Shown one piece after another: positions 1 to 32,000 of a stretch of DNA of 32,000 bases. Each line of letters begins with the position of its first letter. Positions within the stretch are counted from its first letter, which is position 1. The notes below the pieces were generated by a model that was not told the origin of the DNA, made no database searches, and worked only from the letters and a program-made list of their open reading frames with translations. This DNA is from Natronobacillus azotifigens. GTDB lineage: Bacteria; Bacillota; Bacilli; Bacillales; Amphibacillaceae. A program made the translations under genes and the position numbers. The stretch covers positions 83,716 through 115,715 of the forward strand of contig NZ_JAPRAT010000005.1 in NCBI RefSeq assembly GCF_026805325.1. Reading direction: 5' to 3'.

Positions 1-126
1 ACCAATGTCCGTGTCCATTAAGCAAACTTTTTTATCCATTAGCGCTAGTGCTGTTCCTAAATTTGCAGAAGTAGTTGTCTTCCCAACTCCACCTTTTCCG
101 GAAGTAATTACGATTGCCTCAGCCAT
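1..126 (-). CDS. minD: Septum site-determining ATPase MinD, N-terminal 42 codons (gene runs off the window)
   Basis: The reverse complement reads ATG GCT GAG... = [42 protein letters not shown], with the deviant Walker A motif GKGGVGKT. The ATG at 126 overlaps the minC stop by 8 nt. Confidence 0.9.
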
Positions 127-802
127 TCAAAACACTCCTTCCAAACCCACTTAATTCTGGCCTTATTTTCGTTAGCACTTGTAAACGATCGATTACGATT
201 TTCTTACTTTCATCAATATAGCCACACTCCATATAAACACCTGCTGATTCATAATCAGGGGCCCGACTAAGAAAATCAGCAATTCTTAATTGCACAGGAT
301 CCATATAAGAAGCAACAATAACAGCGGCAGTATTCCCTTCAACCCCTGCGTGTGCAATACCTCGCAAATTTCCTAGTACAAAAACATTGCCTGTCGCAAT
401 TACTTTTCCACCAGGGTTCACATCGCCAATCAACAATAAATCACCAGTTACTTCAAGAACCTGACCAGAGCGCACTGTTTTTGTTCGAACTTGAACCTCG
501 CTATCTTCCTTCCATTGCAGCGCATCCTGTTTAGAGACAACATTTGATTCCATTGATTGAACAACCAATTTGTGTTTACTTCGGATTAAATCACGTAATT
601 TATCTTTTTGTTCTTTATGTAAATAACGATTACCTAACTGAACTGTTACGGTAATCATCGAGTCTTCCGTATCCATATAATCGGTAGACAGCGCTCGATC
701 TAGTTCAACATATAAATCGTGAAAAGAACAACTATCATCGAGATATAAAGTTAAACCATGACGCGTCCCTTTAATTACAATTAACTGATTGGTAGTGACC
801 AC
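119..802 (-). CDS. minC: Septum site-determining protein MinC
   Basis: 227-aa ORF. The C-terminal beta-helix repeat [28 protein letters not shown] is typical of MinC. GTG start at 802 is preceded by GGGGGGAG. It sits between mreD and minD as in B. subtilis. Confidence 0.9.
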
Positions 803-863
803 GATCGCTCCCCCCCATTTTCAATCTATTTGCACCAAAAAAAATTCATATCTATAATTATAA

Positions 864-1403
864 TTATGTGGAGCTTTTTACATCAAAACGTTGATTAGAC
901 CAGCGAACTAATTTCTTTTTAAACATCACGTGCAGAATAATAAAAGAGAATAAATTAATTGCTATCGTTGGTAAAAATCGATAAACAAAATAAGTATCCA
1001 TCCCCATATCACTAATACCAATAAATGTATAGATTAGGTAGATAATAAAATCAACCAAACCAACACTAACGATCGATAGTAAAAAAGCAACATAAAAATT
1101 CGCATGTAGAATTTTTCGCAATCCATGGACAAAATAAATCACAATAGCATAACTAAACATATAAACACCAATTACGCTTGTATAAACGACATCAATCATT
1201 AGACCAAATAAAATCGCAAAAAAGACCGAGTAGTAGGTATCCTCTAAATCATAGAACAAAGTAAACAAAACCAGAAAGATAAATACCCAATGAACAATAA
1301 ACATCCATCCAGCTTGAATAAGATTGTTCGGAATAAAGTTAAAGACAATACCTTGTAAAACAAGTAAAAATAAAAGAAGTAACGGAAGATATAACCGGGA
1401 CAT
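864..1403 (-). CDS. mreD: Rod shape-determining protein MreD (polytopic membrane protein)
   Basis: 179-aa very hydrophobic ORF. Its start overlaps the mreC stop by 1 nt. It has the conserved position between mreC and minC. Confidence 0.85.
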   Translation of the reverse strand: MSRLYLPLLLLFLLVLQGIVFNFIPNNLIQAGWMFIVHWVFIFLVLFTLFYDLEDTYYSVFFAILFGLMIDVVYTSVIGVYMFSYAIVIYFVHGLRKILHANFYVAFLLSIVSVGLVDFIIYLIYTFIGISDMGMDTYFVYRFLPTIAINLFSFIILHVMFKKKLVRWSNQRFDVKSST

Positions 1404-2341
1404 TAATCTTCCTCCTCATCTTGTAAATCTATTTCATCATCATTTTCTTCATCTTCTTCGTCCGTTATTTCTGGATCTTGAGCTATCTCTCTAGATGTAG
1501 GCATTTCCCGATCTACAACAATTACATGATTTAAATCATAGAGATCTGCTGAAGGTTTTATATAGGCAATTTGTGTTAACCCATATTGGTCCGTTGTCAC
1601 TTCTTCAATCGTTCCAATTTGCAATCCTTTTGGAAATACACCACCTAATCCTGAAGAAAAAACATATTCCCCTTCAGATATTCCCTCATAGTAATCGGTA
1701 AATTCTAATAACAATTGTTCTCTATCTTCATTATAACCTAAGATAAAACCTCTCGCATCCTCGTCTTGCTCAGATAGATTTACATTTACCGAAATTCTGT
1801 TTGATCGATCAAATCCATTTAGTAAAAGCACGGTAGAAGTAAATTGTGAAGTTGATTGAATTTTACCAATCATTCCTTTTCCAGTAATAACCGCCATATC
1901 CTTCTCCACACCATGTTGCTTTCCTTTATTAATCGTCACTAGCTTAAACCACTGCTCTGGACTACGAGCAGTAATTGTTGCTTGAATCGGTTGATAATCA
2001 CTAAGGCTATTGGTCTTATCTAATATCGACATTAAATCATCATTTTCTTTTCTTAGTTCTTGGACTTCATAAAGCGTCTGTTGGTAGGTTGCCAATTGTT
2101 GTTTCAATACTTTATTTTCTTCATAGACATTTTTCATATCATCTATATTGTCAATCACATTTGTCGTATAGTTAATCGGTGTTAAAACAATTTGTTGCAA
2201 CCAACCTATCGTATCTTGAAGAAACTCTTCGGCTGCTGACAGATCATCTCGATCAAGCATGGAAAAGCCTATCAGAGAAACAAGAATAATAAAACCAAGT
2301 AAAATAGTGAAGAGCCGTTTTCTACGAAAAAAAGACATCAA
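1403..2341 (-). CDS. mreC: Rod shape-determining protein MreC
   Basis: 312-aa ORF with an N-terminal TM segment, a coiled-coil region (KVLKQQLATYQQTLYEVQELRKEN), beta-rich MreC core motifs (GLGGVFPKGLQIG) and an acidic tail. It directly follows mreB. Confidence 0.9.
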   Translation of the reverse strand: MMSFFRRKRLFTILLGFIILVSLIGFSMLDRDDLSAAEEFLQDTIGWLQQIVLTPINYTTNVIDNIDDMKNVYEENKVLKQQLATYQQTLYEVQELRKENDDLMSILDKTNSLSDYQPIQATITARSPEQWFKLVTINKGKQHGVEKDMAVITGKGMIGKIQSTSQFTSTVLLLNGFDRSNRISVNVNLSEQDEDARGFILGYNEDREQLLLEFTDYYEGISEGEYVFSSGLGGVFPKGLQIGTIEEVTTDQYGLTQIAYIKPSADLYDLNHVIVVDREMPTSREIAQDPEITDEEDEENDDEIDLQDEEED

Positions 2342-2353
2342 TAGACACCCTCT

Positions 2354-3394
2354 TTAATCCATGGATGAACGAGAAGCAATATTAGGGTGAGATTTGAAAT
2401 GCTCGATATATTCCAGTGCTTTACCGGTTCCAATCGCAACACTATCAAGTGGTTGGTCTGCCACAAAGACAGGCATCTTCGTTTCCTCACTAATTACTTC
2501 GTCCAAACCTTTTAATAATGCACCACCACCGGATAGTACGATACCACGGTCCATTACATCGGCAGATAATTCTGGTGGTGTTTTTTCTAGTGTGTTCTTT
2601 ACGGCATCAATAATTGCCACAACTGTATCACGCAAAGAGTTTGCAATTTCTTCAGCAGTTACTGAAATCGTTTTTGGTAAACCAGTTAATAAATCTCTAC
2701 CACGAATGTCCATCGAACTATTTTCTTCCGGCTTGCCAGCATTACCAATATCCATCTTGATTGCCTCTGCTGAGCGTTCTCCTATCATCAGACTATATTT
2801 TTTACGGATATATTGGATAATTGCATCATCCATATCGTCACCAGCAGTTCGAATCGATTGACTAGTGACAATCCCACCCAAGGAGATAATAGCTACCTCT
2901 GTCGTACCACCGCCGATATCAACAATCATACTACCGGTTGGTTCCCAAACAGGTAATCCAGCTCCAATTGCAGCTGCAAATGGTTCCGCAATAGGGTATG
3001 CTTCTTTTGCCCCTGCTTGTTTTGTCGCATCAATTACAGCTCTCTCTTCTACCATTGTAATACCTGATGGAACACATACCATTACGTTTGGTTTCTTAGC
3101 AAGAGCAGAGCGATTTTTTTGTGCTAATCGTATATAATATTTCATCATCGATGCAGTAGTATCATAATCAGCAATAACACCATCTTTCATTGGACGAATC
3201 ACTGATATATTCCCGGGTGTTCTTCCGATCATGTTGCGCGCATCACTTCCGACTGCTTCAATATCACCAGTCGAGTTATTTCGAGCTACAACGGAAGGTT
3301 CTCTAACTACGATTCCTTTTCCTTTAATATAAACCAATGTATTTGCTGTTCCTAAATCTATTCCTAAGTCTTGTGTAAAACTAAATCTTGCCAC
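2354..3394 (-). CDS. mreB: Actin-like rod shape-determining protein MreB
   Basis: 346-aa ORF nearly colinear with B. subtilis MreB ([44 protein letters not shown]). GTG start has the RBS AGAGAGGAAG upstream. Confidence 0.97.
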
Positions 3395-3499
3395 AAAAAT
3401 CTTCCTCTCTATCTGTCAAAAGTCAATTTAATATTCTTGTTATGGTTGTAATTGTTAGCATAAAAACAATGGGTTCTTTTTATTTTAACATAACAAGAA

Positions 3500-3535
3500 G
3501 CGCCTAACACAAGAAAATTTCTTATGTTATGGCGC
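3500..3535 (-). terminator. Long imperfect hairpin between the radC stop and mreB (putative terminator or attenuator)
   Basis: GCGCCTAACACAAGAAA (3500-3516) pairs with TTCTTATGTTATGGCGC (3519-3535), about 15 bp with one bulge and one mismatch. On the minus strand it is followed by the T-rich TTCTTGTTATGTT, not a clean U-run. Confidence 0.4.
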
Positions 3536-3590
3536 CCATTATCTTTTTCGCCTATTTAATTATACGAAAAAAATCATAAAATAGATAGTG

Positions 3591-3731
3591 CTATACATAT
3601 CCTTTTTCTTTTAATGATACAAATTTGTGGTCGCCAATAACTAAATGGTCCAAAAGTTCGATGCCAATCATCTTACCACATTCACTAAGGCGCTTTGTCA
3701 CATGAATATCTTCTTGTGACGGTGATGGATC
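3591..3731 (-). CDS. radC: RadC-family JAMM protein, exon 2 (46 codons plus stop)
   Basis: The reverse complement from 3731 reads [46 protein letters not shown]. This is the missing conserved RadC C-terminus. It joins in frame to ...HNHPSG at 5538. Confidence 0.9.
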
Positions 3732-3734
3732 GTA

Positions 3735-3826
3735 GGGTAGGAATTATGCGCCTTACTTTACAACAACGGTAGGTTTCATAACTCCCCCCTCAGAACCGTA
3801 CGTACACCTTTCAATGTATACGGCTC
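3735..3826 (-). ncRNA. Group II intron catalytic domain V plus branch-point domain VI
   Basis: DV (3793-3826) reads GAGCCGTATACATTGAAAGGTGTACGTACGGTTC: 34 nt with the AGC triad, a GAAA tetraloop and the 2-nt bulge context. After a 3-nt linker, DV is followed by DVI. In DVI, GGGGGGAGTTATG (3789-3777) pairs with CATAATTCCT-A-CCC (3748-3735), leaving A3738 unpaired. Confidence 0.85.
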
Positions 3827-3841
3827 GCCAGTTAGTTCTTA

Positions 3842-4993
3842 TTAGAAAAGACTCCTTATTTCGCAACCTTTTTTTCGAAGCTTGTTAACAGTTGTTCTAC
3901 GTTTCATCGCTATTGTCTTTAATAAACTTCCTTTTGCATAATAAATCAACGTATGGAATTGACTTTTGAAATTATCTGCAAAATAATATTTCGTTTTGAA
4001 TTGATGTATTTCCTTTTGGAAAATGTTCATGATTTTTTCTTCAGAATAATTCATGCATGCTTTTCTGGGATCAATCGTCCGATCGTCGATGTTTCCATAG
4101 TTATATTTTTGTACATATTGCTTCAATTTAATATCAGGAATGTGGAATTGAAAGGATGTATTCGTTGGATTATCAGTAGATGTGGGAATTCTGAAGAAAT
4201 TACAATCGAAAAATAAGGTTGATTGATGAATATGTCGAATAGTATTATTCATCTTTAGACATAGAAAACGTGTCTTTTTACCTAGTGCCAACCTGATTTC
4301 TTGCTGTACATTTACTGCATTCTCTTTTCTCGATTTTATTCCAATTAAAAATTCTTCTTGGTAGCGAATATATTTAATTTGTTCACTGAAAGGTTCGCAC
4401 ATCATTTCTGTATCGAGTCCAAAAAAATAGATCTTTTGAAACAATCGATCAAACTCTGGGAACTCATTTCTCCATCGGGCATTACGAATGATCTGACTAA
4501 GTAACCTTATAAAGCGCTCATCAGCAACTTTTTCCCTTATCTTTTCAAGAAGAAATGCTCGTTTTTGCTTCAGTGGTACATCAATATATTCACCTTTGAT
4601 TACCCACGTGACCTCATCCCATGTTTTTTTGATTTCAATTATTTTGTGAGGAAGACTAGTTCGTTCTGTCTTCAAAGTGAACACAGGTGCATATATTTGA
4701 AGCATAACACTCATAATCACTCGCAAATATACTTTTGTCACGATCTGATATTCCTTTTCTGTTCGGTTAGTGATTTCTGAAAATTGAAAATGACCCCATC
4801 GTAATTGATTAATTACTTGGTCTATTAAACATGAAATATTATCATCGATATTCGCTTTTGTTAAAAAGATTTCCTGATAATTCTTTTTCCACAACGTTTT
4901 CTTATACAATAAGCGATAACAATCTTTTACTGGTTGATTACGAGCAGATACTTTTCTAATTTCGACTAATTGGTGAAATGGATTTTTTGCCAT
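3842..4993 (-). CDS. Group II intron-encoded protein: maturase (X domain) with a degenerate reverse-transcriptase domain and no DNA-binding/endonuclease domain
   Basis: The C-terminus FKTKYYFADNFKSQFHTLIYYAKGSLLKTIAMKRRTTVNKLRKKG matches the WxNYYxxAxN...TLAxKHKxS maturase signature. RT-like blocks are recognisable but mutated: YIRYQEEFLIG replaces YxRYADDFxIG, FPEFDRLF replaces GTPQGGxLSP, and WVIKGEYID replaces xxEGDIKxCFD. Likely start is ATG 4993 (RBS GGAAGGAG, 8-nt spacer); the ORF track extends to 5050. Confidence 0.85.
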   Translation of the reverse strand: MAKNPFHQLVEIRKVSARNQPVKDCYRLLYKKTLWKKNYQEIFLTKANIDDNISCLIDQVINQLRWGHFQFSEITNRTEKEYQIVTKVYLRVIMSVMLQIYAPVFTLKTERTSLPHKIIEIKKTWDEVTWVIKGEYIDVPLKQKRAFLLEKIREKVADERFIRLLSQIIRNARWRNEFPEFDRLFQKIYFFGLDTEMMCEPFSEQIKYIRYQEEFLIGIKSRKENAVNVQQEIRLALGKKTRFLCLKMNNTIRHIHQSTLFFDCNFFRIPTSTDNPTNTSFQFHIPDIKLKQYVQKYNYGNIDDRTIDPRKACMNYSEEKIMNIFQKEIHQFKTKYYFADNFKSQFHTLIYYAKGSLLKTIAMKRRTTVNKLRKKGCEIRSLF

Positions 4994-5537
4994 ATTCATG
5001 ACTCCTTCCACACTTTTCAGTTGATGAACCAACCTGTCTCCCTTCCCCATGCTATACGAATTACTCGCAAACGTAGAGTACTATGAAGACTCCGTTACCT
5101 TATGCAACATAGATATGGGTTGCACTTAGGTAATCCCTACCTAATCATTAATTTTAGTAGCGTGATGGTTAGGTATCCCTTTCGACGGTTATTTCGATTT
5201 GAAATTTGCCGAACAAACCTTACGATGGCAAGAATTAATTCTAGTTTAACAGTCTGACGATCTGTTGCCATTTTGTTCGCATTATCTATTAGCTATCATA
5301 AATAATGGTGGATCCAACACACATTCGTCTAGGATTCAGACAATTCAGCTTTTACCATACATCACTTGGTCTGAAGAACGGATTCGATGTTGATAGCATT
5401 ATCGTCTCTTCTCCTTTTCACATCATGCTATGTTCCTTTGACACGTTTCCGTTCAAAGTAAGATGCTGACCATAGAACATTGCAAGGAGTTCTAGATTAC
5501 TAGATAATCGCTAAAATTAACCACATTGTAGGCGCAC

Positions 5538-6086
5538 GCCAGAGGGATGATTATGCGCACAAATAATGGATGCGGCCGATCTTTTTACGGCTTCGCGAAA
5601 AACTTCGCGTGGATGGACGATTGAGGCATTGAGGCTTCCAATAAAAATAGTTTGTCTGTGAATGATTTGGTTCTTCGTATTGAGGAATAAAACCACGAAG
5701 TGCTCTTGCTTTAGTAGACGCATTTCTTCCATTACGAAATCAGCCCCGTCTTCTGGGCATCGTACCACATAACGATCTTCTGATTTCAGTTGATTCATGC
5801 GTTTTCCTAGTTCAATTGCAGCTAAAATACCAACAGCTTTGGCGGCTCCAATTCCTTTTATTGCCGTAAGTTCTTCCAGTGTCGATTCGCGCAATAAATT
5901 GATTCCTTCAAAATGCATTAGCACTCGCTGTGCTAATGCTTGTACAGATTCTGTTTTTGTTCCTGTTCCTAATAAGATCGACAGCAATTCTTGATTGGAA
6001 ACATGGCTTGCTCCAAGTTCCATGAGACGTTCCCGTGGTCGATCTTGTTTTGGCATGTCCTTCATTGTCACGTGTAATCCGGTCAT
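5538..6086 (-). CDS. radC: RadC-family JAMM protein, exon 1 (183 codons)
   Basis: ATG at 6086 has GAAAGGAGG 7 nt upstream. Motifs are DRPRERL, the helix-hairpin-helix LTAIKGIGAAKAVGILAAIELGKR, HPREVFREAV, and an end at CAHNHPSG (GGC at 5538-5540). Unspliced read-through adds only VRLQCG* from the intron. Spliced product is 229 aa; B. subtilis RadC is recalled to be of similar length. Confidence 0.9.
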
Positions 6087-6383
6087 TGCATTACCTCCTT
6101 TCTCTATACTTATTTTCATTCTAGCAACAATCCGAAAAATAACAAATTACCAATCTGTGTATTTGAGTTATAAAAATGCGTTAAAAACAGAATTATTGTT
6201 ACGAGAAAAATGAAAAATTAGGTGCGTAGAAAAAGCTATTTTATCGATTCAACGCATGTTTTCTTAAAGGAAAAGACCGGGAGTTCAACAGGTCATTTTG
6301 AGAAGCAATAAGAGGTTATACGGTGACAAGCTGCTGATTGTCACATCACGCTATAGCGTGACTCATTACAACAAGAAACAAGT

Positions 6384-6421
6384 AAAAAGACAGATGAGCA
6401 TAAGTGATCATCTGTCTTTTT
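6384..6421. terminator. Bidirectional rho-independent terminator downstream of the SPOR-domain gene
   Basis: Perfect arms AAAAAGACAGATGA (6384-6397) and TCATCTGTCTTTTT (6408-6421) carry A and T tracts on both sides. Confidence 0.75.
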
Positions 6422-6525
6422 ACTTATTTGAAAGCAACCATCAAACCTTACTGCGATACACTCTTTTCTTTCAAAAAAATACAGTAGAATTGTTCTTTAA
6501 GAATCAAAATCAATGTTACAAACTT

Positions 6526-7377
6526 CTATAGCTGATCATACAAATACCACCAAACAAGTAATTCGGAATCGAGAATATCATTGTTGGGCTGTTTTAAAAA
6601 TTGTTCGACTCTCTCTTTAAGTTCCATTACAGAATCAGGCATATTATCTGGTGCCGCTAAGACCCAATCGTTCCAATTGGAATGCATTTGATCTGTCATT
6701 CCTGTAAGCGATGCATTCCATAAATCAGTGAATAACCCTAACCAATCTGCTACTGGTTGCTCTAAACTTGCCACATCACTTTCATTATTCCATGACCGCA
6801 CATATAAATCTAAGCCAGCGCTTTCCATCACTTCTGCCATTTGTTTTGCATCTACTTCAGAGCCATAAGCGCCGGTAAAAAGACGAATGTCTTCTTCCGT
6901 TTCCCATAAAATTGCTTGAAAACCAGCTTGATGAATCGTGTCTTGTGAGATCTTTGCTTGCTCCAAAGAAGAAAACACACCTGCTTGAATCACATATGCT
7001 TGAAGCGATGCTAATTCTAACTGATTACTGCCCGTTGTTTCCGTTGTATTACGATCACCTTCTTCTTGTTCTCTAGAAACTGGCTGTGACATTGTTGGTT
7101 CTTCCTCATTTACGACAAACATATTCAAAATGAATATACCCAGCCCAACACCAATGACAATTGCAGACAAGGCCGTAATAATAAAACTTTTTATGGAAGA
7201 TGAGTGATTTCCCCCGAACTTTTTTCCACTTTTTTTGAGCTTACTTGTTTTCACACTCTTATATTGAAGTTCTGGTATGTCATCCAGACTAGCAGCTTCT
7301 TCTTGATAACTAGAAAATAGATAATCTTCAGTCGGATCATTTGATAGTTTTACGGTGATTTTCTTTTTGTCCTCCAT
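6526..7377 (-). CDS. Membrane-anchored SPOR-domain protein (occupies the spoIIB position)
   Basis: Likely start is ATG 7377 (GGAGG 8 nt upstream); the ORF track extends to 7464. It has one TM segment (SFIITALSAIVIGVGLGIFILNMF). The SPOR-like block is YVIQAGVFSSLEQAKISQDTIHQAGFQAILWETEEDIRLFTGAYGSEVDAKQMAEVMESAGLDLYV. Confidence 0.65.
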   Translation of the reverse strand: MEDKKKITVKLSNDPTEDYLFSSYQEEAASLDDIPELQYKSVKTSKLKKSGKKFGGNHSSSIKSFIITALSAIVIGVGLGIFILNMFVVNEEEPTMSQPVSREQEEGDRNTTETTGSNQLELASLQAYVIQAGVFSSLEQAKISQDTIHQAGFQAILWETEEDIRLFTGAYGSEVDAKQMAEVMESAGLDLYVRSWNNESDVASLEQPVADWLGLFTDLWNASLTGMTDQMHSNWNDWVLAAPDNMPDSVMELKERVEQFLKQPNNDILDSELLVWWYLYDQL

Positions 7378-7580
7378 ATTTAATGCCTCCATTATTTCGG
7401 TTATAACAAACACTCTATCATGAAGTTCATAAAAACAACGTAGACATTTGTCAAATGCAAACAAACAAATTCTTTGCTAATTTTGCAAAAAATTTAGAAG
7501 AATCGATTTACAGAACTATTCTTCAAATAAAGCTAGATTTATTGCCCCTTATCATAAATTGTTATAATACTCTTCACTAG

Positions 7581-7623
7581 CAAAAATAAAAAGTATCTCG
7601 AAGGAATTACCCTTTGAGATACT
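7581..7623 (-). terminator. Rho-independent terminator after pilO
   Basis: The stem AGTATCTC (7592-7599) / GAGATACT (7616-7623) begins 2 nt after the pilO stop. On the minus strand it is followed by TTTTTATTTTT. Confidence 0.7.
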
Positions 7624-7624
7624 T

Positions 7625-8275
7625 TTATTGAAACGGATTTGATCTTTCTTCTGGACTAACAAATGAACCATCCAATTCATAATTTGGAAATTGATTTGCA
7701 AACTCATTCATATAATACGTACTTATATTAATGTCGAGCATAATAGATGTACCAGAATCTGTTATAGATGGTTCGGAAAAAGAAAAAGATGATACTGTTG
7801 TTATACGGTTTAAATTTTCTAATTCCTCTAAAAACGAGTAAAGTTGCTCATAAGAGTCCGCTTCAACAGATAATGTAGCATCTATTTGTTGTAAAGCAGA
7901 TGAATTGTCTTCAGCATCCTCATCGTTCTCTGTTAAGCTATACTCTAATTCAGATCTACTAAAATTAAAACTATCTATATTTGTCTCCGACCTCTCTTGA
8001 ATTTCTTCCAGCTCCACTAGCCAATATTCCATAAATGGTTTAGGAGGAATCCTTTCGAGATATTCAAGTAACTGTCCATCATCAACATCAGCAGAAGCTT
8101 TGTTCTCTTGCAACACTGCTAAATATTCTTCTTCATTCACTAATTGATCATTGGCAGTAGAAAGATCCCTACTCGTGGGAAGAAGGTAAAAGAAATAAAA
8201 TATCCCTAACCCAAGCAAAGTTATCACTGCAAAAACAATTAACAACTGATTGATCAATTTCCCGTTAAGATTCAT
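7625..8275 (-). CDS. pilO: Type IV pilus alignment-complex protein, PilO-like
   Basis: It has an N-terminal TM segment (LLIVFAVITLLGLGIFYFFYLL) followed by a coiled-coil/periplasmic domain, and is the last gene of the pilMNO trio. ATG 8275 has GAAGGTG 6 nt upstream; the alternative start is GTG 8284. It overlaps the pilN stop. Confidence 0.65.
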   Translation of the reverse strand: MNLNGKLINQLLIVFAVITLLGLGIFYFFYLLPTSRDLSTANDQLVNEEEYLAVLQENKASADVDDGQLLEYLERIPPKPFMEYWLVELEEIQERSETNIDSFNFSRSELEYSLTENDEDAEDNSSALQQIDATLSVEADSYEQLYSFLEELENLNRITTVSSFSFSEPSITDSGTSIMLDINISTYYMNEFANQFPNYELDGSFVSPEERSNPFQ

Positions 8276-8837
8276 CAGATTCACCTTCTAACTCTTCACT
8301 GTCATTATCTTCCGTTTGCTTATCTTGAGATATGTTTAAACGAATTGAAAATGATGCTACATATTCATTATCTCCTTGTTGAATCGTATTAACGACAATA
8401 TTTGTAACCATAGGTGACTGATCAAGATTGTGCAAGTAACTAGAAACATCTCTTTCTTCAGAAAATCTTGCAGTTAATTCAACCTCAGCATCATCAGAAT
8501 AATAATAATTCACAAAAGAACCATCGGATGGTAATTGATGCACAAGGGAATCCAAAACCTTAGTTGATGATAACTGTTGTGCTTCGAGCCACGTAACTGT
8601 TTCACCTAAAAGTTGATCTGTTCTATCTGTTGACTGCTCTTGCATTGCAAGGGTCTGCATCTCGACAACCGTTTCAATACTTTTTTCCACTCTCTCGATT
8701 TCTCGATTAAGTGAGTTATAGTAGATAACTCCTGATAAAAATAACAGTAGCCCGACAACAATACTTGTTCCAGCAATACTCAGGATTAGATAGTTTTTTT
8801 TCGGTTTCTCGGGTAGTAAGTTTATTTCAACAAGCAT
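8265..8837 (-). CDS. pilN: Type IV pilus protein PilN-like (fimbrial assembly, bitopic)
   Basis: The N-terminus MLVEINLLPEKPKK (the INLLP motif typical of PilN) is followed by a TM segment. RBS is AAGAGGTG. It starts 4 nt after the pilM stop. Confidence 0.75.
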   Translation of the reverse strand: MLVEINLLPEKPKKNYLILSIAGTSIVVGLLLFLSGVIYYNSLNREIERVEKSIETVVEMQTLAMQEQSTDRTDQLLGETVTWLEAQQLSSTKVLDSLVHQLPSDGSFVNYYYSDDAEVELTARFSEERDVSSYLHNLDQSPMVTNIVVNTIQQGDNEYVASFSIRLNISQDKQTEDNDSEELEGESDES

Positions 8838-8840
8838 GGA

Positions 8841-9806
8841 CTACACCTCTTTTAAACATAGGCTTAAAGGTAGATGAAAATGTTTATGAATACCTATATT
8901 CATCTCATACAAAGCCAGTATGTTTACATCTCTTTGCATTAATTGTTTCTTAATATCCGGGAGCAAGGGATGGTCTCCTGTCAAAAGGATTGTCGTGATG
9001 TCTTTTTCCCCTTTATTTAATGAATATTTATAAAAATTTGAAACACGATCTATTTCTGCTAGTTGCTCATTAATTCTTGTTTCCATTTGGGCTAAATCCT
9101 TACAATTTATTGAAGCGACGTTTTCCTCTGTATGAATAATCCATTCATCATCTATTAAAGGATAAGGTTGTTCTCTCATAAATATTGGTATATTATCGTG
9201 AAAAATACTTAAATTGATCGATGATAAATTATATTCAATTAAAAGATAATGTTCATCTTTTTCTGTTTCTTGGATCCTAGAAAACAATCGAAAAAACGAG
9301 ATGGCTGAAACATCTGCTGCAACAGGTTTTAGTTTGAATTGTTCGAATTTTTTTTCATATTGCTTCACTAGCTTTTCTGGAATAGCAAAAAAAAGAATTT
9401 CTTTTTCCTTTTCACTAGCCTTGGGAAGAATGTGAAAATCAAAATAAGGATCTTCAAATGGAAGATGAATACTTGCCCCAATCTCGAAATTCAAGTAACC
9501 TCTAATTTCTTCATTTTCAAGCTCATCTGGTATAGATAATTTACGAAAAAACAAAAATACATCTGGAACAAGAAACATAACCTGTTTATTTTTCAAATTC
9601 CATTTTCCGACCGATTCCTGAAATATTTGATTGAATTTTACCTCATCTACAATAGTTCCTTTTTCTACAACACCACTAGGTAAAATTGTCTCACCAAAAC
9701 TTTCTACATCTTGGTAACTTGGCCCTTTAGTTGTCACATACCTAATTACATGATCTTTTATCTGAATTGCAGTTGAAGCATTGTTCTTAAGATTTATTGA
9801 AAACAC
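8841..9806 (-). CDS. pilM: Type IV pilus assembly ATPase-fold protein PilM (actin-like)
   Basis: A protein of about 320 aa upstream of pilN in the pil operon. GTG 9806 is preceded by GGAAGGTAGGGGA. The ORF-track start at 9851 is a TTG with no SD and overlaps pilD. The call rests on size and position more than on motifs. Confidence 0.6.
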   Translation of the reverse strand: MFSINLKNNASTAIQIKDHVIRYVTTKGPSYQDVESFGETILPSGVVEKGTIVDEVKFNQIFQESVGKWNLKNKQVMFLVPDVFLFFRKLSIPDELENEEIRGYLNFEIGASIHLPFEDPYFDFHILPKASEKEKEILFFAIPEKLVKQYEKKFEQFKLKPVAADVSAISFFRLFSRIQETEKDEHYLLIEYNLSSINLSIFHDNIPIFMREQPYPLIDDEWIIHTEENVASINCKDLAQMETRINEQLAEIDRVSNFYKYSLNKGEKDITTILLTGDHPLLPDIKKQLMQRDVNILALYEMNIGIHKHFHLPLSLCLKEV

Positions 9807-9825
9807 ACTTTCCCCTACCTTCCAC

Positions 9826-10578
9826 TTAAAATAAACTAAAATACCATTCAATAATGGAACTGTGGAAAAAATAACTGAATAATGCAGCTACAGAAATAAA
9901 TGGTCCAAAGGGAATAGGATTTCCTCGCTTCGTCTTCCCACTAACCATTCCTATTAAACCAACTATTGCACCAACCAAGCTAGCAAAAAATAACGTTAAG
10001 AGAACACCAGTTGTTCCTAATACGATTCCTAACACTCCGAATAATTTTATATCTCCACCACCCATACCACCTTTCGAGACAATTGCCAAGAGCAATAGTA
10101 ACGTAAAACCAACCATAGCTCCTAAAATACTGTCCCACCATGGTGTTAGTGGAGAGAAGATACGTAAACTGATAAAAATTACGAGAAAAAAAATAAGTAC
10201 TGCATCTGGAATAAGCATGGTCCTAAAATCAGATATTGTAATGATTATAAGTAAAGAAACTAAGGATAACGCAACAAATAATTCTACTGACCAACCAATA
10301 GCTAGAGCAGATAGAACAAAAAGAATGGCTGTTAAACATTCAAAAAATAAGTAAGTTGGAGATATTTTTTGTTTGCAATTTCGACACTGTCCTTTTTGAG
10401 ATAAAAAAGAAAGGACAGGAATTAATTCCGTCCATCTTAGTATGTGCTTACAGTTCGGACAATGCGAACGTGGCTTAACGATCGATTCTCCGACTGGCAC
10501 TCGCATTCCAACAACATTATAAAAGGAGCCTAAAATGGCACCTAATACGAATATGTACGCATATAAAAACAGTTCCAT
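9826..10578 (-). CDS. pilD: Prepilin peptidase / N-methyltransferase (PilD/ComC family)
   Basis: It has the paired Cys motifs CPNCKH...CRNCKQ, the GMGGGDIKL aspartyl-protease active-site block, and is polytopic. RBS is AGGAGGG. It occupies the comC position next to folC in the B. subtilis template. Confidence 0.9.
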   Translation of the reverse strand: MELFLYAYIFVLGAILGSFYNVVGMRVPVGESIVKPRSHCPNCKHILRWTELIPVLSFLSQKGQCRNCKQKISPTYLFFECLTAILFVLSALAIGWSVELFVALSLVSLLIIITISDFRTMLIPDAVLIFFLVIFISLRIFSPLTPWWDSILGAMVGFTLLLLLAIVSKGGMGGGDIKLFGVLGIVLGTTGVLLTLFFASLVGAIVGLIGMVSGKTKRGNPIPFGPFISVAALFSYFFHSSIIEWYFSLF

Positions 10579-10617
10579 TTTAGACCCTCCTATTTATAAG
10601 GTGTATACTTCCACTTA

Positions 10618-11040
10618 CTATCTCACGCTCTCTCGATCTAAATTTCGTGACAATTCGTCGTCAATTATAACATTCCCGCTATCATCTTCTAGTGTAACTC
10701 TGTATTCAATATCTGAACCGCTATTTGTAATCGTGACTCTACTATTCGTTAAATGATAACTTTCTCCATTTTCCGGATGATCTACAGGCTCAATGTAATT
10801 TCCATCTAAAAGTGTGTCTAAAGTTACATAAGCTGGTGTATCTGAAGTAGATGTGATGTAAAGTCTTGTTGAATTCACCATTTGTTGTGCATTACCAACG
10901 TGTGCATCTTTCCTTGCATTACCAATTAATCCTCCTACACTTGGGATAGCGATTGCTGCAATAATCCCCAAGATAACTACAACAACAAGTAACTCAATTA
11001 ATGTTAAACCTTTCTGATTCTTTACCATTTTTTTAAACAT
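10618..11040 (-). CDS. pilA: Major type IV pilin (class III signal peptide)
   Basis: ATG 11040 is preceded by AAAGGAGAGG. The leader MFKKMVKNQKG|LTLIELLVVVVILGIIAAIAIP has a Gly(-1), Glu(+5) and a hydrophobic alpha1-N helix. It is 140 aa with no Cys pair. The ORF track extends upstream to 11109 without an RBS. Confidence 0.85.
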   Translation of the reverse strand: MFKKMVKNQKGLTLIELLVVVVILGIIAAIAIPSVGGLIGNARKDAHVGNAQQMVNSTRLYITSTSDTPAYVTLDTLLDGNYIEPVDHPENGESYHLTNSRVTITNSGSDIEYRVTLEDDSGNVIIDDELSRNLDRESVR

Positions 11041-11157
11041 GTGTACCTCTCCTTTGAAATATTTTTTATATTTAAAAGTAGGTTGCACTACTAGCTCGAC
11101 ATGATCCAAGTGCCCAGATAAAGATCATGCTTCATCGCTCCTAAAATACCCATCATT

Positions 11158-12372
11158 CTAAATTTCATTATAAATTTGAAACATTGGTACAATCAGTGAT
11201 ATAACGATAACCCCTACAATCACTGCCAAAACAACGATTAAGATGGGCTCGATTAAAGACTTTAGACGATCTGTTGCATATTCTACTTCTTTTTCATAAA
11301 AATTAGCAATTTTCCCTAACATCGCATCCAAGGAACCTGTCGCCTCTCCAATCGAAATCATTTGAACCACTAATGGAGGGAAGACCCAACTATCTTGCAA
11401 TGGTTCTGTTAATTGTCTACCCTCTTGCAGTGCAGTACGAGAACTTGCTACCGTTTGACTGATTACTTCATTGTCGATAACTTTTTCAGCGATTTTTAAT
11501 GACTGCAAAATAGGAACTGAGCTAGATAGTAGTGAGCTCAAAGTCCTCGTCATCCTGGCTATCGCAGATTTTTGTAATAATACACCGAAAATAGGGATTT
11601 TCAGAACAAAAAAATCAAGATAATATTTTGTTTCTGGTTTTCTTTTAAGTAAGATAATTGCAATAACAATTGAAAGAAAGAAAAGAATGATTAACCACCA
11701 ATAACCTCCTACAAAATCACTTGCGCCCAGCACAAACCTCGTAATAGCAGGTAATTCTCCTCCAACATCCGTTAGCATGGAGGCAAACATCGGAACAACC
11801 GAGGTAAGTAGAAAGATAACTACTGCGATTGCGACAAAAGCAATCACAATAGGATAAGCTAGAGCTGATTTAATCTTTTGTTTTGTCTCATGTTCTTTTT
11901 CAAACTGAACAGCCAATTGATCTAGCGCTTCTTCCAAACCACCACTAGCCTCGCCTGATCGAACCATGTTAATAAAAATAGGAGGAAATATTTTCTTATG
12001 CTTAGCCGCGGCATCAGAGAAAGCACTTCCGGATAAAAGTTCTTCTTCAATACTTTCTAGTGCTCTCATTAATGGTTTGCTACTTGTCTGTTTTGACAAG
12101 ATGTTCGTAGCGTCTACAATGGTCACACCTGACTCCAACAATGTAGAGAATTGTCTTAAGAAAATAACGAAATGTTCCAATTTTACAGGATTTCCAATAA
12201 CGATTTCTTGATTTAAAAAAGATGTCTCTACCTCTTCTAATTGAGCCATTGCTATTCCTTGCTCACGAAGTTTTTCTATTACATGTTTCTTTGACTTCCC
12301 TGTAACGTCGCCTTCTTTTTTCACACCTTGTGCCGTGCGTCCTCGATACTTGTATTGCGGCAAAAAAATCAC
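11158..12372 (-). CDS. pilC: Type IV pilus platform protein PilC (GspF family)
   Basis: 404 aa with a duplicated GspF-type domain and three TM segments. The GTG start overlaps the pilT stop (GTGA); a TTG at 12363 is an alternative start. Confidence 0.9.
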   Translation of the reverse strand: MIFLPQYKYRGRTAQGVKKEGDVTGKSKKHVIEKLREQGIAMAQLEEVETSFLNQEIVIGNPVKLEHFVIFLRQFSTLLESGVTIVDATNILSKQTSSKPLMRALESIEEELLSGSAFSDAAAKHKKIFPPIFINMVRSGEASGGLEEALDQLAVQFEKEHETKQKIKSALAYPIVIAFVAIAVVIFLLTSVVPMFASMLTDVGGELPAITRFVLGASDFVGGYWWLIILFFLSIVIAIILLKRKPETKYYLDFFVLKIPIFGVLLQKSAIARMTRTLSSLLSSSVPILQSLKIAEKVIDNEVISQTVASSRTALQEGRQLTEPLQDSWVFPPLVVQMISIGEATGSLDAMLGKIANFYEKEVEYATDRLKSLIEPILIVVLAVIVGVIVISLIVPMFQIYNEI

Positions 12373-13403
12373 CTCTCTTTCAGATAAGGTCTAGCTTCTG
12401 CATAGTCAATGATGTTTTTTTTCAGAAGTTCTTGGACATTCATTTCTAGTGTGTGCATGCCCTCTGCTTTACTTGTTTGCAACACATTTTCAATTTGATG
12501 AGTTTTTTCATTTCGAATCAAATTGGCAATCGGATAATTATTTACAAGCACTTCCGTAGCAGCATGCCTTCCCTGTTGATGTGTTGTTCTTAATAACCTT
12601 TGGGAAAAAATAGCTACCAAAACAGAGGCTAGTTGAATTCTAATCTGTCCTTGTTGATTTGGCTGAAACACATCGATAATTCGATCTATAGTAGCCGCTG
12701 CACTCGACGTATGCAAAGTGCCTAATACAAGATGGCCTGTTTCTGCCGCTGTAATAGCAGTTGCAATTGTATCAAGATCACGCAATTCTCCGACGAGAAT
12801 AACATCAGGGTCCTGTCTTAACGCAGCTCGAAGGCCTGTACTAAAGCTTTTTGTATCAGCACCTACCTCTCGTTGATCAACAATGCATTGATTATGACGA
12901 TGTAAATACTCAATTGGATCTTCTAAGGTGATGATATGTCTTTTGGTATTTTCGTTCATATGTTTTATCATTGCTGCTAATGTAGTCGACTTCCCGCTTC
13001 CTGTTGGACCAGTAACTAAGACCAACCCTTGCTTCTTTTCGGCAATGCTTTTTAATACACTAGGCATTTGAAGCTCGTCAAGGGTGGGAATAGATATCTG
13101 AATCACTCGTATCGCAATACTTAGATGTGAGCGTTGATAATAAGCATTTAAACGAAATCTTGAAACCCCTGGTATTCCATAAGAAAAATCAACTTCTCTA
13201 TGTGTTTCCAAATGATCTTTCAAGGTATCAGGGAGAACTTCATCTTTCATACGCTCTGTATCTTCTGGTGTTAGTGGTTCGGAACCAAACGTAACTAATT
13301 CTCCATGAATTCTTAGTACAGGAGGTTTCCCTATGGTTAAATGGATATCTGAAGCCTCTAGTTGAATTGCTTCAGTTAATATAGTATTAAGACTTTGAGT
13401 CAT
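12369..13403 (-). CDS. pilT: Type IV pilus retraction ATPase PilT
   Basis: 344 aa with Walker A GPTGSGKSTT, Asp box/Walker B DPDVILVGELRD, His box GHLVLGTLHT and a PilT-type PIANLIRN motif. It has no N-terminal extension. Confidence 0.9.
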   Translation of the reverse strand: MTQSLNTILTEAIQLEASDIHLTIGKPPVLRIHGELVTFGSEPLTPEDTERMKDEVLPDTLKDHLETHREVDFSYGIPGVSRFRLNAYYQRSHLSIAIRVIQISIPTLDELQMPSVLKSIAEKKQGLVLVTGPTGSGKSTTLAAMIKHMNENTKRHIITLEDPIEYLHRHNQCIVDQREVGADTKSFSTGLRAALRQDPDVILVGELRDLDTIATAITAAETGHLVLGTLHTSSAAATIDRIIDVFQPNQQGQIRIQLASVLVAIFSQRLLRTTHQQGRHAATEVLVNNYPIANLIRNEKTHQIENVLQTSKAEGMHTLEMNVQELLKKNIIDYAEARPYLKER

Positions 13404-13411
13404 TATTCCAC

Positions 13412-15082
13412 CTACTTATGAGCTGCTACGCGTAATATTTCTTCCGTAGTTGTTAACCCTCTTTTAACCTTTTCTAAGCCATCATCTATCAGGAAGTTCA
13501 TTCCTTGATCGATAGCATAAGTTTCTAAGTCATTGGATGATTTATCATTCATGATCATTTTTTTGATTTCTTCATCTACGACAAAAACTTCATGAATGGC
13601 TAAACGTCCACGATAACCGGTCATATTACAAGTAGGGCATCCTTTGCCACGATAAACCGTTTCTATTTCCATACCTCTTTGCTTGAAGATATCTCGCTCC
13701 CTTACTGTCGTTTCTTGTTCCTCACGACAATCTCGACATATTCGTCTCACTAATCGTTGAGAAACGATACCTGATAAGGAGGCAGCTAATAAGAATGGTT
13801 CAATTTTCATGTCTAGCAATCTATTAACCGTACTAATCGAATCATTTGTATGAATTGTACTTAATACTAAGTGACCTGTTAGTGATGATCTAACCGCGAT
13901 TTCTGCTGTTTCTGAATCACGAATCTCACCTACCATAATAATATCTGGATCCTGTCTTAAAATGGATCGAAGTCCACTTGCGAAAGTCATTCCAACTTTA
14001 CTATTCACCTGGATTTGATTTATGCCCTCCAACTGATATTCTACTGGATCTTCTACCGTAATAATATTTACTTTATCGGAGTTCAATTTATTTAAACTTG
14101 CATATAATGTAGAAGACTTCCCAGATCCAGTTGGCCCTGTAATTAAGACAATCCCTGTTGGCTGCTCAAGCATTTCATTTAATTGTCGAAAATGTTTTTC
14201 ACTAAAGTCTAATTTATCAAGTTCATTTAATGAGTTCCCTAAGTCTAAAATCCGCATTACTACTTTCTCCCCATAAACCGTTGGCAAAGTAGAAATACGC
14301 AAATCAATCGGATGTCCTTCTACGTTGACCTTTATTCTACCATCCTGAGGAATTCGACTTTCTGTAATGTCTAAACTAGCCATTATCTTTATTCTAGCAA
14401 TTAACATTTTCTGCATTTGCTTTGGTAACGTACGTTCTGTTGTCAAAACTCCATCAATTCGATAGCGAATTAAGACACGCTTTTCTTGTATATCTATATG
14501 AATATCACTTGCTCTTTCTTGAACTGCTCGCAACAATACTTCATCCACCAACTTTATCATTGGTGAATTATTTTCAACAACAAACTCTAATTGATCGGTG
14601 TTACGCTCTTCTTTTTCTTCAATCAGATCTTCAACATCATTTTCTAAATCATAATATTTATTGATCGATCTGATAATATCATCTTTTGTAGCTATTGCTA
14701 CCTCTACTTCAAAACCAGTAGAGAGTCGTATGTCATCAATAGCGAAATAATCCATTGGATCTGCCATCGCAACAAGTAATTTATTTTTTTCAACTTTAAT
14801 CGGCATTAAAAAGTTTCTTTTCGCAACATCTTTTTCAATCAACGATGTCGCTTTTGGATCAATCGGATAGAGATACAGGCTTAGATGAGGGATTCCCAAT
14901 TGAAACTCTAAAACTTCTATTAATTGTTGCTCAGTAATAGCTCCTGATTGAAGAAGTTTATCCCCTAACTTTTGATTTGATTTTTTCTCTTTCAATGCTT
15001 GTGATAATTGTTGCTCTGAAATTAACCCTGATTCTAAAAGTAGGTCTCCTAATCTCTTTCTAGGATTTTTCAATTTGAACAC
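13412..15082 (-). CDS. pilB: Type IV pilus assembly ATPase PilB with an MshEN-type N-terminal domain
   Basis: 556 aa with GPTGSGKSST, DPDIIMVGEIRD, GHLVLSTIHT and the tetra-Cys cluster CRDC...CPTC. The N-terminus carries two RLGxxLLxxG(L/A)IxxxQLxxxL repeats. The true start may be TTG 15073, which has better SD spacing. Confidence 0.92.
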   Translation of the reverse strand: MFKLKNPRKRLGDLLLESGLISEQQLSQALKEKKSNQKLGDKLLQSGAITEQQLIEVLEFQLGIPHLSLYLYPIDPKATSLIEKDVAKRNFLMPIKVEKNKLLVAMADPMDYFAIDDIRLSTGFEVEVAIATKDDIIRSINKYYDLENDVEDLIEEKEERNTDQLEFVVENNSPMIKLVDEVLLRAVQERASDIHIDIQEKRVLIRYRIDGVLTTERTLPKQMQKMLIARIKIMASLDITESRIPQDGRIKVNVEGHPIDLRISTLPTVYGEKVVMRILDLGNSLNELDKLDFSEKHFRQLNEMLEQPTGIVLITGPTGSGKSSTLYASLNKLNSDKVNIITVEDPVEYQLEGINQIQVNSKVGMTFASGLRSILRQDPDIIMVGEIRDSETAEIAVRSSLTGHLVLSTIHTNDSISTVNRLLDMKIEPFLLAASLSGIVSQRLVRRICRDCREEQETTVRERDIFKQRGMEIETVYRGKGCPTCNMTGYRGRLAIHEVFVVDEEIKKMIMNDKSSNDLETYAIDQGMNFLIDDGLEKVKRGLTTTEEILRVAAHK

Positions 15083-15353
15083 CTTCTAACTATGATGGAG
15101 TTGGCTGATTTTTACTAATATCTTGAAATGATAATCATATAAAATTCATACTCAACAAAAACTTCTAAATTTAGGACAATTATCATATTACATTAATCAT
15201 AATATACTATTAGGTAAAAAGTAAATAAAAATTTCAAAATTAAGTAAATAAAAATAGAGATTAGGGTTGTCTAGTACAATACTATCATATAATATAAGGA
15301 TTAAGAAATTATTATTACTTTTAGAGTTTATTTATAGAAAGAGGTTGATAAAA

Positions 15354-15755
15354 TTGATAAAAAGCAACAAGGGATTCACACTTATTGAAACACTTATATC
15401 AATGACAATTTTATCTATTATCATTTTATCCTTGATGGGTTTTTTTTATCAATCTACCAGCATTGAGCATAACAATCACAATCAATTAGTAGCTATTAAC
15501 CTAGCTCAGTCTACGTTAATAAGGTTACAAACGGAAGGATATAACAATATTAATACCATCGGTTCTTATACCTTAACTCCTTGCGAAGATGAAAGTACAA
15601 ACTGTACACCGATTATAAATGGTGATCGTTATACAACAGAAATTGATATTAAAGCTTCAGACGCTGATGTTTCTTTATATGTAGCTACGATATTAATAAC
15701 TAGAGAAAATAGTAATAATACTTTAGCAACCCTGGAGGGGTATATAAAACCATGA
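15354..15755 (+). CDS. Minor (pseudo)pilin with a class III signal peptide
   Basis: TTG 15354 follows AAAGAGG. The leader is MIKSNKG|FTLIETLISMTILSIIILSL. It is the first gene of an operon divergent from pilB. The ORF track begins at 15267. Confidence 0.75.
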   Translation: MIKSNKGFTLIETLISMTILSIIILSLMGFFYQSTSIEHNNHNQLVAINLAQSTLIRLQTEGYNNINTIGSYTLTPCEDESTNCTPIINGDRYTTEIDIKASDADVSLYVATILITRENSNNTLATLEGYIKP

Positions 15756-16270
15756 ATAAGATCATAAATCAAAAAGGAGTTTCTTTAGTTGAATTATTAG
15801 TAACTGTTGTTATTTTTTCGATCATTTCCATTGGAGTCGTATCTGTAATGGTCAATGTTATGAATTACAATACTAGATTATCTCGCGAAGTTCGATTGCG
15901 AGAAGAAGCAGATATCGTGATGGCAAACTTCTTGAATTATATTTATACATCAAATAGTATTACTAATGGACCAAGTGAGAATATCATCGAAGTACGTATA
16001 AATGAGACAGAGCGTGTTTTACTTGGTTTTACTCCAGAAGGTAAAGCTGGTATTAGTCAAATTTTTCATCCAGAAGATCCAACCCCAACAGATATTATAC
16101 CAATCCACAACACTCAATATCTTTTTACCGATACAGTTAGTGGCAAGGAGTCTACCATTACAACAATCGGTAACACAGTTTATGTAGATTTATATATTCA
16201 TGATCAACGGCAAGAAGGAATGGAAGGAATACAGCTACAAAGTCGAATTAATTTTATGAGGGGGGACTGA
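15752..16270 (+). CDS. Minor pilin (PilW/PilV-like) with a class III signal peptide
   Basis: The leader is MNKIINQKG|VSLVELLVTVVIFSII, with Glu+5. Its start overlaps the upstream stop (ATGA), suggesting translational coupling. Confidence 0.75.
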   Translation: MNKIINQKGVSLVELLVTVVIFSIISIGVVSVMVNVMNYNTRLSREVRLREEADIVMANFLNYIYTSNSITNGPSENIIEVRINETERVLLGFTPEGKAGISQIFHPEDPTPTDIIPIHNTQYLFTDTVSGKESTITTIGNTVYVDLYIHDQRQEGMEGIQLQSRINFMRGD

Positions 16271-16276
16271 TGGAAC

Positions 16277-18043
16277 ATGAAAAGATGGATAAATAATTCA
16301 GATGGCTCTTCTCTCATACTCGTTTTGCTAATGGTTGTTATTTTCACGGTTCTTGGCACGGCTCTACTCGGTTCTACTTTAACCGGGGTAAAAAATGTTA
16401 ACTTTCGACAACATGATACACAAGCACTACATTCTTCTCAAATGGGGGTTGACTATGCATTAGCTTATATTGATAGTAGCTTTGACGATTATCGAGATGA
16501 AGAAGGCAGTATTGACTTAACAAGTTTAGGTTATAACCCAGAAGACTTTGGTGAGGACTTTTCATTTGTCGATGTGTTTACGTCATTATTATTAGATATT
16601 CTTCAACCTTTTCAAGATGGATACGCTTCCCCAGATCAAAATTTCACCTTAACATTTGATCCAACTGATTTAGATTTACGGGAATCCGATTCATTTGTAG
16701 AAGGAAACTTTGATATCAAAAGTATTGGTACTTCAGGAGGGGTTAGTAAGGAGATTATCTATACACTATCTCTTTCCGCGAGTGGAGTTTTTGAAGTGCT
16801 AAGTTACGCAGTTGGGGCTGAGGGAAATGTGTTTCTTCATGGCGCCTCAACTATTGAAGGAGATCTTTATACTGGTAATAATTTATATGTTTATAACCAT
16901 GCACAGGTATTTAGTAGCGGTGATCATTATATTCCATCGCTCTATCCTTGCGTAGATTCAGATAACTCTACTGTGTTAGGGCAAATTATTAGAGTAAATA
17001 ATATTTCAAATTATCAGCGTCACTTAAACCAAAATACTCATGCAAGTTACACTTCCATGCAACCAGAGCACTACGCTAACGTCTTTAGCTGTTCTCCCCC
17101 AACAATATCAAGTGTGGAAGCCGATTTTTCATCTATTGAAGCAACTAGCTCTGAAAACCGATTTAAGATTAATTCTCCTGATGTTCAACCAAATGGAGAT
17201 CACAGACCTTACTTGTCATGGAGATACTTAGAACTAGAAGGGAGTTATGCGGACAAATTGGTAAAACCTAGATTTAATTCTTTATCTCCTCGATTAAATT
17301 ATACACAACATTTTGGTGGACTTCATCTTGAAGGAGATTCTGATATTCGGGATGGGGCCAATCTTACTTTCGGTTGGCAAGATGCATCCGGCGCATTTAG
17401 AGGTGGATTATATGTAGACGGGAACCTTTACATCGGGGATCGTAATACAAGTAGTAATGCCAATAACGTCAATAATTATGAAGACATATCTATAAAAGGC
17501 CCTGTCTATGTTACTGGAGATTTAATTATTCGTGGAGCTGACGTACAATTTGACTCCACATTATATGTAGCTGGTGATACAGAAATTCGTAACTCTCGAT
17601 TGCGTGGTATACAATCTGGAGAAGAAGGTGAATCATCACTTGTATTATTTGGAGATGGGGAAGTAAAAATAAGTAATATTAGTTCTTTTGAAAATGATCG
17701 CTCACGAATTAGTAGGGTCAGAGGTTTTTTCTATTCCAATGAAAGGTTAGAGATTTACGGTGTTGGTTCTAATATTGAAATAGAGGGTGGAATATTTGCA
17801 AAGGATATCGTATTAAATGCTATTAGAGGAGATTCGTTTAATCAAAATAATAGATGGGGATACTACAGTCCTTCTGGTGTTTCATGGTCATTTGAACGGA
17901 GTAATAGGCAAGCAACTCTTAGTAGCAACGATTCCAGATTGCGAATAAAACACAACCCTAACCTGATTGAAAATCCACCTGATGCACTTCCATCTGCTGA
18001 TAATATCGTTATTAGAGAGTCCAACAGAAATATTATAAACTAA
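16277..18043 (+). CDS. Large PilX-N-domain pilus-associated protein with a predicted beta-helical C-terminal region (putative tip or adhesin component)
   Basis: The N-terminus MKRWINNSDGSSLILVLLMVVIFTVLGTALLGSTL resembles the PilX N-terminal hydrophobic segment and has no Glu+5. The C-terminal half has repeated G-D/N-L-Y/I-V turns (GDLYTGNNLYVYN, GGLYVDGNLYIGD, VYVTGDLIIRGADV, LYVAGDTEIRNS). Confidence 0.6.
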   Translation: MKRWINNSDGSSLILVLLMVVIFTVLGTALLGSTLTGVKNVNFRQHDTQALHSSQMGVDYALAYIDSSFDDYRDEEGSIDLTSLGYNPEDFGEDFSFVDVFTSLLLDILQPFQDGYASPDQNFTLTFDPTDLDLRESDSFVEGNFDIKSIGTSGGVSKEIIYTLSLSASGVFEVLSYAVGAEGNVFLHGASTIEGDLYTGNNLYVYNHAQVFSSGDHYIPSLYPCVDSDNSTVLGQIIRVNNISNYQRHLNQNTHASYTSMQPEHYANVFSCSPPTISSVEADFSSIEATSSENRFKINSPDVQPNGDHRPYLSWRYLELEGSYADKLVKPRFNSLSPRLNYTQHFGGLHLEGDSDIRDGANLTFGWQDASGAFRGGLYVDGNLYIGDRNTSSNANNVNNYEDISIKGPVYVTGDLIIRGADVQFDSTLYVAGDTEIRNSRLRGIQSGEEGESSLVLFGDGEVKISNISSFENDRSRISRVRGFFYSNERLEIYGVGSNIEIEGGIFAKDIVLNAIRGDSFNQNNRWGYYSPSGVSWSFERSNRQATLSSNDSRLRIKHNPNLIENPPDALPSADNIVIRESNRNIIN

Positions 18044-18048
18044 AACCT

Positions 18049-18090
18049 AAAATAACACCTTACAAGAAGGAACTTGTAAGGTGTTATTTT
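18049..18090. terminator. Bidirectional rho-independent terminator shared by the convergent minor-pilin operon and the GGDEF gene
   Basis: A perfect 18-bp stem AAAATAACACCTTACAAG / CTTGTAAGGTGTTATTTT has a 6-nt loop and is flanked by A and T runs. Confidence 0.9.
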
Positions 18091-18127
18091 AGTTTATTTC
18101 CAAATTCCAAACATATTTTTCAAAAAT

Positions 18128-19876
18128 CTATACTTGATACGCAGATACTTTATTCCGACCGTTATGCTTTGCTCCCACATACATGGTTCGATCTGCTAGA
18201 CGTACAAGTTCCATTGGATCATCACAATGATCCGGGTAACTTGCGATTCCTAAACTCGCTGTTAAGTGAATATCTACCTTTTCTCGATCAGCGTCCATAT
18301 GGTTAACACAGCAGAATGGTTCACCTGCAATAATTAGTCGTAGATCTTCCGCAATTTGGAGACCTTCCTGATGAATACTATTCGGCAAAAAGACCAAAAA
18401 TTCCTCCCCACCGTATCGAGCAACACACCCACGATCTCCAATGAAGTCCTTCATACGGTTCGCTAATTTTTGTAACACTTCATTTCCACATTCATGTCCA
18501 TACGTATCATTAACTTTTTTAAAACGGTCCAAATCTAGAAGAATTAATGAACAGGATTGTGAAGCTTCGATTTGTTCCTCCACAGTTGCTGCAATATCTG
18601 ACATCCACGCTTGTTGTTGCTGATTTCTTATTGTAGCAATTGTCTGTTCAATAAATCGGAAATTTGGTAACCCTGTCAAATGGTCGGTCAGACCTTCTGC
18701 TTGAGATTCTTCATAATGCTTAGCATTCTCTAGAGCAATACCTAAATAGTTGTTCAAAACCTTTAAAATTACCAATAAATTCCCATCAAAAGCGTGCTTT
18801 TGTTTCGCTACCAACACAATGATGGAAACGATTTCTTGATTTCGTTTCACAGGAGTCGCAACAAGACTTTCCCCCATCTCTCTCAAATGTTCTGGCACTC
18901 GATCTTTCCACCCTTTTCCCGTGGACACACTAATCATTTGGTCACTATCTCTAGCTTCTACCAAAACCGATTGGTTATTTAATGAAATATTTACTTGTTT
19001 GTTAACAATACCACTCTCTTTTTCATAGCTTCGTATTAATTGCACATTATTTTGATCTTGAACATCATAAACCGCAACACAGGAAATCGTAAAGATCTCT
19101 GGAAGGTCCGTTAAATACGTATCTACAACATCCGATCGATTTAAATGACCAGTTAGTTTTTGGGCAATTTGGTTCGCACTTTGTAAATACACGTTTATCG
19201 TTTTGCTCGCATAATACATTTTAATGCTTATCGATACACTGATGATTGGGATTCCAACTACATAAATACCTGCTACTCCAAATGCCTCATACATATAGAC
19301 GAGAATCAATGCAATAGGAATCATGTAAACATTCATCATTAGGGAAAAATAAAATCCCTCGTCAAAAATCTTAACTTTTCTATTATATAGGGAAATCTGG
19401 ATGATTTTTAATAAAGCTTGATTGGCAACAAAAACAATAACAGCATAACCAAAGATCCCAAGAAGATCTGTTCTACCCAAAAAATACATGTCTTCAAATA
19501 AATAATAAACAATCGCACCTAAAAGGGAGATAATTGAGAACATTAGCAAATTCAAAGGAATTCTAAAAATATCATTTTTATTGATTTTCAAGCGAAAGAT
19601 AACAGTTAAGATCGCAATTTGAGTAACGATCATTTCAACACCCAACCCGAAGATCAGAAATGTGGCTAAACTCACACTATTCACTAAGAAAACGGGTGTA
19701 TTATTTAGTGTAATTGGAAATAATGCGACAATGATTCCAAGTAAGACAAAGGAAAAAACCGTTGGATAATCGATCGGTGCTGATACAGGAAAGTTATAGT
19801 AAATAAAAATTAAAATTAATGGCCAAAAGATTGCCCACAAACCCCATATACCTTGTCTTTTAGCTTTTGATATCAT
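18128..19876 (-). CDS. Membrane-bound GAF-GGDEF diguanylate cyclase
   Basis: The first roughly 230 aa are polytopic, with several TM segments by eye. The middle is GAF-like (...IVSIIVLVAKQKHAFDGNLLVILKVLNNYLGIALENAKHYE). The C-terminal GGDEF domain has LTGLPNFR, LDLDRFKKVNDTYGH and an intact RYGGEEF. ATG 19876 has AAGGGAG 8 nt upstream; the ORF track starts at GTG 19885. Confidence 0.88.
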   Translation of the reverse strand: MISKAKRQGIWGLWAIFWPLILIFIYYNFPVSAPIDYPTVFSFVLLGIIVALFPITLNNTPVFLVNSVSLATFLIFGLGVEMIVTQIAILTVIFRLKINKNDIFRIPLNLLMFSIISLLGAIVYYLFEDMYFLGRTDLLGIFGYAVIVFVANQALLKIIQISLYNRKVKIFDEGFYFSLMMNVYMIPIALILVYMYEAFGVAGIYVVGIPIISVSISIKMYYASKTINVYLQSANQIAQKLTGHLNRSDVVDTYLTDLPEIFTISCVAVYDVQDQNNVQLIRSYEKESGIVNKQVNISLNNQSVLVEARDSDQMISVSTGKGWKDRVPEHLREMGESLVATPVKRNQEIVSIIVLVAKQKHAFDGNLLVILKVLNNYLGIALENAKHYEESQAEGLTDHLTGLPNFRFIEQTIATIRNQQQQAWMSDIAATVEEQIEASQSCSLILLDLDRFKKVNDTYGHECGNEVLQKLANRMKDFIGDRGCVARYGGEEFLVFLPNSIHQEGLQIAEDLRLIIAGEPFCCVNHMDADREKVDIHLTASLGIASYPDHCDDPMELVRLADRTMYVGAKHNGRNKVSAYQV

Positions 19877-19926
19877 GTAAAACACTCCCTTCTTGTATAT
19901 TTCTCAACAGAATTTAGCTAATCTAG

Positions 19927-20108
19927 TTCGTTTATCCCGGAGCAACCGTCCGTAAGACTACCACTTCAAAACAACGAGAATATCAAGTTGTTTAAGTGGG
20001 AGTAACGGACGCTAGCACCCCGAATAGTACAAGGGCCTTTAGGTCATCCTTTAGGGCTAACAATCAGTGAGGGATACCTAAAAACCCCACTGATTGAAGT
20101 TTCACTTT
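19927..20108 (-). repeat. Interspersed structured repeat, copy A (about 182 bp, reverse orientation relative to copies B and C)
   Basis: Its reverse complement aligns almost base for base with 31718-31888: AAAGTGAAACTTCAATCAGTGGG...CTGATTGTTA(A/G)CCCTAAAGG...TTCGGGGTGCTAGCG...TTACTCCCACTTAAAC...GAAGTGG(G/T)AG(G/T)CTTACGGACGGTTGCTCCG(A/G)GATAAAC. It carries a 12-nt internal duplication (atgacctaaagg). Confidence 0.9.
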
Positions 20109-20145
20109 ATTGTATTATTACTAAAATAACATACATCAGTACTTA

Positions 20146-21426
20146 TTACTTAATATATTGTCTGACTTTTCCAACAAAATCCAAAGAACCTGCGACAAAA
20201 GTAATGCGAGAGTTTTGTTCACTATTTATTATTTGATCGATGACAGACCGCCAATTTCCTTCATCACGTTTATAGGGATGGGAGGAAAGAGCATATAAAC
20301 TTGCACTAGTTGAAGCACGTAGATGTTCAAAGGTTGTGAAAACAATTTGATCAAAATGATCATCTACCTTCTCAATCATTCGTTTTAATGGCTTGTCTTG
20401 AAATGCAGCAAAAACAAGTTGTTTTGCTTGTCCAGGATATGTCCGATCTATCGTTGCAAGAAGTGCATTTATGCTTGCTTCGTTATGTGCTCCATCAATA
20501 ATGATCATTGGATCTCGATGAATCACTTCAAATCGAGCGGGAATTTGTGCTTTTTTTACCCCCATTTGAATCACTTCATTGGTTATAGAAGGATAATTTT
20601 CTTTTAGTAAGAGTAAAGACATAATAGACAGAGAGGCATTCTCAATTTGATGAACTCCTGCCATTGCTAAGGTAATCGCAATATCTTCCTGGTGATAACG
20701 AAAATGAAACTGTTCTTGCCTGTTCTGATTCATCGTTACTTTTTGTGCAAAAAAATCACTGTTCCATTGATAAACTGGGGCCTGTTTCTTTGTAGCATTT
20801 TTAACAATGACATGACGGGCTGATTCAGGCAATTTTCCAATAACAACAGGTCTATCTTGCTTAACGATCCCTGTCTTGTGGGTTGCAATTTCTTGTAAGG
20901 TGTCGCCTAGAAACTCGACATGGTCAAGTCCGATAGAAGTAATAATAGATAGAAGGGGAGTAAAGCAATTTGTTGCATCTTCTTTACCTCCCATACCCGC
21001 TTCAATAATTGCAATATCGCTCACATCAGCGAAAAACTGCATTGCAATAGCAACGATAATTTCAAACGCACTAGCCGGATTATTCTTTTCATCTAATTCG
21101 GAAATAATCGGTTGTAATGCAACAAAATAGCGGATAAAATCTTCATCTTGAATTGGCTCACCGTTTATTTGGATCATCGCTTGTCTTGTAGTTATACTTG
21201 GGGAGGAAAAAGTGCCTACACGATAACCTGCCGTTTCAAATGTTTTTGATAGGTAGGTTAATGTAGATCCTTTACCATTCGTACCAGCTATATGAATTGC
21301 ATTTAGCTCTTTCTCAGGGTTGCCTACTGCTTGTAACAAAAGTTCCATTCGATCTAATCCTGGTTTAATTCCAACTTTATTTCTTTCGGTAAAAAATTGA
21401 TCTATTCTATCGATCTTTATACTCAT
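20146..21426 (-). CDS. folC: Folylpolyglutamate synthase / dihydrofolate synthase
   Basis: 426 aa with the Mur-ligase P-loop IHIAGTNGKGST. It sits directly downstream of valS as in B. subtilis. Confidence 0.92.
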   Translation of the reverse strand: MSIKIDRIDQFFTERNKVGIKPGLDRMELLLQAVGNPEKELNAIHIAGTNGKGSTLTYLSKTFETAGYRVGTFSSPSITTRQAMIQINGEPIQDEDFIRYFVALQPIISELDEKNNPASAFEIIVAIAMQFFADVSDIAIIEAGMGGKEDATNCFTPLLSIITSIGLDHVEFLGDTLQEIATHKTGIVKQDRPVVIGKLPESARHVIVKNATKKQAPVYQWNSDFFAQKVTMNQNRQEQFHFRYHQEDIAITLAMAGVHQIENASLSIMSLLLLKENYPSITNEVIQMGVKKAQIPARFEVIHRDPMIIIDGAHNEASINALLATIDRTYPGQAKQLVFAAFQDKPLKRMIEKVDDHFDQIVFTTFEHLRASTSASLYALSSHPYKRDEGNWRSVIDQIINSEQNSRITFVAGSLDFVGKVRQYIK

Positions 21427-21544
21427 ATTGATCGTACTTCCCCCTTATTTCCTATATCTAATTCCTTAATTATACCAAACAATTTGTCAAATAGCGTAAA
21501 TATTATAAAAATTCTTTATGTATTTCCTCAAAAAATTAGTCATC

Positions 21545-21600
21545 ATAAAAACGAAAATCTCCCCTTTAGCGTAACAGATTTTCTCTGTGCAAAAGGGGAG
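21545..21600 (-). terminator. Rho-independent terminator after valS
   Basis: On the minus strand, CTCCCCTTT ...(inner ACAGA/TCTGT stem)... AAAGGGGAG is followed by ATTTTCGTTTTTAT. Confidence 0.75.
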
Positions 21601-21639
21601 TATTCCCGTTATTAACCTATCAAGTTTTTAACCAACGAA

Positions 21640-24288
21640 TTATTGCTGTAATTCTTCGATTCGAGCAGCAACTTTCGCGCGTTTCTCTAAATAGTCAGCC
21701 TCTTTTTGTCGTTCTTCCTCTACTACCTTTTCTGGAGCCTTTTTCGTAAATCCTTCATTCGCTAATTTCTTTTGTACACGTTCTACCTCTTTGTTCAATT
21801 TCTCTAATTCTGCTTGCAGACGTGCAATTTCTTTTTCGGCATCAATTAAACCAGCCAATGGCAGATACAATTCTGCACCGGTAACAACAGCTGACATTGC
21901 TTTTTCTGGGGCTTTCACATCGATTGCGATTGTCAGTTCACTTGTGTTACAGAAACGGTCAAGATAATGACGATTATCTTTCAGTTGTTGTTCGATAGTT
22001 GGATCATTTGCTTTTATCGCTAAAACAATCTGTTTCGACATTGGTGTATCCACTTCAGCTCGGATGTTACGTACCGATCGGATAATACCAACTAACCGTT
22101 GCATCTCTGCTGCAGACTGTGGATCATTTAATGCGTCGTTAACTTCTGGCCAAGCTGCTTGCGTTATCGACTCTCCTTCATGTGGAAGGTACTGCCAGAT
22201 TTCTTCTGTCACAAATGGCATGAACGGATGAAGCATGCGCATGATTTGATCGAGCACATGAACAAGCACTGATCGTGTTGTTTGCTTTGCTTGCTCATCT
22301 TCTCCATACAACGGTAATTTAGCCATTTCAATATACCAATCACAGAAGTCATCCCAGATGAAGTTGTACAAGTACCTTCCTGCTTCCCCAAAGTCATATC
22401 GTTCAGTTTGCTTATTTACTTGAGTAATCGTTTCATTAAGTCTTGTGAGGATCCATTTATCCGCAACATTTTTTTCTGTTGTTAAATCAATCTCGTTATA
22501 TTTCATGCCTTCCACGTTCATTAACACAAAACGAGATGCATTCCAGATTTTATTGATAAAGTTCCATGTCGATTCTACCTTTTCCCATTGGAATCGCAAA
22601 TCTTGGCCAGGAGTTGAGCCGGTTGCTAAGAAATAACGTAAAGAATCTGCTCCATACTTTTCGATAACATCCATTGGATCAACACCATTGCCTAGAGATT
22701 TACTCATTTTTCGTCCATCGGCATCACGCACAAGACCGTGAATGAGTACATCTTTAAATGGACGTTCATCTGTAAATTTTTTTGATTGAAAAATCATTCG
22801 AGCTACCCAGAAGAAAATGATGTCATAACCGGTAACTAATGTGCTGGTTGGGAAGTAGCTTTGGAAATCAGGATCTTCCGTATCTGGCCAGTTCATGGTA
22901 GAGAACGGCCATAGTGCAGAAGAGAACCACGTATCTAAAACATCTGTGTCTTGTTCCCAGTTTTCACTATCAGCTGGCGCTTCTTTCCCTACATAAATTT
23001 CTCCTGTTTCTTTATGATACCAAGCAGGGATGCGATGTCCCCACCATAGTTGGCGAGAAATACACCAATCACGGATATTTTCCATCCAACGCAGATACGT
23101 ACCTTCAAATCTTTCTGGAACAAAATTTACTTTTTCAGAAGAATTCTTTTGTTGTAATTCAACTGCTGCATCTGCTAAAGGCTGCATATGAACAAACCAT
23201 TGTGTTGATAAATATGGTTCTACAACAGCCCCACTACGCTCGGAATGTCCAACTGAATGAATATGTTCTTCAATTTTGAATAGAATCCCTTCCTCTTGAA
23301 GGTCTTTTACTAATTGTTTTCGACATGCAAAGCGATCTAATCCTTTATATTTTCCCGCTTTCTCGTTCATCGTTCCATCTTCATTCATGACAAGCACGCG
23401 CTCTAAATTATGACGATTCCCGATTTCAAAGTCATTCGGATCGTGAGCTGGAGTAATTTTTACTGCACCAGAACCAAATTCCATATCAACATAGTCATCT
23501 GCAACAATTTCAATTTCTCGCCCAACGATAGGTAAAACAACTTTTTTTCCAATTAAATGTTGATAACGTTCATCTTTTGGATGAACAGCAACAGCTGTAT
23601 CTCCCAGCATTGTTTCCGGACGTGTTGTAGCAATTTCAATATATCCTTCTTCGTCTTTGAGTGGATATCTCATATGATAGAAATGACCAGTTACTTCTTC
23701 ATGAATCACTTCAATATCAGAAAGTGCTGTTTTCGTAGCAGGATCCCAGTTAATAATATATTCTCCGCGATAAATTAAACCTTCCTCATACAATTTCACG
23801 AATACTTCTTTAACTGCTTCTGATAAACCTTCATCAAGCGTAAAACGTTCTCTTGAATAATCTAAACCTAGACCCATTTTTGCCCATTGTTCGCGAATAA
23901 AAGAAGCATAAGATTCTTTCCAGTCCCACGCTTTCTCAAGAAACTTTTCACGACCTAGGTCATAACGACTTACTCCTTCTTCACGAAGTTTAGCTTCTAC
24001 CTTTGCTTGAGTCGCAATTCCTGCATGGTCCATTCCTGGCAAATATAGAACATCATAGCCTTGCATCCGTTTCATTCGCGCAATAATATCTTGCAACGTT
24101 GTATCCCATGCATGACCAATGTGTAGCTTCCCTGTAACATTTGGTGGTGGTATTACTACCGTATACGGTTGTTTCGTTTCTTCTCTTGTTGCCTCAAAAA
24201 ATTTCCCTTCCACCCAATATTGATAACGCCCAGCTTCTACAGCTGTCGAATCATACTTCGGTGGTAAATTTTGTCCATTTTCTGTCAT
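21640..24288 (-). CDS. valS: Valine--tRNA ligase
   Basis: 882 aa with the HIGH motif ([13 protein letters not shown]), KMSKS, an editing domain and a C-terminal coiled coil. RBS is AAAAGGAGGAC. Confidence 0.98.
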
Positions 24289-24349
24289 GTTTATGTCCTC
24301 CTTTTGGTGTAGGTGTAATCCTACTTCCCTCTAAACAATGCTCTGAAAT

Positions 24350-24483
24350 AAAGTGGAATTTCGATCAGTGGGAGTTTTAGGTTTTCACCCACTAATTGTT
24401 AGGTAAACCATTTGCGGTGCTAGTGTCCGTTACTCTACTTAAACACTGTATTGAAGTGGGAGTCTTACGGACGGTTACTCTAG
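24350..24483 (+). repeat. Interspersed structured repeat, copy B (about 134 bp, shorter and more diverged)
   Basis: It reads AAAGTGGAATTTCGATCAGTGGGAG...CCCACTAATTGTTAGG...GCGGTGCTAGTGTCCGTTACTCTACTTAAAC...TTGAAGTGGGAGTCTTACGGACGGTTACTC. It keeps the same two hairpins as copies A and C. It lies between the T-box terminator and the valS RBS. Confidence 0.85.
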
Positions 24484-24494
24484 AAAAATGCTAA

Positions 24495-24797
24495 TATAAA
24501 AAACCCTATTCATCCTAATAGAAAGGACGAAAAGGGTTATATTCCGTGGTACCACCTTTGTTTATAGCTGAACCCTTCCTACCAAAAGGTTCATGCTATA
24601 CACTTGTTAGATTTTAACGGTTTCTAACCGGCTTCCCCTACTGAACCTAATTATAAATACTCACTAGGCGTTCAAAGAAACTGCTTCCGAGGCTACCTTC
24701 CAAATCAATTTAACCTAGAAAATCTTTCAGCATATGATTTTCCTCTCTTAAGGTTTTGGGTTTGTACTCTTCCTCATCATTGCATTTCACATTGTAT
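24495..24797 (-). promoter_or_regulatory. T-box riboswitch leader of valS (valine specifier)
   Basis: Minus-strand elements: GA/AGTA motif TGATGAGGAAGAGTA, AGAGA box, candidate specifier GUA (24694-24696) within GGAAGGUAGCC, F-box-like CCGTTA, and the T-box sequence AAAGGTGGTACCACGGA (24543-24560). The terminator AACCCTTTTCGTCC...GGATGAATAGGGTT plus TTTTTTAT lies at 24496-24538. Confidence 0.85.
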
Positions 24798-24804
24798 AAC
24801 AGTT

Positions 24805-24834
24805 ATTTTATCCAATTCAGCTAGTAAAAGTCAA
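24805..24834 (-). promoter_or_regulatory. Sigma-A-type promoter for the valS T-box leader
   Basis: On the minus strand: TTGACT (24829-24834), an 18-nt spacer, then TAAAAT (24805-24810). Confidence 0.55.
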
Positions 24835-25031
24835 CAAAGAATGCAAGGATTCTTCAATTTCAGTATTTATTTGTAGTTTTGAAGTGAAGATCGAACGAAT
24901 TCATTTCCCAACAGGAAGATATATTATTTGTTTGTAAAGGAACAACGAGACATGTACGAGGAAAAAGGAGTAACACGCTTTAGGCGTTTCATCATAAGAT
25001 ACACCAAAAGGAACAAAAAAGAGGTGGAGAA

Positions 25032-25220
25032 ATGGCACAATTTTATCGCTACCGACTGCCACCATGGCTACGTCAGTGGATATTAGTTATTGAGTCTTGG
25101 ATGATACCTATCTGTGTATTTCAAGGAATTCGAACATTACTTTTCCCAACTACTTTTGATGTAATTTTATTGTTTTTACTGCTTGGTCTGTATATTTGTT
25201 TTTATTTAAAATGGATATGA
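25032..25220 (+). CDS. Small hydrophobic protein (62 aa, two predicted TM segments), function unknown
   Basis: A strong RBS AGAGGTGGAG precedes the ATG. The sequence is hydrophobic (WILVIESWMIPICVF..., VILLFLLLGLYICFYL). A weak hairpin GGAGTttttACTCC lies downstream. Confidence 0.5.
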   Translation: MAQFYRYRLPPWLRQWILVIESWMIPICVFQGIRTLLFPTTFDVILLFLLLGLYICFYLKWI

Positions 25221-25367
25221 AGTAAAAGTTTGATCCGCGGGGAGTTTTTACTCCTTGTGGATTGTTTATTTTGTCATAAACGAACAAATAATTACGAATA
25301 GCAACAACTATCAGTGGTGCAATAAGACTGTGAGTATACTTTTCGGACATCTTTATGATGCTTGGGT

Positions 25368-25471
25368 TCATTTCTGTCCGAATGAACCCCTTTTTCGGAC
25401 AACTTTGCAATTCTTGAGCTCATTTCTGTCCGAATGAACCCCTTTTTCGGACAACTTTGCAATTCTTGAGC
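25368..25471. repeat. Perfect tandem duplication of a 52-bp unit, each unit containing a 7-bp hairpin
   Basis: The unit TCATTTCTGTCCGAATGAACCCCTTTTTCGGACAACTTTGCAATTCTTGAGC occurs at 25368-25419 and 25420-25471, identical 52/52. Degenerate partial units flank it at about 25335-25367 and 25472-25510. The unit length is not a multiple of 3. Confidence 0.9.
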
Positions 25472-25524
25472 TCATTTCTTTCCAATTCACTCTTTTTTCA
25501 AAGAACTTGGGATTAAATACATAG

Positions 25525-25557
25525 GAAGGATAGGTTCAACACGCGAACCTATCCTTC
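25525..25557 (-). terminator. Hairpin terminator candidate 10 nt after the spoVID stop
   Basis: A perfect 13-bp stem GAAGGATAGGTTC / GAACCTATCCTTC has a 7-nt loop. The minus-strand trailing sequence CTATGTATTT is only moderately U-rich. Confidence 0.55.
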
Positions 25558-25566
25558 ATCCATACT

Positions 25567-26784
25567 CTACTGTTTTACATTATTCGGTATATATAACAAT
25601 TGTCCTCCCGAAATCGAATCTCCATCTAAATTATTCACTTGTAACATAGATCCACGAGACACTTGATATCTTTCTGCAATCGAGTCAATCGTATCACTGT
25701 CTTGAACAATATACACTTTCAGCGAAGTAAAACGCTCTCCTTCTTCCGCTTCATCTGCAAAAATGTCCAATAAATAGCTCTGTTCACGACCAGTCTCTTC
25801 CTCTGGTTTCGACTGAGCATGTAGTTGTGTTATTTGCTCTGGATCATCATTTCCTGTGAACACTGGCTCAGGATCATTTATCCTTGATACGTTGTCAGGG
25901 GATTCTCGTACCAATTCAGGATCTTCTAAAAATTCGGGATCCGGATCCGGATCAGGTTCGGGTTCTAAGTCTGGTTCGGGTTCTTCCACCGTATCTGAAA
26001 GCTCTGGTTCGGGTTCTTTTTTGTCAAATAATGAAGAGATCGAAGAGTATTTCTTTTTCGGCCACCGCCCTGATTCATTTTCATTAGTTGACGATTTTTC
26101 TTCTACTGGTTCCGTACTTTTTGGTTCTTCATCTGTTTCTTGCGCTAAGTCTTCTCTTTCTTTTTCATCAACTACATCAAGTTCTTCCTCAGGCTGCTTC
26201 TTCTCTTTCACATCAAAACGAAATGTATCTGAAGCATCTGCTTCTTCTTCCTGTTCAGGAAAGTCAAAAACATTCGGTAAAGATGTGTCTTCTGTTTCTT
26301 CTTCAGTTTCTGGTTCTGCTACTTGTGCAGTGCGTTCATCTTTTAAACCATGAATCGCAACAGATGCACGAAGAATCAACTTACTTTGTTCGGGTAATTG
26401 ATAATCAAACGTGTCCACTCCAACAAAAATATCATCCAATGTTTCAATTCGTTCATTTGGAATTGAAATTTCTACTGGAAAATGATGTTTGAAATGATGG
26501 ACTCCATTCGGTTCAGCTTCCACCTCATTGATATAACGCTCGCTCGGAAAATCACGTTGATCAATCTGATCTAAAGATAGATCTTCCGATTGCTCGTTAG
26601 CATCAGCAAAATATTCTCCATTCAATTCAATAATTCCACGAATGGAAACATGATCTTGATAAGTTTGAATGGATATCTCAGGGTCTAAGGATATACCGAT
26701 CATTTCCGCTACTCCCTGTCCGTTCTGAAACCGAAGTGCTTCATTTAAATCAAATGTGAACACGGATGAAGGATCATGCGACAT
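25567..26784 (-). CDS. spoVID: Stage VI sporulation protein D (spore coat morphogenetic protein) with a C-terminal LysM domain
   Basis: The start MSHDPSSVFTF has GAAAGGAGG upstream. The N-terminal domain is colinear with B. subtilis SpoVID (FQNGQGVAEMIGISLDPEISIQ..., HHFPVEISIP..., DTFDYQL). The middle is long, acidic and Pro/Glu/Asp-rich. LysM is VYIVQDSDTIDSIAERYQVSRGSMLQVNNL...GQLLYIP. The ORF track extends to 26886. Confidence 0.9.
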   Translation of the reverse strand: MSHDPSSVFTFDLNEALRFQNGQGVAEMIGISLDPEISIQTYQDHVSIRGIIELNGEYFADANEQSEDLSLDQIDQRDFPSERYINEVEAEPNGVHHFKHHFPVEISIPNERIETLDDIFVGVDTFDYQLPEQSKLILRASVAIHGLKDERTAQVAEPETEEETEDTSLPNVFDFPEQEEEADASDTFRFDVKEKKQPEEELDVVDEKEREDLAQETDEEPKSTEPVEEKSSTNENESGRWPKKKYSSISSLFDKKEPEPELSDTVEEPEPDLEPEPDPDPDPEFLEDPELVRESPDNVSRINDPEPVFTGNDDPEQITQLHAQSKPEEETGREQSYLLDIFADEAEEGERFTSLKVYIVQDSDTIDSIAERYQVSRGSMLQVNNLDGDSISGGQLLYIPNNVKQ

Positions 26785-26823
26785 TTGAATTCCTCCTTTC
26801 AAATCAACAAGCCTCTCCTTTAC

Positions 26824-26852
26824 AGATATATGTTTGAAAAATGGAAATATAC
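26824..26852 (-). promoter_or_regulatory. Candidate sigma-E-type sporulation promoter for spoVID
   Basis: The minus strand reads GTATATT, a 13-nt spacer, then CATATATCT about 40 nt upstream of the start. This resembles the ATATT...CATACA-T mother-cell promoter consensus. Confidence 0.35.
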
Positions 26853-27117
26853 CTAGTAAAGATTGATCGAATAGGAGGAAAAACACTCAGTAAGAAAACG
26901 ACCTCATAGAGCTAAAAAATCAGCATAAGGACCTCAATATTATTGAAAAAAATAATTAGTTAAATTCTGAGGTACAGTTTAAACGTTTGAAGCAATTCAA
27001 TATAAAAACCTTTCTCCACCATAGGATTACCTTGTGGTTTCGAAAAGCTGGCATATTAGAAACAACCTACCAGCAGAATCCGACAAATATCTACACAATT
27101 CGGGTGGTGACAGGCAC

Positions 27118-28410
27118 CTATAATTTCGCGAAGGTCTGATCAACTGCTTCAATGGTTTGGTCAATGTCTGCTTCTGTATGTGCAGTTGATAAGAATACTC
27201 CTTCAAATGGGGATGGTGGTAAAAAGATGCCAAACTCAATCATTGATCGATAATACCTTGCAAAGAATTCCCTATTTGATTGACTAGCTGTATCATAATT
27301 GATCACTGGTTGATCATGAAAGAAGAAACCAACCATTGAGCCTGCACGATTCACTTGAAGTGGGATATGATATTTCTTCGCGGCTTGTTGGTAGCCCTTT
27401 ACTAGACGTTCCAACAAAGTATTTAATCGCTCGTATGCTTGGAAATCCATCTGAATTAACGTTGAATACCCCGCCGTCATGGCGAGCGGATTGCCTGATA
27501 AAGTACCAGCTTGATAAATATCACCGATAGGAGCTATTTTTTCCATGATCTCACGTTTACCACCATATGCACCGACAGGAAGTCCTCCACCGATTACTTT
27601 TCCTAAACAAGTCAAATCCGGTGTTATTCCATAATGTCCTTGAGCGCAGTGATAGCCAACACGAAAACCTGTCATCACTTCATCAAAAATTAGTAAACTT
27701 CCATATTCTTCAGTAATCGCTCGTAATTTCGTTAAAAAATTATCGACTGGTGGAACAACTCCCATATTACCAGCCACTGGTTCAACGATTACCCCTGCAA
27801 TCTCAGAGCCAAATTGTTCGAATGCATAGCGTACACTGTCAAAATCATTATAAGGGACGGTAATCGTCTGAGCCGCAACTGCTTCTGGTACACCCGGACT
27901 ATCAGGCAGTCCTAATGTTGCCACCCCTGAACCTGCTTTAATGAGCAAAGAATCTCCATGTCCATGGTAGCACCCTTCAAATTTTAGAATCTTATTTCTC
28001 CCTGTATAGCCACGAGCAAGCCTTAACGCGCTCATCGTTGCTTCTGTCCCTGAGTTAACCATTCGAAGCATCTCCATTGAAGGCACTCGCTCTTTCACTA
28101 ATTCTGCTAAATCATTTTCTAAGATCGTCGGTGTCCCAAAACTTGTTCCTTGTATAGCGACCTTCTGTAAACTCTCTACCACATGCGAATCAGCATGACC
28201 TAATATTAACGGCCCCCAACTTAACACATAATCAATGTATTCATTGCCATCAATATCTGAAATTTTTGACCCTTGACCACTTTTCATGAAAATCGGCTGC
28301 ATTCCAACCGATTTAAACGCACGAGCTGGCGAATTAACACCACCTGGCATTAGCATTTGTGCTTTATCGTATGCAGCGATTGATTGATTAAAATTATGAA
28401 TCATTTGCAT
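27118..28410 (-). CDS. hemL: Glutamate-1-semialdehyde 2,1-aminomutase
   Basis: About 430 aa with [27 protein letters not shown] and the PLP-lysine context [19 protein letters not shown] 28410 follows GGAAGGGG; the alternative start is GTG 28413. Confidence 0.95.
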
Positions 28411-28440
28411 CACTACCCCTTCCTGCTCATTAACTAGTCG

Positions 28441-29712
28441 TTACTCTATTTCATCGAGTCCCATTATTTGTTTCACAATTTTTGTTGTCTCTTTATGTTG
28501 CGATTTGATCGCAAGTTGTTTCAAGTTACGAATAGGTTCTTTTAACCATTGATTACTGACACTCTTTATATGTTTTTGAATAACTTTCTGATCATGTGCA
28601 GATAGATGAGACAACTTATGTTGAATACTTGTCATCGTCTCTTGTTCAATTTGGTTTGCTTTTGCTTGCATTGCTGCTAGTGTTGGTGCAATCTGTTGAA
28701 TTTTCCGCCACTCTTGAAAAAGAACTACTTCTTTTTGGATGACCTGTTCAATTTCTTTCGCAGCTTTTTTTCGATTAGCAAAACTATCATCAATCATCTC
28801 ATGTATTTGATCGATGTCATATAAATCGATTTGATTAAAATGTCTTAGATTTGGATCAATACTCCTCGGCAACGACAAATCCATCATGATCAACTTTTTG
28901 TTTTTTTGCTGAAAACTAATATTATCTAACATTTTTTCAGTAATTATGGGAGTATCTACAGAAAACGTGCTAATCACTATATCCATGCACTTCAACCGTT
29001 CGGTTAACTGCTCGATCGGATAGGCAACTCCACTCACTGTTTTTGCTAGTTCTTTGGCTTTTTCGTAGTTTCTGTTCAGAATTGCTAATTCCTTAAGACC
29101 AAATTTTTCCACGTTTGTAGCCGCTAACGTTCCCATTTTACCCGCACCTAAAATCAGTACTTTCTTTCCAGCTAGCTTTCCTAGATAATCTTGCAGAAAT
29201 TTCACCGCTACATAACTTAAGGAAACCGGGTGATCTGCAATTCCGGTATCTTTGTGCGCTTTTTTTGCCATTGTGATCGCTTGTTTAAATAGTTGATTAA
29301 ATATCCACCCACACGATTGTTCTTGTTTAGCCATTTCAAATGCTTGTTTCACTTGACCGATAATCTGTGTTTCTCCAAGCACCATCGAATCAAGCCCAGA
29401 AGCAACACGAAAAAGGTGCGAGATTACCTCCTCGTTTTTATAGATAACGAAATAATTGGATAACTTTTCTATCGGTAAGGAAAACCACTCATTCATGATT
29501 GTTTCCATCTTCTCACAAACCATATCAAATGATTCCACAACAAGATAAATCTCTGTACGATTACAAGTAGAAAGAATAACATTTTCTTTTATGTATGACT
29601 TTTGCTTAACCTGTTGTAACGCTTTACTTATCGAGGCTTGATCGAGAGCACATTGCTCGCGAATTTCAATCGGAGCGGTGTGATAATCAATACCAATCAT
29701 TAAAATATTCAA
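28441..29712 (-). CDS. hemA: Glutamyl-tRNA reductase
   Basis: 423 aa with MNILMIGIDYHTAPIEIRE, the catalytic STCNRTEIY and the NADPH-binding motif VLILGAGKMG. The TTG start follows GAGGGTGA. Confidence 0.93.
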   Translation of the reverse strand: MNILMIGIDYHTAPIEIREQCALDQASISKALQQVKQKSYIKENVILSTCNRTEIYLVVESFDMVCEKMETIMNEWFSLPIEKLSNYFVIYKNEEVISHLFRVASGLDSMVLGETQIIGQVKQAFEMAKQEQSCGWIFNQLFKQAITMAKKAHKDTGIADHPVSLSYVAVKFLQDYLGKLAGKKVLILGAGKMGTLAATNVEKFGLKELAILNRNYEKAKELAKTVSGVAYPIEQLTERLKCMDIVISTFSVDTPIITEKMLDNISFQQKNKKLIMMDLSLPRSIDPNLRHFNQIDLYDIDQIHEMIDDSFANRKKAAKEIEQVIQKEVVLFQEWRKIQQIAPTLAAMQAKANQIEQETMTSIQHKLSHLSAHDQKVIQKHIKSVSNQWLKEPIRNLKQLAIKSQHKETTKIVKQIMGLDEIE

Positions 29713-29864
29713 TCTATCACCCTCAGATTCATAAAATTATGCTAAAATATGATCATTGTGAAACTATTTCATTTCATAGAAAAACTTAATTTCTCATCAC
29801 ATTTATTCTATTTTAACAAACCATCTCATCGATTCACAATTTTTCGGTAATAAAGGAGAAGATA

Positions 29865-30338
29865 ATGCGAAAAAAAAATCAACTATCTGCTTATATCCTA
29901 ATCGGAATCGGCACTTATTTTTTGATTCAACAATTAGAAATACCATTCTTTCAACAACTTTCTACTTGGCCAACGTTATTGATCATTATTGGTGCAAGTT
30001 TTCTATTACATAGTTATCTTGGTCGAGATTACGACAAAATCTTCCCAGGTGTAGTTATTCTTGGTCTCGGTGTTCACTTTCACGGATTATCCACTTATGA
30101 TTTCTGGACTGATCAATGGGGCGTGTATTGTTTAATTATCGGCATAGCGTTTTTGTTTCGTTACCAGAAAACAAAGCTCGGCCTGTATCCGGGTATTATT
30201 TTAACGTTTGTTGGACTATTTGTGATCTTGACTGCTAATAATCCTATTATTTTTGACTCGTTGCAACACACTTTGGAGAATTATTGGTCGGTTGCACTAA
30301 TTGTTTTTGGCTTTTATCTATTGTTTAAAAAAAGATAG
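29865..30338 (+). CDS. Small polytopic membrane protein (157 aa, about five TM segments), function unknown
   Basis: RBS is AAGGAGAA. The protein is hydrophobic throughout. It is divergent from hemA, where recollection places B. subtilis ysxD, but equivalence is not established here. Confidence 0.6.
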   Translation: MRKKNQLSAYILIGIGTYFLIQQLEIPFFQQLSTWPTLLIIIGASFLLHSYLGRDYDKIFPGVVILGLGVHFHGLSTYDFWTDQWGVYCLIIGIAFLFRYQKTKLGLYPGIILTFVGLFVILTANNPIIFDSLQHTLENYWSVALIVFGFYLLFKKR

Positions 30339-30371
30339 GAAACGGAAAATATCCGAATCCTATCTTTTTTT
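30334..30371 (+). terminator. Rho-independent terminator
   Basis: GATAGGA (30334-30340) pairs with TCCTATC (30358-30364) and is followed by TTTTTTT. The hairpin overlaps the stop codon. Confidence 0.7.
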
Positions 30372-30545
30372 ATATCCTGGATAAATAAAAATAACCGCCT
30401 ATTGTGTTAATGGCAAAATGCTCAAAAATAAGATTGTAAAAATTTTCATTATATGTAATAATTGTAATTGGGTTTTTCGAACAAATTAAATAGAACTAGC
30501 CTAGACTTAATTTCAACTATAATGTGTATATAAGGAGTTTTATTT

Positions 30546-31106
30546 ATGATAGACCAAGAATTTTTTCATTTATCCGCGACTGTATTTCTTGTTATCTATG
30601 TAATTTATGACCTCACTCGTTATAGACTTAGAAAGCGTTCATTACTACGTATGTTTGTATTTTACAGTTTTATTTATTACATGATTCATGTAATAAAATT
30701 TACATTACTACCCATAATGTTTACACCATTTCCATTTCCAGCTTCAGTTCAGTTAATTCCTTTTTATTTTGTTTTCGATTCCATAGAGAGTGGATATATA
30801 GGGAGTGCTTATTGGCAAAATTTCATATTACTCTTTCCTCTAGGAGTGTTTTCACCTTTATTATTTCGGCGTCTACGTAATTTAAAATTAACGATTTTAA
30901 CAGCATTTTTTGTAAGCACATCGATAGAGACTATACAATTAATTATGAGCTTAACTATTGGCTCAAATAGAACGTTTAATGTGGATGATATTATATTGAA
31001 CACATCTGGAGCTATAATAGGCTATTTTATATATAAAATACTGATTATTACTTTAAGAAAATTTAAAAATTCATACTTGTTAAACAAATTTGATTTTGGG
31101 TTATAG
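30546..31106 (+). CDS. VanZ-like family membrane protein
   Basis: 186 aa. RBS is AAGGAG. It has 4-5 TM segments, and the characteristic C-terminal block is FNVDDIILNTSGAIIGYFIY (VanZ D-D-x-x-x-N-x-x-G). Confidence 0.7.
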   Translation: MIDQEFFHLSATVFLVIYVIYDLTRYRLRKRSLLRMFVFYSFIYYMIHVIKFTLLPIMFTPFPFPASVQLIPFYFVFDSIESGYIGSAYWQNFILLFPLGVFSPLLFRRLRNLKLTILTAFFVSTSIETIQLIMSLTIGSNRTFNVDDIILNTSGAIIGYFIYKILIITLRKFKNSYLLNKFDFGL

Positions 31107-31194
31107 AGCTGCCCTTTTTCAACGAATGGTTATTTGTTGAGAGAGTATTGCTGATTTATTATGGATGTTTTATAGAAGAAAGAAGGAATGATAA

Positions 31195-31710
31195 ATGTTT
31201 TTAAGCAAAGGAAGAAATATGTATATTAAACAACCTGAATATAATGAATTAGACTTTGTACAGTGGTTATGGGCTGACATCGAAACAATGTGTGGTGTGG
31301 GGGGACCTGTATGTTTAGATGAAAGTGAAAAAGAAGCGTGGTATAACAGGATGGTTAACCCAACTGACGGTAATAACTTTTACTGTCTCATCTACAACAA
31401 CGAAGATAAGCCAGTAGGTGAAGTAAGCTTTCATCGATACGATTGTTTAAATAGTACAGCAGAATTTAATATAAAAATTGCCGATAAATATCGTCGCAAT
31501 GGTTATGCAAAAGAAGCAATTACTCATTTATTATTGTACTTTTTTAATGAATTTGGCGGTGAAAAAATGATTGATACAATCGCTGCTAATAACCTACCAG
31601 GACAAACGTTACTATTGAAATATGGTTTTAAACAGAAAAATCAACCAGATAAAAAAATTATTTTGGTTGAAATGACAAAGAAAGATTTTTCCAACTTGTA
31701 TATGAAATAG
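31195..31710 (+). CDS. GNAT-family N-acetyltransferase
   Basis: 171 aa. The acetyl-CoA binding motif A region is IADKYRRNGYAKEAITHLLLYFFNEFG (R-x-x-G-x-A/G pattern). Confidence 0.75.
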   Translation: MFLSKGRNMYIKQPEYNELDFVQWLWADIETMCGVGGPVCLDESEKEAWYNRMVNPTDGNNFYCLIYNNEDKPVGEVSFHRYDCLNSTAEFNIKIADKYRRNGYAKEAITHLLLYFFNEFGGEKMIDTIAANNLPGQTLLLKYGFKQKNQPDKKIILVEMTKKDFSNLYMK

Positions 31711-31717
31711 GGTACAT

Positions 31718-31888
31718 AAAGTGAAACTTCAATCAGTGGGAATTTTCAGGTATTCTTCTACTGATTGTTAACCCTAAAGGCCCTTGAAACCTTCGGGGTG
31801 CTAGCGCGGTTACTCCCACTTAAACAGCTTGGTGTTCTCGTTGTTTGAAGTGGGAGGCTTACGGACGGTTGCTCCGAGATAAACAAAC
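31718..31888 (+). repeat. Interspersed structured repeat, copy C (about 171 bp)
   Basis: It starts 8 nt after the GNAT stop. Hairpin 1 is CAATCAGTGG...CTACTGATTG. Hairpin 2 is ACTCCCACTTAAAC...GTTTGAAGTGGGAG. It is near-identical to the reverse complement of 19927-20108. Confidence 0.9.
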
Positions 31889-32000
31889 GCGGATTTACAT
31901 ACAATATCCCTGAAAACATTGATATGGTGCCCCCTGTACAATACTCACCTATTACTATTGAAAATGTCTTAGCGATTGACTTGAAATAATTTTAAGAAAA

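Follow-up and report, generated by a model that had tools for sequence, protein, structure and literature searches.

A structurally intact group IIA intron in radC of Natronobacillus azotifigens, probably immobile and with a putative maturase-only protein

The DNA analyzed here, referred to as the window, is a 32-kb stretch of the Natronobacillus azotifigens genome in which radC is found in the gene context radC-mreB-mreC-mreD-minCD. The radC reading frame is divided into two exons by an intron that carries an open reading frame of its own. The locus is organized as follows:

5538..6086, reverse strand: radC exon 1, codons 1-183, ending ...CAHNHPSG (tblastn, 100% identity over residues 1-183)
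3732..5537, reverse strand: group II intron of 1806 nt, subclass IIA, ML lineage, from 5' GUGCG to 3' AC
3842..4993, reverse strand: intron-encoded protein (IEP), 383 aa from MAKNPF (385 aa from the ATG at 4999), a degenerate LtrA-like reverse transcriptase (RT)/maturase within domain IV
3591..3731, reverse strand: radC exon 2, 46 codons ending ...KEKGYV, plus the stop codon
2354..3394, reverse strand: mreB, the gene following radC, with the same orientation

The ORF containing exon 1 (5517-6119 on the reverse strand) includes the radC start codon, an ATG at 6086 preceded at 7 nt by an AAGGAGG Shine-Dalgarno sequence, and reads through ...CAHNHPSG to end in VRLQCG*, confirming the exon 1 boundary and truncated product described in an earlier, sequence-only reading of this DNA. 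Exon 2 resumes in the same frame at 3731, 1806 nt downstream, and both exon lengths are multiples of 3. Joining 6086-5538 to 3731-3591 yields a RadC of 229 aa, which is also the length of intron-less RadC homologs. The joined protein matches the Pfam RadC profile PF04002 over positions 2-120 of 121 (E 5e-49), with UPF0758_N also matched. The claim that 3591-3731 encodes the RadC C-terminus is borne out by the RadC of Paraliobacillus quinghaiensis, an intron-less allele of the kind that had been anticipated, which aligns with the joined protein over 229/229 residues, gap-free and at 90% identity, across a contiguous HNHPSGDPSPS. Comparison with a sister copy of the locus (L001) gives an omega of 0.025 at a dS of 0.149 for the radC exons, and the host gene is thus still under purifying selection. 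Since the intron splits the JAMM motif in phase, between HxH and SxxD, full-length RadC requires splicing, and the production of RadC in this organism would depend on it. In the NCBI annotation, the ORF that reads through to 5517 is entered as a 'RadC' of 189 aa (WP_268779170.1); this record appears to be a truncated mis-annotation, the true product probably being the 229-aa RadC that needs RNA splicing.

The ends of the intron (GUGCG at 5537-5533, AC at 3733-3732) are identical in 57 related loci. The Rfam model RF00029, which describes domains V and VI, matches 3732-3828 over its full length (model positions 1-77) with a score of 64.2 bits (gathering score 40; E 1e-10), and the match stops exactly at 3732, the exon junction. 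The alignment agrees with the 5' and 3' termini, the 34-nt domain V and the bulged A that had been read from the sequence. The domains of the ribozyme are arranged as follows, with domains I to III taken from an RNAalifold consensus built on 51 homologous introns and mapped to the window, domains V and VI from the RF00029 alignment, and domain IV as the interval between domains III and V:

5136..5537, reverse strand: domain I, intron nt 1-402
5095..5133, reverse strand: domain II, intron nt 405-443
5036..5090, reverse strand: domain III, intron nt 448-502
3827..5035, reverse strand: domain IV, ORF-bearing
3793..3826, reverse strand: domain V, 34 nt, with the AGC catalytic triad
3734..3790, reverse strand: domain VI; its branch point, the bulged A at 3738, lies 7 nt from the 3' end

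Recognition by the group-II-D1D4 models, which the sequence-only reading had also put forward, did not follow: a permissive E-value scan of 3500-5700 with the Rfam D1-D4 models returned no significant match, only RF00029 and noise, namely snoRNA models and a plastid clpP D1 model whose 25.8 bits fall short of its gathering score of 140. This outcome is put down to the absence of any suitable curated model and is not counted against the intron. Support for domains I to III comes instead from covariation in the family alignment of 51 introns, where compensatory changes affect 73 of the 125 consensus base pairs and no helix is less than 96% canonical. At the level of sequence and predicted structure, the reverse strand of 3732-5537 is therefore confirmed as a structurally intact group II intron in a chromosomal radC. 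The IIA/ML assignment is based on the position of delta directly 5' of EBS1, with no separate EBS3, and on an IEP of the LtrA/aI2, or mitochondrial-like, lineage.

An intron occupies the same radC site (HNHPSG/DP[ST]PS) in 57/57 related loci with recoverable flanks, and this site is a recurrent homing site. These loci comprise about 32 full-length copies of 2.51-2.54 kb, with IEPs of 627-629 aa that contain YADD, TPQG and HNH motifs and match Pfam AI2M-like_HNH, and 25 reduced copies of 1.7-2.4 kb, most of which retain an intact ORF of 375-507 aa with only 24-37% identity to the IEP of the window. The intron of the window belongs to the reduced group.

The elements through which the intron would recognize its exons are all present in the window:

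5538..5543, reverse strand: IBS1 UCUGGC, the final 6 nt of exon 1
5253..5259, reverse strand: delta C (5259) and EBS1 GUCAGA (5253-5258), in a 9-nt terminal loop closed by the stem nt 272-276/286-290
5545..5549, reverse strand: IBS2 CAUCC, exon positions -12 to -8, with 4/5 bases paired to EBS2
5311..5317, reverse strand: EBS2 loop UUGGAUC, intron nt 221-227, in which GGAU (5312-5315) pairs with the AUCC of IBS2

The EBS1 candidate proposed from the sequence is correct: it forms 6/6 pairs with IBS1, lies in a terminal loop and covaries with synonymous exon variants. Among reduced introns, EBS1 follows synonymous IBS1 variants with a mean of 5.91/6 pairs, compared to 4.77 +/- 0.17 in shuffles (0/5000 shuffles reach 5.91), while the value for full-length introns, 4.13/6 pairs, is equal to that of the shuffle. 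EBS1 is consequently matched to its own exon only in reduced introns, where it is co-adapted with the local exon. Some full-length introns have a 6/6 'EBS1' match at about nt 295; it lies 10-12 nt past the aligned EBS1 loop and is more likely coincidental than a genuine EBS1. The delta C at 5259 pairs with G3731, the first base of exon 2, and delta-delta' pairing is found in 53/53 loci, including three in which a U-A pair accompanies an exon 2 that begins with A. The EBS2-IBS2 pairing in the window is limited to 4 bp, a C-C mismatch occupying the fifth position, compared to 5/5 in most relatives. The family consensus pairs EBS2 GGGUG with IBS2 CAYCC, and an A appears at the third EBS2 position only where the exon reads CAT. 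The loop at nt 221-227 is the top-scoring EBS2 candidate family-wide and pairs in 81% of sequences; two other candidates, GCAUGAUGUG (near intron nt 125-135) and GUUGGA (nt 220), scored lower and were rejected.

The intron had been described as complete, which holds for the ribozyme but not for its protein. An ORF start at 5050, which would give 402 aa, was rejected, as it lies inside domain III, homologs begin M(NM)AKNPF, and a GGAGG is found 8 nt before the ATG at 4993. The Pfam RVT_1 profile has no match in the IEP, and Intron_maturas2 matches with an E of 0.0024, under the gathering cut-off. Alignment with a full-length relative from the same site (L009) reveals that YADD is replaced by YQEE, that RT1/2, RT4 and the 4a insert are deleted, and that the RT3 motif GDIKGFFD reads GEYIDVPL, with the RT3 aspartate changed to glutamate. 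The IEP has neither a DNA-binding (D) nor an endonuclease (En) domain; it retains RT0 and the thumb (domain X), which are among its best-conserved regions. An IEP family profile matches LtrA in the PDB from RT0 through the thumb (E 1.4e-63), and an AF2 model of the IEP (pLDDT 84.5 overall, 90-94 in the thumb) finds its best fold match in 8h2h_D, LtrA in its RNP, with a TMq of 0.69. Against the 93%-identical copy L001 the IEP has a dN/dS of 0.33, and synonymous changes are in excess (binomial p 5e-4); the ORF is under purifying selection, and the value points to relaxed constraint. The IEP has no entry in the protein collection and so appears to be unannotated.

Taken together, these results favor, with a probability of roughly 0.8, an intact group IIA (ML-lineage) radC intron that is immobile, confined to splicing and equipped with a maturase-only protein. 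In the proposed mechanism, radC would be transcribed with the intron inside, EBS1 and EBS2 would pair with the final 12 nt of exon 1, and delta with the base that opens exon 2. Attack of the bulged A3738 on the 5' splice site would then lead to release of the lariat and ligation of the exons, which would restore HNHPSG/DPSPS and the 229-aa RadC. The 383-aa IEP probably descends from an LtrA-type reverse transcriptase/maturase/endonuclease that shed its polymerase active site and dNTP-binding motifs as well as its HNH nuclease and DNA-binding domain and kept the RNA-binding RT0 and thumb, a pattern suggesting that it is most likely a splicing cofactor (maturase) only, for its own intron. Splicing presumably occurs and needs the IEP, the RT activity of which is probably lost; the intron would no longer be able to retrohome, its mobility would be gone, and it would be inherited vertically.

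An alternative is that the ribozyme splices alone in vivo and that the ORF is kept for another role, such as a general maturase or an RNA-binding regulator. In LtrA, RT0 and the thumb contact the protein's own intron, and these are the regions best conserved in the IEP; group IIA introns generally require their own maturase at physiological Mg2+. Splicing without the protein is accordingly unlikely here, despite the observation that the IEP ORF is still open beside a truncated exon 1 in three genomes with reduced introns (G. dipsosauri, Robertmurraya korlensis and Robertmurraya sp. P23), from which it follows that the ORF can be kept where radC is not intact. MatK-type degenerate IEPs do serve several introns (PMC4424553), but there is no sign that the IEP of the window serves others, and no other intron is visible in the 32-kb window; a search of the same DNA also found no second radC or RT.

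The three truncations, which may be recent, also bear on whether the intron is a dead relic that does not splice, with radC effectively a pseudogene and the open IEP frame a leftover. RadC is dispensable in some relatives, the EBS2 pairing in the window is short, and the IEP evolves fast, being 93% identical to that of L001 where RadC and MreB are 99-100% identical. Loss of splicing is nevertheless very unlikely: both exons are intact and constrained, with the start codon and Shine-Dalgarno sequence present, all catalytic elements of the ribozyme are intact, compensatory changes maintain its helices, EBS1 fits the local exon perfectly and co-evolves with it, and the omega of the IEP is significantly below 1. 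Least probable of all is that the intron is still mobile, with the shortened IEP keeping enough polymerase function or a full-length RT elsewhere acting in trans; full-length relatives, equipped with RT and En, are found at the same site in about 32 species, the lack of a match between their EBS1 and the local exon hints at horizontal homing still going on in the family, and the predicted IEP fold is still RT-like, but this reading is opposed by the YQEE and GEYIDVPL replacements, the deletion of RT1/2 and RT4, the missing D and En domains, the failure to find a second group II intron or RT within the 32-kb window, and the reduced-class ribozyme, which is more diverged (mean identity 0.78 compared to 0.89 for full-length copies) and tracks host distance better (rho 0.54 compared to 0.33).

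The reading of the window intron as immobile and splicing-only can be placed in the context of the related loci. In a ribozyme tree (NJ, about 500 nt, in which long branches may mislead), the reduced copies are never monophyletic (0/200 bootstraps) and nest beside full-length ones, as in a Ureibacillus trio recovered in 200/200 bootstraps. The YADD replacements and deletion boundaries vary between lineages, and the nearest full-length copy lies at a JC distance of about 0.27 from the ribozyme of the window (domains I to III). The branching of the ribozyme tree speaks for several separate degenerations within the family. At slightly better than even odds, one LtrA-type intron would home into the radC JAMM motif across Bacillaceae and decay repeatedly and independently from a 2.5-kb mobile form (RT, X, D and En) to an immobile, maturase-only form of 1.7-2.4 kb, after which EBS1 would co-adapt to the resident exon; the window would hold one such end-state.

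A sense-oriented intron splitting the JAMM motif of radC stands as the sequence-only reading described it, but it is not without precedent. O.i.I2, located in the radC gene of Oceanobacillus iheyensis, is a group IIA/ML intron whose IEP is degenerate (Simon et al. 2008, via Zimmerly & Semper 2015, PMC4424553; PMC8283771), and in 2015 it was called the only known bacterial example of its type (PMC4424553). For the B. cereus group, too, a survey records a radC-family gene with a group II intron (PMC2504315). Apart from this 2008 survey and the 2015 review, the searchable literature, coverage of which is limited, yielded no wider description of radC introns. The intron of the window is the same kind of element as O.i.I2: both reside in radC on a Bacillaceae chromosome, are classed IIA/ML and carry an open ORF for an IEP without YADD and other RT motifs, and in both the maturase would have been retained because the exons encode RadC. 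The two differ in genus, Oceanobacillus and Natronobacillus, and were compared by description, as O. iheyensis is outside the 49 genome loci. The window itself is not O. iheyensis DNA: exact matches to its MreB and truncated RadC point to Natronobacillus azotifigens.

Comparison with Ll.LtrB of Lactococcus lactis reveals shared IIA-type EBS1, EBS2 and delta elements and an IEP that matches LtrA in profile and fold. In contrast to LtrA, an active RT of 599 aa with D and En domains, the 383-aa IEP of the window lacks the catalytic aspartates, RT1/2, RT4, D and En, and whereas Ll.LtrB retrohomes, the window intron is probably immobile. The full-length radC introns of Bacillaceae, including those of the B. 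cereus group, share the site and a homologous ribozyme with the window intron and differ from it in size, in an RT+/HNH+ IEP and in an EBS1 at chance match. The trnK intron with MatK in land-plant chloroplasts and nad1 I4 with MatR likewise pair RT-degenerate IEPs with IIA introns fixed in a host gene. MatK is organellar and unalignable upstream of motif 5, while the IEP of the window is bacterial with a well conserved RT0.

RT-dead, maturase-only group II introns have been considered almost non-existent in bacteria, with one example cited in 2015, and the Natronobacillus intron adds a second genus to the O.i.I2 type. Such introns are the bacterial counterpart of the organellar trnK/matK introns and bear on the passage from mobile retroelement to fixed, host-dependent intron, the presumed path toward spliceosomal introns. 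The family comparison suggests that the transition to a maturase-only state may have been made many times over at this single site in Bacillaceae that can be cultured. If so, the radC introns would repeat in bacteria, with many replicates, the path by which organellar retroelements became splicing-only introns, and would offer comparative and experimental access to maturase dependence, mobility loss, EBS-IBS co-adaptation and intron fitness cost.

The radC gene of the window is split by a group II intron, confirming the observation of the sequence-only reading. Exon 1 is an open reading frame that begins at 6086 (longer form, 6119) on the minus strand and encodes the RadC N-terminus up to ...SAASIICAHNHPSG, and translation past it adds VRLQCG before a stop at 5517, as had been predicted. 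The C-terminus was likewise correctly placed at 3731–3591 (minus), and both exon lengths are divisible by 3. Joining the exons yields the proposed protein of 229 aa, which matches Pfam RadC profile positions 2–120/121 (E 5e-49) as well as UPF0758_N. Comparison with an intron-less allele, which had been suggested as a check, agrees with this product: RadC of Paraliobacillus quinghaiensis aligns over 229/229 positions without gaps at 90% identity and is contiguous across the junction motif, and the match list holds more than 100 further intron-less homologs, mostly of 229 aa. The public annotation of this gene is a problem. For 5517–6086 (minus), the NCBI entry is a 189-aa protein ending in VRLQCG (WP_268779170.1, 'DNA repair protein RadC', N. 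azotifigens); the intron-encoded protein (IEP) at 3842–4993 (minus) is missing, and exon 2 is absent as a product from the protein collection. That entry and an exact MreB match together establish N. azotifigens as the organism.

The intervening 1806 nt begin with GUGCG and end with AC, as claimed. RF00029 matches domains V and VI at 3732–3828 with 64.2 bits (gathering score 40, E 1e-10), its last position coinciding with the predicted 3′ splice site. The proposed Rfam D1–D4 models returned nothing useful; domains I–III were tested instead by comparison, using an RNAalifold consensus of 51 well-aligning homologous introns projected on the window. The parts of the ribozyme are as follows.

3793–3826, minus strand: domain V (RF00029)
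3738, minus strand: bulged branch-point A (RF00029)
intron nt 1–402, minus strand: domain I (RNAalifold consensus)
intron nt 405–443, minus strand: domain II (RNAalifold consensus)
intron nt 448–502, minus strand: domain III (RNAalifold consensus)

The consensus architecture of domains I–III is standard, with 125 pairs, each helix at least 96% canonical, and compensatory double changes in 73 of the 125 pairs across the 51 introns. The exon, joined-product, RF00029 and intron-end checks show that all sequence statements of the earlier reading are correct, and its interpretation, that RadC would depend on splicing, is supported.

Exon recognition can be assigned. The candidate EBS1, GUCAGA at 5253–5258, holds up: it lies in a 9-nt terminal loop and forms 6/6 pairs with IBS1 UCUGGC (5538–5543). 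Directly 5′ of EBS1, C5259 is delta, and its partner is G3731, the first base of exon 2, which is a IIA-type delta–delta′ arrangement. EBS2 is the loop UUGGAUC (5311–5317), whose GGAU pairs with exon AUCC (5545–5548); the family consensus is GGGUG with IBS2 CAYCC, and the window pairing of only 4 bp is a caveat on the proposed splicing mechanism.

The domain IV reading frame most likely starts at ATG 4993 (MAKNPF..., 383 aa), or else at 4999 (385 aa). A 402-aa version was rejected, as its start lies inside domain III and lacks homolog support. A Pfam scan of the IEP gave no RVT_1 and only a sub-threshold Intron_maturas2 match (E 0.0024). A profile built from the IEP and its eight homologs in the database matches LtrA (the protein of Ll.LtrB) from RT0 through the thumb (E 1.4e-63), and the best PDB match of the AlphaFold model (pLDDT 84.5, pTM 0.73) is LtrA in its RNP (8h2h_D), with other group II RTs next. 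Motifs were compared by alignment with the IEP of L009, a full-length relative at the same radC site (627 aa; RVT_1, Intron_maturas2, AI2M-like_HNH). Relative to L009, the window IEP lacks PKANGKKRPL (RT1/2), SHGF (RT2a), TYHKTYSGTPQ (RT4), the ~68-aa 4a insertion and the entire D + En region (~115 aa), with GDIKGFFD changed to GEYIDVPL and YADD to YQEE; retention is best in RT0 and in the thumb (domain X). Judged by these motifs, the IEP is probably RT-dead and not an ordinary intron RT. It was not found in a 15-billion-sequence protein collection and is therefore apparently unannotated.

Degenerate IEPs are rare in bacteria (Zimmerly & Semper 2015, PMC4424553). A direct published precedent, likened here by its published description, is O.i.I2 in radC of Oceanobacillus iheyensis, tabulated as group IIA (PMC8283771), so that the window intron is a further case, in a different genus, of a rare known kind. 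A survey of the B. cereus group also lists a radC-family gene as host to a group II intron (PMC2504315). In function, the window intron may resemble the chloroplast trnK/MatK system.

A search of 5.8 billion proteins returned only eight IEP homologs, and those whose position could be determined all map between radC exon 1 and mreB. Scanning one genome per species added 49 loci, nearly all in Bacillaceae (Ureibacillus, Priestia, Virgibacillus, Gracilibacillus, Mesobacillus, Halobacillus, Robertmurraya, Oceanobacillus, the B. cereus group, Amphibacillus and others) and one in a Thermotaleaceae MAG. The intron position is identical in 57/57 loci with recoverable flanks (HNHPSG/GUGCGCCU...CCUAC/DP[ST]PS). 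About 32 loci are full-length (2512–2538 nt), with IEPs of 627–629 aa carrying YADD, TPQG and HNH, some with frameshifts or stops. The reduced class comprises 25 loci (26 including the window) of 1657–2370 nt, with IEPs of 285–507 aa that lack YADD, RT4 and En and in which the YADD replacement differs per lineage (YQEE, HQHE, YQNS, YHNH, WFNQ, YAGE, YTGS, YADI, FEDE and others).

Two group II introns occur in radC in six related genomes (L015 483–2795, L016 2150–2878, L030 419–2869, L036 348–2868, L046 468–2868, L052 397–2869), the hosts being Mesobacillus stamsii, Terrihalobacillus insolitus, two B. cereus-group species, Robertmurraya massiliosenegalensis and Bacillus badius. The second site (...HPREV/GUGCGCCCAUAAGG...CCCUAC/[FY][FKR]EA) is 63 nt upstream of the HNHPSG site, leaving a 21-codon mini-exon in between; the upstream intron is ~2.3–2.5 kb in five loci and ~730 nt, apparently ORF-less, in T. 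insolitus. Exon 1 is cut to 34 codons in Gracilibacillus dipsosauri (L005/L014, ~3354–3455), to 54 codons in Robertmurraya korlensis (L017, 2832–2993) and to ~13 nt, exactly IBS2 + IBS1, in Robertmurraya sp. P23 (L019, ~2977–2990). All three keep the reduced intron, an open 413–438 aa ORF and exon 2, and their radC may be a pseudogene. The full-length intron of the Thermotaleaceae MAG (L040, Clostridia) is near-identical to Bacillaceae copies (JC ~0.05 to that of M. stamsii), while its exon 1 has 44% identity to the query and ends in ...HNHPSN instead of HNHPSG; either horizontal transfer between classes or a wrongly binned contig may account for this.

Synonymous variation of the Ser-Gly exon codons across species allows a covariation test of EBS1. 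In reduced introns EBS1 tracks the exon (IBS1 UCAGGA with UCCUGA; UCUGGU with GCCAGA or AUCAGA; AGCGGA with UCCGCU; others), with mean EBS1–IBS1 pairing of 5.91/6, perfect in 20/22, against 4.77 ± 0.17 in shuffles (observed value reached in 0/5000); these counts are inflated by relatedness, yet the reduced set holds 8 distinct IBS1 and 11 distinct EBS1. Pairing in full-length introns is 4.13/6, indistinguishable from shuffles (4.05). The delta–delta′ interaction is paired in 53/53 loci and is U–A in exactly 3, those with exon 2 starting in A. In the full-length class (L009–L056), EBS1 often fits another synonymous Ser-Gly allele than that of the resident exon, for example UCCUGA with resident IBS1 AGUGGA. 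This mismatch hints at recent homing between species or at recombination, and splicing there may be sub-optimal.

Selection was assessed against the sister copy L001 (IEP 93% identical). The radC exons give an omega of 0.025 (dS 0.149), so that strong purifying selection continues to act on radC even though it carries the intron. No amino acid differs in mreB. The IEP gives an omega of 0.33, with 19 synonymous and 27 non-synonymous changes (binomial p 5e-4 for synonymous excess); its constraint is weaker than that of radC but real.

Upstream of radC lie a SPOR-domain ORF (6526–7464, minus), directly adjacent, and then a type IV pilus cluster (ORFs 7625–12372, minus). In several relatives (L006, L008, L009) maf separates the SPOR-domain gene from radC; it is absent here. 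Other features of the window are listed below.

11158–12372, minus strand: PilC/T2SSF gene (ORF)
11068–11149, minus strand: c-di-GMP-II riboswitch (RF01786, 71.6 bits)
~10618–11060, minus strand: pilin-like gene with N-terminal methylation motif (ORF)
24520–24789, minus strand: T-box leader (RF00230, 110.1 bits)

The riboswitch lies between the PilC/T2SSF and pilin-like genes, which are followed by prepilin peptidase, PilM, PilN and PilO; the pilin is apparently controlled by c-di-GMP.

The observed anatomy, conservation, motif loss and selection in the window are consistent with a mechanism in which the radC transcript would include the intron, EBS1, EBS2 and delta would bring the exons into register, A3738 would start branching, and ligation would restore HNHPSG-DPSPS. 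The 383-aa IEP would bind its own intron via RT0 and the thumb as a maturase, being predicted to be capable of neither reverse transcription nor DNA cleavage. Read from the 32-kb window, the intron is probably spliced, maturase-dependent and immobile; against this mechanism, the IEP ORF stays open in the three relatives despite their truncated exon 1.

The correlation between ribozyme distance and the MreC distance of the hosts is stronger in reduced introns (rho 0.54) than in full-length ones (rho 0.33), and ribozyme likeness is 0.89 among full-length and 0.78 among reduced introns, though full-length hosts are no closer. In an NJ tree of domains I–III, reduced introns are monophyletic in 0/200 bootstraps, and the reduced intron of Ureibacillus xyleni groups with the full-length introns of U. 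massiliensis and B. ndiopicus in 200/200. For the reduced introns of M. stamsii and T. insolitus, the closest neighbour was a full-length copy every time. The literature searched held no account of this family-wide pattern (proposed homing, repeated reduction, EBS1 co-adaptation). On the reading proposed here, full-length introns would still be homing across species into this highly conserved motif, lineages that lose RT and En would become resident, and the ribozyme would then co-adapt to the local exon.

Follow-up and report, generated by a model that had tools for sequence, protein, structure and literature searches.

A degenerate reverse transcriptase encoded by a group IIA intron in radC of Natronobacillus azotifigens, probably retained as a splicing-only maturase

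The radC gene of Natronobacillus azotifigens is interrupted by a group II intron, on the minus strand and inside the conserved HNHPSG|DPSPS (JAMM-type) motif. This is probably a resident group IIA intron that is now immobile, and its protein, which descends from a reverse transcriptase (RT) of the LtrA type, would act as a maturase in splicing only. An immobilised intron of this kind had been proposed in an earlier note on the same DNA, and it is still the best explanation of the data, with the activity of the protein judged from sequence comparisons. An RT-dead maturase in a bacterial radC is not new in kind. What is new is its presence in a second genus and the much larger undescribed family around it.

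The radC locus and the intron ribozyme

The window (the whole stretch of DNA that was analysed, 32,000 nt) carries the gene order radC-mreB-mreC-mreD-minC-minD. The features of the host gene and of the intron RNA are the following:

5538..6119, minus strand: radC exon 1, maximal ORF extent, C-terminal ...ICAHNHPSG (from the ORF list and the sequence)
3732..5537, minus strand: group IIA intron of 1,806 nt, 5' GTGCG, 3' ...CCUACCCUAC (Rfam DV/DVI match, RadC frame restored on removal)
5533..5537, minus strand: 5' splice-site consensus GUGCG, invariant in 19/19 introns
5310..5317, minus strand: tentative EBS2 loop UUGGAUCC, pairing with exon CAUCC (proposed from position and complementarity only)
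5253..5259, minus strand: δ (C5259) and EBS1 (GUCAGA, 5258-5253), with the +1 G of the 3' exon and IBS1 UCUGGC as partners
3793..3826, minus strand: domain V, with AGC triad and GAAA loop (Rfam match)
3732..3790, minus strand: domain VI, 3' end ...CUAC, the bulged branch-point A (3738) being invariant
3591..3731, minus strand: radC exon 2, protein end ...KGYV followed by the stop codon
2354..3394, minus strand: mreB, directly downstream of radC

The insertion had been described as lying in an essential-context motif of a host gene, and the motif proved to be a conserved one: the site is HNHPSG|DPxPS of radC, and in-silico excision of 5537..3732 fuses HNHPSG in frame to exon 2, giving a complete RadC reading frame. 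The radC orthologues at two related loci (L001 and L004) match the Pfam models RadC and UPF0758_N. In the assemblies examined radC is broken into fragments at the intron by the gene callers.

The ribozyme of the window intron looks intact in its sequence. The boundaries have the 5' GUGYG / 3' AY form (GTGCG at 5537-5533 and ...CUAC finishing at 3732), and the Rfam model RF00029 (DV/DVI) is matched at 3828-3732 with 64.2 bits (cut-off 40). Weak matches inside the intron to the plastid clpP intron and snoRNA models, found in an E-value scan of Rfam, were far under the gathering scores and were set aside. The intron is homologous to 18 other radC introns over DI-DIII and DV-DVI. In 15/15 introns the 14 pairs of DV are all conserved, some of those in the upper stem through compensatory changes, and the DVI stem is maintained by compensatory (double) changes at 10/30 pairs. 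Moreover, between near alleles the non-coding parts of the intron are 96.5-98.2% identical, against a difference of ~9% at synonymous sites.

In the window intron EBS1 forms 6/6 pairs with IBS1, and the δ C is also paired with the exon +1 G. The same complete pairing (EBS1-IBS1 6/6 together with δ-δ') was found in 10/10 RT-degenerate introns, six EBS1 words answering to six exon words, whereas EBS1-IBS1 reached 6/6 in just 3/9 full-length or En-broken introns. The EBS1/δ loop co-varies with the resident exons across the ten RT-degenerate introns. The loop proposed as EBS2 reads AUGGGUG in relatives and has one end mismatch in the window copy, where the allele at L001 reads GGAUG.

The intron-encoded protein

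The ORF at 3842..4993 pointed out in the earlier note is real and the motif strings quoted from it are all present. Its blocks are the following:

4989..5007, minus strand: Shine-Dalgarno and start codon, AAGGAGUCAUGAAUAUGGC, in the DIVa-equivalent region, conserved between full-length and degenerate introns
3842..4993, minus strand: intron-encoded protein, 383 aa plus stop (from the ORF list; identical to WP_268779169.1, 'hypothetical protein', Natronobacillus azotifigens)
4889..4993, minus strand: RT0 block, MAKNPFHQL...DCYRLLYKKTLW, more conserved in the degenerate family than any other part
4577..4597, minus strand: RT3/motif A remnant, KGEYIDV replacing EGDIKGF (GEY, residues 134-136)
4484..4531, minus strand: RT3a block KVADERFIRLLSQIIR, retained, with D158, R160 and F161 nearly invariant
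4424..4459, minus strand: RT4/motif B remnant, PEFDRLFQKIYF replacing PQGGIISPLFANIYL (PEFDRLF, residues 179-185, from 4459 downward)
4352..4363, minus strand: RT5/motif C remnant, YQEE (residues 211-214) replacing YADD, directly aligned to the YADD of LtrA
3866..4102, minus strand: domain X/thumb, NYGNIDD...KYYFADNF...LLKTIAMKRRTTVNKLRKKG (sub-threshold PF01348 score, LtrA alignment and conservation)
3968-3991, minus strand: KYYFADNF, residues 335-342
3866-3925, minus strand: LLKTIAMKRRTTVNKLRKKG, residues 357-376

An AAGGAG Shine-Dalgarno lies 8 nt upstream of the MAKNPF start. Alignment to six RT-competent relatives and LtrA set YQEE on YADD, GEY on GDI and PEFDRLF on PQGGIISPLF, as expected from the claim that the catalytic positions of the RT are substituted. 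In the same alignments RT1 is deleted, and RT2 (IPKxNGKxRPLG, with its Lys/Arg cluster) and RT2a (HGFR) are gone. The catalytic Asp is absent at 3/3 aligned catalytic positions of the window protein. All three positions are Glu, so the carboxylates survive, and residual metal binding is possible given this non-neutral replacement. For a shifted catalytic Asp, which the earlier note had considered, the Asp three residues past the motif A Glu (GEYID) is a possible candidate. At the YADD position relatives carry SNQT, CNEH, HQHE, LQNQ or SGRE, which indicates that acidity there is not under constraint at the level of the family. The protein also has no D/En region, as had been claimed, and stops ~10 residues past domain X; occupancy of the En region is 0.92 among full-length proteins and falls to 0.02 in the degenerate family.

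The profile searches agreed with a lost RT. RVT_1 gave no Pfam match to the window protein even at E ≤ 10, while it scored 123 bits on the full-length sister protein P0002. PF01348 (Intron_maturas2) was found at residues 299-394 of the 402-aa ORF with 18.3 bits (E = 0.0024), under the gathering cut-off of 20.8; this model is passed by 7/9 of the RT-degenerate relatives scanned (31.8-50.5 bits) and by P0002 (42.3 bits). MatK_N (PF01824) did not match the window protein at E ≤ 10, and the NCBIfam search returned nothing meaningful. LtrA was matched by the family profile with E = 8e-49 and by the single window sequence with E = 8e-7, the alignment of the latter being significant over residues 203-371 (RT5 to X) only. 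The AlphaFold2 model of the window protein has a pLDDT of 87 and a pTM of 0.80, with the thumb covered with high confidence, and Foldseek ranks LtrA first among the PDB matches of the model (8h2h_D; E = 8e-12, TMq 0.72), with further group II RTs behind it.

Selection on the reading frame and the radC intron family

The values of dN/dS (ω) between three allele lineages were 0.33, 0.25 and 0.22 (binomial p 5e-4 to 7e-7), and no indels were found across the 1,806 nt in comparison with three alleles at a dS of ~0.09-0.14. The dS of the intron ORF (0.09) roughly equals that of mreB (0.087). The host genes are more constrained than the ORF, with ω of 0 for mreB and 0.03 for radC against ~0.3. The coding frame has 0 stops and the five other frames have 16-34. 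Moreover, frames of 360-480 codons stay open in relatives that are 20-35% identical, in AT-rich DNA in which other frames stop every 11-24 codons. The earlier suggestion of retention for function, as opposed to simple decay, draws strength from the low ω (0.22-0.33, p ≤ 5e-4), the intact-looking ribozyme and the co-variation of EBS1/δ, and the ORF is, to judge from these patterns, not a decaying pseudogene.

The selection is not concentrated on domain X. Values of ω were 0.20-0.30 in the RT-like part and 0.25-0.50 in X (from small counts), so that both regions are below 1, but X is no more constrained than the remainder. In 46 degenerate relatives conservation was highest in RT0 (0.45), X (0.40) and RT3a (0.33) and lay at 0.08-0.19 in RT1/RT2/RT4, whereas in the full-length proteins it peaks in the catalytic blocks. 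The proposed retention of X is supported, X being among the best-conserved blocks, but constraint extends to RT0, RT3a and the RT-like part. With X under no stronger selection than the RT-like part, the idea of a protein kept only for its X domain is too narrow. Given this equal constraint and a model that resembles LtrA, the protein appears to keep an RT-shaped scaffold, beyond the thumb alone.

Non-synonymous change is ~3-4x faster in the degenerate lineages than in full-length lineages whose hosts are about equally distant. In the pair U. xyleni and U. massiliensis, which could be compared by dN only because dS is saturated, the rate was raised ~3 times over all blocks and ~4.5 times in the catalytic block.

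An intron was present at one identical radC site in 19/19 related loci examined, in forms that go from full RT+En to many RT-dead ones. Among relatives it always lies immediately before mreB, and the order of the genes there is conserved. Full-length proteins of 627 aa (N-terminus MAKNPFQQL...DCYRLLY) are encoded at this site in Ureibacillus massiliensis (L014), B. ndiopicus, a B. cereus-group strain (L020), Peribacillus cavernae and Cytobacillus. The full-length introns share with the window copy the site HNHPSG|, the ribozyme (the 5' part being 72-75% identical where compared), the N-terminus and X. They differ from it in encoding RT+X+D+En proteins with all the catalytic motifs and in having two EBS1-like hairpins, whereas the window intron has one; the HNH of the full-length sister proteins is AI2M-like. 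Judging by the shared N-terminus and the identical radC site, the window protein is derived from a full RT+X+En ancestor.

At this single site graded forms can be found, namely active, En-broken, with YADE and YAED, and fully RT-dead. RT was lost independently at least once among the related radC loci, and the RT-dead relatives fall into about 38 or more divergent clusters. Identity of the host MreB correlated with identity of the intron RNA among full-length introns (Spearman 0.63) and not among degenerate ones (-0.16), which can be explained by the latter being all about equally diverged. A scheme of vertical inheritance for degenerate and horizontal inheritance for full-length introns was considered and is unsupported by this correlation. 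The copy of Amphibacillus sediminis has a very long branch although its MreB is 92% identical.

We lean towards a wider reading of these observations, in which a radC-specific group IIA lineage of Bacillaceae/Amphibacillaceae would have lost RT and En repeatedly and independently while keeping an RT-shaped maturase. It would constitute a large undescribed family, with one codon occupied by mobile forms of 627 aa, by others with a freshly broken En and by ~38+ deeply diverged RT-dead clusters, in which EBS1/δ co-evolved with synonymous codon changes of the host and the second, alternative EBS1-like hairpin of the mobile forms was shed.

Explanations of the retained protein and known systems

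If the protein is a splicing-only maturase, radC would be transcribed together with the intron, and the 383-aa protein would be translated off the unspliced RNA, starting at the AUG that follows the Shine-Dalgarno of the DIVa-equivalent region. It would bind its own intron by the RT0/RT3a surfaces and X/thumb and so stabilise the active fold of the ribozyme. The intron would then excise itself as a lariat, with the exons held by EBS1/δ and probably EBS2, catalysis by DV and nucleophilic attack by the bulged A of DVI, and exon ligation would rebuild the HNHPSG-DPSPS motif of RadC. As RT1, RT2, RT4, the YADD box and En are missing, the protein should be unable to copy the intron into DNA, and the intron would no longer home. 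Translation, RNA binding, protein-dependent splicing and RT inactivity of the window protein are what we infer from its sequence. RadC is not known to be essential, and this counts against a splicing-only maturase.

It is improbable that the ORF is a decaying relic, simply unbroken so far, in an intron that self-splices or uses a host or trans-acting factor. Such a relic would agree with an ω far above that of the neighbouring host genes, with the faster non-synonymous change of degenerate lineages and with the recent breaks in the En domain at L016 and L018, but not with the significant synonymous excess in three comparisons, with frames that stay open in such diverged lineages or with conservation that is patterned (RT0, RT3a, X) and non-uniform. 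A frameshift just before domain X at L023 (Bacillus sp. JCM 19034) also speaks for decay; nevertheless it amounts to 1 nt missing from a short A run, the assembly being a draft, and a close homologue in Halalkalibacter hemicellulosilyticus is intact (398 aa).

A weak or unusual polymerase, possibly with some En-independent mobility of the intron, is very improbable. The changes of GDI to GEY and YADD to YQEE preserve carboxylates, the predicted structure has an RT fold at high confidence, and group II introns without En can retrohome via replication forks (PMC4424553). However, RT1 is deleted, nothing is left of the Lys/Arg cluster of RT2, of RT2a or of the PQG..SP in motif B, Pfam gave no RVT_1 signal at E ≤ 10, relatives carry non-acidic residues at the YADD position and no second intron copy was seen within the 32-kb window. 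It is also unlikely that the protein was recruited to a new role, be it regulation of radC or mreBCD-minCD by controlled splicing or trans action like that of MatK/nMAT, although the invariable position of the intron just upstream of mreB and a constraint that spans the whole RT-like scaffold, beyond X, would suit it. This role is not required by any of the data, the EBS-IBS co-variation suggests plain cis-splicing, and the conserved blocks (RT0, RT3a, X) are those tied to binding of the cognate intron in work on LtrA. Moreover the data, which cover 32 kb of the genome, gave no evidence for action of the window protein in trans on several introns, as in MatK/nMATs.

The reading as a splicing-only maturase has a bacterial precedent in O.i.I2, the intron in radC of Oceanobacillus iheyensis, which is called the 'only known' bacterial case by Zimmerly and Semper 2015 (PMC4424553). 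There it is described as an ML-class intron with an ORF free of stop codons, whose product is without YADD and further RT motifs and was read as maturase-only (Simon et al. 2008, RNA 14:1704, as cited in PMC4424553), and this description supports the same reading of the window protein. Both are bacterial ML-class/IIA introns in radC of related halophilic/alkaliphilic bacilli, with RT motifs lost and the frame open, and O.i.I2 differs in its host genus, that of the window being Natronobacillus. The two may be orthologous, with the same insertion site and lineage, to judge from the host gene, the class (PMC4424553) and an Oceanobacillus sp. homologue (P0059) that belongs to the family of the window protein; O.i.I2 is known here by its description only. 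The earlier note had supposed that such loss of RT is not commonly described in bacteria. It is indeed rare, but not undescribed (PMC4424553). O.i.I2 is treated in the literature as a lone oddity; here it would be a single cluster in a set of about 38 or more divergent ones. A radC-family intron had also been noted by Tourasse & Kolstø 2008 (PMC2504315).

The closest solved structure is that of the Ll.LtrB / LtrA system of Lactococcus lactis (PDB 5g2x, 8h2h), a clear homologue which shares with the window intron the IIA-type DV, the layout with the ORF in DIV and the blocks RT0/RT3a/X. LtrA, however, is a mobile protein of 599 aa with full RT-X-D-En and YADD, whereas the window protein has 383 aa and is without RT1/2/2a/4, the catalytic Asp and D/En. 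MatK of the chloroplast trnK intron and the plant MatR/nMAT proteins are RT-derived, align with RTs only from motif 5 on, keep X and are presumed to act in splicing only, being located in, or acting on, introns of conserved genes (PMC4424553). The window protein resembles them in aligning significantly with LtrA only from RT5 to X, but it is an analogue, without MatK_N and with an independent origin in a bacterial LtrA-like lineage.

Loss of mobility with the splicing helper kept is thought to be a step from group II retroelements to fixed introns, and MatK, the nMATs and, more distantly, Prp8 are RT descendants thought to stem from such a step. In bacteria this step is regarded as almost non-existent, with one cited example (PMC4424553). 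The window copy adds an RT-dead state under purifying selection in a second genus. If the losses were indeed repeated, the radC introns would offer a natural multi-stage bacterial series from retroelement to 'splicing-only intron', so far documented mainly in organelles. The questions opened by such a series concern the RT surfaces sufficient for maturase function, the order of domain loss and the co-evolution of intron and exon after immobilisation, and they are testable because the graded forms are found in culturable Bacillaceae. In current annotation such proteins go by 'hypothetical protein' or by the misleading name 'reverse transcriptase/maturase'.

Layout of the radC intron and the loss of its RT blocks

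On the minus strand of the window a split radC is followed by mreB, mreC, mreD and minC. The interruption has the following features:

5537-5533, minus strand: GTGCG, directly after the end of radC exon 1 (...ICAHNHPSG), from the sequence
4993..3842, minus strand: intron ORF of 383 aa with AAGGAG ahead, the feature described in the earlier note
3828-3732, minus strand: group II intron domain V/VI (Rfam, 64.2 bits against a cut-off of 40)
ending at 3732, minus strand: intron 3' end, ...CCUACCCUAC; the next base opens exon 2
directly after 3732, minus strand: radC exon 2, the missing RadC C-terminal part (...KGYV*), from the sequence

Given these GTGCG and 3' boundaries, the restored RadC end and the Rfam match, the insertion is a 1,806-nt group II intron within a conserved RadC motif, between HNHPSG and DPxPS. 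The earlier note had placed it in an essential-context motif of a host gene, and the ORF at 3842-4993 and the peptides quoted there are all present in the sequence. The window protein is identical to WP_268779169.1 ('hypothetical protein') and the adjacent MreB to WP_268779168.1, both of Natronobacillus azotifigens. If unspliced, the radC frame enters the intron for six codons (VRLQCG) and then meets a stop (5517-5537, minus strand); the product would be a 200-aa RadC without the second half of the motif. It is this shortened exon-1 product that gene callers list as radC in related contigs.

A homology search found a full-length sister (P0002, 633 aa) that has the N-terminus of the window protein and carries a full RVT_1 domain (123 bits), Intron_maturas2 and an AI2M-like HNH. 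When the Pfam checks proposed earlier were run on the window protein, RVT_1 gave no match even at E ≤ 10, and Intron_maturas2 matched, yet at 18.3 bits, under the 20.8 threshold. The blocks were mapped by alignment to P0002, other RT-competent relatives and LtrA, the protein of the Lactococcus lactis Ll.LtrB intron.

Table. Blocks in RT-competent relatives and in the window protein
RT1: present; deleted
RT2: IPKxNGKxRPLG; absent
RT2a: HGFR; absent
Motif A: GDI..FFD; GEYIDVPL
Motif B: PQGGIISPLF; PEFDRLF
Motif C: YADD; YQEE
RT4a insertion: present; absent
D/En: present; absent

The alignments bear out both the substitution of the catalytic positions and the lack of a D/En domain claimed from the first reading. 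No Asp stands at the three aligned catalytic positions, where the window protein has Glu throughout; the sole nearby Asp, a possible shifted candidate, is that of GEYID, three residues past the motif A Glu. In relatives the YADD position holds SNQT, CNEH, HQHE, LQNQ or SGRE and thus conserves no carboxylate. Alone, the protein aligns significantly to LtrA from RT5 through X only (residues 203-371, E = 8e-7), which is also the pattern of MatK (PMC4424553). MatK_N gives no Pfam signal in the window protein, so MatK and nMAT are its functional analogues and not its relatives. As its AlphaFold2 model (built on 19 sequences; pLDDT 87, pTM 0.80) best matches LtrA in the intron RNP (8h2h_D, E = 8e-12, TMq 0.72) and then other group II RTs, the window protein is predicted to keep an RT-shaped scaffold from which the RT chemistry is gone.

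Selection on the protein and fit of the ribozyme to its exons

To assess selection, the DNA of this locus was recovered from three allele lineages in metagenomes (protein identity 93-95%). ORF dN/dS was 0.33, 0.25 and 0.22 in the three comparisons. Synonymous changes were in significant excess (p = 5e-4 to 7e-7), and the 1,806 nt of the intron showed no indels; the ORF dS (0.09) equals that of mreB (0.087). The ORF frame has no stops, against 16-34 in the five other frames. This selection is real but relaxed, since ω is far lower for the host genes (0 for mreB, 0.03 for radC). The earlier note had suggested comparing domain X with the RT-like region; X is no more constrained than the RT-like two-thirds (ω 0.25-0.50 versus 0.20-0.30). 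The proposal of an immobilised intron whose protein is retained only for splicing is supported as an interpretation, refined in that the RT-like scaffold is conserved as well as X.

Among 46 RT-degenerate relatives the mean pairwise identity is highest in RT0 (0.45), X (0.40) and RT3a (0.33) and falls to 0.08-0.19 in RT1, RT2, RT2a and RT4; conservation in full-length proteins peaks in the catalytic blocks. LtrA touches the intron RNA through RT0, RT3a and the thumb. The shift of conservation to RT0, RT3a and X fits a protein that may be kept for RNA binding. From the sequences we infer that the window intron splices, that it depends on its maturase and that the protein has no RT activity.

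The 5' 540 nt of the window intron (DI-DIII and the start-codon region) align well to full-length introns. DV is invariant apart from compensatory changes in the upper stem, the bulged A of DVI (window 3738) is maintained through double substitutions, and 10 of the 30 DV/DVI pairs show compensatory changes. Moreover, the non-coding parts are 96.5-98.2% identical between near alleles, above synonymous-site conservation. The EBS1 loop, GUCAGA in a hairpin (intron nt 280-285, window 5258-5253), pairs 6/6 with the final exon-1 bases UCUGGC, and the C just ahead of it (δ) with base +1 of exon 2. Each of the ten RT-degenerate introns examined shows full 6/6 pairing between the homologous loop and its own exon, along with the pair of δ and +1; the six distinct EBS1 words involved follow synonymous changes in the Ser-Gly codons. 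Since only three of nine full-length or En-broken introns pair 6/6 (the remainder 5/6), immobile introns match their resident exons better than mobile ones, as expected under selection for splicing in place.

The full-length radC introns (loci L009 and L014-L021, intron nt ~270-325) have two adjoining EBS1-like hairpins. Their loop words, NCCNGA and GCCRCT, are the complements of TCN-GGN and AGY-GGY respectively and so match both families of serine codons for the HPSG motif; two introns have the hairpins in the opposite order. All RT-degenerate introns retain only the loop matching their own exon (window remnant 5226-5262). The pair may be a dual-target homing device or ordinary DI substructure.

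The radC intron family and probable repeated loss of RT

A scan of one genome per species together with contig look-ups gave 19 loci with related proteins, and the insertion position in radC is identical in all of them. Forms of 627 aa with RT, X, D and En occur in Ureibacillus massiliensis, B. ndiopicus, a B. cereus-group strain, Peribacillus cavernae, Cytobacillus and a Bacillus MAG; the En domain is freshly broken in Aquibacillus (which also has YAED) and Alteribacillus. The RT-degenerate proteins with open frames, the window protein included, have 375-480 aa. Their motif C remnants include:

metagenomic form: YADE
U. xyleni: FAHV
Avamphibacillus: CLDT
Bacillaceae MAG: SGRE
B. coreaensis: EFEQ
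Amphibacillus sediminis: SNQT, with a GTG start

One further copy, in the draft assembly of Bacillus sp. JCM 19034, has a 1-nt frameshift directly ahead of domain X (L023:3837-3850, GGAAAT to GGAAT). As the homologue in Halalkalibacter hemicellulosilyticus is intact (398 aa), the missing base probably reflects a sequencing error in a homopolymer.

A profile searched exhaustively against 1.84 billion representatives returned 342 proteins at E ≤ 1e-30. All three catalytic markers are present in 49 of the best 150 cluster representatives (median 614 aa); another 38 combine the radC-type N-terminus with zero catalytic markers (median 409 aa), and a further 27 also have zero markers. Named members come from Amphibacillus (five species), Oceanobacillus sp., Saliterribacillus, Virgibacillus/Tigheibacillus, Halalkalibacter and Priestia taiwanensis. 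In a bootstrapped neighbour-joining tree of the intron 5' RNA the degenerate intron of U. xyleni nests with two full-length ones, those of U. massiliensis and B. ndiopicus (100%), and a second degenerate pair is sister to this group (89%), which argues for at least two independent losses of RT. Among the deep degenerate lineages intron and host divergence are uncorrelated, which gives no support for vertical inheritance.

In the most reduced intron of the set, that of Amphibacillus sediminis (L022:2524-4180, 1,657 nt), DI lacks ~35 nt, DVI is shortened and the ORF begins with GTG. At the RNA level this intron shares only 65% identity with that of the window, although the MreB proteins of the two hosts are 92% identical. 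In the Bacillaceae-MAG lineage (L004/L012:4001-5371, protein P0004) the ORF has lost its stop and continues through DV and DVI, past the 3' splice site and into exon 2 of radC, which lengthens the protein by ~40 residues. The full-length protein ends (...QLASRIH*) are encoded by the DV 5' strand (L014:4860-4881, U. massiliensis), and the much shorter A. sediminis protein terminates in the same DV-overlapping frame (L022:4100-4122).

Known cases and other RNA elements

Degenerate intron proteins are rare in bacteria (Zimmerly and Semper 2015, PMC4424553), as the earlier note had supposed, but a case in radC was already published: for O.i.I2, the Oceanobacillus iheyensis radC intron, cited as the only known bacterial example, retained maturase activity was deduced from the protein's lack of stop codons (PMC4424553; original Simon et al. 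2008). The earlier note's idea of an RT-dead maturase is therefore correct, but its kind was already on record, from radC of a related genus. Tourasse and Kolstø (PMC2504315) briefly mention a radC-family intron of the B. cereus group. A literature search on radC group II introns and O.i.I2 did not find the wider family described. The family-level picture goes beyond the searchable literature: introns at one and the same site stand at many stages of domestication, RT was putatively lost independently at least twice, exons and introns co-vary, and the mobile forms possibly carry a second EBS1 hairpin.

Bacterial RT-dead intron proteins would not be limited to radC, because in a MAG (GCA_947625175.1, L026:108-3285) two tandem group II introns lie in or beside the gene of a UvrD-like helicase. 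Rfam matches DV/DVI in both introns, and the protein of each shows Intron_maturas2 only and a degenerate YADD box: RYAGSFLI in the one of 437 aa, RYRGALLIG in that of 397 aa. Another locus (L027:3001-4495) encodes a short (452 aa) En-less protein with YAHH for YADD in which RVT_1 still scores; the intron lies between SLT-like and M23-peptidase genes in a conjugative-transfer cluster (TrbL, VirB4-like).

The window also contains a c-di-GMP-II riboswitch (11068-11149, minus strand; 71.6 bits, cut-off 53.5), flanked by ORFs of 404 and 163 aa in an apparent type IV pilus or competence-pilus gene cluster. A T-box leader (24520-24789, minus strand, 110 bits) lies upstream of an 882-aa ORF (21640-24288), which judging by its size is probably an aminoacyl-tRNA synthetase.
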